Source: Paraphysomonas bandaiensis (taxonomy: Eukaryota > Protista > Chrysophyceae). Taken from it: a stretch of 64,000 bases of DNA. The DNA lies in assembly GCA_965644295.1 (NCBI GenBank), contig CBFFRP010000069.1, positions 248,001-312,000 on the forward strand, read 5' to 3'. Position 1 is the stretch's first letter; each line of letters starts with the position of its first letter. Made by a program: the position numbers and the translations under genes. Below, piece after piece: positions 1 through 64,000 of the stretch. The notes below the pieces were generated by a model. That model had not been told where the DNA came from. It made no database searches and was given only the letters and a program-made list of their open reading frames with translations.

Positions 1-208
1 GGAAAAGTTGCATCACGTGTAGGAAAGCGTACATCTATTAAAACTATAGCACAGTATGTATACATTACACTGATATCTATCTATCTAATTCTATTATAGA
101 GATAATCGTCAAAATAGAATTAATAAAGCCAAACAATTACAAAAAGCTAAACGAACTAATATATGGTTACAAAAACGTATTGGTATGTATATATATTACG
201 ATGAATAG

Positions 209-239
<31 letters not shown>

Positions 240-3127
240 TGTATGTATGTATGTATGTATGTGTGTGTATATATCTAACTAATATCAATTACAGGATCAT
301 CTAATGGACCACCTAAAGTTATTGGTATTGTTCCATTATGTATTGATGCTAATGGAAGAAGTTTAATAAATGATTTATTAAATGAATCATCATGGAATAG
401 TGATGATAAAAGCAATGAAAATTCTAAGCTTTATCATGCACTTTACAATAAATATAAAGCAAGAAGTACGTTTCTATTGGCTGATTTTGAGATGCAATCT
501 GCTTTGGAGGTTGCTAGACTTGCAGATATCTTGGTGTTGGTGGTTCATTCGGGACCTGGATTTGGACCTGAGCACATCATTGACCCGGTATATACCCACC
601 TTCATATGCAATAATAATATATCTGATGAACAATGCAGATTGGCGCTGCTATACTTTCTGCTATAAAAGCAATGGGACTCCCACACTGCCTGGCCTGTGT
701 TCAAGGACTGGATGATTTCTCTGGGCACAAACAAGGTGTCAAAGCTTACACAGAAGCACGCCGCTTAGTACAGCGCTGTATAGATGACAGTGTGTACTCT
801 GGTGTAAAGCTTTTGGAGCACGCACCTGACGGGTCGGAGCTCAGCCGTAAAGGTGGAGCGGACGAGATTCTACGCTCCGTTCTGGCTGCACCGGTAAAGG
901 ATCTCACTTGGAGATCCATTCGATCGTGCCTTTTGGCGGACGCTGTGGAGGTGGGGGACGGTGCAGAGGAATGCTCTGTACGGGTGTCAGGATACCTAAG
1001 AGGTTGTCCTATGCGTCTTCATTCTCTCATGCATATAGCGGGTGTCGGAACTGGAAGGATTGTTAGCGTGTCTGGTTGTGGGCGAGGACCTTTGGAAAAT
1101 GCCGCGAGAATGCTCAGACGAAACAATCAGCAACAAGACGATAATACTGCCGCGCTGCAGACTGTACTGGCAGACCCAAACAAGTAAGTGTTGTTTGCAT
1201 TTAGGTATAGGTTTATGTGGTGATTCGTATTATTGTTTACATGGAGTGTGCTGACTGATTGTGGGTTGGGTAGGCAAGATGGATTGGTATTGGAAGCTTC
1301 TGCGGATGTGTTGATGGGAGAGCAGACGTGGCCATCGGAAGAAGAGATTGCAGCCGCTACTGGTGAAATGGATCCCGGAGCTGGTCGTCACAGAAGAAAT
1401 ATACCATCTAATGTATGCGTACTACTATCTTAACGATATATTGTAACCACTTCTCCTACCAGGTAATTCCAGCTGGGATGTCCAGCTATCAAGCTGACTG
1501 GTTCGTGGACGAGGATGGAGAGTTCGAAGACACAAATGAGGGAGACAAAAATTCAGATGCAGATATGAACGAGGAAATGGAGAATGATATGCCCCCTCCA
1601 GTGGGGAGAGGGGTTGGAGGTGTACAGGCCATGGATGCAGATGACGATGACATGGATGACATGACTCTTGATGGGTCAGTCTTAGATGCTCCTGTAAGAG
1701 GCGGACAGCTACAGGATAAGCGTAAACGCCAGGCTCAGGAAGATGATGAATTTCCAGACGAGGTAAATTTGTTTGTGCTTCCGCTGGTAAATTTTTGATG
1801 TTAAATGATAGGTGGATACCCCAGAGGACGTTGCTGCTAGGGTTCGGTTTGCCCGATACAGAGCTCTACAGTCATTTCGCACCTCGCCTTGGCACCCAAA
1901 AGAAAATCTTCCAACGGAATATAGCCGCATATATGAGTTTGAAAGTTTTTCTGCGACTCAACGAGGGTATGCTCAACATTTTAATCTAATATGTATATTG
2001 ACGCAGAGTTGCAGGGAGCTTGCGCGTTGCAGAGCGGTACAGAAGTTACAGGACAACAGCTCCTTAACAGAGCAGCATAATAAAGTGTCAGGAAGTCGCA
2101 GTCGATCACAATCTCGAGCTGATACTGAAGAGGTCATGGAGATGCACGATGAAGAAGAGACAAAGGAAGCGATGGCGTTGTTAGTACGGGGAACTGATGA
2201 CTATATCAAGTCAGGTATCATGGATATTTCTGGCGGATGGCCATGTAACCTAACTACTATGGTCAGGTCAATATGTTACGATTGAGCTATCGAATATTCC
2301 TGCTTCTAAGTTAGCTCAGCAGCTGGCAACGGGAAATAATTTTCTTGGTGTTTTCAGCCTTCTACAGCATGAGAACAAACTCTCTGTCTTACACTTCACC
2401 ATCCAACGCTGTGGCGATTATGATGGCCCTATTAAGTCGAAAGACGAGCTAATATTCCAAGCTTCATTTCGAGAATTTGAAGGGAAAGCTGTATTTAGCG
2501 AAGCGAATCTGAACTGTGATAAGCATAAGATGGAGAGATTTCTTAAGGTAAGTTTACTTGTCTCGAAAGTGTACTCTAAATCCGGATGTGTAGAGAGACA
2601 GAATCAGTGTGGCTTCGGTATATGGTCCAATTACTTACATGCCTTCACCAGTGCTGATATATAAACGAGACCCTGATGATGGGAGCCTTCAGTTAGTTGC
2701 AACTGGTTCTCTGGGTAGTGTAGATCCAGATAGAATTGTATTGAAGAAGGTTGTCTCTTTTTTTGGCCTCCACGAATAATGAAATTATGTTAATCAGGTT
2801 GTATTAACTGGTTTTCCAATCCGAGTGAGAAAACGCAGCGCTGTGGTCCGGCATTTATTTTATGATCCCCAGGTGTGGTCTTCACTTTTCACGTATATGC
2901 TTCTCATACTATATATTTGTGATGGACAGGATGTTCGTTGGTTCAAACCAGCAGAACTTGTGACCAAATACGGAATTCGTGGTCACATCAAGGAACCTGT
3001 AGGAACACATGGCTTACTGAAAGCTCATTTTAGTGCGCCTATTAAACAGAATGACACAGTTATGCTAATTTTATACAAACGAGTGTTCCCCAAATTTCCT
3101 GAAGCTGGTTCTGTGTTATGCAGATAA
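1..3127 (+). CDS. TSR1: Pre-rRNA-processing protein TSR1 (multi-exon, 5' end lies upstream of the window)
   Basis: Motifs EQTWPSEEE, SSYQADW, FPDEVDTP...ARVRFARYRALQSFRTSPW, DRIVLKKV and DVRWFKPAELVTKYGIRGHIKEPVGTHG..KRVFPK, joined by short GT-AG introns; stop at 3125-3127. Confidence 0.93.
209..270. repeat. (GTAT)n microsatellite in a 5' intron of TSR1
   Basis: Direct tandem GTAT run between donor gtatgt (~183) and acceptor acag (~295). Confidence 0.9.
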
Positions 3128-4629
3128 GAATGCGCCTGTTTTCACGAGAAACCAGCCTATTGATATAGTATAACTGTAAGGATATTTCTATGAAATGTGA
3201 TATTGGAAATATGCGTTTTGATTGACCACTTGGTTATCAGTATAAGGAAACATATAGCTGCCATCAAGAGTATAATGTAGCGTCTGACAAGCTATACTGT
3301 TGAAAGAAAGTCAATAGTTTTTTTACATTAATATCATAAATAATTCCCTTTTGTATTATGCGTCTTGGATACTTAATCTTTAATCTACAGTTACCAGTTA
3401 CAAGAGCATCAGCATTTTTAGTGTAACAACCAGCTATCTGGTATTGAGCTCACTATTGTATATATGCTTAAGTAAGTACATACTATATGTGCAACATAGG
3501 TGATTACTATTGCTATATTCCATATTGAGCTATATGATATATTATGACTATGACAACTCATGCTTATCATTGATATTTATATATCTATTTATATATCTAT
3601 TCGAAAGACAAAGAAAGACAGGATTACCAATAATGAATAATGAAGCATAATGAAGATAATTGTTGATGATATGTATACATTATTATATATTATATATATT
3701 GATGTTTAAGGCTAGAGAAGATTACTGGAGAATTCCGGGTTTGTTATTTACGCTGATAGATGTGTATTACCAGATTATCCAGTTGTAATTTGTGTATTTT
3801 ATTAGGTACTTATTACTTATTGTTTATTGAACTGTGTTTGGAAGTACGTATACAAGGCTTTAACTACAATGAGAAGAGCTATTGGTAATGTATATGGATG
3901 GAGGTCATTTCTTTAACCCTTCCTTTGGCATGGGAATCATAAGTATATATATTGATTATTGATAATAAGATGCAATTTATTTATATTGGAAGTTGCCAGT
4001 AGTTGTATATACTGTATCGTTACCTGTCACTATATTATATATGATATTATTATTATGAAAGAACCTAAGGTTGAGGGCAGGACTCTGCTAGAACCTATCT
4101 TGTTGGTAAAGTTATTGTTAGGATATTGTTAGAAGGATACGACCCTTCTCGTGACACAGGACACAAATCATGAAGATCAATTCAGAGCTGTGGTTTAGTT
4201 GAGCCAGGGTCAGAGACACTGGTATCACATTTGCGGAATCAGCTACCACTGGCTTTCGACTAACAATAGCCGTATAACGCAAAGTTTTTAATCCATGGCT
4301 GATCTACGGTAGATATCAAAGTCAGCGTGTTGTCATACTGGTATAATAAGTGTGCTAAATATTGCTGTAGGTGCACCCAATAATAAGAGCAATAGGTTGT
4401 GTAGTATTAAATATAATTCCCTAAACAAAGTCGGACTCGCACCTTTTTGTGGTGTTCTGGGGGATAAGTACCGGAGAGATTCTCTCTGGGAAACTAACGT
4501 GAGCCGTAAACATAGTCAGCAGATATTCTTCTGCCCAGTCATAGCCTAATGCTTGTGTGATACAAGGGACACCAATAAGTGTCCCTGACGAATAAACAGG
4601 CATCCGGGACAGGGCCCACCTGAAGGGTA

Positions 4630-4879
4630 ACCGGGGTATTGGGCTGCCTGCTGATGTCAAGCATCCGGGATGTTCACCTTAAGAACTCAGAGCGGAAGTG
4701 GTCGCACGTTGGTGCTTGCGGCGACGCACAAGCAGCTTCCGTAGCGTTAAATAGTAGGATAAAAAAAGTGTGTACTGATTAGTTACGGGTAGAGGTCTAA
4801 CTAGTTTGTCTAGCATTCATCTAGCTACTAAGTTGGTGCAGGCTTTTAACGCCTATTGCTAATAATAAGACTTTCAATA
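4630..4879 (-). mobile_element. Truncated arm of a long-TIR MITE family (same family as 27768-28230 and 33601-34091)
   Basis: Reverse complement matches gtgaatgtctgattattagcaataggc...gctacgaaagctgcttgtgcgtcgccgcaagcaccaa..gcaaccactt...cccggatgcttgac. Confidence 0.75.
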
Positions 4880-5379
4880 TATATTATAATTAATTTACTC
4901 ATTCGTGAGGTATCAAATAATCGATAAGATTCGGAAGCACGAACTGTTTAGCACTCATTGCATATTGATAAGGCGGCGTGTATCAACAAGCATATCCATA
5001 TCCATTGGCAAAAAATACAAACAGCAGAACGTCATAGTAGCCGATATGATTTTTATAGCGGCAATCAATATTTTCTAGCACGATGCATCTTGTGTACACT
5101 GCAAGTACTTTTGCGACTGACATTGCTGTGTTAGAAAAGATCAACTTCATACAATTCATCGATCGTAGGAGTAACGATAATACTTTCCTGAGATTAAGAA
5201 TATGAGGGAATGCCACCAACAGATATTACAAATGAAAGCCCACCTGTGCTTGTATTTTTCTGAGTCTTTGCCACGTTTGTTCACGTAAAAGAAGACATTG
5301 CGCAAGCCTACTTCAACTGTTAATAATGACACATTAAAGTATTGCTACTAACTTTTCAACAGTCTCAAATATCACCATA

Positions 5380-8300
5380 TCACAGTGCCACATCTCTTCC
5401 AAGTAACCACGCGCCCTGCATTGCCACTTTGAGCTTACATATAGCACATGTCATATATTCGTACCTCTCATAGTCCTTTAGCAAAGGTGCAGGCGGAGGC
5501 CCAACATGCTGCGAAATGCTGAGACTAACCTTGTTACCATCCTCACGGCGATTAGCTTCGGGTGAAAGGCGTGCGTCGCATTTTATGTCGCTTGAACAAG
5601 TTCTCGATGAAGTTCTTGAAAAAGAACGCATCGATGGCTGTGGGTTCTTGTCACTGTCAATCGACTTCTCGCTCTGCAGCACATCCAAAACGACGCTTGC
5701 GTTGTTGTCACATTTTCCAGACATACTCCGCTCATCTTCTTGGATCAAAGTAGTGGGGCTCAACATGCTGTACACAAATTGCTCTGCCTCAGATATATGT
5801 CTCTCCTGGCTGCTTGAGAGGCGACATCGACTTATAAAACTATTCGTGCTGTTGGCACTCCCTTCACTGTCGCTACGAACGCGATCTTTAATATCGCCTT
5901 CTAACTCCACAGTACCCGTTGAATAATCAATGTCATCTTCACCCACTGACCGAAGCGATGCGACGAATGATGAAGAACACCCATCGACAGAGGACTTCGG
6001 GGTGTGTTGATACTCCTCCGAATTATTTCTACTACTCCGTAACAATGTTAGTATCGAAAACGCCTTTCTATTGAGCTTCTCGATTCGCGGTAACGGTGTG
6101 GATGTATAGGTGTGTGTGTCAGAGGGAGCAGCAGGAGGATTAGAAACGACTGCTCGCAGTGATTGCAAGTAATGTAAAATCTGAAGGAAATTTTCTCGGT
6201 CGGTAATACTTTTCTCGAGTTTCTTCTGTATGTCATTTCGATGTTGTCGTACCCCGTTCAGTTGCTCGCGAAGGAAATGAACGGAGGGTAAATCTGACTC
6301 AAAACGTCTATCTACAATGATGTTTTCGTCGCTGCCGCAAGCAATTCCACCACAGCTGAGCCGTGTACGTCCTCTATGCTGTCGTTTCAGAATATCCGTT
6401 GGTTCGGAGCCCCAACTCATACTGCACAGCGTAGTAGGAGTTGGAAGACTGCACACTGACGATCGCTTTCCCTCGTCAGACTCATCACATATCGTGTCAG
6501 CGGCAGTGGCAAGCCAGCAATCAGTCTGTGCGCTTTCGGATCGTAGTGGCGTTTCACTTGATGTGGGTGTCGTGAGGCTCACGCGGTTTATGACGCTCTG
6601 TTTCAACAATTCACAACCGGAACTAGTATGCGAGCTTGTTCTTCGATGACTGTGAATAGAGCTCGCAGGGGCGTCGCTATCTCCTCTGCCGCGGCGAGGA
6701 GGCCGGCATCCTGCCACAGCCCGAGTATCTACAGACAGTAGAGTGCTTGGAGTTGGAAGTGATCGTGGTTTGTCTTCAAAAGTATCCGGAAGTAGAGAAG
6801 GAGCAGGACTACCAATAAACACAGCGGATGACATATCCATTTCTACATCCGGTACGACTTCCATATTATGCTGAGATGTGTGCGCTACCGCAGACGAAGC
6901 CACAATTTTCATTGGCGCTGAACGCGAGGGCGATTCGTGGGAGGTATTGGACGAGCTGCGATTACTGGTTGGAGATTTGCTGTTTGAGAGATTTCGGTTC
7001 GGTGATGTAGTCGAAAACGAGGTCGAGGTTGATACAGTTCCACGATCTGGCGATGACAGCATTGAAAATACACCATATCCAGCTGTTGCACATGGTGTGT
7101 AATTGGTTGCAGGACAGACATAAGCTTCAGATGAAGCAGGCGTCAGAGGGCTTGAAACAAGATCTACTGAACGAGGGACTTCTGTACGTGGCGGTGAGTT
7201 TGTTACCATCGAAGATGATGGTGTGTCACCCACCACGGAATTTGAGTGCACAGTAGTACGTGTGGTTCCTTTCAATGAGAGCGCCAACAGTGACGGACGG
7301 CAGGACTGTACAGATGAGTCTGTTGAAACCAGCGATTCTGGTGCAGCACGATCAGTCGATCTCGTCACAGTTACTCCTTGAATATCCTCTTTGGCATCCA
7401 CGACATCCACATCATGATCTCTCTCATCATGATCGGAGCACACACTTATCCAGTCCTCACCAACAGCACCTGAACTACTTAACGACATTTGTGACAACTG
7501 CCCAGAAGCACTGGAAACGTTTTCTCTTTGAGCATAAATGGCAGCTTTGGCAACCCTTTGGGCCAGAGAACTACCACCACATGAGCCTCCTCCCCCAAAA
7601 AATGAACCAGGGGAATCTCCAGCAGCCGAGGCAGACCTCTCGGAGTAGTCAGGGTGATCTACCCTTGAAAAAATACTATCTGTACTATACCTCGAGGACT
7701 GCTGCTGCACAGGTGTAGAGCACTCTGCAAACCCATCACCATTGTCCAAGTAGATACATGGCGTCACGCCACCTAGCAGATTGTTGCTATGTGCAGATAG
7801 GGATGACGAATCATTGCTTGCCGAGCGATCACCATCTTTTTCTTCAACCACACGGCCCAGAGGACTCTCATAAGGTACGCCGAAATGCTTGCCAGTAGTT
7901 GGTATGCCGGCAAGCCTTTCGATGGGTGATGAAGTAGGTGCACTAAGTGCACTGTAGAGCCCCTTCGAAAGTGAGCCAGACAGCCCACCCGTTGCATCAT
8001 CCTCAGTGGTGTCTCGGTCTGTACCACAAGGTCCTAGGAAGCTATTGCCACTCATACTACTGCTTCTGCTTGTCATGGTTCCAGATATGGTCATTTGACT
8101 ACTGCGGCTGTACGTTAGCAGAGATTCAACTGACGTGAGACCAGAGTCCCAATCACTAAGGCGACTGTCGCTTGGCGCCGACGACTGCCGTTCACTCGCC
8201 TGTGGTGGGGTCGATGCTTTAACTCGTTCCGTGAACACATTACCTCCCGTAACAGCACTATCAGGGGGCAATGCAACACTTAGTGCGTCGAAAAATTGAT

Positions 8301-9624
8301 GGGCACTACTTCGGCCCCTACATGATTTAGATACACTCGAGCAGTTTAATTTCTGCGGGGAGGATGTGTCCACGGAATCTTCAAAAGAAAGCACAATGGG
8401 ATGAGTAGGAGGATTGCGGTGAGACACGCAGGAGGGAAGCGGACTATAGTCGTTCGCATCATCCTTCCCTCCGGAGCGAAAGTGTACCGTGAAGTATATG
8501 CGATCTCTTCCAGACTCGCGTTCTCTTTCAAGTGCATCTTTACCTGTCCCTTCTCTCCCACGAAGCATTGGAAAGAGCTTAAGGTGAGTATTAACCTACG
8601 TTAAAAAAGTTAATATAGATGCAAGAAATGATGTACGCGGCTTTAGGCATGTATATGTACTGACCTCTACTTTTCCTACACTCTCCAAAGCTATCACACG
8701 AGAGCGAGATTTGTGGCTCGTGAGATCCACATAACCCAAGTGTAAAGCGGCACCAGTGATACGTACACACACTTTCTTCCACACCTTTATCACAAAACCA
8801 TTATAGTAACGCATCTGACCATCGCCTGTGTATAAGACACGTTGACAAGCATTCTCGATTGCTTTCTTAATGCTGAGGGAAGACTGCGAGATACGCTCCA
8901 GGTCTTTGCGGCTCTCCCGCTCCTCTTCAACTGTCTCCCAGATTTTCATGCAGTAGCGGTGTTCCCTGTTGCGTAGTTCACGATTCATGCCCTTCAGGTT
9001 GCGGAGGGCAGCATCTTTTCGGCCCGAGTGCACCTCGAGATCTGTCTGGAATTTAGTCTCAGCTTCTCTAAGCCGCTCCATAAGAGATTGCAAATGAGTG
9101 ATACGCTGACTGTCCGTCCAATCCAAATAATCCTCGTATATCTCGCCCACACAATAGCTCGTGCCCCACAGAGTTGGTTGCATATCCTTATGCAACGGAG
9201 ACCACGCATACTTACTCACCCCAAATATAGTATTATCTGCACTATCATATGATCCCGATTTGGCACGACACACATGTGTATCATCCATCTTTGCTTGAAT
9301 ATATTTCTGATAATCAGCACTTCTTCGTAATAATTGTATAATTTTTTGATTCCCTCTTTCTAATGCAATATCAATAGGTGTTTTACCATAATTATTTCTC
9401 ATTAATCTTGCACCATATTTAATAATTTGTATCGTTTCATATTCAAGATTTAATGAGACAGCATGATGTAATAGAGTTTGCCCTCCCTTTAATTCAAAAT
9501 CAATGGCATATCCATGATTTAAAACAATTGATAATAAAGTTTTAAAATTATGTTTTGTTTCATTATTTTGATATGTATATAATGCAGATTCAAAAGTATC
9601 ATGTTGAATTCTATCTATTGACAT
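5380..9624 (-). CDS. Ankyrin repeat + coiled-coil + PH-like domain protein with a long Ser/Pro-rich region (~1390 aa; further 3' exons possible)
   Basis: ORF 8596-9624 (GQTLLHHAV, GKTPIDIA ankyrin motifs; KVWKKVCVRITGAALHL PH-like strands) joins ORF 5380-8568 in frame through a 69-nt phase-0 GT-AG intron at 8664-8596. Confidence 0.75.
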
Positions 9625-9631
9625 CTTAATA

Positions 9632-9740
9632 AGATGGAGATGGAGATGGAGTGTGTGAGAGAGAGAGAGAGAGAGGGAGGGAGAGATCTATGAGGTCATA
9701 GAGAGAGAGGGAGAGAGAGATGGAAGGGAAAGAGGGGGAT
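9632..9740. repeat. (GA)n / purine-rich simple repeat upstream of the ankyrin gene
   Basis: gagatg and gagaga runs directly visible. Confidence 0.85.
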
Positions 9741-9840
9741 TAGTTTAGTTCATTGAAATGGTTTGTAAATGAATATGATCCTTGAAACAACAGAGACAGA
9801 AATATATATGCATATATAACCATATTACTACACGCACGCA

Positions 9841-10107
9841 CATACATACATACATACATACATACATACATACATACATACATACATACATACATACATA
9901 CATACATACATACATACATACATACATACATACATACATACATACATACATACATACATACATACATACATACATACATACATACATACATACATTCATA
10001 CATACATACATACATACATACATACATACATACATACATACATACATACCATACATACATACATACATACATACATACATACATACATACATACATACAT
10101 ACATACA

Positions 10108-10141
<34 letters not shown>

Positions 10142-11133
10142 CATACATACATACATACATACATACATACATACATACATACATACATACATACATACAT
10201 ACATACATACATACATACATACATACATACATACATACATACATACATACATACATACATACATACATACATACATACATACATACATACATACATACAT
10301 ACATACATACATACATACATACATACATACATACATACATACATACATACATACATACATACATACATACATACATACATACATACATACATACATACAT
10401 ACATACATACATACATACATACATACATACATACATACATACATACATACATACATACATACATACATACATACATACATACATACATACATACATACAT
10501 ACATACATACATACATCATACATACATACATACATACATACATACATACATACATACATACATACATACATACATACATACATACATACATACATACATA
10601 CATACATACATACATACATACATACATACATACATACATACATACATACATACATACATACATACATACATACATACATACATACATACATACATACATA
10701 CATACATACATACATACATACATACATACATACATACATACATACATACATACATACATACATACATACATACATACATACATACATACATACATACATA
10801 CATACCTACATACATACATACATACCATACATACATACATACATACATACATACATACATACATACATACATACATACATACATACATACATACATACAT
10901 ACATACATACATACATACATACATACATACATACATACATACATACCTACATACATACATACATACATACATACATACATACATACATTCATACATACAT
11001 ACATACATACATACATACATACATACATACATACATACATACATACATACATACATACATACATACATACATACATACATACATACATACATACATACAT
11101 ACATACATACATACATACATACATACATACATA
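9841..11133. repeat. ~1.3-kb (CATA)n microsatellite
   Basis: About 320 near-perfect CATA units with rare variants. Confidence 0.99.
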
Positions 11134-12042
11134 CTGCTCTGCCTGTGACCGCTGCCTCCTCCAGCACCCCGTTCAGGTAGACCACGTACATCTTGTTCCT
11201 CCGGTAGAATGTTAAATCGCTGTCAGGTAGGTGAACAGTGAATGACTCTCCTTGTCTGTACGTTACATCATACATGTCTTCCACATCAGCCTGACATAGG
11301 ACGCTTGCCCTTAGCTCATCAGCTGTCTTGCAGGTGAAGAATTGGTCCAGCTCTCCCACATTCGGCAGTTCCGGCGCGTGTCCCGATAGTCCCGCTACAG
11401 TGCATCCTCTGGACGCCGGTCTTACATTGTTCAGCAATCTTGGGTGCACTACTGAGACATCCGCCTGGTTGTGAAGCAACACTCCATACCACTGGAATGG
11501 CTCGCTCCCTGACGTGAAAGCATTCAACATTGTTGTTGTGCAATGCTTGTTCTCTGTTTCCTGACTGTTGTCGGGGCATTCTTTCAGTCTGTGGCCTGGT
11601 TCACCGCAGCCCCAACATATGAGCTGCCTCTTCTTTTGAGCACGTGCTCGATTTGCTCACGAATGCAGCTCCACCGCCCGTTCTCAACGCTCTCTTAGGT
11701 GTCAAATATGTCGGTGCCTTTGTATATATTTCGTTGACATGCTTAGGTGCTGCTGGTGTTCCCATTGTTGGATCATTGAGATAGCTAGTCTTGAATTCTC
11801 CGTATCTTGTGTCATCTAACCCTTCGAAGAAGTCCATCGTAATATCTTCTTCATTCATTTCTGCATTATTCATGTCTTTGTATGCCTCCAATAGGTGATC
11901 AATCGCTCCTTGTAAGTAACTATGCTTTCATACGCTCCTTGTTTGGCATCTTTGTACCTTTTTCTTGCTTCCACGCGTACCACTGTGCTTACGCTGGAGT
12001 TAGTAGACACCTTGTGCGTTTGTTTGATAGCTAGCCATAGCT
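11134..12042 (-). pseudogene. Ty1/Copia gag-protease fragment (frameshifted)
   Basis: KQGAYESIVTYKER gag motif, CWGCGEPGHRLKEC zinc knuckle and VLLHNQADVSVVHPRLL (degenerate LLDNQ-type protease motif), split across frames. Confidence 0.75.
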
Positions 12043-12044
12043 GT

Positions 12045-12567
12045 TAGATGAGTACGAGCTTATGAACAAGACCAAGGATCCACTACTGCTATGGCTAGCT
12101 ATCAAACACACGCTCAAGGTGTCTACTAACTTCAGCGTAAGCACAGTGGTACGCGTGGAAGCAAGAAAAAAGTACAAAGATGCTAAACAAGGAGCGTATG
12201 AAAGCATAGTTACTTACAAGGAGCGATTGATCACCTATTGGAGGCATACCAAGACATGAATAACGCAGAAATGAATGAAGAAGATATTACGATGGACTTC
12301 TTCGAAGGGTTAGATGACACAAGATACGGAGAATTCAAGACTAGCTATCTCAATGATCCAACAATGGGAGCACCAGCAGCACCTAAGCATGTCAACGAAA
12401 TAATATATACAAAGGCACCAAAGAGAGCGTTGAGAACGGGCGGTGGAGCTGCATTCGTGAGCAAATCGAGCACGTGCTCAGAAAGAGGCAGCTCATATGT
12501 TGGGGCTGCGGTGAACCAGGCCACAGACTGAAAGAATGCCCCGACAGCAGTCAGGAAACAGAGAACA
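12045..12567 (+). pseudogene. Inverted duplicate of the same Copia gag fragment
   Basis: ORFs 12062-12259 and 12238-12531 are nearly identical to the minus-strand ORF 11601-11891 region; reverse-complement match to ~11548-12041. Confidence 0.85.
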
Positions 12568-13370
12568 TTGTGTTTGATAGAGTACTGGAAATTCTTATGA
12601 TAGTATATACTTAGGTTTGAGTTATGGCGCAGTAAAATTTAAAAAGTGTTCATAACGCTGATTTATATCTTACTTCCGAGGATTCTACTTCAAGCAAGAT
12701 ATTCTTAGCTCTTCTTGTGAATATTCAACATATGCGAACTGCTAATAGCTTATGATAGTATTGATGGAGTGACAGTTGCTGGGACATCTGCTGAGCAAAT
12801 TGACACTTGCTTGTGCCATATGTGTACTATGTCATTGTGATACGGAAATCCGTAATATTTGGATATGGTATATAGATATATGATATATCCAGTACCCCGT
12901 CTATTAATAGCTTTATTTGGACGCTCTGTATATTTTTTCTCATGATGCGAGGAGCTGAGGACTTCAGTGCGTGTTTATGGAGATAGAGCACTCCCAACAG
13001 GATTGATCTCAGTTTCGAGTTGGTCATTCGACAATTCCACGGCTACTAGTATACTAAAACTACATGCATTTATACACTCTGCTATTTGTGCATGAAGTAC
13101 CTCATTGTTTTAAAACTTTCAATAATCTCGGTGTATATATTAATTTACTACTAGTATTGATGCTTCTGATATTGTGTCTTGTAAAAAGCAAACACCCCAT
13201 GAACACTGTCAAACCGAACCTGTATGTAGTAAGTGAATCACTCAGCGGAAAAATCGGAACATAAAAACAACATATATTACTACAAGTCCGGCTATGGACC
13301 ATGCACTTTGAAAATTGGCCTAGTCAGAATTCGAAATATATACAACAATAAAGCGTTAAATACAGAGCAA

Positions 13371-16300
13371 CTATAAAACGGATTTCGTCAAGCGCCGAGG
13401 CCGACTAGAACTTTCACTAACGACAACATCAGATGCAGTTTGAGTTGTCTTGAGTCCCATTAAGCTTTCAACATTAATATCTTTAGCTCGTCTCACACTT
13501 TCACTATGTGCAGCCACATTGACGAGAGTACGACGATAATGTTCGCCGGCTCCGACAGTAGATGTTTCCTCGCTGTACTTTTCAGCCACAATAGTCTTCG
13601 GTTTTCCTAAGTGCAAAGGGGGAGCAGAAGCTGTGATGTCTTTTAATACGTCGAAAGTTTCCACTTCATCTTTCTTCTTCAATGAAATCGGGATTTTCTG
13701 TAGATCTGCACGAGTAACGATTGACTGTTTCCGTTGCTTACCAAATCCATATTGAGCAGCCATATGCCTTCGTCGCGCCATAAGTTTAGTCTGTTCAATC
13801 GTTTCTTCGTCTTGCTTCTCCACCAAGACAGACACACTTGTGCAGCCTGGTGCCCTGTCGATTCCATCCGGATACTTGTTGGATACCTGTCAAAAATATA
13901 TCACGATTCACGACGAGCGATGATACGTGCCAATAATCAAATCACCTGATGCTTCCATTCTTTCCAGAACTTTGGAGGCGGCAACGCCTCCATAGCCTCT
14001 TTCATTCCAAAGACTTTGTCATAGATTAAGGCGTTTCGTTTATGCTATAACAGCTTTAACTAACCAACAAGTAAAAGAAATGTACATTGCAACCTGTTTA
14101 TATTGTGGCTGCTGGTGCGCCTCTTTTATTGCCTTTATGGTATTCTTACGATCTCGACCAATCTATGCACATAATGTGAACTACAACACAAAAATATTAC
14201 ACGTTATCTTACATGGACGATAGAATACGGATTCGTTCCAGGTGGGTCGGCTGGGGTAAGCACTTTTAAATACATAAGGTGATTTCCACTGTCTCTGTGC
14301 CTTTGTGTTGCACTCCGTATGGGATGAGATCCCACATAACTACCGATATGAGGAATTCCAATTGTCTTACCCAATTCACTGCTTGGTTTAATGGGTGTAG
14401 ACACCACCACGGGTTTCGGGGATGCCTCCTCCTTTGCAGGTGGAGAAGCTGGGAGCGGCTTCATCGCGGTTGGAGTAAGTCCATCAAAAAAGGAAGTTCG
14501 AAAGCTCTTGACTTTCGGGGAGATATCTTCGTGTATATCATCTTCCACAATACGAGCTAAGGTGTCCACAACTAATGCTGGCCGCGCTCGCATTGTAGAC
14601 TGCTTACGAGCTGGCATCCAGTCTTCATCAAACAAGTCATCTTCGCTGTCACACGAGTCACCCATTGAAAGAGCGTAAGAATCGGTACTGTAGGCATGCA
14701 TATCTTTTGAGGCGCTGCGTGATAGAGATAAATGTGATCCTGATGGAGTCTTTGGAGATACAGCTGGACGAAAAGGATTCGCAGCTAGGGGGGATCCCTC
14801 TCTAACTCCTCTAGAAGGAAGCCGCTTCCCATATGCGCCTAGGTCAGACTGCAAGTCCTCTACCATCTTTAGTGCAATGGAGTTACGGCGAACTCTTCTG
14901 GTAGATTCCCGAATCGATTTCTCATAAGCCTCCTGATTACGGGCGTAAAAGTCTCTGTCGTCATCTTCCCCGCCCCGCACACCAAACGCCTCGAATGCTC
15001 CCTCTTCCTCTATATGGGAGCCTATACGTGTTATCATGCGGCTTCTTACAAACTCCTCGACTTCCTTCTCGTTTGCCTTGTTCAGTTTCAGACTGATAGC
15101 TTGAAGCGTCTCGTTGTCAAAGAGCACGTTAAGCATACATTCCATACCGTTCTCTTCTATTTCATTCGCATCCATGTTGAGTGCATGTAAGATTTTGTTA
15201 CATCTTAGCGCTGGGGCAATGGTAATTACTCCTTTATCTGTTATCTTATTTTTCGAAATATCCAGATACTCCAGATTCGACATATCAGAATATAAGAGTT
15301 CTCTCAGAGCCGGGCAACACTGATCAGTGAGCCGGTTATCTTTAATGTTAAGTGTGCGAAGACTACTGAGTGCGACAGCACCAAACAAAACAGCTGCACC
15401 TTTATCCCCAATGCGTTGCTGACCAAGGACAAGGCTGTGAAGACCATCTCCCGCTGGGTTACATGAGAGTACTTCAGCAAGCATTTGGGCACCGTGATCA
15501 GTTACCCGAGGGTGGGTATCGTGTTCTACACCGATTGAATATTAGTCTAATACATTAGCAGAAACACTCCTACCTGTGGTTTCCCATTTCAGCTCAGGCC
15601 ATTTATTACTTACATTAAGCTCCTTGATCCTGGAATTCTTTTTTAGCAGGTCACACAAATGATATATACCCATGTCGGATATGAAATTGCCACCAAGCCA
15701 TATCGTATGCAGTTCTGGGTGGCGTTTGACAGCTCGTGATAGCATTTTAACTCCCTCATCGGTGATAACATTGTTATGTAGCATGAGGTGTTGAAGGACT
15801 GTATTACGTGCAAGATTATCACACACAATCTTCAGGAGACTATCGTCGATATGCTCACTACTCAAGCGAAGACGCACAAGGCCACCATCGTTGCGTTTCA
15901 GACGCTTGCCTATGTCTATTATGCGGTAACGCCGTTCAGATGTGTGTGTCGGCCACACGCTTTTCAATTGCCGAGCCTGACAGAGAAAATTGTCAGACAT
16001 CTATTTAGAGGACTTGTCATACACTTACCTTTGATACATAAGGTACCTGTTGTAACATGTAGCTGTTGATCTGTTCGTCGAATGGATCTCTGTTCATTCT
16101 CAATCAAACTACTGAGACATTAAAAACACACACAGTACTTACACAAAGTCATCAGCATTTTCAACCTTTTTCTTGTATCTGGCTAAGGCATGTAGAGGAC
16201 TGCTAGTAAGAACTTCATCAACATATGAATTTAATATATCATCTGTTCCAGTTCCTCCATCACTGACTGATGATTTACTTTTACGTAATGAAGAATTCAT

Positions 16301-16597
16301 TCTACGTAATACAACATGACCACCTGCACCACTTTGTCCAATTAAATTTGCTTTCGATGAATTTTGTCGTTGTAATTTTCTTTTATTATTCTTTCCAATT
16401 GATTCATTACTACCAGTAGATTGTATATCAAATTCACTAGATGAATTTAATAATAATTTACGTCTTGATGTTAGGGGGGAACTTGATTGAGTTGATGTGA
16501 TAGAATTCATTGTATTATTGAATGATTTCTGTTGTTTAGATAATGATGATGATGGTGATGGTGTTGATGGTATTGAAGTATTATCAGATCGTTTCAT
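13371..16597 (-). CDS. Ribonuclease-inhibitor-type leucine-rich repeat protein (multi-exon)
   Basis: 28-aa RI-like repeats (LQHLMLHNNVITDEGVKMLS, LEYLDISKNKITDKGVITIA) in ORFs 15542-16000 and 14204-15484; low-complexity N- and C-terminal exons; short introns. Confidence 0.75.
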
Positions 16598-17305
16598 TAT
16601 ATATATATGTGTATATATTTAATTCATATGTATGTATGTATGTGTATGTGTATACTCATATGGATAGTAGCATATGGATATGTATGTATGTATACATACT
16701 TATGAATCACTTCTTGTGATATACTTCAGATTATAGAAGTCAATAGCAGATAGACACACTCGAAGTTAGTAGAATGGTATGTATATCTATCTATATATAT
16801 GTATGTATGTATGCGTGTATGGAGTGTTGACTATGTCTCTTAAAGAAGACGGTAATTTATATATAGAAAAAAACGTTTCAATCATATACTTCAATTTTCC
16901 TGATTTTTATATACTATACTGTATATAATGTGCTGTTTTAAGTACAATTTATGGAATTTTTATGAGTGGAAACTAGAAAGAGTGCATATATCGGTATATA
17001 TATCGTATAAAGTGTGGGATATTATGATATTGTATGTTGTTATAAAGCCATTATGGTATGCCCATTCGCAGTAAGCTCAAGTCAAATTTCATGAGTTTTT
17101 GAAAAGAAAAAAAGAAAACACCCAAATTCTATTCTATAAACCCCTCATATTTTACAAAAAACTATGTTTTAATATCATTTTTCTAGTCATCAATATAATA
17201 CCATCCATATGATATATATAGACCTCATCAACCTACTTTAACAACACAACATATCACACTAATTAATCATTCCCATTGCATTAAATATCATATATTGATT
17301 ATAAA

Positions 17306-19237
17306 ATGAGTCATATTTCTCATGGTAGTGAAGAGATATATGAAACTTTTGTTGAAGATAAATCTCCAGAAGATTATTCGGTATGTATGTATATATATAT
17401 ATGTCTATGTATGTATGTATGTGTGTGTGTTGTATATATATAGGTATGTTGCATGTGTTTGCTATATGTATGTATATGTGTGTATATGTATGTGTATATA
17501 TATATATGTATGTGGATGTTATATGTATGTATATATATATATGTATAGATGTAAGTGTGTGTGTATGTATGTATATATGATATATTTATTTAATAATCTT
17601 CTCATATGATACGTTAACGAATACATACATTACAGACTGTGAAAGTTGAAACAAAGGAATCAGTTAATATTGAGTCTACTCATATTGTTCCAAGTACAGC
17701 ATTTGAATACTTTCATGGCAAGATATATGAACATAATCAAGATCATGGTATGATTTTTCTTTGATTTTATCTTGTAGTGTGGTGTATTTTATGAATATAA
17801 TGTAGGTATGAGGCATATATATTCTCTCGCTGATTCGGTGGAACGGAGAGTGGAATCTCCTCTACAGCGATTAGCTAGGTTACGTGCGGAAGCAGAGGAC
17901 CTACGAAGCGACTTAGCTGCCATGGAAAAAGAGCAAGAAGCAAGTAAAGCAGCCCCCGAGGTATCACTTTGGAGTACTCTCCAGTCAGAGACTAAAGGGT
18001 TATTGAGTGGGCTTGAGGGATTAGCAACCAAAGCGGAACAATTACAGCAGCGCCAGATGAACAGCAAATCTGCTGCTGGCGAAGCTATTGAAGCTGCAGT
18101 CGAGAAGCTGTCTCTATCTGAGAAGTCACAGACTGGCAACGGAGTGGATTCTGACGGTGTGGTGAGTAAAGGTAGTGTGACGGACCTGGTAGCATTGGAG
18201 CGGAGGGTCGACGCCCTGGAGACGCTGTTGGGATCTGCCTCAAATGCACTGGACATGGAAGGTCGGGTTGTATATTATGCATTTAACTTGCGTAGTTGCT
18301 GGAACTGACATGTATCCTATTACATGTATTATTTGAGACTTATTCTGGTTGGATGTTTTTGCAGGCGTCTTAGGAGTGTCTGCTTCTGGTCGAACATATC
18401 CCCTTGTCGACAGTCTTGCCAAGTGAGCCCTTCTATATATCATCAGATATTTGGTTTGCTTGACGTATTATGGACACTGTTTTGCAGTTTGGAGCGACGT
18501 GTGAATATGTTGGATGAGGCGGCTATGGAGGGAATCAAAAACAAGGCTGTAGCTCTAAGATCTGAGCTAGAAGAAGTCCAGAAGGATCGAATTAGACAAG
18601 GTATGTGAACGAGAGTTTTGATTATTACCTTTGTGTGCATGCTTTGTTGTGTAGCTATCCATATATATGATTTTGCCATAGTTCTGAATATTAAATCCTA
18701 AATTAGGGGGTAGTGCTCAGCGAGTCATTGACTCCGCTCGCAAGGTCGAAGCTATATATGACCGCGTTAACCAAGTAAAATCCGTGTCGGAGGACCTACC
18801 GGCGCTGGTACTCAGGTAAACATTAGCTTACCTGTATTTTCACGACTAGATGAAACTTTTGTATTAACAATAGGCTAAAAACATTGGAGTCGATTCATCA
18901 TGAGGTACCTATTTTGAAAACCTCATTTCTGCACTCGTAATCGTATTGATCAGGCTGCCTCGTTCACTTCCCGCCTGAGTGATCTAGAAAACTCTACAGT
19001 AAACTTAGAGGCGGAGATGGATGCTAACGCCAGTGTTCTGAAGGCTCTGAAGGAGGTTCGTGTGATAATGAATCCTTGCTAGCCTTATTACTGTGTACAG
19101 AGTCTAGCGGAAAACATGGAGACAATGAAGGGAAATATTGAGCAGGTAGAAATCATGTGATGGTAGATTGTCGACGATCGAGTGTTAACGTTTTTTGACA
19201 GATTGATAGTAGAATCAACCGATTGACAGAGTCTTAA
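17306..19237 (+). CDS. DCTN2: Dynactin subunit 2 (p50/dynamitin), multi-exon
   Basis: EEIYET N-terminus, ESPLQRLARLRAEAEDL, ALERRVDALETLLG, DLPALVLRLKTLESIHHEAASF and C-terminal ENMETMKGNIEQIDSRI; TAA at 19235-19237. Confidence 0.85.
17382..17636. repeat. TATG/TA-rich microsatellite first intron of DCTN2
   Basis: gtatgt donor followed by degenerate (TATG)/(TA)/(TG) repeats. Confidence 0.8.
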
Positions 19238-19742
19238 AATTATAGGATACGTGGAGATGTTAGTGAACTTTGTCGCGTTGTTCTTAGTTTTGGCAATGAC
19301 TATACTCCAGTGACTACACGAACAGTAATAACGCGGGTTATATTGGAACGTGATTCGGATTTCCCATCCTTCTGTGCCACTATTATTGAAATATTTTTTG
19401 CAGAAAGTATACCTGTAGTATGTAGCAGCCGTAGAGTTTCTTTGAAGACTTATGTTAATATACTATGGGAAATATTATTCAACCTAGTCGCACTATTTTT
19501 GGTGGAATAACTTAGTCAAAGTTATTGATGACTCAACCTAGCCAATTTGGTACTCAACCTAGCCGTTCTTATATCCATTCATTACACACTGTGACTGTCT
19601 AAGTTACCATCTCACATCACACAAAATATTAGTGGCTTTCAGGGCATCATAAAAAGGAAAAATATTTCTTAAAACACATGTATATACACACAACATACAT
19701 AAACTTCTACAACACATTCGAATAACAACTTACAAAAATCAA

Positions 19743-20633
19743 TTACTCTAGTCTAAATGACGGCAACACGATCTCATCATAGATTAAGTTCACATCATGC
19801 GCAATATATGAGGCTGGTACACATTGACGGCGAATATAGTCCAATTTTTTGTTAACGCGATATTTGAACCACGCCATTTCGTTCTCATCAGCCAAGAATA
19901 TCTTCGGTGCTGTAAATTGAGACAAGGTTACCATGTAAAACTCATCATGGTTGTAACTGTCAGCGACACCAAACCTATTTTTACGACATACGGCAGTGAA
20001 TGTCGTTCGGAGCAGAGGTTCCATGAACAAACAGTGTGGTCGGTCCAATGATAAATTCGATGGTTTGCATGCATGATAAATACACACATAATCCAGCACC
20101 CAACCCAAAAAGAAGTCATAGCCAACAACATCAGCATCAATATTCACCCTAACTATACGTATGTCCGACTCTTGTGGAGTAAACTCAAGCGACGAGGCCG
20201 TCCCAGTGGATAACACGCACATTTCATATATACCCTCACAGCTCTGTATCAATGAACTTTGAATATTATGTAACATTTCTTTCGTACATATAAATGGAGC
20301 TATGCCTGCAACATTAAGGGGAAGTATATCTTCAGTCCACATTCCCTTCTTGAGGTTCTCATACTTTTCAATGAAGCGCAGAGGGTTTATAACCACCTGC
20401 TGATCATCAGACAATACAACTAATAGAACTTTTCTTTGTACACCAAATGAATAATGCATTAAACAAATCAGTTGACGTAATGATTTAATATTTAATCGAG
20501 TTGGAAAACAATCCACATGATAGGCTGTTTTGATACCATCCATTACTAAATCAACTGACTCTATAAACTCTCGTATAGAGTCATCAGATGCCAAATGAAG
20601 TGATTGAGCATGTTGATATGCTATTTCTGTCAT
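19743..20633 (-). CDS. Hypothetical protein, 296 aa, single exon
   Basis: Long ORF of globular composition with the AT-rich 5' end shared by other genes here; no family recognised. Confidence 0.7.
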   Translation of the reverse strand: MTEIAYQHAQSLHLASDDSIREFIESVDLVMDGIKTAYHVDCFPTRLNIKSLRQLICLMHYSFGVQRKVLLVVLSDDQQVVINPLRFIEKYENLKKGMWTEDILPLNVAGIAPFICTKEMLHNIQSSLIQSCEGIYEMCVLSTGTASSLEFTPQESDIRIVRVNIDADVVGYDFFLGWVLDYVCIYHACKPSNLSLDRPHCLFMEPLLRTTFTAVCRKNRFGVADSYNHDEFYMVTLSQFTAPKIFLADENEMAWFKYRVNKKLDYIRRQCVPASYIAHDVNLIYDEIVLPSFRLE

Positions 20634-21542
20634 GTTTGACTTAATTTAAGGTTAATTCATATTGTTATGGTGTGGTTAATAGAAGGTTCTATCATCATAT
20701 CCAGAGTAGGTCTGCATATATACTATACATGCATACATCTAACCGCCGTACTGCTGTATTGTATACAAGTACATATATATCTATATCTTCGTAGCAGTAG
20801 ATGTACAGCAGTACTCTTATATTGTCCAAGTACACTGCTGTATGTATTACTGTTTTTAGAATGGTAATATAAAATTTGTCGTATTTTAAAAAAAAGCCGA
20901 GAATATTGCTGAATTGAACCCCTAAATTTCCTGATTTATATCTTATGGCAAGAAATGTACAAATATACAACGAAAATACCAGATAATTATATTTTTGTTC
21001 ACCTTAAAATAATAATATTCCACTTTCTAGACTATAAACTACAGATTTATTTAACGTTTATTCTCTCTACATAAACGTACTTATATACACCACTAAATAT
21101 ACTGTATGTACAGCAGTACAAAGTGTACATAGAGGGGTACACTGTGTCTATATACATATATCTATACATATAGATGTATATAACTGTTCAGTCTCACTAT
21201 ATACATACATATACATACATACATATACATATATAGGTAGAATTATATATGAAAATATACGTAAGAAGCATATCTCAACATCCAACTCATTCATTACCAC
21301 AATACTTGATTAGATTACCACAATTATCATCATTCTACCCAATGAATGTACAATCTATACATACAAGTCAATAGATAACCCTGAATATGTAATCCTTATC
21401 ATATAATTCAACTGATAGATATATGTATACATGTATGTATGTATATGTATGTATATGTATGTATAGTTCATAAACAAACCAAACTATGAACTAAAAATAT
21501 GAAATAATTCAATACATATATATACATATTAATATTAATAAC

Positions 21543-24500
21543 ATGAAATCATCTGTAATGACGAAGAAGACCACCACCACCACCTCCTCTTCCTCTTCAT
21601 CACTCCAGTTTAATGGAAAGAATGAAACAAATATTGGATTAGATTTTAATAATCTTGCTAAAGAAGTGGGATATATAAGAGCTCGACAAATGTTTAAACA
21701 ACAAGCTGTTAGAGTACATCAACAAAAGATTAATGGATCAGATAAGAAAACTTTAGCAGCATTACGACCGGAACGATTAAAGGCCACGATTGAACTGTCA
21801 ATGACATATGGTTCACCATCTATTGAAAATGAGATTGTATGTATATTAAAAAATATATATATAAGTACTCATGTATTATTACTATAGGATAAAATGATGG
21901 AATGTGCTCAACGCCCTGGTGCTGTGATTGATAAGGCTGGAAAGACGGCGGAAGAAATTAAGCAAATTAATCGTGAATTCGATGGAGATCTTAGTGTGCG
22001 CCGTTCGCTCATGAACGAGGAACTAATAATATCACAAATGGATATGGACCATTTTCCAGTCGGTATGGGTGATACAATATGTCTCCAGGTATGGTGTGTA
22101 TGCCTAGTATGTCATTTTAACTTTTATTCACAGTTGTCCCATATGAAAAGACTTGAGTGTGCAAGGAATAAATTCACTGGCCTTTTGACCGAAAAGCTTC
22201 CTCAGGTATTGATTCTACCTTCTTTAATACTTTATAGCCGTGATTTAACGCATGTAATGTAGATTTCGGCGTACAATATCCGGTATATAGAGGTAATGTT
22301 TTCTGCTACGGTTGATGTTCACAGTGTGATATTTTGATTTAGTCGTTGAACCTCGGTGATAACCAGCTAGTACGTCTTTGTCCTGATGTTGGCATGATGA
22401 CAAACTTGCGAGTCATTAACTTGGCTAACAACAACCTTCGGAACCTTCCAAGTGCCCTTTGTCAACTCCAAAAGCTGGAGGTGAGTATCGTCAATTCGGC
22501 ATGTGCACTCTAATTTGTCTCCTTACTTGCAGAGATTAAACCTTGCAAATAACAACCTGGCTTTACTATCTGATGACTTTGGCGACTTAAAGGTTTTGGA
22601 GGAACTTAATCTGGCTGGCAATCAAATATTTCAACTTCCTGTCTGTTTTACAAAGCTTAAAACGCTGAAACGGCTAGATGTCAGTCAGAATTGCTTGGTG
22701 CATTTGGCCATGCTCCCGCGACACATGACGGTAAGAGAACAGCGATATATCTACGTGTTTTGTATATATGCACGTAACTTGCGTAATGAAGTTACGTATA
22801 TTCTTGTCTCAGCATTCTTGTATTGCAGACTGAGGAAATGTGGCACAAAACACAAGATGAATTCACGGCAAAGATTATTTATGTTAACATACTTACTAAG
22901 GAGCGGTGTAGTAATTATAAAAAGTGCGTATGTATTATTTCGACTGTGTTTTATTTTCTAGTAATATGGGAATGGTGTTTGTTCAACTTTCTAGGTATAG
23001 TGGCGAAGGGATTGCAAGACTAAAAGCACTTCATATGTATCAGCCGATAGGAAGTTTGGACTATAAGAAACGTCGTATATGGCTCTCCATCTGCCAGGTG
23101 CGTTGCTTTAGCTGCAATAGCATACGCATACTAACCGGTATCTATTGTTCAGACATATGAATGGGAACCAGTCCTTGATGAGGAATCGGGCTCTCTCTAC
23201 TATAGGAACAATGTCTCCGGGGACACCCAGTGGGAAATGCCGGAGTGTCTGGATCTCTTGGTATACAGAAGAATTAATTCAGTTTTTTCTTTAATATTTT
23301 GCTGCATGTACACAGGGAAATATGGAAGCCCTGGAGTATCTTAACGTGTCGGATAATACACTGAAAAGCTGTGCTCAAAGTTTGTCAAATATCGTTACCC
23401 TCCGAGAGTTTCACTGTGACAATAATCGCTTACATGCCCTTCCTGAGGATATTGGACGGTTGACCTCACTGGAAGTGCTAAGCATGAAATCAAATGAACT
23501 CGATGGCATACCAGCTTCAATTGTTGATTGTCAAGCTCTTAAGCGGCTCGTGCTCAAGGACAATCACATCCGCAGACTCCCACCTGAGTTAGGTACCTTG
23601 AAGTGTCTCGAAAAGCTGGTAGTCTCTGCGAATTGCATGAAAACTCTACCATTTTCTCTTGGGTTCTGTAAGTCGCTAGTGGAAATATTGGTGAGTGCAA
23701 ATTTACCCTTTTGGAAAACGCTATATAATATGATTCGGTGCAGTGTGTCGATAACCCCTTGGAAGACCCTCCGTATATTGAAACTATAAAGGGAATGGAT
23801 ACATTAATGTGGTATCTACGTCAAAGGTTTGCTCATACGGTTATGTTGAAGTATTTTCTCTGATCGCGATGGTATGTGATATGTAGGTATCATATTGAAA
23901 AACACGGTATGCCCCCACCGATGAGGTACCAGACCCTGGGACTCAATGAGGAGGTAGTCGAGTTATATCCAGAGTTCAAACAGCGCGTTCGTTCTGCAAT
24001 TGAATGGTGTCAAAACTCCCATGAAATGAATCTACAGCTTATGGGTCTTCGTGATATCCCTCGTGAAATTTTAAAGATTGGAGGGATTAAGGAATTGCGT
24101 CTAGATCAAAACCACAACCTCAAATTGCCTAATGGCTTCCCATCAGAATTGAAGACCGTGACGCTTCTATCTATGAGAAATTGTGCCTTGGTGGATATTC
24201 CATTAAATATCAGTGTCCTAATGAAGCTTAAAACGATTGACTTTCAAGAAAACAGCCTCACTTCAATTCCTCACACGATATCACGTCTTAAACGGCTGAC
24301 TAAGTTGGATGTATCGAAAAATCGCCTTTATGAACTGATGAAGGGTCTCGGAGCACTAGAACATCTATCATTTCTTGATGTTGATAGCAACTGTATATCG
24401 CAACTACCATCTGACTTGACTTCATGTAAATCTTTGAGCACGCTAAACTGTGCAAGAAATAGAATAATGTGTCTTCCATCGGAATACTGCACATGTTTTC

Positions 24501-27337
24501 AGCGCCTTCGACGACTGAATATTGAAGGAAACAGGCTTCGCAGTCTACCTGCAGAAATAAAGGATATGAAACTTGAAGTCCTTCGTTGTGGATATAATTA
24601 TATCGAGTGGTTACCTGAAGATATGTTTGAAGGGAGTCTAGGCCAAACCATAAAGCTGTTCTCCATTCCTGAGAACAATCTTCTTGAACTTCCTATAAGC
24701 GTGAAGGCGGTGTTAGATCAGAACCTCCAACTACAGGCCGAATTCAATCCCTTAGTGTCCCCACCATTGTGTGTCCTGGCGGAAGGATTCAAGGTATATC
24801 CGTTGATGAAGTGAAGTAAAACGTTTTTTAATGGGACCATGCAGATTGTACAGGCATATATGAGGGTTCGGGCGGCTAGACTCGTAGAATTAGATAAGCT
24901 ACTACTTGGGGAAGACTTTCTTTTTGTGAAGGAGTATGCAACTCCATTAGCTACTGAAGTATAATGATTGTGACTCGGTCGACGTTGCACTGACGTTTTG
25001 TCCAGGTGTTGGAAGATGGTACCGGGTTCTTGACACCTTTTGACCTGATGGAATTCGATGCTGCAGTGGACGAATATCTCAATGGTAACGGATATGCACT
25101 TTGGTGTCAGTTTCTAATATGAGTTTAGGGGAATTGTATTTGTGTCCAGCCAGTGGGCGTGAAATTGTTAGTGCGTTAGTAAAACTAAGGTACTGTGATC
25201 GATATTGAGTTTGCTTTCTCTTCATTAATATTTACGTAGAGATGCACGTGAGAGTGAGCTATACCTGGAGGTATTGAATGCTACACACAAGGTAGTCAGC
25301 TTGACAGATATCATGTAATTGGAAAATGATATTTTATTTAGGCGATTGAGATGTGCATCAATGACGAAAACTATAATTATCTTTATGGCCCTGCAGTCAT
25401 TACCAGCGCGAAACGTAAGTGCATACATGCTGTGGTTGCGAAATTTGTTTAGCAAAGTGTTGATGCCGTAGGGCCATGGGGACGGAAAGGTGAAATGTGT
25501 GGATGCTATGTGGTCTCACTGCACGCTCTGCTTCGAGATACCCCTCCCAATAAGACCTACCAGCCTGTCAGTGATATAAGCTGACTTGATACAGCAGCAT
25601 AACATTGTTTCTTAGGATGGTCGTGCAGCAATGATAAAGCTTATTGCGGATTGTATGCCCCACACGACGTTTCCGTTCACTGTAGGTGGGTCGGTTGTGT
25701 TTCGCTCTGATGACCTAGTATAATGCCGACGCCTATACAGAGTTGTTAAAGGATAGCTTGAGACTTTACCTTAGTCCATACGGACAGGTATATTGATTGA
25801 CTTACCTACCCATTGTTATGTTTGTTTGTTAGGTTGCCGACACGGAGGTGATGACATTCTCCGGGTGCGATTGCATAGACGAGAGGAGACGTAAACCACT
25901 GTACCACGACCCGTGTGAAAAGGTATTCATTTAAACGCTCTATCTGTGAATAATAGTTGTTTGTAAACAGCCGGCAGTTGTGCTAATGAAGCTTATTTAT
26001 ACTGACGATGAAGCTCGACGACGAGATGACGAAGAGTATTTATTTAATAGCAAGTTCGAAGAAATAGAGAACGAGGTACGACTAGTAATGAATATATATT
26101 ATAATTATCTGATGTGGTATTGTTGCATATAGATCCGGCTATGGATGAGCACGTCTGAAGGGTACAAACTTCTGAATAAGCAGATTGCGTCTAAAAAGGT
26201 GATTGACGTATATTTTGTACATGCAATGATCTTATACCGATATATTTAGGCGTCTGTTGTGGAAGACATTGAGCTAAGGGAGGAAATGAGAAAAATGTAC
26301 GTATTATCTATTGCAATTGTGTTTACTTGCAGCAGATAACATTAATCGCAGAGAAATGTACAAGGAAAGGCAGGCGATTAGTGGATTAGATAAAGTGAAC
26401 GTCAGAATTAAGCAGTTCGAGCAGGTGTAAAACCTTTCCTGTAGTTTCATCATATTTTACAGCTGTATTGACAGGGGTTGGATTTCGATATTCATCATAT
26501 TCTTTCCCACGAGGATGCCCAAAAGTTGAAAGTCGAGGCAGAGAAGCGATTGGCGAAACAGAAAAAACGAGTGGAGGTGTATTACTGCTTTTCGTTTTTT
26601 ATCGTATGAGGGTGATACACATGCAGGCTGTGGAGAATTCGTTGGATCGGTTAGAGGAACTGCGGTCGATGGACAGACGGCAAGTGTTTTGCTATATTAT
26701 GTAATGTTTTTCTAACTTTACCGCCGAAACAGCGGTTTACGACGCATGCTTACTCAAGACCTCATCAAGAAATACTGTCATTTGGTATACATATCGTTCC
26801 TAGTCTACATATCGTTACTAATCTACCTAGTATTATGCCGAAAAAATCAAGGAACTTCGGAAAGAAGCTATACGTAAGAACTGGAGACGACCCTGGGATG
26901 GAGAGGTAGTGTGGAGGATAAAGTGGTAAAATGTCTAACATTCAAGACAGGATGGTGCGGAATTTGAGAGGGTGAGAAATCGATTGCTCGCTTCTGCGTT
27001 AGCATCTGGAACGGAAGACATCGATGTGGATGTAAGCCATACACATGCCAAATCGACGTATGTTGTTGACACAATTTTTTCGTAGGCTCTTGTGGAGGAC
27101 GAAAATAATGTGAAACCAAATGAGATGAAAGAGGATGGTGAAGCGGAAGAAGATGAGTACAAACCAGGCAAGAGATTGTTCTTTATGTCTACCGTCGAAG
27201 TTAACGTGCAATGAATTGTAGAATTTGATTGGAACGATACGGAAGATATGACGAAATATGACTCTGCAATGTTCGATCGATATTTAAAGGAGCATAGTGG
27301 TCTGATGGGTACTATTAGAAATTTAGTTTCGAGATAG
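21543..27337 (+). CDS. Large leucine-rich repeat protein with inserted WW domain(s) and C-terminal coiled coil (~30 exons)
   Basis: 23-aa LRRs (LEVLSMKSNELDGIPASI etc.); WW motif WEPVLDEESGSLYYRNNVSGDTQWEMP (~23160-23245); last exon EFDWNDTEDM...LVSR with TAG at 27335-27337. Confidence 0.8.
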
Positions 27338-27767
27338 CTTACTGTGCACTCCATCCTCCAGTAAAATTCCGCTACATACCAGTACGTTAGCATTTGTAAA
27401 ATACATCACTCTGTGTGTTCTCATCCACTTGACGTAATAATAGTTTTGTGTACATATCACAAGTGTTCACCTGAGCTCTTGTTTAGGTATAAACAATAAC
27501 TACCACGAGTTTTATTTATAGTGGTCCACATATTTATAAAATAAGAAATATATTTATACATTACACACGCTCCATTATATTTAGATCTACTAATAATGAC
27601 GCAGTCTCAAGTGCATGTAATTATCAGTAATTGATACGCAGCCTTGGTAATTATACAATGTACTCTCAGTGGCTATATATTCCTAGCAATTAAATGGCAT
27701 GGTTTACTACTATATTCCACTCGCTCCTAAAAATCCAGCCACCGTACAAAACAACTCAAACCGTGGT

Positions 27768-28230
27768 AGTAGTGAATGTCTGATTATTAGCAATAGGCAA
27801 GTAAGAGTCAGAACTAATGTAGTAAAACAATTTCACTAAATAGTGCTTAACTCTGTGTCCTACTCTAGTAGTGAATGTCTGATTATTTAGCAATAGGCGT
27901 TGAGACCTTGCATCAATTAGTGGCTAGAAGAATGCTAGTCATACTAGTTAGACCACTACCCGTAACTAATCAATACAAACTATTTAACGCTACGAAAGCT
28001 GCTTGTGCGTCGCCGCAAGCACCAAGGTGCAACCACTTCCGTTTGTCCTACTCTATATAGCGCTACGAAAGCTGCTTGTGCATCACCGCAAGCACCAAGG
28101 TGCAACCACTTTCGCTCTATCGCTCGAAGTAAACACAGTGAGCAAGCAGAATGTTGATATTCCGCACATCTGCTGACTTCAGGATTTTGAGTTCTTAAGT
28201 AGGTGCGAGATCTGCCCATGGACGTGCATT
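27768..28230. mobile_element. Compound remnant of the long-TIR MITE family (two terminal arms in tandem)
   Basis: gtagtgaatgtctgatta begins at 27769 and again at 27868; 28110-28210 is the reverse complement of 33850-33950. Confidence 0.7.
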
Positions 28231-29689
28231 CCTTCCGTGTCAGGAGGCGCCGTGGTATTGCAAAACAGAACTAACCCACGGGTACACATATAATTTTCTT
28301 GCCTGTGTATCTATATCATCATTTTTTTTATTCAATTTCAGTTCTTTATTCACTGACTATACTGAAAAAAGTAACTCTGTGGTTGTAAACTGTAACTATA
28401 CATTCCTTTAAAAACCAGGAAGAAAAATTCACGCACAGTGTAACTATACTACAGGTCGGTAACGTTATTTCTGATTGAAATTCTCTTCCCTATTTTGTTT
28501 CCCTAGAATCAGGTCAGCTGTATACAAGAGATCAAAAACGCGATATGTAATAACCTATAGTAATTGGCGTTAATATTCCATGATTTAAAGTAGAGTATGA
28601 TCAATCTTACAGGCATGAATCTCGACCAAACAAGTGTTTGATATGGAGAGGTGATGGACTGAAATCAAGGTCAACAGTGTAAAACGTTCATCCTTTGCTA
28701 CTGTGATGAGTATCTGAAAGAGTATCGCGATTTATTGCGAATATGATGGAGGTTACAGGATAACCATATTTTACACCTTCCACGATTATGTAAAGCAAAA
28801 AAAGTGGGACCATTGCGGCCATTGTCCAAGTACTTTATATTTTATATATACATGTATAGTGGCATGAATCTCCGTTTTTCTAGAAAAAACTGGGTTTTGG
28901 CGTTTTAGGTAGTTTTAAAGTTAGCTTCACTCTCCGTCAGTGATATGGTTTCAGTATATATCCCTTCAGTATGTGTTGCCTTAGGACCGTTTGGAAGTAG
29001 CTTCATGTCCACTATATATATAATTCTTACAGAGTAATAATCGTATATATTCTCTTCTGCACCCGTTTATTTCTTAAGCCTTTTTAAAGAGTTGGCTAGA
29101 CACAGTACTGATTATTTGCTATGCTGATAAAGACAAGAGCAATGTCTAGGAAAGAATACGTGGAGGACTCAAAAAAGTCTGTATTCGAAAGCACAGTTCA
29201 AGGCAAGCAAAGCGGGGAGGATCTGACCCTCAGGGCAGATACTGATGAAAACATTGCTCTTGTCTTACTTAGCATTCATATCAATATTATGGTAAGCTTA
29301 TTCTCCAAAGGCTTAAGTAATAAACATATGATGGCGCTGTATATATATATATAGCCGGGCATGAAGTAACTGACAGACTACACTGAAACGACTGCGTATA
29401 ACTCTAAAGAGTAACACTCAACTACCTTACTGCAATCATGATGCATCATTATCTCATGTGTACTGATATATATACCCATATACAAGCATATAGTCCGTTA
29501 CAGATGGTCACGTGCTGTCCACAGACTCTTAAACCCCATTGTTATGGTCTAGTGTCATAGCCTACATAGTTTAGTATCTGTTAATTATACTAGCAATGGT
29601 AATTTCATTGGCATCAATTACTTTTATGAAGTAAGTAGTTTAATGAAATCCCTCTATACATACATATATATGTGTGTATATATATGCCA

Positions 29690-29825
29690 TCGGCATTGGC
29701 TTCCTTTGTGTATTTTTGTTCAAAAATGCCTCTAATATTGAGATAACAATTATCTGTATACAAGCCGTAGTTGTATTGCAATAATATAGATGATTTTTGC
29801 TTCAATTTATTTCCGAATAATAAGA
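29690..29825 (+). repeat. Dispersed ~135-bp repeat (second copy at ~63860-63992)
   Basis: tttttgttc.aaaatgc.tctaatattgaga.aacaatt.tctgtat...gccgtagtt...cttcaatttatttccgaa shared between the two sites. Confidence 0.8.
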
Positions 29826-30100
29826 TGCTGACTGCAGATGGGGGTACGGGTGGCAAAAAAAATCGCCCTTTTTCGTTGTTGAGAATACAGTATTCTGTAT
29901 ATTAATCATCATAAAAATGGGTTTTTTGTCCTGGTCGACTTTTTCCCACCAGTATTGTACATGTACACAAACATCAAGAAATCCATCGAAATTGGGCAAA
30001 TTCAGCACTTTGTTGGCCTACCGAACACACCCTTAAAATATGATGACTTTGCAATGAAATAAACAATGACCAAATCCCAAATCGATAAAATCGACAGTAC

Positions 30101-30374
30101 TACAGTACACTGGGTGGTTGTGCATGTGGATTTTATTGATTTTTTCATCATTTATTTCATTGAAAAATCATCATTTTTTCAAAAAAGTGACTTTTCAATG
30201 AAACAAACAATGAACAAACAATAACCCCCCCCGAACTATACAGGTCCGGGGTGGTTGTTGTGCATATTTATTTCATTGAAAAGTCATCGTTTTTTCATTA
30301 AAAAGTCACTTTTTTTCACTTTTCACTGAAAAAACGATGAACAAAATCGATATACACAACCACCGTGTATTGTA
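30101..30374. mobile_element. Small Tc1/mariner-type MITE
   Basis: Imperfect TIRs TA-CAGTACACTGGGTGGTTGTG ... CACAACCACCGTGTATTG-TA, with internal inverted ttcattgaaaa.tca motifs. Confidence 0.55.
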
Positions 30375-30597
30375 TATATACAACCATCCCCTTAAGATAT
30401 TCCTACATAAATTATGTCATATCCATATCTTTTTTTTTTAATTAGATCCACAAATTATTCACTTCATCACACTTTCTTCTTATATATATACCTATACACA
30501 CCGCACACAGAAGTATCTGATATGATCTTATAACAATCATCTTCATATGATCGAAGTGTATCATCATAATTATACTTTAAACATCTCTATATAATCA

Positions 30598-30621
30598 ATA
30601 CATACACATACACATACACAT

Positions 30622-30684
<63 letters not shown>

Positions 30685-30703
30685 TATACACATACACATA
30701 CAT
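30598..30703. repeat. (CATACA)-type microsatellite immediately 5' of the dehydratase ATG
   Basis: Tandem catacacata/catataca units ending ~5 nt before ATG 30708. Confidence 0.9.
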
Positions 30704-30707
30704 TAAA

Positions 30708-33300
30708 ATGTTTCTATCAATATCTTTTATTACTCTAATTTTCTATATATTTCAATATGTATCTGCTGATATATCATTTATTAAAAAGGTATGAACTATG
30801 AGTTATATATAGGATGATATCCCTTATAAAGCTATCTGTCTTCTTTTATACAGATTGTTGCAACTAATTTAGCTGATGGATACTGGGTAGAAGCTATGGA
30901 TGTAGATATGGATGGATGGATTGATTTGGTAACATCTGGTCTTGCTGTTGGTGATGTTTATTGGTATAGAAACCCTCATAATGAACATGATGAGTGGGTT
31001 CGACAACATATTATTAAGGTATACTATATATTTATGTATTGTATTTGTCTTATACACTTCTATGTACAGCTTAGCAAACCAGTTGCTATTGACCATGCAG
31101 ATATTGACAACGACGGTTTTCCGGATATCGTTATTTCGCATAATTACGGAAGTTGTATGTATAACTGTGCTCCAACTGACGGCAAGGTTTCTTGGCTTCG
31201 AAATCCTGGAAATTCTGAAAGAGGATGGGAGGCTAGGCTCATTGGAAACATTATGGCCGCCCATCGTGTAAAAATTGGAAAATTTACACAGAATACTAAC
31301 ATGGAGGTCATGGTTTTGCCTGTAGTGGGTGTGGAAGGTAGAATTATTGTTAATCGTCACTGTTTGTTGTTAATACGCTTGGATGTTTCCAGGAGTTCAT
31401 GAGCCTGTAAAAGTTCAAATATACAATTTACCCTCGCAAGAAGACATTCTGAAAAATGACCTCTGGACCATACAACCTGTCGACAACACTACATTTCGCA
31501 TTATTCACGGTGTAGTGGTTGGAAAGTTCGGGTCTCGCAGGGGGTCTGATTTGGATTCTGTGTTGCTGGCTAGCGAAGAAGGGGTGACTTGGTTGTATTA
31601 TGGAGGCAAGGAAATTGGATGGAAGCACGAGAACTTGAATAAAGGCGAGCTGTCGGAGTATTCGTTGACTAAATTCAAAGGCTCTGGTAATGTTGATGCT
31701 TGTCGAATTGGTGATGATGCCTTCGCCTTAATTCCCACGGCGGAACCATTTCACGGCAACACGATCGCTGCATACAGGAAGGACACGACAAATTCTTTGA
31801 CCGATGTACGGTGGGATAGACAGGTGTTGGAGGTGATGGGTCACCCGAATAGTGCGGGTGAGGGCGAGGCTCACCATGTGGTAAGCTCCCCATCCCTGTT
31901 ATTCATTATATCACACCACATTCGGATTAAGAATGACTAATATATGGGTTAGGTGTGTGCTGATTTTGATGATGATGGAAACGATGAATTTCTAGTTGCA
32001 CTGCGAGGCCCTATGCCCTACCAAGGGATTCTACACTTCACTCCTCTTCCGGTAGAAGAAGGAGTCCTGCCCAAATACAATTACCAGAAGCAATCCGTGT
32101 CAACGAATTCGGCCGCAAGAATTGCCCTTGCAGACTTCAACAACGATGGCAAGTTGGATTTTGCCACCACTGGATACTACACGCCAGGATACTTTTTGTG
32201 CGACAATCCTCAAGTCTTGGTGTACTACAACAACATTGAACAGCAAGGAAAGGGCTTGTCTGAAAGTTCTGTCCCTGCAGCCACTTCCACTTGCCTAGGC
32301 GAGGAAGCACTCCCCCCTGCTGAGAGAGTAGCGAAGAAGTCCGTATATTTTCCGGAAGGGGCTGTGAAGGTCGGCATTCAGCCCACAGGATGGGTTAATG
32401 ACGACTTTCCACTGCTGGGTAACGACCTCTATTCCTATGGGCAGATTATGGACGAGGTATATATCTCTTTCTTAGTGTTGCAATAACAGGATGTATGTTT
32501 TGTAGGTTGCTTTGGCGGGTTTTGAGGGCGGGTCTGTGGGACATAAGTACCCCACTGATCGTGCCGTTCTGAAGAAGGAGTTAGGTCTGCGAAACCTTGT
32601 CGTCTCTGAGCCTTGGACCAGCACTTATTTTTCTGTCCCCGGTATGGCCAACAAAACTACCGATGGGTTTGTCACATCGATGGATTTCATTCGAGATATG
32701 GGAGGAAAGTCCCTTGTAGTAGCTGAGTTGGGGCATGCCGTACACCAACTGCCCTTGCCCCTTTTTGCCAACAAGCCGAATTTCACGGAGGCGCAGTGGC
32801 AAGATGTGGCGGCAGGTTTGAACAGTCTTGGCCAACTGGCGAAGAACGCGGGTATGCAATTGCTCTATCATCACCATTTGGGGTCAGGTGTCATGTACAG
32901 AGATGAAATTGATAAATTGATGTCTCTTACCGATCCAGAGTTAGTGTACTTGCTTGTTGACACTGGACACGCTTTTGCAGCCAACGTTGATCCACTGGAT
33001 CTCATTCGCACATACAAGTCCAGAGTTCGCGAAGTTCACTTGAAGAACGTTCGATACCCCAGATTGCTCAAGGTTGTGCAGGACGGACTTACTTTCTACG
33101 AAGGCATTTTGGAAGGCATGTTCACCGTTCCTGGGGACGACAGCGGGGTGGTTGATTTCGAACCTATTCTTGGTGAGTTATCTGACTTGAAGTACTCTGG
33201 ATGGCTGGTCGTGGAAGCTGAGCAAGACCCAAGCAAAGGTGATCCTTTGCAATATGCCCAGACAGCGCGAGCGTACCTCAAACAGTTTGATGGACTGTAA
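30708..33300 (+). CDS. Signal-peptide protein: AUDH-type beta-propeller fused to an IolE-like (myo-inosose-2 dehydratase) TIM barrel, 766 aa
   Basis: Exons 30708-30788, 30854-31018, 31070-31337, 31393-31880, 31953-32456 and 32506-33300 (all GT-AG, 2301 nt in frame). Propeller motifs: LADGYWVEA, GKVSWLRNPG, AHRVKIGKFT, AEPFHGNTIAAY, HHVVCADFDDDGNDEFLVA, SAARIALADF, GYFLCDNP. IolE motifs: GWVNDDFP, YHHHLG, DTGH, VHLKN, FTVPGD, GWLVVEAEQDP. Confidence 0.88.
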
Positions 33301-33600
33301 GCTGCTCACCATTGCTTGGTCTCCGTTGTTGCAGCAAATTTTGAAAACGTTTATTAACTTGTTAACGATATGAGCAATTTATTTTATTGCATACTGGAAA
33401 AATATACACCAACAAATATCTATTCTGGTAATAAAGTGTGACGACTGGGTAGTACTAGAGACTGGGTTATCAAATTGACATAATATGATGAATGGCAAAT
33501 ACTTGATAAACTGAATGTAGCTCTCACTCAATGTTTTTTAAGAATTATAATCAATCTCACTTATCATTCATTGTCATTCGCTAAATTCATGCTACCTCAG

Positions 33601-34091
33601 TAGTGAATATCTGATTATTAGCAATATATATAGGCGTGTGAGATTCAGAACTAATATATCAAAACAATTTAAATAACTTGTGCTTAACTCTGATGTCCTA
33701 CTATTTGGCGCTACGAAAGCTGCTTGTACGTCCCCGCAAGCACCAAGGTGCAACCACTTTTGCTCTCTGTCCTTAAGATGAATAGCCCGGATGCTTGACT
33801 TCAGCAGGGAGCCCAGGCCCCCGACTCCTCCTCAACGGCATCCGGGCTACTCACGCACTTACTTAAGGACTTAGAAAACCTGAAGTTAGCAGATGCCAGG
33901 TATATTAACATTCTGCCTGCTTACTGTGTTTGCTTTGAATGATGGAGCAAAAGTGCTTGCGGGGATGCACAAGCGACTTCAGTAGTGTTAAATAGTAGGA
34001 TATCAGAGCTAATCAAAAGTTAGTTAAATTGTTTTACTACATTTGTTCTGACTCTTACACGCCTATATTGCTAATGATCAGACACTTACTA
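33601..34091. mobile_element. Complete non-autonomous long-TIR element (MITE), ~490 bp
   Basis: Left tagtgaatatctgattattagcaata..taggcgtgtgagattcagaac and right gttctgactcttacacgcctatattgctaatgatcagacacttacta form ~140-bp imperfect inverted arms; TA at both ends. Confidence 0.75.
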
Positions 34092-35794
34092 TGTAAAGTC
34101 AATGCTGCGATTGAGTATGTTGGTAATTTTAAGCAAAAAACAAGACAATCTTAACAGTTAGAGTGAGAAGGTGATAAGGTCACATGGAGTGTATGCTGGA
34201 ACGAAGAGCAGCAGATTAAGAAAAGAGTGAGCGACAGATATATGGACTAGATAGAGGTACTCGACCAAGGAAGTTCCTTTAGTGTGAGACATGTGGGTTT
34301 AAACACCATTATATGGGCCGTTTTTGTCTATTTAGAGAACGGAAGTAAGAGCAAGTTTAGCTGGTATAAACCATGGAAATTTGCTAAGTTCGAGGCAAAG
34401 ACTTTGGAGAAGATATTAGAGGCCATAAAATAAAATAGTAAGGCATAGCAAAAACTTGGAGATGTGGTGAAAAGAGAATTCGTACAACTGGTAGTCGATG
34501 CAAAAGAGGAACAAGCGAAGAGTGTGGGGAAGATCTGAGATGAGAATAGATGAGATGTAGATGGTAGTCATGATCAGATTTTAGAAGATACGAGTATTAA
34601 GGTAAGATATAGGGTTGGAGTGTACCGGGACTATCCATAGGACGTAACGGACGTTTATGTACGGATAGTATTACAACGGTATACGTAGATATTCTGTAGG
34701 ATGAGGAGTAGGTATTTCTATATGTGATTATTGCTGGAAGTAGAAGTCTAGCTATTTATGGCTGGGAAACCACTTCTAACTAGAATTAGCGAAGAAGGGG
34801 ATGTACTATTAGAGGTAGAAAGATATGGATTTTTAGATATATATAGCAAAGTTAAGAAGTTGAGGAGTTACGAGGTTAACAGTAAGAAAAGTAAATTTAA
34901 GTGTTGAGTGTTGTAAAAAGGTAATTACTACCCACATCACCTCTGTACACATGGGCAGGGATGATAAGACCAGCAATATTTAGTCATGATGGCGAGGCTT
35001 AATCACCCGTAGTCGTTCCATTACAATAATATTATAAATAATTTATTTATTGCAAAACGCATCGAAAACTCAACATAAATCGAAATTTCACCAGGTTTGG
35101 TCATCACATTGACATGATGTTAATAACAAATTTTTCATATATAACTTTGTAATTATCTACAAACCGCAAGAGATAAAAATTTAGTTGTTATTTTATTTCT
35201 TGAATTTTGCTGTTTGAGAGCAATTAAAGCTGTAGTTCAAAGATATTTGAATTGTGGCTGTTATTAGTAGAATACAGAAGTGAGAACTAATGTCATAATA
35301 GCATTCGTAGTAGTAAACCTGAAATATATTGACCGTATAAGATCGTGATATCTAAGATTGCGTGGAAATGATTGGTAGTTGAGACAATATGAATTTAGCA
35401 ATTGACAATGAATAACAAGTGATTTTAATCATAACTTTTTGTATGTTACTATATGCTTCTAATCATAGAGTGATATTGTTTAGTTTTGTCATTTTTAACA
35501 TAATTGAACATGCTGACTTATATTTGCTTGTACTGTAATTATAATGAAAATAATTCTACAACATACAACAAACTACTAACTATCCAATTGTTAATTAATA
35601 ATTAATTTGTTGAATGTTATAATGTTGACAAAATTGTCCAGAGAATTGTTTTGTAAACAAATATATTCTCTACGATTCTTTCATAATCGTCTTGTGGACT
35701 CTAGGACATATTAAATGGTTACGAAAACAAGAATGTTAACGACTTTCAGTATCAAAATCTAGCTGAAGGTAGCCCGGGCAAATTGACTTGCTTC

Positions 35795-37602
35795 CTACTG
35801 CAAAATACTATCACGGCACGCCTTGATTGCTAAAGCGGAGGCAGTCAGAGTCGGGTTGGCCGCCATTCCCTTATTGATATTACCATTCCCACCGACCCAC
35901 AAGTTAGTAGTACCCCAGACTTGGGAGTTGCAATCGGCCACACTGGTTTCCGGATCCTTCCCAACGCGAGTGACACCGTGGATGTGAAGCACCAACCCGG
36001 GAGCCATGAACTGCGGGTTCGAACCTGGCAAGAAACCACCAATGGATCTGGTGGCGCGGACCATGTCGAGCATCATATCGTGATGCTGTTGCGCATTAGC
36101 CACACTATCGCGAACATTAAAAGTTGGCTGTGGCATACCGAATATGTCCACTTCGGTGTCACTGAAAGTAACTTCGTTCGTTACCAACTGTTCGCCCAAG
36201 CCAAACCAGCGAAAATCAAGGACGAGTCGAGAGTCTACATTGGGGGCAGTGTCTCCGTAGGCGAACGCATCGCGATGGATCTGGCAGTGCCATGGTCTGC
36301 CTTCGCTAACAGGAATGTAGCAATTGGGATCGACGTCAGAGTACGGAATGGGGATGTCATTAGGAAAGTGCTCAAGATGGTCACGCACTGCCTCATGAAA
36401 TCGAGGATCCGTTCTCACTTTTTCGAGAATATTTTGGTTGTAAACCACTTGGCAGAAAGCCATGGGCTGTTCCACCAAATACTTGCCCAGGGCCGGCGAA
36501 CGAAAATTCGACTTGTGGAGGAGCTGTGCCCCCAACACTGTGCCGCCACACACAATATACTTCTTTGCTCGGACTATGGTTTGCGTCTTGTGGAGGAGGT
36601 TTTCGATGATGGCATATGACACGTTGCCATCTGCTCCCTTCACTAGCTCACGACAGATGTGTTGCTCCTTAATGACGAAGCGACGTCCTTCCATTCCTCG
36701 CGCCGGTGTGAAGTCTGCATCGTCGATAGAAAAGTTGTCATCCCTTCCCCACTCTCCCAAGACAGTGTTTGCAGAACCCCAGCGAAAAAAGGTCTTATTG
36801 TTTCCTCTCCTTTCCACTGACAGCGGCAAGTTCTGGGGATTGTATGGTGCTTGAAGCTCTGGGTACTCCTGTAAAGGAAAAATGTAAATATACATATTGC
36901 AAAAAATACTATAAAAAACACAAGAAAACAAGAAAATCTACAATTGCAAGTTTTATGTACCTGCTGTAGCGCCTCTCGAACCACTGTAGTTCGAATGGAT
37001 TGGTTGAAGGCAGCTTGGGTGCGACCGTAGAGGGCTTCAGCCTCATCATACAATTCATTCCATTCCGCCGGCTCTAAAATATCGGACTGCTCGATAGTAG
37101 GGTGGGCACGCGGAATCGCGCAGGTCCAATGAGTTGCCATGCCACCCACAGCGTAAGTTGCTGCCGCACCTGGCAAATTTACCGCTGGGTTTTGCTCATT
37201 ATTTTGGTGCAAAGCGCCAGGATAACCTGCAGGTGGTTTGTAGCTAAACGGATCCAATGTTGGAACAGTCGATGTATCCACCGGAACCGAAAGGGTGTGG
37301 AGATGACCCCTTATAACATTTGCAAAGGGGTTTACATCTTTTTGATAAACCGCTGCGTTCTTCAGATGCACCCCAGGTCGAATACTCTGAGCGCTTCCAA
37401 TGTCAACCATCAACACATTGTAATTATGTTTCTGATCATCTAATATCTTTCGAGCAAATGTTGCACCTACAGGTCCTGATCCCACGATCAAGACATCAAC
37501 ATCAATTTCTTGAATAATAGTAGGGGACACTTCTTTTGGGCAAGGATCATAATATCTACATTCATCATCATATGCTGATGATTCAGATTTCATTGATTTC
37601 AT
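35795..37602 (-). CDS. Pyranose 2-oxidase (GMC oxidoreductase, CAZy AA3_4-like), 571 aa
   Basis: Exons 37602-36961 and 36868-35795 (92-nt GT-AG intron). DVLIVGSGPVG FAD motif, GVHLKN, VGGMATHWTC flavinylation motif, PWHCQIHRDAFAYG substrate loop, SRLVLDFRWFG, FGMPQPTF, PGLVLH (catalytic His) and ANPTLT (catalytic Asn). Confidence 0.93.
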
Positions 37603-37760
37603 TGGATATAGATGGGATTAGAGATGGGAATAATGATGGGATTCTAATTGCTGCTTTGCAAGACATTGTGTAGCTTGAAGATCCACATATCTTGAAGATC
37701 CACACATATGTTTGAAGAGAAATACAATATCTTGAAGAGACTAAACTGAATATCAATGGA

Positions 37761-38027
37761 GTATGTGTGTATGTATACTATACTATATACTATATACGGT
37801 ACCTACTATGTATAGGGGGTAAGTGTGTATGTATGCTATACTATATACGGTACAATCTATAGGGGTAGTGCGTATACTATATACGTACGTATAGTATACA
37901 TACACACATGCCCCTATAGATTGTACGTACCGTATATAGTATAGTATACACATACGCACATACCCCTATAGATTGTACGTACCGTATTACGTAGTATAGT
38001 ATACATACGCACATACCCCGATAGATA
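37761..38027. repeat. 50-bp minisatellite, left part (orientation flips at ~37885)
   Basis: Unit acatacccctatagattgtacgtaccgtatatagtatagtatacatacgc and its reverse complement. Confidence 0.85.
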
Positions 38028-40547
38028 GGAAGGGGGGGCTCTATTATGAACCGTTTTTTGGCCATTTTCATCGCTCATATAGTCAACCTTTAAATTCATG
38101 ACTTATCAATCTGAGCATATCATGAGATCAGGCTTTCTCTCAACTTAATTTCATATTATTTGATCAGCTTCTCTCATAATTTGGTTCTGATGTTATAGCC
38201 CGCCAAAGTGAACACCTTAAGGCGATTTTCAGTCGTTCAAAAAAACAGGTCCCCTATTATGAACCATTTTCAAAACGCAGAGTTGACAGGCATATTCACA
38301 TTATTACACATATCTCAACACATATACTAATAGTGCAGACATGTTTCATGACAGTTAGACTAATATTATACTGCTTGACACGCCTGTGTGCTCTGATCCT
38401 TGTAATTCATTCTACGTCTACAGATATTGTAGAGTTTATGTGATTCGTCGAGTTTGTGATTCATGAGTGTCATATCTGTAGTGTGACTCTATACCCACTT
38501 ATATGTGTTAAAATAGAACTAGTACCATTGTTTTGAATTAATCAGAAGTTTATTTTACTCCATGGCGCCTATGCCGAAGCCATATTCATGTGATAATCCA
38601 AATGTAACAAATCCATAGACCCTAATAGCAAGAGACCCGCAGTCCTGTCGAGATTCTCTAGAAACGTTAGGAGTAATGTAAATGTTGATAGACTTACTAG
38701 GTAAACCTTCCAGACTATTCATTGGTCGTTTGGTGACAATGTAGAATGTAGAGCCCCGTTGCAGTCGTATTTGTATATGTAGGATATAGTAGGACACTGA
38801 GGCACTATTCAACTACCCATTAGTAACTACCTGGCTGGCATTCTTAACATGCACTAATAAAAACTTGGTAATTAAAAGTGTCTACTCTCAGTCAATCACA
38901 TATCATATTATATTAAAGGTAATAATCGAAAAGATAAACAACTCATGTTAATTAATCATATAAAAAGTAAAGCTCATCGCAAAGATACTAATAAATAAAT
39001 CATACACAAATTTCTCACACCATGATGTCACATACAAGGTTTCCATCCACTAAATTCAAACTTGCTAACCGCACCTTCATCGGCGATTCCAATAATGCAA
39101 GCAGGTAGGCTTAGTTCCCGGCTTGATTAGGGCGCTATTTGATTCAGATGACCTGGGGAGTACGACTATCAATGACTAGAGAATATCGACCGCTTCATAT
39201 GTCCAATTGAAGGTGGAAATTTCGTGGATAGATTATATGACGCGATTGTATTACCACCTCCTGATTTATGAGGGTATTCTTCGCCTTCTCATTTACAGTC
39301 TCCTTTCATAGGCTGACGGTTTTGAAAACCCTTCGCCAGGGGTCGAAGCCGATCTCATCCAAGTCTTCAACATCCTCTCCATCTGGCCTACCCTTGGGGA
39401 GAGCGCCTGAGTGAATGCAGTCAGCCATATCCATAAGCAACTTCCGAGTCATAGTGCTTTGCTGTGTCGGATCTGCGGCCTCAGCACGCCTGAACCACAT
39501 CTCAAAAGCCTTGCTAATTGTTGACCTGGTGTTCTCCAACCAGTCATAATCCTTCAGTATTAAGAAGTTATCCTTTAAAAAGTTCTCCTTTAAAAAGTTC
39601 TCCCCGCATTTGGCCTTCCTGTGACGTTCAGACTGATTCGTAGCGACCCCCCCGTTCGCCCCACAGAAAGCATCCGCATATTGGTGGCAGCATTACACTG
39701 CGAATTCTCATATATCGCTTCTTTGACTATACCCATAACCAGCATGGTCATGGAGGTCGAACGTCACTGCCATCAATTCCCGTCAAGACGTGATGACAGG
39801 AGGGGGGGTGGTCCGGAGAGAGGAAACTGCAACTCGTCGATGACACTGGCCAACAAAAGTGATTAGACTCGTCTTCCACAAAAGCGTTCATAACCGATAT
39901 AGATTCCATATCGAGTCATACCCGAAGAAGCCTTAAATCCCTCGTCAGAGTAGAAAATGGAACTCCAAAGTGCTCCAGGATTTCGCTCCACTTCATTTAG
40001 CCAATAACGCGGGATTTAGGGCTGCCATACGTTCCTCAAGTTAGTGGACCTTCCAGCTTGATAGAATATTAATGTCAGGGAGGGATTTGGCAGCTGCTCT
40101 GATGGTCCGCTCAGGAGCCCGGGAGGAGCCTGAATTAAGGTGATCTGTAGAAGGGAGTGCCCCAAACAACCTATTCACAACCCTTTTTACGGGTACAGAT
40201 ACAGGCATACTTCCAGGCTTAGTCGCTTTCATCACTGATGCAATTATATGATTATGGAGGGGGCGGGTCGCTTGCATCGTGCTGCTAATGGTGGGAGGCC
40301 ACCATGAGGATTCATGTCACTTATCTCTATAAATATGAGATGAGAGTGGGATCTGAAGGGGCCAGTGTGTCAAGCATACTCAAGTTAGTCTAAGCATGTG
40401 ACCGTATATACGAATACAGACGCTGCCAGCACTTCATTCGAGGAAATAGTGATCGAAGTCCACAAATCTTCCAACTTCGTTTTCAGAAAATGGTTCATAA
40501 TAGGGTCCAAAAAAATCAAAATGGTTCATAATAGAGCCCCCCCTTCC
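38028..40547 (-). mobile_element. Decayed TIR DNA transposon, probably pogo/Tc1-mariner superfamily, 2520 bp
   Basis: Perfect 25-bp TIR GGAAGGGGGGGCTCTATTATGAACC / GGTTCATAATAGAGCCCCCCCTTCC; TA TSD; subterminal ctattatgaacc copies at ~38253 and ~40490; minus-strand fragments AGYGYS and LDEIGFDP resembling the pogo HTH and first catalytic Asp. Confidence 0.8.
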
Positions 40548-40892
40548 TAGTACGTACCGTATACATACACACATACCCCTATAGATTGTACGTACCGTAT
40601 ATAGAATAGTATACATACGCACATACCCCTATAGATTGTACGTACCGTATATAGAATAGTATACATACGCACATACCCCTATAGATTGTACGTACCGTAT
40701 ATAGTATAGTATACATACGCACATACCCCTATAGATTGTACGTACCGTATATAGTATAGTATACATACACACATACCCCTATAGTATACATACGCACATA
40801 CCCCTATAGATTGTACGTACCGTATATAGTATAGTATACATATACACATGCCCCTATAGATAGTACGTACCGTACATAGGGGTATGTGTGCA
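40548..40892. repeat. 50-bp minisatellite, right part (~6.5 units)
   Basis: Direct tandem copies of the 50-bp unit continue the array interrupted by the transposon. Confidence 0.9.
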
Positions 40893-41200
40893 TCTATATG
40901 TCTGTATATCTGGAAACTTCATTGGAACGATACTTCAATTCAACCCTACGCACTTCTCTCCACTCTACCATATACGGTATAAAGTTACTCTACATACGTA
41001 CATATGAAGTACTTCTTTATCCATCTATCTAGACATACATACATACATACCTTAACAACATCACTCATACTCCACCATACCACTTGATCTACTATATAAA
41101 ACAATCAAACATTCATTGATTTCATATTCTGATCATATCCAGTCATATATCAACCATTCTTTTCATATGATAAGTCTATAGATAACGTTATATAGTTGCA

Positions 41201-43326
41201 ATGGCTCCATCTAAACAATCGAAAGAGAAACATAAGATAGAGAAGGTTATCCCTTATAATCGACATAATTCATTACGTACAATGATGAATTTATTCCCAT
41301 TTCGTTTGTTTTCTATACAATGGAATGATAATATATGGAATGGTGTGTTAAAGATGAAGGACAGTATGATGCATAGTATGATGCTACGAGCTGTGGGGCA
41401 TACCATACAGTCACAGGGGGGTACAATACAGTCAGAGGATGGTATGTTACAGTCGCAGGGGGGTACAATACAGTCTCAGGGGGATGCAATACAGTCAGAG
41501 GATGGTATGTTACAGTCACAGGATGGTATGTTACAGTCTCAGGGGGGTACAATACAGTCAGAGGAGGGTATGTTACAGTCTCAGGGGGTTGTGTCACAGT
41601 CACAGGCCCATACAACGCAGTCACAGGGGGGTATATCAGATCAACATATCACACAAACAATTAATACCAGAGAGAAATATTTAACACCATTTCATTTTAT
41701 ACCAATTGATGTGTTCAATGATTATCTCACAAGATATTTGACTCTACAAGATATTGTAGCGCTTCGATCAACATGTAGAAGTGCACAAGATCTCGTTGAA
41801 ATGAGTTCAAGATCTTATGCTGATTTGCTTCTTATTCAGCACCGAAAAGTTGCTCCAATCTGTGTGGGGACGTTTGAGAACCGCACTATATATTCTCTTC
41901 CTCCACCTACTACTTCGAGCAGTTTGCCAGTCGTCTGTACTTTAGTGCATTTTGGAAGTCTTTTATCACAGCAACGCATGTGTGTCGATGCCAATTATAT
42001 GGCAACAGTGCAATGCTCTGAAAACTTGGGAGCACTCCAGTTTCTGGATGAGAATATGCGGGCAAGTGTAGTGGATTGGATGGTCGAGGTGTCAGTTGAA
42101 TTTTCATTGGCTCCCGCCGTCCTTCATTGTGCTGTACAACTCCTCGATTTTATATTGGCCTGTGTTCCCGTTCCCCGTTCCAAATTTCAGCTTCTAGGGT
42201 GTACGTGTCTCCTTATAAGGTCTAGGCCTGTTGGTGATGGACGAGGAATGGGTGCTAGTCTACCAGGGTCCTTTTCGATGTCGGAGTCAGACGTAGTATA
42301 TATGTGCGACTCACAGTATTCTGTCGAAGAAGTGACAGATATCGTGACTTTTATCGACCTTCACAAGGGTAAGGCTAAGCCAAATGCTGCACCATATTTC
42401 GACGAAAGGGACAGAAAACTCATCCTGCTAGCAGTCCAGGAGAACAAATCCATTCCTTTCGTACCACCTTTCACCTTCAAGCGTAACGTCAGTGCTCTAA
42501 ACACTGCATTGGCCCCGACTACGTTGTCATTCTTGGCCGTTTTGTGCTCCCTTCTCCGATTACCACTAGTTATGCACCCTCATTTGGAAATCGATGTATC
42601 ACGCTATCCAACTCATGAAGAACACAATCCCCGTGAGTCTCCGACATCTGCAGAGCATGTACTCCTTGCTCTATTTCTCGCTGACTTGTCTCTGATAGAC
42701 TACGCGATGCTGCAATTTTCCCCTTTTACAATTGCATGTTCAGTGGTGTGCCTTACTCGACTAACTTTGCACTATTATTCCACGGGACAGATGCTTTTGA
42801 CTCCGTACGGGGTGGCAGACGGGCGATCACGAGAGGTGAAACAACTCATACGTACAACTTGCAGACGACTGTATATTGATTGCGACGACAGCTACATAGA
42901 CAATCCATTTGGATGCGTATGGCTTGAGAAGTTTATATTGAGCAATGCGCCGGAGAAGCGGGCAGTACGACAATGCATTAAGCGCTTGTGGATGCTTCAC
43001 ACAGGTGTGGGCTCGTGATTGTATTTACTTTTATCCACTAACTGATCTGCTACACAGACTACTTTGGACATATTTACCATCGTGTTACACATGGCGACTA
43101 CACTCCTATGGTACTGCATTATCACTCTCATATGTTCGCTGGTATCAGAGAAAAGTTTGCAGCCCGTGGTAGCAATAGAGATAGGGTATGGCAGAAGCTG
43201 AGAACCCTACAATGGAACGATCTCCAGAGCTTGTTAGACAGGTCAGTAGTATACAGTTTTTCGCCTTTCCCCTGTTTTACCTTTATATGCAGAATATTTG
43301 GCATAGACATGGCAGGTGTGTCTTAG
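41201..43326 (+). CDS. Cyclin with N-terminal F-box-like motif and QSQGG heptapeptide repeats
   Basis: F-box-like FHFIPIDVFNDYLTRYLTLQDIVALRSTCR; cyclin box MRASVVDWMVEV...LHCAVQLLDFIL...KFQLLGCTCLLI; cyclin C-fold FLADLSLIDYAMLQFSPFTIACSVV; two short 3' introns (~43004-43056, ~43242-43292). Confidence 0.82.
41405..41635 (+). repeat. 21-bp coding tandem repeat (QSQGGTI / QSEDGML)
   Basis: About 11 units of cagtc..agg..ggta...ta in frame in the cyclin ORF. Confidence 0.9.
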
Positions 43327-43489
43327 TTCTGCTGTGAAGAGCCCTAATTAGTGATAGTTGTTTATATTTTAAGTGATTTCTCATAAGTTTTTTTTCTCAA
43401 ACGCTACTGTATTTAACTAATCATATATTTGCTCTATTGTTTGCACTGACTGCTTTTTAGACTTTTTCTGTTTTCTGGCCATTTTATTT

Positions 43490-43783
43490 TATTAGAATAT
43501 GGATCTTATTCTAGTATATTCAGTATGTCACTTGAAGACAATGTACGAGAATACAGTGAAATATAGTGATGTACAAATGCTGTGATGATATTGAGAAACT
43601 GAAATAGTTTGATCTTTCAAGATATGTTCAGTAACGAGAGGTTCGCATATGTAGGATATTATGCAGGGATTATAATGAGTTAGTGTTGGTTATCACAACT
43701 TCGTGTAAACGATATTAATAAATCTATCTAGTCTTACGACAAATTCTCTCTGTGATCTAGTGTAAAATGAGCGTTTCTCAATA
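43490..43783 (+). repeat. Copia 5' LTR
   Basis: tattagaatatgg...gtttctcaata, identical to 57338-57631. Confidence 0.95.
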
Positions 43784-46700
43784 TGGTAGCGAGCGAGGAG
43801 GAGAGAAGGAGGATAGAGGAGTAGTGCCACAGTTTAATGAGAGCAATGTTGAACAATGGATTGAAGACTTCGAAACGTTCCTCATGAGGAAAGAGCAAAG
43901 TGAAGTAGCGGTGGAGCCACCACCGAAGGAAAGCGACTTTGGGGAACAGCCACTCACGTTAATGGAGGAGAAGTCTTACAGACAGGCTGTGAAGAAGTAC
44001 TGGAAGGCGAATGCCATAGCGTATTCGTACTGCAGAGAGGCAGTGCAAACATCTTCGAAGGCGCTTCAGAAATTCCATCTTCTACATAAAGGGTTCAAGG
44101 CTGATGGAAAAGGAAGCAACAGGTTTAAGGCGCATATTATGATTGATGAGTTGAAGAAGTGCTTTGCTGGAGGGAAGCAAAACAAGATCAGTGAGCTGTT
44201 GACTCAGTATGGATCTTTCCGTATGCGTCCGGAGGAGACTGCGAAGGACTATATAATACGGTTTGAAATACTGCTGAAAGAGCTACAGGAGCAGCAGCAG
44301 GACATATCGGAGCTCTCAAAAATAACACGGTTACGAGAAGGTCTGTTGAATGAAGAATATGCTCCTCTGAATGTTGCTTTGTACTTGATGCCTGATGATG
44401 TTGATTATGCAACATTATCAAGGAAGATAGAAAGGTATGATGATACCATTCCTGGAAGGATTGCGTTAGAGCGGAAACGCAAGAAGGTGGAGGAGCTGAA
44501 TTTCATTGAAAAGAGCAAACGGTCTCGAACAGAACGGGATAAGCGTAAGAAGGGCAACTGTAGATATTGCAGGAAAGAAGGAATTCCTCATAGCCATTCA
44601 ACTGAACAGTGCAGGAGGAAGCAGAGGAAGAAGGATGGAGAGATATCAGGGCAGCGTCCTGGAAGTGCTGCGTATACGGGATGCAGAAATTGCAAGTCTC
44701 TGGAACATCTTGCTGCTGATTGTCCAACGACGAAGAAAAAGCATTCTAGAAGAGGAGAGAAAGGGAAGAATCATGGTAGGAAGCCGGACAAAAGGCTGCT
44801 GACAGTAGAGAATATACGGCGTGGAGAACCAGCAGAATTCTCTGATGAAGATGAAGCAAATATGATCGAGGATGTTATGAAATTGTCATGCAATATACAT
44901 GAAACGAATATATGTAGTGTAAATGATGACATGCATTATACATATATTGACACCTGCTGTTCATCATCAATGTTCTTGATGAATGATGTGACCATGCTTG
45001 ACACTCATATGAATACATCAAAGGTGATAAACGGCTCTAAGAAGGGATCAGAGATTCATATCACAAGTGTGGGATCCCGTGGAGCATGGAGAGACATAGA
45101 AATTTCAGATCAGATCAATCGATGCCTGTGCTCCGGACGTAAGCTGAACGAAATGGGCTATCGATTCACGGTGTGGTATGGAATCCAAATTTATGACTGT
45201 AATACTGGTGAACTGGTACTGGAGGGACCCATGAAGAATGGAATGACTGCAGTTCCAACTCAGCAGCTGTTGGAGCTTCCAGATGTGTCTACACCGAGTA
45301 ATTGTGAAGTAAATCTTAGCGATAGGACTGGTGAGGACGAGCTGGAGTTGCTGCATCGGAGAGCGGGTCACTTCAACAAACATGCTTTAGTGGAGGCACA
45401 TAAGAGGATGCTCATCATGGGTACAGGGTTGAAACGAAAACACCTCACAGCCAAGGTACACAAAAATCAGTGTTTGTGTGATGTGTGTGCCAGGTCTAAG
45501 ATAACCCGAGTCAGCTTCCGAACGAAGGACGAGAATTCCGTTAGACCGAATTTTTCAGCAGATATCGCTGTGTACTTAAATTGTCCTGCTAGAGGAGGTG
45601 AGAGGTATGTGTTAAAGATAACGCATCATGCCAGCAAAATGTTCTGGGCGACGGGTTTAGTCCACAGAACTGGGGAAGCAGTCTTAGAAGTCTTCAAAGA
45701 GCTATTTAGAGGAGATGTTAAAAGGTACAAGCTCAAGATGGAGCACTATCATGCAGATGGTGCAGGAGAGTTAATCAGTGAAGAGCTGCGTCAGTATCTT
45801 AGGACACAGGAGTGCTATCAACATACGTGGAGCTCAACAGACTCTCCAGAAATGAATGCCATAGAGGAGAGGAAGTTCAGAACTGCTGGAGAGATGACTC
45901 TTGCAATGCTAATCTTATATGTCTCCTATAGAGTTTCTAACGGGTGAGCCTCCAAATTTGAGATATCTTAGGGTATGGGGGTGTCGAACTTATGTTCTTT
46001 CACCGAAGGCGGATCGACGAAAGGATTGGGAGGATAAGGCTCTAGTTGGATATTTAATGGGTTACTCTGATGAGAAGGTAGGATACCATGTATATCTTCC
46101 TGAATCAAACAAGGTGGTGACTACAGTCCATATATTGACTGATGAGTCAACGCCATCACGATCGGAGAAGTATTTCGCAGAGATTGATGCTCTTCGAGTG
46201 CGGGAGGCCGCTAGACCCAAGCTTGCATCCGACTATGTCAGCTTAGAAGGAACGTAACATATTGATGATGAGGACGGACTTCTGTATAAGACAACAAGAG
46301 TTGTAGAACGTAAAAGGGTGTGATTGTAGCATACCATTCACTTGTTACTGCAGGTCGTGAGCATATAGAGCACCGGGTGCCTATACACGTCGAAGACGTG
46401 GTGCGTATGACTGCAGAAACCCCCGGGAATACCGGGTACATAGGAAAGGGGGACGCCCTGAGTACTACGCCAGCCAGGGAGCTGGACCAGGGAAGACCTG
46501 GAGGGTTCCAGGAGAGTCCTGACCCAACCTGTCAACAGACAGTCGTGAGGTTGCAGACCTTGACAGACCGTGGGTCTGGGGATGCGAGCGGGGCTCCTCC
46601 CACACCGCAAGATTTGCGGGCTCAGGATGAGCAAGGTATGGGTTCGTATATATCTACTAGACGACCTATTGAACTAGATGGTGATGGTCGTGTACGGCGG

Positions 46701-46897
46701 AAACGGCTACAGCGTAGGTTGGCGAACGCATCGGTGTTAGGAGAAATAAATATGGTTGAGGTGCCAGATGCATGCACTGTTAACTTTAAACATGCAGAGT
46801 TTCAACATGATGACTTTAAGATACCAGACTCCTATGCTGAAGCGGAGAGATCTCCACAGTACATGAAGTGGCGAGAAGCTCGGAAGGTGGAGAAGAC
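43767..46897 (+). pseudogene. Copia gag-protease-integrase, disrupted
   Basis: Zinc knuckle CRNCKSLEHLAADC, protease YIDTCCS, LHRRAGH...CDVC, integrase ADIA/HADGAGE/EERKFR, LRVWGC. Deletion/frameshift near 45915, stop at 46255, frameshift at ~46315. Confidence 0.88.
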
Positions 46898-47902
46898 TGT
46901 GACCACGTGGCATTTCCCATGCCCTATCTACGTGGCTATAGTATCACGCTATTGAGTCACATGCATGGTTACATTGACTTTTAGGACCCTATGTTGGTTT
47001 AAGACCCTATATCAGGATCCTATACATGGCTTTAGGACCTTCATTGTGTTCAGGATACATATTATGCAACACCATTTGGACATTGGTAATGTACCACAGT
47101 GTACCTACATATTGAGCCAACGTTCGGGTATGATGTCCAATTTTATCTGCTGATGATGATGTACGACTATGATCTGCTGCTGGTGACTTCGGTCGATGTG
47201 AAACCTGCTGCAAATTTATATCAAAGTTATGTGGGCCCGTATTCCTGTGTAGCAGTTGCAGTATATACTTCCATATACATACATACATGTATTACCCGTA
47301 CTACCCTATAGGGGGGCAAATACATGTGACCATCACAGGAGAGAAGTCGCTATTATACACTTGAGGTGCACGAGTGTTCATGCAAGGCTTATTGGGGTTC
47401 GATTGCAAATGTGGTGTGCGTACTATACGTACTATATGTACCGTATTTATGTATTTCCTGGATTATGGGGTTTTCAGTCTCTGGTAGGGTATAGATACGT
47501 AGTATACGGTGTACTCTCGGCATATGGTGGTGAGCCATTCCCTATCAGGTTGCTGTGTATTTTCAGTTTTGATTGAAGAGTTGCGCAACCTGTGGTGGTG
47601 TGATGACACCACGTGTGTTGCACTATGTTAGGAGTGTGTGTGTGTGCATATATGCTCCTGTGGTGTTTATCACTTGTTTTAAGTTAGACCAAAGCTTGGT
47701 GCTAGTGATCTTGGGTGCCAGCGGTATACCATTGCGCGGTGACTCTTCGCGGGAGTCACTAACTGAGTTTAGGTCTAAACTTGGAAAAAAGTGTTTTAAT
47801 AATAATACCGTTATTACTGTGCTTGTTGGTTCAGTGTAGGTGTTGTTGTAGTTTTATTGTTTACGAGCCAACACCCTGGTTATCAAACCGGGTGTTGTTA
47901 TA
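46898..47902 (+). repeat. Gypsy 5' LTR
   Basis: tgtgaccacg...ggtgttgttata; ~98% identical to 54386-55392. Confidence 0.95.
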
Positions 47903-48404
47903 GTAAATATTTACTTTACTGCTCGTACAGAAATTTCTGTCTTTGCGCTGTTGTTTCACACTCTTATAAGAAACTAACTGCGACACGCTTCTTTGGGCTT
48001 GATTCTTTGGGTTTGTTGTCTGTTGCCTTCGGTTGCCTGTGGTTGTTGGTTGTCTGTTGTTCTCTGGGTGTGAGTTGTCAGTAGTTGTTCTCTAGGCTCT
48101 TTGTTCAGTGGTGATTGTTTGATACACAGTGTGGTGACTGGGGAAATTCGGTTCTTTTCGAAGTCAATCGACCGTGGATACCGCCTGTGTGTTAACTGTT
48201 GTCACTTGTACAAATCCGACGGGTTCAACGGGTTTGAGTGTTGAGTTTTTGGATTCTTACGCAGGGTTGTCTTTGGGATTTGTCTTGGTGTGTTGTTGAG
48301 ATCTGGGTCAGTGGTTCTAGGAGTTGCCAGGGTTGCTTGTCTCAGTGTGTTAGGGAAAGGTTTGGTGGATATAGTCTTTAAGGCGGAAGTTCTTCTCAGT
48401 AACC

Positions 48405-50216
48405 ATGTCAACTCCGACTGGTAAAACGAGGAGAGGCGGCAAGAAAACTCCTGGGAAAGATCAGGAAGCCGCTGGTGGTAGTGGTGAAACCAAACAAGAC
48501 GCTGCTGGAGGTGTGCAGGATGTTGTTCAGGAGTCTTCTGCTCCAAACATCAATCCAAACCAGGAGATTTTGGATACAGTTCGTGCCATGTCTCAGTCTT
48601 TTACAGAGGTGGCTACTGCAGTGTCTAACCTCAGCAGCAGGATGCAAATATTGGAGAATAGAGTACAAAATGTTGAGGATGGTGAGAGCAGTCAGTCTCA
48701 GGCTTCTGTGGGCTCACATCAGCGGCAAAAGGTTACCAAGCGCACGTCGAAACACAAACGTCAGCCGAGGTATTCCACTCTGGAAAACATGGCTAAGTTT
48801 CGCATTATTCCTCAGGAGGAAGATAGCAACAAGGAGGACGATGGTTCGAATCCCGATGTTGATGGTGATGGTGTTAATGATGTGCCTACCCTCATGGATA
48901 ACATCTTTAAGGGCAAGAAAGCGGGCAAGTTATTCAGGGATTTGAAGAAAAGTTCTGAGGTGGCTAGTGCCAAAACAGTTACCATAACTAGAGAGGAAAG
49001 GAGGTGTCATGTTCGCATCAATGACTTTAAGTTGGGTAAAGTGGCGAAGGCGATCAAAGACATCTTAGAGTTTCAAGAGCAAGAAGAAACTGAGGTGCGA
49101 ATTCAAAAGGTACTTTCAACCAGTTTGAAGGCACATCTGCGGAATGTGTACAGCATCACACATGCGCAGCTGGCACAAATGGATGTTTCGGATTTGCTTC
49201 TCATTGTGGCTCAGGAGACCAAGGTGTTCAATTGCGTGGCATTTTATAATGAACTCAGAGATTCCTTGAAACATATCCAGATCATGGACTGGAAGTATGT
49301 AAATGCTGTGACTTTTGAGGCATTCTATCATCAGCAATTGAACTTGATGCAGTCGTTCCAAACAATGTTGTCTATCATGTTGGTCTCAAACAAAACATGG
49401 TGTCCTCGTATCGATGACAAAGAGTACGGATTGATAAGACTCTTTAAGACTTTGAATGACGGGACCTATGTTAAGTATGTGTTGGGGTGCATGTCGACTA
49501 ATAAATTTGACTCTATGAGCGAATTTTTCAAAGAGTATTCGGCTGTACTCTTGGATCATTATCAAGTAACCATCGCGTACCGACAGTTACCTATGGAGTC
49601 GACTACGATGTTTCAACAGAAGCACGAGGACTATCTTAAGAGGAGAAAGGAACTATTCTCTCAACAGTCCAACAAACCTTCGTTGAACAGTCGTGTTGAT
49701 TCTAAACCAAGGGTTTCGCAAGTGTCACATCTAGATACTTACGATGAGTCTGGAGGAAACTATAACGATGAGTGGGATGATAATGATGGGTATGTACCCA
49801 ATGATGATGATTTGTGGGATGCTCCGAGTGAGACTTGGCGGTCCAGCAATCTGGAGGTACATGACGATAAACAAGTCGCTATGATGACAGATGTGAAACC
49901 AATGTCGGGTAAGGACGCAGCAGTTGATGAGGAGCGTCGTGTTAACTCTGATAGGTCTCTGTCAGCCATGCATTCCAGACCAACTGGTGCTCAGAATAAT
50001 AAGACCGATAAGTATGGGTGTCTTAGGAAAATCATGTATGGCAAATGCGACAAAACAGACTGTCCTTATAATCATAATGCGAAATGTCTGTTGGATTCTG
50101 CGTCCGAAATGCGGGACAAGATCGATGCGTATCTTAAGTCTGCGGGAAGTTCGGAGCAGAGGGACAAACAACCAACCATCTTGAGGAGGGATCACTTCGG
50201 TGATTCCCGCCCTTGA
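48405..50216 (+). CDS. gag: Gypsy Gag-like protein (603 aa)
   Basis: First long ORF after the 5' LTR; C-terminal CCCH-type motif CLRKIMYGKCDKTDCPYNH; in frame with pol. Confidence 0.75.
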   Translation: MSTPTGKTRRGGKKTPGKDQEAAGGSGETKQDAAGGVQDVVQESSAPNINPNQEILDTVRAMSQSFTEVATAVSNLSSRMQILENRVQNVEDGESSQSQASVGSHQRQKVTKRTSKHKRQPRYSTLENMAKFRIIPQEEDSNKEDDGSNPDVDGDGVNDVPTLMDNIFKGKKAGKLFRDLKKSSEVASAKTVTITREERRCHVRINDFKLGKVAKAIKDILEFQEQEETEVRIQKVLSTSLKAHLRNVYSITHAQLAQMDVSDLLLIVAQETKVFNCVAFYNELRDSLKHIQIMDWKYVNAVTFEAFYHQQLNLMQSFQTMLSIMLVSNKTWCPRIDDKEYGLIRLFKTLNDGTYVKYVLGCMSTNKFDSMSEFFKEYSAVLLDHYQVTIAYRQLPMESTTMFQQKHEDYLKRRKELFSQQSNKPSLNSRVDSKPRVSQVSHLDTYDESGGNYNDEWDDNDGYVPNDDDLWDAPSETWRSSNLEVHDDKQVAMMTDVKPMSGKDAAVDEERRVNSDRSLSAMHSRPTGAQNNKTDKYGCLRKIMYGKCDKTDCPYNHNAKCLLDSASEMRDKIDAYLKSAGSSEQRDKQPTILRRDHFGDSRP

Positions 50217-53200
50217 TGGTTCGGTGGATGTAACGATACAGACAGGGAGGATTCTAATTCAAAGACTCGTGATGAGAATGATGAATGTTCAGTGCATTCT
50301 AATGACCTTAATGAGTTTGCGAATTCCTCCAATGTCTGTATCGGGGATCAGGCTAAGCTGTATGCCTGCTATCCTTCATCCAAGAGCTTCTCTTCAGCGC
50401 ACACTATAGGAAGGATTACTTTAGATAGAAAATTTGGAATAGAGGAGTTAGTAAAAATATTGTGTGACACTGGAGCCCTCTCAGCCAATTATGTGTCGAG
50501 GGATTTGGTGGACAGATTGCGGAACAAACTAGAACCGAGCCGTTTTTATAAAGCTAAACACCGTGTGGTATTGGCGGATAGTAGAACGGTGAAGGATCTC
50601 AATGAAGGAGTCAGATTAAATTTAGTGCTGACTGATCCGAAGAGTCATACCTATCAATATACGGGTGAATTCTTTGTGATTGATATGACGAGTAATGATA
50701 TTATTTTGGGGTTGCCTGCGCTGACTGGAAAATTATATCCTTTCATGTGTGCTGTTATGCGTGAGGCACATGACACTCAAATCGAGGGTGTCTCCGATAA
50801 TGAAAATTCGAATGTGTTGTCATCTCTGGCAGGGGACACGGTTGACTCTGATGACCGTGTGCACCCATGGTCAAGAGCGAGTGATGCTATTGCCCCAGAG
50901 GATGAGGAAACCGAGTTACCGGTTCAATTCAAGGATGCGTTGACATTCTTAGGAAAGTCTAGGGAGGAAGCCCTCCAAGACTATCATGAGCAGATAGAGA
51001 CTCATGTCAGTGATGAAATGAAAAGTGAAACTAAGATTATGGAATTGTTGTCAACGAAGGCTGAAAAAGTGTTCGTGCCTGACGAATGGAGCGGTGTGAG
51101 AGGTGTGGACCCTTTGTCTCTAAAATGGAAAAGCACTCTCCCGGATCGAATGAAACCAAAGGCTCGCCCGATCAATCCTAAGCTGTGGGAGGCTTCGGAG
51201 AAGGAGTTTCGGCGACTGTGTGGCTATTTCTACCGAAAGAGTCGTTCTCCTTGGGCTTCATGCCTAGTGGTTGCTCCCAAAGCCACTCCTCCATACATCC
51301 GTTTTTGTGGTGACTATGTGCAAATTAACAAGCACATGGAAGTGGGAAATTATACGATTCCTAATGTTAAGCATGAGTTGGACAAGATTATCAACTTTCC
51401 GCTATATATGGACATCGATTTAACAAATGCTTTTCATCAAATTCCATTAGATGATGAAACTTCTGAGCGCCTATCAATTCAGACGCCTTGGGGGCAATTT
51501 GCTCCTAATTTCATGCCAGAGGGTATTGCTCCGGCCACGGGTGTTTTACAGGAAACTGTGAGAGAAATATTCGATGATTTCTCTGAGTGGGCCATAGTCA
51601 TTTTCGATAACATGCTTATATTGGCTAATGATGCCAGGGATGCTTATGAGAAGTTCGAGAAGATCATTGACAGATGTATTGAAAGGAATGTGAAACTTAA
51701 GATGCCAAAAAGCTGGTTGGGGTTTAGAAAGGTGGATTTCTTTGGATATGTTTGCCGTCACAAGTCATATGAGGTTAATCCCGATAAGAAGGAGGCTCTC
51801 GGCAAGATTCCAATGCCTACTAACACCAAACAGGCCAGATCGTTGCTGGGTAAAGGGGTATTCTTTTCTAGTTTTACGCCTAGATACTCTGATTTAGTTG
51901 CTCACTTGACTGACATGACAAAGTCGAGTTTCAATTGGGATAAGTCCACATGGCGGCATGACTACGAGGCAGAGTATCGTCGTTTCATTGCCGGACTACA
52001 AGACGCTTGTGAGCTGTTTTATCCGGATTATAATCTTGAGTGGACATTGCGTACTGACGCTAGTGAGTTGGGAATAGGTTCAGTGTTATTGCAAAAGAAA
52101 ATATTAGAGGATGGGAGCATACAGTGGCAGCCTATAGCTTTCATTTCCAAAAAGTTTTCTGCCCAAGCTCAGAAGTGGTCAACTATAGAGCAAGAGGCAT
52201 ATGGAATTTTCTACAGTGTTAAACACTTGGCTTATTACTTAATAGGCAAGCAATTCACAATTGAGACCGACCATAACAATTTATTGTGGATGGAATCTTC
52301 GGATGTTCCAAAGATTACACGATGGAGGATATTCTTGCAGTCTTTCAACTTCAGCATTCGTCATATATCTGGTGCCAAGAATTGGTTGGCGGACTGGTTA
52401 TCTAGAGAGCATCAGGTTGCTATACTCTCTGGAATATTCCCAGAGGAGGAATATGATGACGCCTATTTCATGGGGGATGACTGTAATGAGTATGAGTACT
52501 TTAACTTTCTGGGTAACTTTATGAACCCGGATGATCGAGAGATTGAGGACCCTCCAACATCTCATGTATCACCGGAGACGGCGTTGCGTGAGGTTCATAA
52601 CGCGCGAGTTGGACACATGGGGGGAAGGGCTACCTGGATACGCTTAAACAAAGAGTTCCCGGGTCATAATATTCCTTACAAGGTTGTTGAGGATTATATC
52701 TCTAAGTGCCCAAATTGTGTGAAAACGAGGTTGGCTATGAAGGAGGCTCTTATTCCGATCGTACGAAATCTCAAGCCCCCAAATGCTCGTAGCGCGATTG
52801 GTATAGATGCTGTTGAGATTACACCTCACGGTGCAGAGGGATATACACATATCAACGTGGTGGTCAATCTTTTCACCAAGTTTGTGTACCTTGAACCTGT
52901 CAAAGGTGTGACGGCTCTTAATCTTGCAAATACTATATGGAAATACTGGAGTCATTACGGTCACACAGATCTAATAATCTCGGATCAAGGACCGGATTTG
53001 ACTTCAGATTTGTTCAAACAGTTGACGGAGTACATGGGTGTTCGGCACACTTTTAGTATTGCCAATCGCCATGCAAATGGATGTGAAAGAATTATTGGAG
53101 AAGTAGTTCGACATCTACGTGCTCTGGTCTATGATTACAGTGAACGGGAGGAACGAAAAGACATCTTTGAGGACCCTAGTTGGTTAGCAAGTGTTCAATA

Positions 53201-54200
53201 TCTTCTAAATTCTGAAGTGTCTTCGGAAACAGGATTTTCGCCTTTTGAGTTGACGTTTGGCTCAAAGGATCTTGACTATTTGAACATGGATATCAAAGAT
53301 CTTCCAGATCGGGCGCATGCTAGACTCACTGCGCTTAATGATCAGTTAGCCCAACTCCGAGAGGCTTCCAAAGCTTATCAGCAAAAGTTAGCCACGGAGA
53401 GGGCAGGAACAGGTGTGCATCCCGATAGACAGAATAGGTATCAACCGGGAGATTTTGTCTTATTTGACAAAGGGGCAAAGGTTCATCCTAAGATGTCTCA
53501 CCGGTATATGGGACCTTTCTCAGTCAAGTCCCAGTACAAGAATGACGTAGACTGTCAACATCTCGCCACTGGGCAAGTGGTTCGTGTTTCCGTGAGCGAT
53601 GTTAAATTGTTTCCGGGAGATTCTGATACTGCTTATAAAATGGCTTTACGCGATCAGGATCAACATGTTATTGATGAAATCCTTTATTACCGTGGTGATA
53701 GAGAGGTTCGATCTACCATGGTTTTCACTGTGCGTTTTCAAGATGGAGATGTCCGAGAAGTCCCTTACAGCAAGGATATTTTTGATTCCGTTCCTTATGC
53801 TGAATTCTGTTCTCGAAAACGATATCTTTACCATCTTATTTATACTGCTGACTATGCAAAGAAATACATCGCGGATTTCCGCCGGCAACCGATCACTCAG
53901 TTTCAACCTGGTGATCTAGCCTATGTTGATTTGCGAATTTATGGTGATGCTTGGTACGATGAGTTGGAATTACCAGATTCTCATCTCATTACTTATGTAG
54001 CTCCTATCCAGTTCACACACTGGTATCACAAGAGCTCTAAGCGAGTTTTATCGGTGAAGGATCTTCTCACTCTCCGTACCTACCGTTATGATAATTACCT
54101 AGTGCATTGCTTTGTTCATTCCGAGGTGAATGCTAGCACAATGGTACTCGTGGACGAGGATTTTGCCAACAAATATCCTCAGGTCCGTGCGTCTTATTAA
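50217..54200 (+). CDS. pol: Gypsy Pol: protease, RT, RNase H, integrase, chromodomain-like tail
   Basis: CDTGA; RFCGDY, IDLTNAFHQI, MPEG, IFDN; TDAS..EQEA..TDH..ADWLSR; H-H-CPNC, IDAV, SDQG, CERI; GPF; VIDEILYYRG...FTVRFQDG. Confidence 0.93.
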   Translation, partial: WFGGCNDTDREDSNSKTRDENDECSVHSNDLNEFANSSNVCIGDQAKLYACYPSSKSFSSAHTIGRITLDRKFGIEELVKILCDTGALSANYVSRDLVDRLRNKLEPSRFYKAKHRVVLADSRTVKDLNEGVRLNLVLTDPKSHTYQYTGEFFVIDMTSNDIILGLPALTGKLYPFMCAVMREAHDTQIEGVSDNENSNVLSSLAGDTVDSDDRVHPWSRASDAIAPEDEETELPVQFKDALTFLGKSREEALQDYHEQIETHVSDEMKSETKIMELLSTKAEKVFVPDEWSGVRGVDPLSLKWKSTLPDRMKPKARPINPKLWEASEKEFRRLCGYFYRKSRSPWASCLVVAPKATPPYIRFCGDYVQINKHMEVGNYTIPNVKHELDKIINFPLYMDIDLTNAFHQIPLDDETSERLSIQTPWGQFAPNFMPEGIAPATGVLQETVREIFDDFSEWAIVIFDNMLILANDARDAYEKFEKIIDRCIERNVKLKMPKSWLGFRKVDFFGYVCRHKSYEVNPDKKEALGKIPMPTNTKQARSLLGKGVFFSSFTPRYSDLVAHLTDMTKSSFNWDKSTWRHDYEAEYRRFIAGLQDACELFYPDYNLEWTLRTDASELGIGSVLLQKKILEDGSIQWQPIAFISKKFSAQAQKWSTIEQEAYGIFYSVKHLAYYLIGKQFTIETDHNNLLWMESSDVPKITRWRIFLQSFNFSIRHISGAKNWLADWLSREHQVAILSGIFPEEEYDDAYFMGDDCNEYEYFNFLGNFMNPDDREIEDPPTSHVSPETALREVHNARVGHMGGRATWIRLNKEFPGHNIPYKVVEDYISKCPNCVKTRLAMKEALIPIVRNLKPPNARSAIGIDAVEITPHGAEGYTHINVVVNLFTKFVYLEPVKGVTALNLANTIWKYWSHYGHTDLIISDQGPDLTSDLFKQLTEYMGVRHTFSIANRHANGCERIIGEVVRHLRALVYDYSEREERKDIFEDPSWLASVQYLLNSEVSSETGFSPFELTFGSKDLDYLNMDIKDLPDRAHARLTALNDQLAQLREASKAYQQKLATERAGTGVHPDRQNRYQPGDFVLFDKGAKVHPKMSHRYMGPFSVKSQYKNDVDCQHLATGQVVRVSVSDVKLFPGDSDTAYKMALRDQDQHVIDEILYYRGDREVRSTMVFTVRFQDGDVREVPYSKDIFDSVPYAEFCSRKRYLYHLIYTADYAKKYIADFRRQPITQFQPGDLAYVDLRIYGDAWYDELELPDSHLITYVAPIQFTHWYHKSSKRVLSVKDLLTLRTYRYDNYLVHCFVHSEVNASTMVLVDEDFANKYPQVRASY

Positions 54201-54385
54201 GTTCCACGCTGGACACATTATTCTTATTGCTCTCTCAATTCCATTCCATATCAAATTATTATTATATAACTTATAATTCTCCGGGGATTTTCGTTTTGAC
54301 GGCTACGTAACACCTAGTCCCGTTGGCATTTGTGAATACCGGAGGCATGCTATTCTGTAGACAACCAAAACGGGGGAGGAGGCAG

Positions 54386-55392
54386 TGTGACCACGTGGCA
54401 TTTCCCATGCCCTATCTACGTGGCTATAGTATCACGCTATTGAGTCACATGCATGGTTACATTGACTTTTAGGACCCTATGTTGGTTTAAGACCCTATAT
54501 CAGGACCCTATATATTGCTTTAGGACCTTCATTGTGTTCAGGATACATATTATGCAACACCATTTGGACATTGGTAATGTACCACAGTGTACCTACATAT
54601 TGAGCCAACGTTCGGGTATGATGTCCAATTTTATCTGCTGATGATGATGTACGACTATGATCTGCTGCTGGTGACTTCGGTCGATGTGAAACCTGCTGCA
54701 AATTTATATCAAAGTTATGTGGGCCCGTATTCCTGTATAGCAGTTGCAGTATATACTTCCATATACATACATACATGTATTACCCGTACTACCCTATAGG
54801 GGGGCAAGTACATGTGACCATCATAAGAGAGAAGTCGCTATTGTACACTTGAGATGCACGAGTGTTTATGCAAGGCTTATTGGGGTTCGATTGCAAATGT
54901 GGTATGCGTACTATACGTACTATACGTACCGTATTTATGTATTTCCTGGATTATGGGGTTTTCAGTCTCTGGTAGGGTATAGATACGTAGTATACGGTGT
55001 ACTCTCGGCATATGCTGGTGAGTCACTCCCTATCAGGTTGCTGTGTATTTTTCAGTTTTTGATTGAAGAGTTACGCAACCTGTGGTGGTGTGATGATACC
55101 ACGTGTGTTGCACCATGTTAGGAGTGTGTGTGTGTGCATATATGCTTCTATGGTGTTCATCACTTGTTTTAAGTTAGACCAAAGCTTGGTGCTAGTGATC
55201 TTGGGTGCCAGCGGTATACCATTGCGCGGTGACTCTTCGCGGGAGTCACTAACTGAGTTTAGGTCTAAACTTGGAAAAAAGTGTTTTAATAATAATACCG
55301 TTATTACTGTGCTTGTTGGTTCAGTGTAGGTGTTGTTGTAGTTTTATTGTTTACGAGCCAACACCCTGGTTATCAAACCGGGTGTTGTTATA
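54386..55392 (+). repeat. Gypsy 3' LTR
   Basis: Follows the PPT; matches the 5' LTR with about 21 substitutions and 2 single-base indels (manual count). Confidence 0.95.
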
Positions 55393-57158
55393 GGTGATGG
55401 TCGTGTACGGCGGAAACGGCTACAGCGTAGGTTGGCGAACGCATCGGTGTTAGGAGAAATAAATATGGTTGAGGTGCCAGATGCATGCACTGTTAACTTT
55501 AAACATGCAGAGTTTCAACATGATGACTTTAAGATACCAGACTCCTATTATGCTGAAGCGGAGAGATCTCCACAGTACATGAAGTGGCGAGAAGCTCGGA
55601 AGGTGGAGAAGACCTCACTACTGAAGAGACGTGTCTTAAAGATTGTGCGGACTCCACGGCCCGGGGAGTGAAGTTGGTGCGAGCTAAGTATGTTCACACG
55701 GTGAAGAGAGACCTTCTGGGGAATGTAGTCAAGTATAAGGCGCGGCTGGTTGCATTAGGGAATCTACAAGAAAAAACGGAGGAGGAGCAGTCCACGTTTG
55801 CTCCAGTGGTCAAAGGAATAACCATTCGACTGGTCCTCGCGATTGCGTTTATGTTCCATATGCATGTACATCAGTTGGATGTATCATCAGCGTTTTGTTA
55901 TGCCGATCTTGAAGAGGATGTTTATATGGCACCTCCACCTGATGAAGAGTTGCCAGCGGGGTGGTGTTTTCAATTGATCAAGGCCTTATATGGTTTGCGG
56001 TCATCACCGAGGCAGTGGAACAAGCATATTGACAAGTTTATCAAATCGTTACATTTTACTGCTTGCATTTTAGATACATGCTTGTATATGCGATGGAGTA
56101 ATGGTCAATTGCACTTATTGCTGATATATGTTGATGATATTATCATTGCATCTGCTGATCTCACCTACTTAGAAAGTGTTAAACGTAGGTTCTGCGAAAC
56201 GTTTGAAATGCACGATCTGGGTGTGTGCAAACGGTTTCTGAATATCAGAATCACGAGAGGAGAGGACTGGTACATGTTAGATCAATCGGAATATGCCAAG
56301 AATATTGTAAAGAAATTCGATTCGTTTATGGGGAAGAGCAGTAAGAATAAGGAGACTCCACTACCTACCAATGTTCAGGATTTGTTGGCAGAGCAACGTG
56401 AGCTGACGGAGGAGCAGAAGCAGTGGGTCGAATCATTTCCGTATAGAGGAATTATTGGAGCGGTGTTGCATTTGGCGATTCACACTAGACCTGATCTGGC
56501 TTACGCTGTGGGGTTATTGGCTCGATTTAGTACTTCTCCAACATATGCGACTTGCAGATTAGCTATTCATTTGTTGAAATATTTACGTGGTACAGTTGAA
56601 AAGGGAATCAGATTCAGTGGGAGTGGGTTTGATTTACATGTATTCAGTGATTCAGACTGGGCTGGTGATAGGATGACTAGGCGGTCCACAACGGGATACA
56701 TCGTGCTTTTATGTGCGGGCGCTTTGGCCTGGCAGTCCAAGCTTCAGACCACAGTTGCGACTTCGAGCATGGAATCTGAGTATATGGCGGAGTATGCGGC
56801 TTTGCAAGAACTGGTGTGGCTTCGGGGGGTGTTCAAGGAGCTCGGACTCTTGGTAGCGAAGTCGACTCCATTCTTTATGGATAGTAAGAGTGCAAAGGAT
56901 CTTTCAGAGAATCCAGTGTATCATAAGAGGTCGAAGCATATTGACATCAAGTATCACTGGATAAGAGAACATGTTAATGGCAAATTTCCTACAGCAAAGT
57001 TGATTCATGTATCTACGGACGATATGGCGGCCGATATTTTTACAAAGGCGTTGTCCACGAAGATCTTCAGCCGTCATGAGAAAACGATTACCGGGGTTAA
57101 GAGGAGTGTGTCTAACAGTGTGGAGGAGCAGCAGAAGAAACGACCCCGAAGAGGTTAA
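55393..57158 (+). pseudogene. Copia RT-RNase H portion (frameshift at ~55665)
   Basis: KYKARLVALG, TFAPV, QLDVSSAF, KALYGLRSSPRQW, YVDD, TRPDLAYAV, SDSDWAG, RSKHIDIKYH, ADIFTKAL. Confidence 0.92.
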
Positions 57159-57337
57159 AGGTGTGTTTTAGTGGGTGAAAATCCCACATAACTGTATATC
57201 TAGTTGACTGCTAGATATATATGTATCTTTAAAAGATTTCACATCTGTTTTTACCTATGGGACTAGATAGTCATAGCATTATCAGATTATTGTGATCACT
57301 GTTGTTTTATCTCACTGCATTCTACATTGAGTGGGAG

Positions 57338-57631
57338 TATTAGAATATGGATCTTATTCTAGTATATTCAGTATGTCACTTGAAGACAATGTACGAGAAT
57401 ACAGTGAAATATAGTGATGTACAAATGCTGTGATGATATTGAGAAACTGAAATAGTTTGATCTTTCAAGATATGTTCAGTAACGAGAGGTTCGCATATGT
57501 AGGATATTATGCAGGGATTATAATGAGTTAGTGTTGGTTATCACAACTTCGTGTAAACGATATTAATAAATCTATCTAGTCTTACGACAAATTCTCTCTG
57601 TGATCTAGTGTAAAATGAGCGTTTCTCAATA
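57338..57631 (+). repeat. Copia 3' LTR
   Basis: Identical to 43490-43783 and followed by TSD tattt. Confidence 0.95.
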
Positions 57632-58002
57632 TATTTCGAAAAAACGATCCATAGTTGTCATTGCAAATGACTGATATCTGATATCATGGATACCGGCCGA
57701 ATATAGCAAAGCAATGGATTCGCCTCGTCAGTGTATTTTCGCTGATATGGTCGCGAATAATAACAACACAAAAGTAAGGGGATAGTCATCACTAATATCC
57801 AGGAGCTCACAATGAGAATACATTAAGATATTACGTCGCACGTCGTACCACATAATTATTATTAATATAATGTTATTCATAATCTGACCATATAAACTAT
57901 ATTAGAGTATGCAAGTAGATTTCGCTAAATGAACAAAATATATTCTGTCTATACACAGAGATTGACAAATCATGTAATCCACACACTGATGGCACAACCG
58001 CA

Positions 58003-59064
58003 TTAGTCCTCTTTCTCACTTTTCGCGCTCACAGCTGACATCGACTTTGACGGAGGAGGTCTGCTGCTAGCCTCCAGTTTTGCAGCCATTGCGGCATCTT
58101 CAGGGTCATCGTCATCACCTGCATATCCTGCATTCTTCGCATTGTAGTCTTTGTACCATTCAAGAAGAGGAAAGAAGTCAACCTCTTGGTCCCCAACCAC
58201 TCCCAGCTGGTTAAGCACCGCCGGCATCTCCTCTTCCGGTACAAACACAGCAACCTTGACGAAAAAGTCCGCGAGAAGCTCTTGTGGAAGAGTTCCACTC
58301 TTTTTCTTATCAAGTTTTTTAAACTCTTTTCGGAATACACGTTCCTCCATGTCCTCTATCGATGGGCCCTTGGCTTGACTGTTTACGAAATTCTCAATCA
58401 AATTACCAAACTTAAGCTTAATCAGATAACACCCTATAATGAAGAATCCCAACCAATATGTTACTACTAGGTAGGTACTAAATTCGTAGAGCATCGGCGC
58501 AGTGCCAGCACAGAAGAGAGACAAGTCGAGCAACGCTGTTCCAATGCACCATATAAGAAAGCTCACAAAAGCAATTAACATGTAGACACCCATCAGCCAT
58601 TTTAACGAGCGAAATGGGCGAAGCAAATGGAAGCCCATCCCTGTAAAAGGAACGGTAACATAAACTTTACTTCCCAGGAAGGACCATGAGTATACCAGCA
58701 AGAAAATATAGCACACAAAAAGAGCGAGACTGATAAATGCTACAAAAAGTAACATATTAACACATTTTCTATATAACAGTATATAAAACTTACTATCCAG
58801 TGCATAGCCACAATAGCCTGTCCATGTATTTAACACTAAATGTCCAGATACTATCGTAATAATAGAGAAGAGTGCAGGTAGAAATGTTCCAAGGAGTATA
58901 GGACCTGACCATTTTCTTAGAAATGCATCATCTTCACTCAAAGAGGGAATCTCTGGATGAGATTTTTGACTTTGTATTGTAGCTGATCGTAATAAATCTG
59001 GATTAGTTGATGCACGTGATGCATTTGTAAATGTTCTAGTGACTGTTTTTTTCTTATCTTCCAT
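58003..59064 (-). CDS. Four-TM membrane protein with C-terminal EF-hand-like pair
   Basis: Four hydrophobic spans; FKKLDKKKSGTL and GDQEVDFFPLLEWY EF-hand-like motifs; in-frame 54-nt GT-AG intron at 58793-58740. Confidence 0.72.
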   Translation of the reverse strand: MEDKKKTVTRTFTNASRASTNPDLLRSATIQSQKSHPEIPSLSEDDAFLRKWSGPILLGTFLPALFSIITIVSGHLVLNTWTGYCGYALDSKFYILLYRKCVNMLLFVAFISLALFVCYIFLLVYSWSFLGSKVYVTVPFTGMGFHLLRPFRSLKWLMGVYMLIAFVSFLIWCIGTALLDLSLFCAGTAPMLYEFSTYLVVTYWLGFFIIGCYLIKLKFGNLIENFVNSQAKGPSIEDMEERVFRKEFKKLDKKKSGTLPQELLADFFVKVAVFVPEEEMPAVLNQLGVVGDQEVDFFPLLEWYKDYNAKNAGYAGDDDDPEDAAMAAKLEASSRPPPSKSMSAVSAKSEKED

Positions 59065-59812
59065 TATTTGTTATATATATATATATATGTGTGTGTATGT
59101 GTTGATTGATAGAGAATTAGATAGTAAGGGTTGGTTGATGTGATGTCATGCAGGAGGGTTTAATATGATTGTGGTGATAGTGTGTTTAGTATATATATAT
59201 ATATATGTGTCTGTATATGTATATAATAATGCAGCTGAGGAGAGCTGTAACTGTAACACTCTGTATATACATACACACACTGCTGCTGCTGTACTGCTGT
59301 ACATATAGAGACATACATACTGCTGTACTGCTGTACATATATAGCTGCATGTACATATATATGTATATGAATAAGTACAGCAGCCGCTATACTGCTGTAC
59401 ATCAGTACACTTGTATATGTACATGTACATGTACATGTACACCCGTACTGTGTACTGTTGTATTTAAGTGCTTTTCCGTTGTAAATATTTCCTCATCTCT
59501 TATAAATCCATGGTTTTGTATTAAACCCCTACTTTAGTTTCTGGTGTCGCATATAGTGGAGAAAACCAATAGTTTGTTCACTGGTTTGGTGGAATTTCCG
59601 TTGTGTCTGTCTAAAATCCTCTATTTTTATAGAAAATATACATAATATATCAATATACTACATCAAAACCTTTACTATTTCTATAAACACCAGTTTTCAA
59701 ACCTTAAAAGCCGTTAAAATAGAACCTGTCTGTTAAGTAACTACAACGAGCTCACTTAAGAGATAATTTCACAATGAATATCAGACTATATCATGAATAA
59801 ATAACTTTCATT

Positions 59813-61299
59813 ATGAATTATCAACAATATAATGCACCATATGAATGTAATGAACATGATGAATCGGATGGATGGGTGTTGTATTATTCCCCTGAAGGAT
59901 ATCCTTATTACTATAATACATACACAGGAGACTCTCAATGGGCTGAATATAATGAGACATATAATCAAGATACAGGAAATGAAATAGATCAATCACAGTC
60001 AGTATCTGATGAAGAACATGAATATAGTGATGAGTATAGTTCACAATCAGATGATGAAAAGGAGTTTGAAGAATACATGCAGACTACAGAGGGACAACAA
60101 AGATATGAAGTAAGATATCTAAACACACACTATATACACACTATATACATATATACTGTACATACACACTCACTAAGTATGCAATCGATATTTATATACA
60201 CTCACTATATATGCTCACTATATATACTTATCTATACTATATACATGTGTTATCTATAGCATATACACGCTTATTAACTGTACTATATATACACTCACTA
60301 TCTGCACACTGTATACCTATGCTACCTACTCACTTGTTATATATACACTTATTATCTACTCTACCGTATATATTCTCTACACTATGTGTACGCTTAGTAG
60401 CTATATATATACTGGATTGACTCCTAATATATAATTTTTATAGAAGGAGCAGAGATATGTGGAGCGCTATATGGAACGACAGTCTTTTTTAGAAGCACAA
60501 GCCCTTCCTGAGCCCCCCTTCCAATGGCAAGAAAGCGAGAGTTACTCAAGTCAATATGGTGAAACGCTCTCTGCGGAAGAAGCCGCACAGTTTATCTCTA
60601 CATATGGTCTTCCACCACCGCCGCAACACTCTCTTCCCCTAGACCAGACAGAAAAGAAGGTTCGGTTTTCTCGTAGTGTGAAGAGTAGGGCGGATATAGA
60701 GGGTGGGAGGAGTAGTAGTGGTGAAGAGGGCAGCGAGGAGGAGAGTGATATATCCTCAGTTTCGACAGAAGATCCTGATGTGAAAACGGTAGGACTTAAA
60801 TGTGCTGCATGTATATATAGGACTATGTATCAGACACGTTAAAATGTATTTCTGTATTTGTGCCCCATTCATTTATTTGTTAATATCTCCAAATTTATTG
60901 AATTGATTCTGGTGCAAACAGATACGGGCACCCCTTGTACCTGTGTGGATCAGTAGTAGTACTACAATGATTTTAGGCGTATTAGATCGTATTTTTCGAG
61001 CTCCCGTGGCGGCAGCTTTTAACACCTTGATAAGATCATTCACGACTGAGGGTCGAGTAACATCTTCTCACTCCGCACCAACTGACCCTGTGCCAGTCAT
61101 CGACTCAACTCCAGACAATGAAGCCGCAGTTTCTGTTCCGGATCCTCAACAACCTTCTGTCGACTCCAAGCGGTCATGGGGATGGGAACCACTGGCGACT
61201 TATGCAGCTACCAATACATGGAAATATTTATTAGCAGCATCTGAATATATTGTTGATGGTGATCAAAATGAAGCGAAACCTGAGTCACTTCCACCCTAA
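59813..61299 (+). CDS. WW-domain protein (3 exons)
   Basis: DGWVLYYSPEGYPYYYNTYTGDSQWA; exons 59813-60109, 60444-60788 and 60922-61299 splice in phase 0. Confidence 0.78.
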
Positions 61300-61488
61300 T
61301 GTTGTCAGATTCTATTGTGTATGACATGTACAGCTAGTTAGTGTTATTTTTTGCATATTATGATATCTTAATAAATATGTGAAATGGGTGTATTTCTGCT
61401 CCAGCTTACTATCTGGAGATAACCGCATTACTACATATGAGTATGTATAATTATACGAATACCACAACTTTCTACTGATTGTCAGGGA

Positions 61489-62143
61489 TGCGTATCAATT
61501 AATTGAGGCAGGTTGTAGTCAAATTATAATTGCTATTATTACTTGCTCTCTCAATTTCAATTATTCAATGCTAAACTACATTAGCTGCCAACTGCCAATA
61601 TAGCTACCTCAACTACCATATCATTCCAGAGGCGACGGTTCAAGTTTATAAACAATAATAAACAAAAGTAGCTCTAAATGCTGAAGAGTCATACTCTTGG
61701 AATCCGTCATAACAATCCTAGCTCTACTGAACAACTTTATTGGTTGTGGCATGCAAGTGCTTCATGCTGTTAAGACGTGCTCACTTCCGCTGTCTGCTAC
61801 CATCAATCAAACATTGCGCTGCGTCGCCATTCTGAACTAGACTTTCACTGTCATCATCGTCTTCATCCTCATCAAGCAAAATAATTTATTTTGATATTTT
61901 CCGTTAATTAGTGCGGCTGAATTGCCACATTGAATCTTCACGATTCCCTTTACGAAAGCAGCATTTTCGCCCAGTAGACGCTCGACAATCGGGTGTCTTA
62001 TGATAAGTTCTTCGTGAAACAATTAACAAACAAGCCGGAGTCAATTATATTGCTATTATTACTTGCTGTCTAAATTTAAACTATTGCAATTTCAATAATT
62101 GACGATTAATATCAATCAATTGAAAATCAATTAATTGATACGC
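61489..62143. repeat. Probable transposon remnant with inverted and direct repeats
   Basis: tgcgtatcaattaattga (~61489) is inverted at ~62126-62143; gtcaa.ttata.ttgctattattacttgct occurs at ~61518 and ~62040; a related segment lies at ~27625. Confidence 0.45.
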
Positions 62144-62549
62144 AGACCTGCTAATTGTTACTGTGTATTAGTTGTGTGTATTGTGTATGTAGAGGACGAC
62201 TTATGTTTTTCTTTTAGATATTGCTAATGGAATATAATTTTTCCAACTTATTGTCATTACACCAAATTCTAACATCTATATACTATATACTACTAGGCAG
62301 GGTTAGGTATCATAAAAATAATACGTAGGTCTCTCAGTTCACTCAATTTTATTACTTCATAACACCATGGTTCACGAGACGCCTTCCAAAGTTGGCTCCA
62401 CATATGCGTAGGATGAGTTATTAAACACAAAATATCGTTTGACACATATCGCGGTTGTAAAAATACTGCAAAAGAGCAACGCATAAAAATTACTACAACC
62501 CATATACAACTCCGTAATACTCACACAGATCTTTCTCAATTCAATTCAA

Positions 62550-63763
62550 CTATGCGTACTCCAAGTCTCCTTTGCGTGGCCTAGGTAGAGCGCTAGCCAC
62601 TGCAATGTCCTGTACTTGTTGCGAGTAGCTACCTTCAACTATGCCGGAGAGCTGACCGCATAAATCCTCTATCTATACGCACCATCATATAAGAAATCTT
62701 AAGAATGATCATAACTCTGTACCTCATTTCTAGAAAACGGTTCACACCGCTGCCTTTTACTGTCGTGGGCATGTGCAAACTGTTCTTCACTATCATCATC
62801 TGGGTATAACGAGGCCACAATCCGGTTGATTTCTTTTTCTATCGATCGTACATTCTCTAACAGGTTGTCGTATACTTTCTTCTCTTGCTCAGATTGCAAT
62901 ACTGACTCCTTTAGGGCGTGAGAGAGACGAGTTAAGGTCGGCGTGGTTCGCATTGTAATTGGGGGGACTGGGCTATTTTGAGAAGTGGTGGAGGGTTCTT
63001 GAGATGGTGCAACTGTACCGCCCGTTGCAGACGTAGCAATTTGGGCCGATGAGTCCTCTGACTGAACGCTCAACAGCTTCTTTGTCTTGAATTTTGTACG
63101 GTCCGTGTAAGGCTGCAGCAGTAGATTATTCAATTCCATTGGGCTTGCTGTAGACTGCAGTAATGAGGACGCGATATCAACGGTTTCTGCCCAACTATGT
63201 ACAGCTTTTCGCAATAGACATGTTTCATCAGAATCCATCTCCATATCTTCAAAATAAGAAACTGGTAAAAGAGTACTTTTAAGTGATTTATTCATGCTAA
63301 CAGCAGCAGATGCAAGCTTCTGTACAGCAACTTGAGGAGACACATCCGTTACTTCAATCTCAAATAACAATTTTGCCCATGAAATACGAGCTTGAATATT
63401 ACGAGAATGATTCTGTTTAGATGATATACTATCATTGACTGGAAGTTTTGGAAATGTCATTTCAACAATTGATGTATGATCAACAAAATAATATACATGA
63501 TCAATCACAAAATATAAACATGATGGTAATTTTTTATTATTGATTGAATGATTTTTATTAATTGCAATATAAATAGAAAATGATATTTTATTATTTATAG
63601 ATGATATTAAATTTAATTTAATGAATGGATGTGGTATATATATGTGACATATAGAGTTTGTTAATATATTATAAAATATATAATTATTTTGTAATTTATC
63701 AAGTAATTCATTTGATATTTTATAAAATATTGTTTGTGTAATAAGAAAATCTGATATATTCAT
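62550..63763 (-). CDS. Hypothetical protein (2 exons)
   Basis: 354-aa ORF to ...FSRNE, GT-AG intron at ~62722-62673, last exon IEDLCGQLSG...DLEYA*. Confidence 0.65.
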
Positions 63764-63859
63764 AATTTTAATGATGTATAGTTTAATATATGGATATATA
63801 TGTAGGATGTTAATGATGTGATGTTTAAGGTGGGATAGACATGTATATATATGGACACA

Positions 63860-63992
63860 TTATTGGCAACGTTTGTATATTTTTGTTCCAAAATGCTTCT
63901 AATATTGAGACAACAATTCTCTGTATTCTAGCCGTAGTTATATATCAGTAATATAGAGTAATTTTACTTCAATTTATTTCCGAAAAATAAGT
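63860..63992 (+). repeat. Dispersed repeat, second copy of 29690-29825
   Basis: Direct sequence similarity to the 29690 copy. Confidence 0.8.
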
Positions 63993-64000
63993 ACATAGCA

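Follow-up and report, generated by a model that had tools for sequence, protein, structure and literature searches.

A pyranose 2-oxidase gene and a propeller–TIM barrel fusion gene in the chrysophyte Paraphysomonas bandaiensis, most probably derived from a bacterial operon

The window analysed here (the whole stretch of 64,000 nucleotides of Paraphysomonas bandaiensis DNA) contains two genes, A and B, that match a bacterial three-gene operon encoding a pyranose 2-oxidase, an IolE-like dehydratase and an AUDH-like propeller. We consider the pair to be the eukaryotic descendant of such an operon, most probably acquired horizontally (probability roughly 0.7), rather than an invention of the protist or a cluster of fungal type, because the homologues are bacterial, the linkage is conserved in bacteria, gene A is collinear with two genes of a bacterial contig (L001), and the sequences are nested in bacterial trees.

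Gene structure, host and expression

Gene A lies on the plus strand (30708..33300) and starts with an ATG at 30708; its six exons (30708-30788, 30854-31018, 31070-31337, 31393-31880, 31953-32456 and 32506-33300) are separated by GT-AG introns of 49-72 nt, and the spliced frame is open over 766 aa. Gene B, on the minus strand (35795..37602), consists of two exons (37602-36961 and 36868-35795) with the ATG at 37602, a single 92-nt GT-AG intron and an open frame of 571 aa. The original prediction of two intact, intron-containing genes lying tail-to-tail 2.5 kb apart was confirmed, given that the genes are convergent, on opposite strands, and that both spliced frames are open. Their stop codons are separated by an AT-rich spacer (35% GC) of 2,494 bp (33301..35794), in which the 3' UTRs lie together with a foldback MITE-like repeat (33628-34068) with inverted arms of 116 nt that are 83% complementary. 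This repeat has no match in Rfam and is dispersed, with more than 2,600 first-look candidates across the host genome. Searches of the spacer for remnants of the GH15, GDE and bestrophin-like operon genes found none, and the bacterial partner genes GH15/TREH_N, bestrophin-like and GDE are absent from the 64,000-nt window.

As originally supposed, the host is not a fungus: Paraphysomonas belongs to the Chrysophyceae, and the actin of this genome is identical to a protein of MMETSP1103 (taxid 36769, Paraphysomonas). Paraphysomonas is a phagotrophic, bacterivorous, colourless marine flagellate, and a search for LHC genes in the host genome gave no match. The neighbours of the pair are eukaryotic (LRR, ankyrin, cyclin and a zinc-knuckle, gag-like ORF), and each of the three domains encoded by genes A and B is single-copy in the 62.6-Mb host genome.

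Both genes are true nuclear genes that are transcribed and correctly spliced. Three runs, all of a single related and near-identical strain, contain transcript-like assembled contigs in which the gene B intron and gene A introns 4 and 5 have been cut out exactly as predicted; the two genes are found on separate transcripts (contigs of 2520/2658 nt for gene A and 1784/1970 nt for gene B). Window base 31650 is located at position 812 of contig X10 and 830 of contig X9, as given by a short 5' UTR followed by 771 nt from exons 1-4 in spliced form, and these matching offsets indicate that introns 1-3 of gene A are also removed; the offset in contig X11 (885) is compatible also with one retained intron. 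The MMETSP runs contain almost none of the locus sequence.

Since the best matches of all three domains are bacterial, contamination or mis-assembly was considered, and its probability is close to nil: three of the six GT-AG introns are directly shown to be spliced out, eukaryotic genes and retroelements flank the pair on both sides within a single contig that is 312 kb or longer, the composition is host-like (coding GC of 46-50% in genes A and B and 45-53% in host genes, compared with 60% in L001), and the stretch is present in runs under three organism labels from several studies. This explanation had already been refuted by the spliced transcripts.

Domain composition of the two proteins

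In the protein encoded by gene A, an AUDH-type beta-propeller is fused to an IolE-type TIM barrel, as indicated by Pfam and PDB matches. Exon 1 (30708..30788, plus strand), which has a GC content of 18.5%, encodes a hydrophobic N-terminal extension (MFLSISFITLIFYIFQYVSA..., Kyte-Doolittle mean of 2.34 over aa 1-15) whose final ~7 residues are matched, in the L001 alignment, by the first residues of the bacterial propeller proteins; judging from its sequence, it may be a signal peptide or signal anchor involved in targeting. The seven-bladed FG-GAP propeller (about aa 28-428; 30854..32234, plus strand, with introns 2-4 within) matches PF22301 (AUDH_beta_propeller) on two exons with 88.4 and 64.8 bits (E of 6e-25 and 1e-17; cut-off 27) and the AUDH structure 4a7k with an E of 7e-13 in the PDB search. 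All 25 invariant and 26 near-invariant residues of the family are kept, including the invariant H147, H292 and H332 and the near-invariant H210 and E234, which are candidates for the zinc ligands and catalytic base of the propeller site. The AUDH cupin (isomerase) domain PF18637, which is present in the cupin-type relatives P0253 and P0269, has no Pfam match in gene A, and therefore the protein is not a full AUDH.

The propeller is followed by a linker of ~35 aa (IEQQGKGLSESSVPAATSTCLGEEALPPAERVAKK; 32235..32339, plus strand) and by a TIM barrel of xylose-isomerase fold and IolE type, that is, myo-inosose-2 dehydratase-like (32340..33297, plus strand, split by intron 5 at 32457-32505). The barrel matches Pfam AP_endonuc_2 (PF01261, E of 4.5e-20) and the IolE structure 3cny (6e-58 in the PDB search), and its YHHH, DTGH, VH.K and VVEAEQD motifs are identical to the aligned 3cny, their His, Asp and Glu residues being the presumed metal ligands. 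Exon 6 alone scores 270.9 bits on TIGR04379 over model positions 33-288, the cut-off of 290 being set for the whole protein and the first 32 model positions falling in exon 5, outside the scored exon.

The exons of gene B match the pyranose oxidase 9fl2 with E values of 4e-69 and 6e-41 in the PDB search, with 4mif and 1tt0 also among the best matches, and scored singly on TIGR02462 they reach 357.8 (model positions 1-185) and 173.6 bits (193-543), where the cut-off of 544.9 is again that of a whole protein. The GMC fold is indicated by the FAD motif VLIVGSGPVGA at aa 37-47, a GMC_oxred_C match and the alignment to 9fl2 and 1tt0. At the flavinylation His, in the (S/A)THWT motif, gene B GGMATHWTCAIPR aligns with GGMGIHWTCATPR of OPOx, and the segments LVLHIHGVTRVG, AANPTLT and CQIHRDAFAYG align with the matching segments of 4mif and 3bg7/1tt0. 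These segments cover the catalytic His/Asn pair and the substrate gating loop (Q-IHRDAFSYG). GSGPVG, THWT, QIHRDAFAYG, LH..G.TR.G and ANPTLT are all present, and the oxidase keeps its motifs for catalysis and flavinylation intact. The protein has no N-terminal signal and is of the compact bacterial type, without the insertions of the fungal enzymes. The identities originally assigned to the two genes, pyranose 2-oxidase and AUDH-propeller/IolE-type protein, were upheld by the Pfam and PDB matches. The closest solved oxidase, OPOx (9FL2), oxidises glucose with a KM of 48 uM and carries covalent FAD (PMC11650716).

A bacterial three-gene module and the origin of the pair

For all three domains the nearest homologues are bacterial, with about 50-57% identity; the best-scoring oxidase matches share 47-55% identity with gene B, and identity to members of the bacterial operons is 57% for the propeller and 56% for the TIM barrel. 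When one representative locus per bacterial species was considered, an IolE-like gene was found directly downstream of the pyranose oxidase gene in 52 of 80 species, and a stand-alone AUDH-like propeller gene was also nearby in 43 of the 80. The module occurs in at least four phyla (Actinomycetota, Chloroflexota, Bacteroidota and Dormiibacterota), and the neighbours in these operons comprise oxidase, propeller, GH15/TREH_N, bestrophin-like and GDE genes, some with glycoside hydrolases nearby. On the best match, the metagenomic contig L001, genes for propeller, TIM, oxidase and GDE follow one another on the same strand, 80 nt apart, and the propeller and TIM genes are collinear with gene A (48-66% identity to the stand-alone propeller and 50% to the TIM gene, which scores 359.8 bits on TIGR04379). 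Alignments to L001 stop at the propeller C-terminus and resume at the TIM N-terminus, and the ~35-aa linker has no bacterial counterpart, sitting at the position of the 80-nt intergenic spacer of L001. The original prediction of a different second domain holds, in that an IolE-type barrel replaces the cupin, and this domain corresponds to the IolE-like gene of the bacterial operon itself, joined to the propeller gene. In the literature searched there is no description of the bacterial module or of the protist cluster; that on bacterial pyranose oxidases mentions no operon, gene cluster or neighbouring genes, and a dehydratase only as a reference-list citation of fungal AUDH. The gene linkage points to an undescribed role of these bacterial enzymes.

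The same linkage bears on whether the two proteins work together. Their adjacency might be a relic of co-transfer or due to chance, each protein acting independently, for instance the oxidase as a source of H2O2 and the IolE-type domain as a genuine myo-inosose-2 dehydratase that serves to degrade inositol. The barrel does match the IolE equivalog model, as does its L001 partner, a signal or anchor is predicted on gene A and none on gene B, and the genes, 2.5 kb from each other, are transcribed separately from opposite strands. Nevertheless, no KduI/IolB family gene was matched in the host genome, no iol genes accompany the bacterial IolE-like genes in the operons examined, where these genes so often follow the oxidase directly, and the IolE-like domain is fused to a propeller of AUDH type, a type whose sole known substrates, to our knowledge, are products of pyranose oxidases. 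Moreover, a natural oxidase-AUDH fusion exists, P0251, a single protein of 1,387 aa that combines a pyranose oxidase (TIGR02462, 542.7 bits) with an AUDH propeller and an AUDH cupin. We therefore regard independence as unlikely, while an oxidise-then-dehydrate function, proposed from the outset for the linked pair, is supported by the conserved operon linkage of the three domains in bacteria and by P0251.

Considerably less probable still is that gene B encodes a glycoside 3-oxidase acting with a sugar lyase, of the C-glycoside (CarA/CarBC) or 3-keto-glycoside elimination type, in which oxidation occurs at C3 and the TIM barrel cleaves or eliminates the aglycone. CarA/CarBC-type systems pair a pyranose-oxidase-like GMC enzyme with xylose-isomerase-fold TIM barrels, glycoside hydrolases occur near some of the bacterial operons, and the gene A barrel has weak PDB matches (E of 1e-7 to 1e-4) to the sugar phosphate isomerase-like proteins 8tcd/8tcs and the hydratase 8ro4. 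However, these compare with 6e-58 for IolE, gene B is far closer to 9fl2 (4e-69) than to the C-glycoside/glycoside 3-oxidases 7dve (1e-20) and 7qf8 (5e-19) and matches the pyranose_ox equivalog model, and the operons showed no small subunit resembling CarC/DgpB.

Phylogenetic analyses were based on unrooted trees, with a midpoint root only and with fungal oxidase sequences left out. With the three proteins concatenated, the eukaryote comes out as the sister of L001 (SH-aLRT 90) and is nested within bacterial sets (97 and 100); in the propeller tree gene A is likewise sister to L001 (85), within the stand-alone bacterial propellers (95) and apart from the cupin-type AUDHs. The oxidase tree places gene B in a group (99) with the single-gene contigs L003 and P0251, its nearest relatives being L003, P0348 and P0251, single-gene contigs in one clade with gene B; L003 comes from what we assume is an RNA run of Tara Oceans. 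Because of this grouping, because the AU test rejects gene B and L001 as an exclusive pair (p = 0.0006) and because the P0251 propeller is not close to that of gene A in the propeller tree, the oxidase may have a history partly separate from that of gene A; or else the block may have entered eukaryotes before the genus Paraphysomonas. Long branches and odd composition affect the rows of gene B, L003 and P0251.

This clade of single-gene contigs and the lack of a root would also agree with an old eukaryotic or fungal origin, by vertical descent with wide loss or by transfer from a fungus or protist, the bacteria being recipients or distant relatives, and the C-terminal half of the fungal oxidases scores nearly as well against gene B as the cyanobacterial enzyme. 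We judge such an origin to be quite improbable: the three-gene module is spread over several bacterial phyla, no named eukaryotes are found among the best 120 matches of either oxidase search, propeller-TIM fusions occur in none of the 84 representative clusters of the propeller family, the gene A propeller falls inside the bacterial stand-alone group and apart from the cupin-type (fungal-type) AUDHs, and the fungal insertions are missing from gene B.

The acquisition of a bacterial operon, in turn, agrees with the location and expression of the pair in the host genome, with the linkage in bacteria and with the branching among bacterial sequences, in trees that are unrooted and in which the oxidase groups first with three single-gene contigs. 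An ancestor of Paraphysomonas probably acquired the block from a bacterium having the order propeller, TIM, oxidase. The propeller and TIM reading frames would have fused via the ~35-aa linker, an AT-rich first exon would have added the hydrophobic N-terminus, six spliceosomal introns would have been gained and base composition would have drifted to host values, and the oxidase gene would have moved to the opposite strand, across the spacer now holding the repeat.

Proposed chemistry and comparison with known systems

In white-rot fungi, pyranose 2-oxidase and AUDH convert glucose via glucosone to cortalcerone, and 1,5-anhydrofructose via ascopyrone M to microthecin. By analogy, we postulate that the flavoenzyme encoded by gene B would oxidise a pyranose at C2 with O2, yielding a 2-keto sugar and H2O2, the likely substrates being D-glucose (as for OPOx) or 1,5-anhydroglucitol, and that the fused gene A protein would remove water from the 2-keto sugar. 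The propeller could perform the beta-elimination, as in fungal AUDH. IolE normally dehydrates 2-keto-myo-inositol, a carbocyclic look-alike of 2-keto-glucose, to a 1,2-dione, and the IolE-type barrel could stand in for the AUDH cupin in a second dehydration or a tautomerisation. The expected product would be an enone, diketone or pyrone of the cortalcerone/ascopyrone type. Proteins A and B may reside in different compartments, as a signal or anchor is predicted for A and none for B; the presence of a signal on gene A only is a mild point against simple coupling.

It is conceivable, although we hold it only tentatively, that the protist took over the whole bacterial pathway as one block and uses it against prey or competitors, turning glucose into a reactive dehydrated keto sugar and H2O2. 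If so, Paraphysomonas would have rebuilt a captured pathway as two genes by fusion, intron gain and addition of a targeting exon, and might deploy it in the food vacuole or in secretions. Bacterial pyranose oxidases would then find their missing physiological context in a widespread undescribed module, often with a GH15 trehalase-like gene, whose product is possibly a new antimicrobial pyrone. Chemical defence, prey killing and a new product are speculation.

Compared with CarA/CarBC-type systems, gene B is closer by PDB scores to true pyranose oxidases than to the CGOx type, the barrel is IolE-like and no small partner subunit was seen. With IolE (3cny; TIGR04379) the barrel shares fold and family, the HHH, DTGH and EAEQD motifs being aligned at ~45-50% identity by eye; unlike IolE of the inositol operon, it occurs without iolG/D/B/C, in linkage with a pyranose oxidase and within one protein with a propeller, and its substrate is likely to be a 2-keto pyranose rather than an inosose. 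The closest solved and characterised relatives of gene B are the bacterial pyranose oxidases (OPOx of Oscillatoria princeps, KaPOx and ScPOx), which the literature treats alone or with lignin and peroxidases, whereas gene B belongs to a conserved three-gene module and is found in a eukaryote, with an intron.

The pair resembles the fungal pyranose 2-oxidase/AUDH system in the oxidase family, with the same flavinylation His, catalytic His/Asn and gating-loop motifs, in the PF22301 propeller with all its invariant residues kept and, presumably, in the logic of C2 oxidation followed by dehydration. It differs from fungal AUDH in that gene A has neither cupin nor lectin domain and carries an IolE-type TIM barrel after the propeller, and from the fungal system as a whole in its compact bacterial-type oxidase, its chrysophyte host and the position of its propeller among bacterial stand-alone ones. 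The siderophore operon of Wickerhamiella/Starmerella yeasts is an example of the eukaryotic acquisition of a whole bacterial operon. As in those yeasts, functionally linked genes, here of probable bacterial origin, are adjacent in a eukaryotic nuclear genome and are expressed as eukaryotic genes, but here the pathway is another one and the host a phagotrophic stramenopile, in which two of the genes have been fused and introns and an N-terminal hydrophobic exon gained.

Gene structure, host and expression

Gene A, on the forward strand, begins at an ATG at 30708 and comprises six exons (30708-30788, 30854-31018, 31070-31337, 31393-31880, 31953-32456 and 32506-33300) separated by five GT-AG introns of 49-72 nt each, giving a protein of 766 aa. 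Gene B, on the reverse strand, runs from an ATG at 37602 through exon 1 (37602-36961), its single GT-AG intron of 92 nt and exon 2 (36868-35795), and encodes 571 aa; the two genes converge, with 2,494 bp between their stop codons. Domain and homologue searches, including HMM scores, were conducted exon by exon. In Pfam, exons 2-5 of gene A matched the AUDH (aldos-2-ulose dehydratase) beta-propeller and FG-GAP repeats, and exon 6 a xylose-isomerase-like TIM barrel. Among solved structures, the sole match of exon 4 was aldos-2-ulose dehydratase (4a7k, 7e-13) and exon 6 matched IolE (3cny, 6e-58). The AUDH cupin domain was looked for in gene A with Pfam and was absent, which rules out a fungal-type AUDH. 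Gene B contains the GMC C-terminal domain (Pfam), and both its exons matched solved pyranose oxidases, with 9fl2 as the best match, followed by the Phanerochaete and Trametes enzymes. These spliced models, Pfam domains and structure matches agree with the coordinates and description of both genes in the original prediction. The genome (62.6 Mb in 669 contigs) contains one copy of each of the three domains. The gene A protein begins with a strongly hydrophobic stretch of 20 residues ending in VSA, a predicted signal peptide or anchor, and nothing comparable was found at the N-terminus of gene B.

The claim that the host is a non-fungal eukaryote was borne out, since its actin is identical in every residue to an MMETSP1103 protein (taxid 36769, genus Paraphysomonas), which rules out a fungal host. 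The cytosolic HSP90 is also identical to an MMETSP transcript, and shares 85-87% identity with those of Paraphysomonas imperforata, Ectocarpus and Ochromonas. The host genome yielded no light-harvesting protein genes, as expected of Paraphysomonas, a colourless, phagotrophic chrysophyte. The genes flanking the locus in the window are eukaryotic, including LRR, ankyrin and cyclin genes and a zinc-knuckle (gag-like) ORF, and an open frame at 17808-18308 (+) with much coiled-coil-like sequence is possibly the dynactin subunit named in the original prediction. Elsewhere in the assembly, six tubulin-family genes are arrayed head to tail, repeating about every 2,491 bp (contig C130, 1061-14146), and identical tubulin copies also occur on several further contigs.

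The window stretch was found in sequencing runs under three organism labels and in some marine metagenomes. Contigs from three transcript-like runs under one label (X9, X10 and X11, from a related strain), about 98-99% identical to the window, were compared with it over 31650-37640. They omit exactly 31881-31952, 32457-32505 and 36869-36960, all with GT..AG ends on the strand of the gene. Run X10 gave a contig of 2,520 nt in which window base 31650 falls at position 812; exons 1-4, once spliced, account for 771 nt as far as this base, leaving a 40-nt leader. Because the offset equals spliced exons plus leader, introns 1-3 of gene A must also have been removed; for splicing 5' of 31650, the evidence is this offset. 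The same base falls at position 830 in run X9, equivalent to a 59-nt leader, and at position 885 in run X11, where one retained intron would also fit. For gene B there are spliced contigs of 1,784 and 1,970 nt, and a 622-nt piece of it is present in a marine metatranscriptome. Depth on gene B was 4.9-7.8 times that on gene A in the three runs, contig depth being no measure of expression. Genes A and B are thus real, expressed genes; gene models, domain matches and transcripts together confirm the predicted two-gene cluster, and contamination or mis-assembly is ruled out by the spliced transcripts and the eukaryotic flanks.

A long (ACATAC)n-type microsatellite (30596-30705) reaches up to the ATG of gene A and, given that the inferred transcript 5' ends lie inside it, seems to act as leader or core promoter region. 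The X9 contig of gene B diverges from the genome at 37623, 21 nt 5' of the ATG, with 29 unmatched letters, which could mean that the strains differ here or that gene B has an alternative 5' exon. In the 3' UTR of gene A, the related strain has a 13-nt insertion at 33326. The spacer between the genes contains a foldback MITE-like element (33628-34068), in which inverted arms of 116 nt, 83% complementary, flank 209 nt; its unit of about 190 nt recurs on many contigs at 85-90% identity (more than 2,600 first-look candidates), and in the transcript-like runs the element reaches a very high summed depth of about 1e5. No Rfam match to a structured RNA was found in the spacer.

A bacterial module and the origin of the locus

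A search with the oxidase exon retrieved 492 proteins at E <= 1e-20, and the named proteins among the best 120 of these are all bacterial pyranose oxidases, with 47-55% identity. Among the matches listed in this search and a second one there were no named eukaryotic relatives, and the only close relatives were L003/P0002, P0348 and P0251, each on a single-gene contig. The best match, P0001, lies on L001, a 5.3-kb metagenomic contig that carries on one strand, with short gaps, genes for an AUDH-type propeller (417 aa), a TIM-barrel protein (299 aa), the oxidase (552 aa) and a GDE-type glycosidase. In Rapidithrix thailandica, a single block groups the oxidase and TIM genes with two glycosidase genes and the propeller gene.

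When 80 species-representative bacterial oxidase loci with 10 kb flanks were searched for partner genes, an IolE-like gene was found directly downstream of the oxidase in 52, and the propeller gene was also alongside in 43, both counts being lower bounds given that some contigs are truncated. The usual orders are oxidase-TIM-propeller or propeller-oxidase-TIM, and the 28 loci lacking partners are mostly confined to a few coherent clades. Forty of the 80 loci carry a GH15/TREH_N trehalase-like gene and 13 a bestrophin-like gene. The module is often followed by TREH_N plus GH15 and bestrophin-like genes (L091, L092, L093 and 40 of L011-L090), and sometimes by an aldose 1-epimerase or a GDE/MGH1-type glycosidase. 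The trehalase-like and glycosidase neighbours hint that the glucose used by the module derives from trehalose or another alpha-glucoside. In the window, no remnants of other operon genes (GH15, bestrophin-like, GDE, GH63 or aldose epimerase) were found, and the sole GH15-like signal in the genome is weak and located on a different contig.

Trees were all unrooted and excluded fungal oxidase sequences. A tree of the three concatenated proteins (43 taxa with the full set) places the protist next to L001 as its sister (SH-aLRT 90), nested with Bacteroidota (97) and then with Rubrobacteraceae and Dehalococcoidia (100). In the propeller tree, gene A is sister to L001 (85) within the stand-alone bacterial propellers (95) and well separated from the cupin-bearing AUDHs, and the TIM tree has a long branch and gives no resolution. 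In the oxidase tree, gene B first joins L003, a 2,061-nt single-gene contig from a run that we take to be Tara Oceans RNA, and the oxidase domain of P0251 (99), with P0348 as a further member of this small clade; gene B and L001 as an exclusive pair were rejected by the AU test (p = 0.0006), and the oxidase may have had a partly separate history. Coding GC of genes A and B is 46-50%, compared with 45-53% in host genes and 60% in L001, and gene A exon 1 (18.5%) and the introns (23-38%) are AT-rich, features that we read as signs of domestication.

Because the module occurs in at least four bacterial phyla, and has otherwise been seen in a single protist genus and on three orphan contigs, transfer from bacteria to the eukaryote is the economical reading, and the locus is very probably a horizontally acquired bacterial operon. 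The original prediction of a linked module was supported in part, and is extended here by this bacterial origin.

Domain fusion and proposed chemistry

Gene A is collinear with the adjacent propeller and TIM genes of L001: exons 1-5 align with the propeller (48-66% identity) to its last residues, the next 35 or so residues match nothing in L001, and the alignment restarts at residue 2 of the TIM protein (44-50% identity). The second domain, which the original prediction had called different, is indeed not a cupin, and given this collinearity it is the operon's own neighbouring TIM gene fused in frame. The AUDH-type propeller family is very small: 1.84 billion representative proteins include 84 representative clusters of it, and no other propeller-TIM fusion was found in these clusters. 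Ten long members were scanned, of which seven are propeller plus cupin (one also oxidase-fused) and three are N-terminally extended; in P0248 and P0255 the N-terminal 300 aa or so gave weak plastocyanin/amicyanin-like (cupredoxin) matches, and a cupin or TIM partner is absent. In P0251, a pyranose oxidase domain (542.7 bits) and the propeller and cupin of an AUDH are joined in one protein of 1,387 aa, a natural fusion of both enzymes of the cortalcerone pathway. Its frame occupies 176-4339 of a 4,380-nt contig (L095) that has no other gene.

Both proteins seem equipped for catalysis. Gene B retains the GSGPVG FAD-binding motif, the QIHRDAFAYG gating loop, the THWT motif whose histidine bears the covalent flavin and the catalytic His and Asn pair, and lacks the insertions of the fungal enzymes. 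Its nearest characterised relative, the Oscillatoria princeps pyranose oxidase (OPOx), oxidises glucose with a KM of 48 uM (PMC11650716). In an alignment covering bacterial stand-alone and cupin-type AUDHs, the gene A propeller retains 25 of 25 invariant residues, including three invariant histidines, and 26 near-invariant ones, and the barrel retains the His/Asp/Glu motifs of 3cny (HHH, DTGH, VH.K and VVEAEQD). Exon 6 alone scored 270.9 bits against the IolE equivalog (cut-off 290), and the bacterial partner 359.8. No IolB family gene was found in the host genome, and canonical inositol genes were absent from the bacterial oxidase operons searched. Gene A is therefore not an AUDH, since it has no cupin domain, and not a demonstrated IolE, since the inositol context is missing.

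Pyranose oxidases produce 2-keto-glucose or 1,5-anhydrofructose, both of which the AUDH propeller dehydrates, and IolE dehydrates 2-keto-myo-inositol, the carbocyclic analogue of 2-keto-glucose. From these chemistries we infer that gene B would oxidise a sugar at C2 and that the fused gene A protein would then perform one or two dehydration or tautomerisation steps. Coupling of oxidase and dehydratase receives independent support from the P0251 fusion, and by analogy an oxidise-then-dehydrate function of the gene pair is moderately likely. For the reading as a whole, an acquired oxidase/dehydratase operon rebuilt as two spliced Paraphysomonas genes and having this function, we estimate a probability of about 0.7.

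Relation to known systems

In published work on bacterial pyranose oxidases, oxidase transfer from bacteria to fungi is proposed and lignin-related roles are discussed; term searches of some of these papers gave no operon, gene cluster or neighbouring genes, and a dehydratase only as one reference-list citation of fungal AUDH. In full-text literature outside subscription journals, we found no description of a POx/IolE/AUDH operon and no paper linking pyranose oxidase to IolE or trehalase, and the fungal dehydratase and a bacterial oxidase came together in just one paper, as a citation. The role of the bacterial enzymes is still debated (lignin, peroxidase partners), and their conserved linkage with dehydratase-type genes (52 of 80 species) offers a concrete, testable alternative, a keto-sugar dehydration pathway.

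To our knowledge, there are few cases of several linked bacterial operon genes being present together, and expressed, in a eukaryotic nucleus. That Paraphysomonas feeds on bacteria accords with the view that such a diet promotes the uptake of genes. Several steps of domestication can be seen together at the locus: neighbouring reading frames fused, introns were gained, base composition drifted and an N-terminal exon was recruited. Compared with the fungal oxidase/AUDH pathway, the Paraphysomonas locus would, judging from its genes, work likewise. With an IolE barrel, not a cupin, as the partner of its AUDH-type propeller, it may represent a second, uncharacterised way of achieving this chemistry, possibly with a new product.

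Follow-up and report, generated by a model that had tools for sequence, protein, structure and literature searches.

The described protein closest to the N-terminal half of the gene analysed here is fungal AUDH (aldos-2-ulose dehydratase/isomerase, also called pyranosone dehydratase; PDB 4A7K, Phanerochaete chrysosporium), in which a propeller of Pfam family PF22301 is accompanied by a bicupin (PF18637) and a lectin domain. In wood-decay fungi the AUDH-type gene adjoins that for pyranose 2-oxidase (P2O), and the adjacent fungal P2O and pyranosone dehydratase genes belong to the cortalcerone route (PMC4256170). For the C-terminal half the closest described system is IolE (myo-inosose-2 dehydratase; TIGR04379; 3CNY; the B. 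cereus iol operon). Keto-glycoside lyases and hydratases (8TCD, 8TCS and 8RO4, '2-hydroxy-3-keto-glucal hydratase') share the xylose-isomerase-like TIM-barrel superfamily and a common logic, an oxidase or dehydrogenase acting first and a TIM-barrel enzyme then acting on the keto sugar. Bacteria also carry gene clusters for a pyranose oxidase (POx, or an FAD-GDH-like GMC oxidase), an 'IolE' and an AUDH-like propeller, together with GH15, GDE or GH63 enzymes, examples being Rapidithrix thailandica, Streptomyces sp., Nocardiopsis terrae and Nostoc sp. CALU 546.

We analysed a stretch of 64,000 nucleotides from Paraphysomonas bandaiensis (hereafter the window, whose numbering is used throughout), in which a single gene joins an AUDH-type propeller to an IolE-like barrel and lies next to a pyranose oxidase gene. 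Its features are as follows.

30523-30707, plus strand: 5' UTR; an RNA-type contig of run X3 begins at 30523
30708-33300, plus strand: fusion gene, six exons, product of 766 amino acids
30708-30788, plus strand: exon 1, start codon and hydrophobic N-terminus (MFLSISFITLIFYIFQYVSA/D); the borders of intron 1 match spliced contigs
30854-31018, plus strand: exon 2, read from the sequence
31070-31337, plus strand: exon 3, read from the sequence
31393-31880, plus strand: exon 4, read from the sequence
31953-32456, plus strand: exon 5, propeller end, linker and IolE start
32506-33300, plus strand: exon 6, ending in the stop codon at 33298-33300
31019-31069, 31338-31392 and 31881-31952, plus strand: introns within the propeller region, their splicing seen in RNA contigs
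32457-32505, plus strand: intron 5, inside the IolE-like part
30854-32240, plus strand: AUDH-type seven-bladed VCBS/FG-GAP beta-propeller, residues ~28-430, encoded by exons 2-4 together with codons 1-96 of exon 5
32241-32354, plus strand: interdomain linker (IEQQGKGLSESSVPAATSTCLGEEALPPAERVAKKSVYFPEGA), ~38-40 amino acids, residues ~431-468, within exon 5
32355-33300, plus strand: IolE-like xylose-isomerase-type TIM barrel, residues ~469-766
35795-37602, minus strand: pyranose (2-)oxidase of bacterial type, two exons, no N-terminal signal peptide

Read from the sequence, all five introns are of the GT..AG type and 49-72 nt long. Spliced contigs from runs X1, X3 and X4 used the predicted GT..AG borders exactly and had all five introns removed, those of run X4, a seawater RNA-Seq sample, reaching exons 1-4 only. 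A (ACATACAC)n-type microsatellite is visible in the 5' UTR at ~30591-30705.

Since the best database matches of both domains and of the neighbouring oxidase are bacterial, we considered whether the fusion could be an artefact, whether of bacterial contamination, of a merged gene model or of read-through of two genes. Several observations make this exceedingly improbable. The domain junction lies within one exon: in exon 5 the propeller ends ..GYFLCDNPQVLVYYNN, the linker follows, and the IolE start, VKVGIQPTGWVNDDFP, is reached at residue 472. A single RNA contig of 2658 nt, corresponding to 30712-33490, covers the whole fusion gene and runs through both domains, its coding part without an indel, and in three studies the RNA contigs lack the five spliceosomal introns. 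An independent run of DNA type, X5, carries an unspliced copy, and the gene stands in eukaryotic surroundings (a cyclin gene, LRR genes and LTR retroelements, in a eukaryotic assembly of 62.6 Mb). The spliced RNA contigs rule out the artefact, and the first-pass annotation, which had read the gene as a real single chain from its one-exon junction and had asked for cDNA across that junction, was correct in this respect. The gene is expressed and is under purifying selection: the transcribed allele shows 26 coding differences from the window, which may reflect alleles or strains; 20 are synonymous, and of the six non-synonymous ones two fall in the linker and none in the propeller.

We compared the protein exon by exon in fold, family and homology searches. 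The propeller family (PF22301, AUDH_beta_propeller) was matched in exons 3 and 4 (E-values 5.6e-25 and 3.2e-15; 56.8 bits in exon 3 and 88.6 bits in exon 4, with a cut-off of 27), and FG-GAP matches were obtained in exons 2, 3 and 5. Residues 93-431 of fungal AUDH are aligned, with 93-176 falling in exon 3, 189-339 in exon 4 and 340-431 in exon 5. The propeller retains 69 of 75 conserved columns, among them H147, H210, H292 and H332, which align with His155, His215, His295 and His337 of 4A7K and are kept in at least 90% of the relatives compared, 24 bacterial and fungal proteins. These histidines are putative metal ligands, the cluster reportedly binding zinc in AUDH (Claesson et al. 2012). 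Both the assignment to the AUDH family and the conservation of the four histidines named in the first-pass annotation are borne out. The linker that follows has no counterpart in the aligned bacterial propellers.

Beyond the linker, the fold and family are those of IolE. Exon 6 matched 3CNY at 1.6e-57, IolE residues 8-31 matching the end of exon 5, and also matched Pfam PF01261; the keto-glycoside enzymes 8TCD, 8TCS and 8RO4 are distant by comparison (E-values of 1e-7 to 1e-4, against 1e-57 for IolE). The metal-ligand motifs are intact, as the earlier reading had it, with E576, the HHH at 624-626, D654/H657, H680 and E739/E741 all present, E576, D654, H680 and E739 being kept from IolE itself. 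In total 89 of 96 conserved columns are retained, and the sole non-conservative departure is H678E, where the consensus HVHLK reads EVHLK in the fusion; residue 678 is histidine in at least 93% of relatives. Judged from the alignment, this substitution might alter or reduce the IolE-like activity.

Is the barrel then a true myo-inosose-2 dehydratase serving inositol or inosose catabolism, with the propeller acting on a second, unrelated substrate class? Exon 6 alone reached 270.9 bits over TIGR04379 model positions 33-288, the equivalog cut-off being 290 bits for the full length (the first 32 positions fall in exon 5), and the barrel is 43-45% identical to IolE from iol operons, within an overall range of 34-45% for iol-operon proteins. 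Against this, the closest IolE-like relatives (54-60% identity) all adjoin GMC sugar oxidases and glucan hydrolases, and none of the IolE-like genes closest to the fusion domain lies in an inositol operon. These oxidase-adjacent relatives themselves score 341-362 bits, above the cut-off, so the model cannot tell an oxidase context from an iol context. Moreover, the genome gave no match to IolB (PF04962) and no true IolD, the best IolD-like match scoring 183 bits where 715 are required, and the neighbour of the fusion gene is a pyranose oxidase, with no iol gene beside it. We therefore regard the inositol reading as very improbable. The barrel belongs to an oxidase-linked branch of the IolE family and differs from IolE in standing behind a propeller, in a genome lacking the iol pathway, and in H678E. 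The earlier tie of the 'IolE' half to inositol does not hold, and the suggestion of two substrate classes, osones and inososes, is unlikely given the oxidase-linked relatives and the missing IolB and true IolD.

Both domains are of bacterial affinity. In trees made by a quick method, in which the window rows sit on long branches (0.89 and 1.1), the propeller falls inside a clade of 28 bacterial propellers with 98% SH-aLRT support, and the IolE-like domain falls in a 97% clade with POx-linked proteins (one of them from Nostoc) and a propeller-linked protein. The propeller is up to 58% identical to bacterial stand-alone propellers and closer to these than to cupin-bearing AUDHs, which form a separate clade. 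No bicupin (PF18637) or lectin domain was matched by Pfam in any exon of the fusion gene, while PF18637 is present in the cupin-bearing propeller relatives P0029, P0018, P0100 and P0113. The description of an IolE 'in place of' the cupin and lectin domains is hence right in that neither is present and a TIM barrel follows the propeller instead, and wrong if taken to mean derivation by replacement. Since both domains nest among bacterial proteins, and the propeller does so in a well-supported clade of cupin-less stand-alone forms, the protein does not represent a fungal AUDH with exchanged domains. Most likely, adjacent propeller and IolE-like genes were taken from bacteria, and since acquisition the gene has, again most likely, gained its five spliceosomal introns and signal-like N-terminus.

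Such adjacency is observed in bacteria. At locus L001 an IolE-like gene comes 47 nt after the gene for P0005, the closest full-length propeller homologue, the two genes being ordered as are the domains of the fusion. POx, IolE-like and propeller genes succeed one another at L014, at L031 (Streptomyces) and at L035 (Nocardiopsis), while Rapidithrix thailandica (L084) has the order POx, IolE-like, GDE, GH63-like, propeller, and a further locus (L085) has GH15, POx, IolE-like, SnoaL, aldose epimerase, propeller. All six top-similarity loci of the genome scan, which were ranked by similarity to the scan's query and whose propellers are 46-51% identical to that of the window, have an IolE-like gene at most 6 kb away, and in five such genomes the linked gene is the only IolE-like gene. 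The clusters span Bacteroidota, Actinomycetota, Pseudomonadota and unclassified bacteria; they usually adjoin alpha-glucan hydrolases, also contain SusC/D and aldose epimerase, and in some cases include a TPP enzyme and sugar epimerases. Neither POx nor IolE was found within 10 kb at loci L019-L030, which cover Streptomyces and cyanobacterial propeller clades, and with so many homologues lacking these neighbours the linkage belongs to a single clade. In the literature searched we found no paper describing the POx/IolE/propeller cluster, and none linking POx with IolE or inosose dehydratase, or glucosone with inosose.

The protist locus resembles these clusters closely. The oxidase gene is convergent with the fusion gene at a separation of 2.5 kb; its product matched PDB 9FL2 (OPOx; 3.8e-69 and 1.1e-40), fungal P2Ox structures and TIGR02462, and bacterial pyranose oxidases, 48-54% identical to it, are its best database matches. 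For both genes of the locus the closest relatives come from the three enzyme families of the bacterial clusters, and here again these are encoded within a few kb of one another, with the fused domains nested in the bacterial clade. The differences are that the bacterial proteins are separate, whereas in the protist two are fused, with introns and a signal-like N-terminus, and that in the protist the oxidase gene converges on the fusion gene and there is no neighbouring glucan hydrolase gene.

Further propeller-IolE fusions were not found in profile, representative or metagenome searches. The best 120 matches listed in the profile search were all bacterial stand-alone propellers, with no fusion among them. 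When exon 5 served as the query, no single-stretch match among representative sequences reached the IolE part, most matches being multi-repeat FG-GAP proteins, and the metagenome scan returned no fusion. The short fragments P0004, P0006, P0012 and P0017, which we considered as exons of other fusions, match the propeller part only. Within the scope of these searches the architecture is neither common nor already characterised; it is a new one built from known domains.

Taken together, the product of the fusion gene is probably a bifunctional enzyme descended from bacterial proteins which, with the adjacent POx, forms a eukaryotic copy of the bacterial three-gene module and performs consecutive keto-sugar steps. 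The proposal of two keto-sugar enzymes acting in sequence had already been made from the window alone, and is strengthened by the adjacent oxidase and by bacterial operons with the same three genes. For the fusion enzyme and the bacterial modules alike, we infer substrates and products, and for the fusion also the order of steps, from homology and gene context. In the first step, the oxidase would act on D-glucose or on a pyranose related to it, for example 1,5-anhydroglucitol, yielding H2O2 and the 2-keto sugar, either glucosone or 1,5-anhydrofructose. The fused domains would then carry out successive beta-elimination and rearrangement on the keto sugar, with the IolE-like barrel acting on the pyranosone as IolE does on the structurally similar scyllo-inosose and the propeller acting as the AUDH propeller does on aldos-2-uloses. 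A dehydrated diulose would result, or else a pyrone of the cortalcerone, ascopyrone or microthecin type; either may be broken down further or used as a bioactive compound.

A different division of labour would leave catalysis to the IolE-like barrel alone, with the propeller a non-catalytic module of the VCBS/PVL-lectin type for carbohydrate binding or oligomerisation, directing the enzyme to a glycan or surface. VCBS propellers do include lectins and scaffolds (PMC8023676), the N-terminus of the fusion protein is signal-like, and many bacterial propeller homologues have neither POx nor IolE close by. We nevertheless consider such a role improbable, since the bacterial clade and the fusion alike retain the histidines common to AUDH, PF22301 denotes the AUDH dehydratase propeller in particular, and the propeller is free of non-synonymous allele differences.

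The same bifunctional enzyme and oxidase could instead serve chemical defence, yielding H2O2 and an antimicrobial pyrone resembling cortalcerone or microthecin outside the cell, with no role in carbon metabolism. Fungal P2O and pyranosone dehydratase are tied to the antibiotic cortalcerone (PMC4256170; reference 13 of PMC11650716). Judged by eye from the translation, the N-terminus of the fusion protein resembles a signal peptide or signal anchor, which would suit export. We infer the location of the protein from such features, and with a hydrophobic N-terminus on the fusion but no signal peptide on the oxidase, the two proteins may occupy different compartments. The missing signal peptide tells against an extracellular defence, as does the catabolic appearance of the bacterial clusters amid glucan-degrading enzymes, SusC/D and aldose epimerase, and we judge this purpose unlikely, though not negligible.

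As to consecutive keto-sugar steps, a gene fusion argues strongly, as an independent line of evidence, that the proteins joined in it cooperate, and operon linkage in bacteria points the same way. In many bacteria the two enzymes are encoded separately next to POx, and the fusion therefore suggests an undescribed pathway for oxidised glucose. We tentatively propose, as a possibility somewhat short of an even chance, that it is a 'Rosetta stone' for a widespread route in which POx or a related GMC dehydrogenase makes a 2-keto pyranose that the 'IolE' and the propeller dehydrate and rearrange. Fusion and linkage together supply a testable hypothesis for the fate of 2-keto-glucose after bacterial pyranose oxidase, an enzyme on which one paper's title speaks of 'a step closer to elucidate a biological role' (PMC9916811). 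If the proposal is true, bacterial pyranose oxidases would gain a physiological role stated nowhere in the literature searched, and the 'IolE' of the module would be a mis-annotated inosose dehydratase; many proteins named 'myo-inosose-2 dehydratase' through TIGR04379 are probably not inositol enzymes. The fused enzyme could also serve as a single-chain catalyst from glucose to dehydrated keto sugars or pyrones. The locus offers a clear example of bacterial metabolic genes turned into one eukaryotic gene of new architecture that is spliced, expressed and under constraint. Should the route exist, a marine protist would have acquired the module by gene transfer and built from two of the module's enzymes a single secreted, bifunctional protein, the product of which might be a new pyrone-type metabolite.

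Three-frame translation of 30700-33310 gave a six-exon gene model whose five introns, all GT..AG, are 49-72 nt long and whose spliced open reading frame has 766 codons:

30708-30788, + strand, exon 1
30854-31018, + strand, exon 2
31070-31337, + strand, exon 3
31393-31880, + strand, exon 4
31953-32456, + strand, exon 5
32506-33300, + strand, exon 6, stop included
N-terminus, + strand, MFLSISFITLIFYIFQYVSA|D, hydrophobic, signal peptide or anchor as judged by eye
Residues about 28-430, beta-propeller
Residues about 431-468, low-complexity linker
Residues about 469-766, TIM barrel

As the first-pass annotation had stated, one exon spans the junction, exon 5 containing the end of the propeller, the whole linker and the barrel's first beta-strand region. 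In Logan contigs of sequencing runs X1 and X3 all five introns are absent, with borders exactly as predicted, and a single 2658-nt contig covers 30712-33490 with an indel-free coding part. A spliced contig covering exons 1-4 came from a seawater RNA-Seq run (X4), and the DNA-type run X5 contains the gene unspliced. The fusion is thus made as one transcript; since spliced contigs match the borders and one contig spans both domains, it is, as originally claimed, no gene-model artefact. The gene is single-copy, lies among cyclin, LRR and ankyrin genes and LTR elements, and belongs to a 62.6-Mb, 669-contig eukaryotic assembly; this setting, and the splicing of its introns in RNA-type contigs, exclude contamination or a merged gene model. 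Directly 5′ of the start codon, the 5′ UTR contains a long (ACATACAC)n-type microsatellite (30591-30705), and there are two short upstream ORFs, at about 30522 and 30547.

Because 20 of the 26 coding differences between the window and the transcribed copy are synonymous, both halves of the fusion are under purifying selection. Of the six non-synonymous sites, one is in the signal region, two are in the linker and three in the barrel, with none in the propeller. At window 33326, in the 3′ UTR, RNA-type and DNA-type contigs of X1, X3 and X5 carry a 13-nt insertion (TGTTGCATCGTAG), and their substitutions relative to the window, about 1.3%, point to a second allele or strain.

Pfam places PF22301 (AUDH_beta_propeller) in exons 3 and 4, FG-GAP repeats in exons 2, 3 and 5, and PF01261 in exon 6. 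Residues 93-176, 189-339 and 340-431 of the Phanerochaete chrysosporium AUDH structure (4A7K) match exons 3 (2e-17), 4 (7e-13) and 5 (6e-11), respectively; together these make up the entire propeller, ending where the fungal enzyme enters its cupins. The IolE structure 3CNY matches exon 6 (1.6e-57), and IolE residues 8-31 match the final 24 residues of exon 5. The four propeller histidines singled out at first pass (H147, H210, H292 and H332) align with His155, His215, His295 and His337 of 4A7K, each being conserved in at least 90% of 24 relatives from bacteria and fungi. Overall, the propeller retains 69 of 75 conserved columns. The barrel keeps 89 of 96, including E576, H624, H626, D654, H657, H680, E739 and E741, but the IolE motifs, described earlier as intact, contain one non-conservative departure, H678E (consensus HVHLK to EVHLK), the only one in the barrel. 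At this position (REVHLKN; window 32737-32739 region), two residues ahead of the conserved His680 of the metal site, Glu takes the place of a His that at least 93% of IolE-like relatives have.

When exon 5 was searched against 1.8 billion cluster representatives, the nearest full-length propeller relatives were stand-alone bacterial propellers of 410-490 aa, among them P0005 (65% identity over the matching part); other matches were cupin-bearing AUDHs, one GMC+propeller+cupin protein and propellers with an N-terminal extension. The best 120 matches of the profile search comprised bacterial stand-alone propellers only. In the propeller tree the window's domain falls inside a clade (98% SH-aLRT) comprising 28 propellers from bacteria, mostly IolE-linked, and apart from the cupin-bearing AUDHs, which argues against the earlier picture of a fungal cupin replaced by IolE.

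Several of these relatives have architectures of their own. P0013 (1387 aa) joins GMC_oxred_C, AUDH propeller and AUDH cupin in a single protein. This may be a true fusion of pyranose oxidase with AUDH, or else a merged gene model; a real fusion would be a second 'Rosetta stone' connecting oxidase with dehydratase. P0028 (locus L004, 3417-5633) and P0092 are AUDH-like propellers extended N-terminally by about 300-390 aa, with a weak cupredoxin match in the P0028 extension. The L004 gene adjoins a multicopper oxidase, GH31 and alpha-amylase, suggesting another glucan-linked context; GH31 includes alpha-1,4-glucan lyases, which produce 1,5-anhydrofructose. Directly 3′ of the cyanobacterial-clade stand-alone propeller P0007, a 242-aa ORF (L006, 1508-2233) with a faint AUDH_Cupin match (E 0.006) could serve that clade as a separate cupin partner.

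The barrel's best matches are bacterial 'inosose dehydratases' (54-60% identity), and iol-operon IolE proteins are less similar than these oxidase-linked relatives (Bacillus cereus 44.5%, Asticcacaulis 33.8%). Every context examined for close barrel relatives was a sugar-oxidase cluster and none an iol operon. IolE-like genes lie directly downstream of pyranose oxidase, with GH15 nearby, in Nostoc (L005) and at L007 and L009, and behind an FAD-glucose-dehydrogenase-like GMC gene in Salipiger (L077, L078), Rhizobium (L080) and Sinorhizobium (L082), where the clusters also include a ferritin-like protein, a small protein, and GDE, GH63 or GH15. The oxidase-linked proteins score above the IolE equivalog (TIGR04379) cut-off, at 341-362 bits. 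At these seven loci and at L084 and L085 they are annotated 'myo-inosose-2 dehydratase' yet are oxidase-linked, and systematic mis-annotation seems likely. The IolE tree puts the barrel in a 97% clade with the pyranose oxidase-linked L005 and L007, the propeller-linked L001, and P0153. Both trees were built by a quick method, with the window's rows on long branches; the bacterial nesting of both domains is solid, the exact sister not. An inositol or inosose role, proposed at first pass for the IolE half, is unlikely, because IolB and true IolD were not found in the genome.

A convergent neighbour also belongs to this setting:

35795-37602, − strand, two-exon pyranose oxidase gene, about 2.5 kb downstream of the fusion gene on the opposite strand

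It is single-copy, is assigned to NCBIfam pyranose_ox, and its translation has no signal peptide. Among solved structures it is closest to the cyanobacterial OPOx (9FL2), which its two exons match at 3.8e-69 and 1.1e-40, and to fungal P2Ox, C-glycoside 3-oxidases being far less similar; its top database matches, bacterial pyranose oxidases at 48-54% identity, indicate an oxidase of bacterial type. The P2O and pyranosone dehydratase (AUDH) genes of wood-decay fungi adjoin and are thought to make cortalcerone (PMC4256170).

The locus scan covered 23 species-representative genomes that encode a full-length propeller. The six best-matching propellers all have, no more than 6 kb away, an IolE-like gene that shares 54-55% identity with the window's barrel, and five IolE-linked genomes each hold just that one IolE-like gene. 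An IolE-like gene lies 47 nt downstream of P0005, matching the gene order of the fusion. Pyranose oxidase, IolE-like gene and propeller follow one another in an unclassified MAG, a Streptomyces sp. and Nocardiopsis terrae; Rapidithrix thailandica has pyranose oxidase, IolE-like, GDE, GH63-like and propeller genes, and on the contig that encodes P0400, which at 58% has the highest identity to the window's propeller, the series is GH15, pyranose oxidase, IolE-like, SnoaL, aldose 1-epimerase and propeller. The linkage is specific to one propeller clade, since in other clades (Streptomyces L022-L030; cyanobacterial L020, L021 and L024) both partners are absent within 10 kb.

With exon-sized queries, neither the best 120-150 matches listed in the representative and profile searches nor the metagenome scan held a second propeller-IolE fusion, and no listed match to exon 5 among the 1.8 billion representatives reaches into the IolE part; this speaks against the architecture being already common. 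The novelty is the architecture, both domains belonging to known families. The literature searched contained no paper on the bacterial cluster or on a link between pyranose oxidase and IolE-like genes.

On the simplest reading, the protist would have taken up from bacteria a module comprising oxidase, propeller and IolE-like genes. Fusion of the latter two would have turned the former intergenic stretch and termini into the linker, and the fused gene would later have gained introns and its signal-like N-terminus. A 2-keto pyranose would come from the oxidase; this substrate type is known for the AUDH propeller and closely resembles scyllo-inosose, the IolE substrate. Propeller and barrel would then perform consecutive elimination and rearrangement steps. 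On this scheme the barrel would, in function, be the bacterial equivalent of the fungal cupin domain, without having replaced it in evolution. The bacterial glucan hydrolases, SusC/D, epimerases and TPP enzyme suggest that the end product may be catabolised, while the fungal cortalcerone pathway suggests a possible bioactive pyrone. The fusion exposes an uncharacterised bacterial module.
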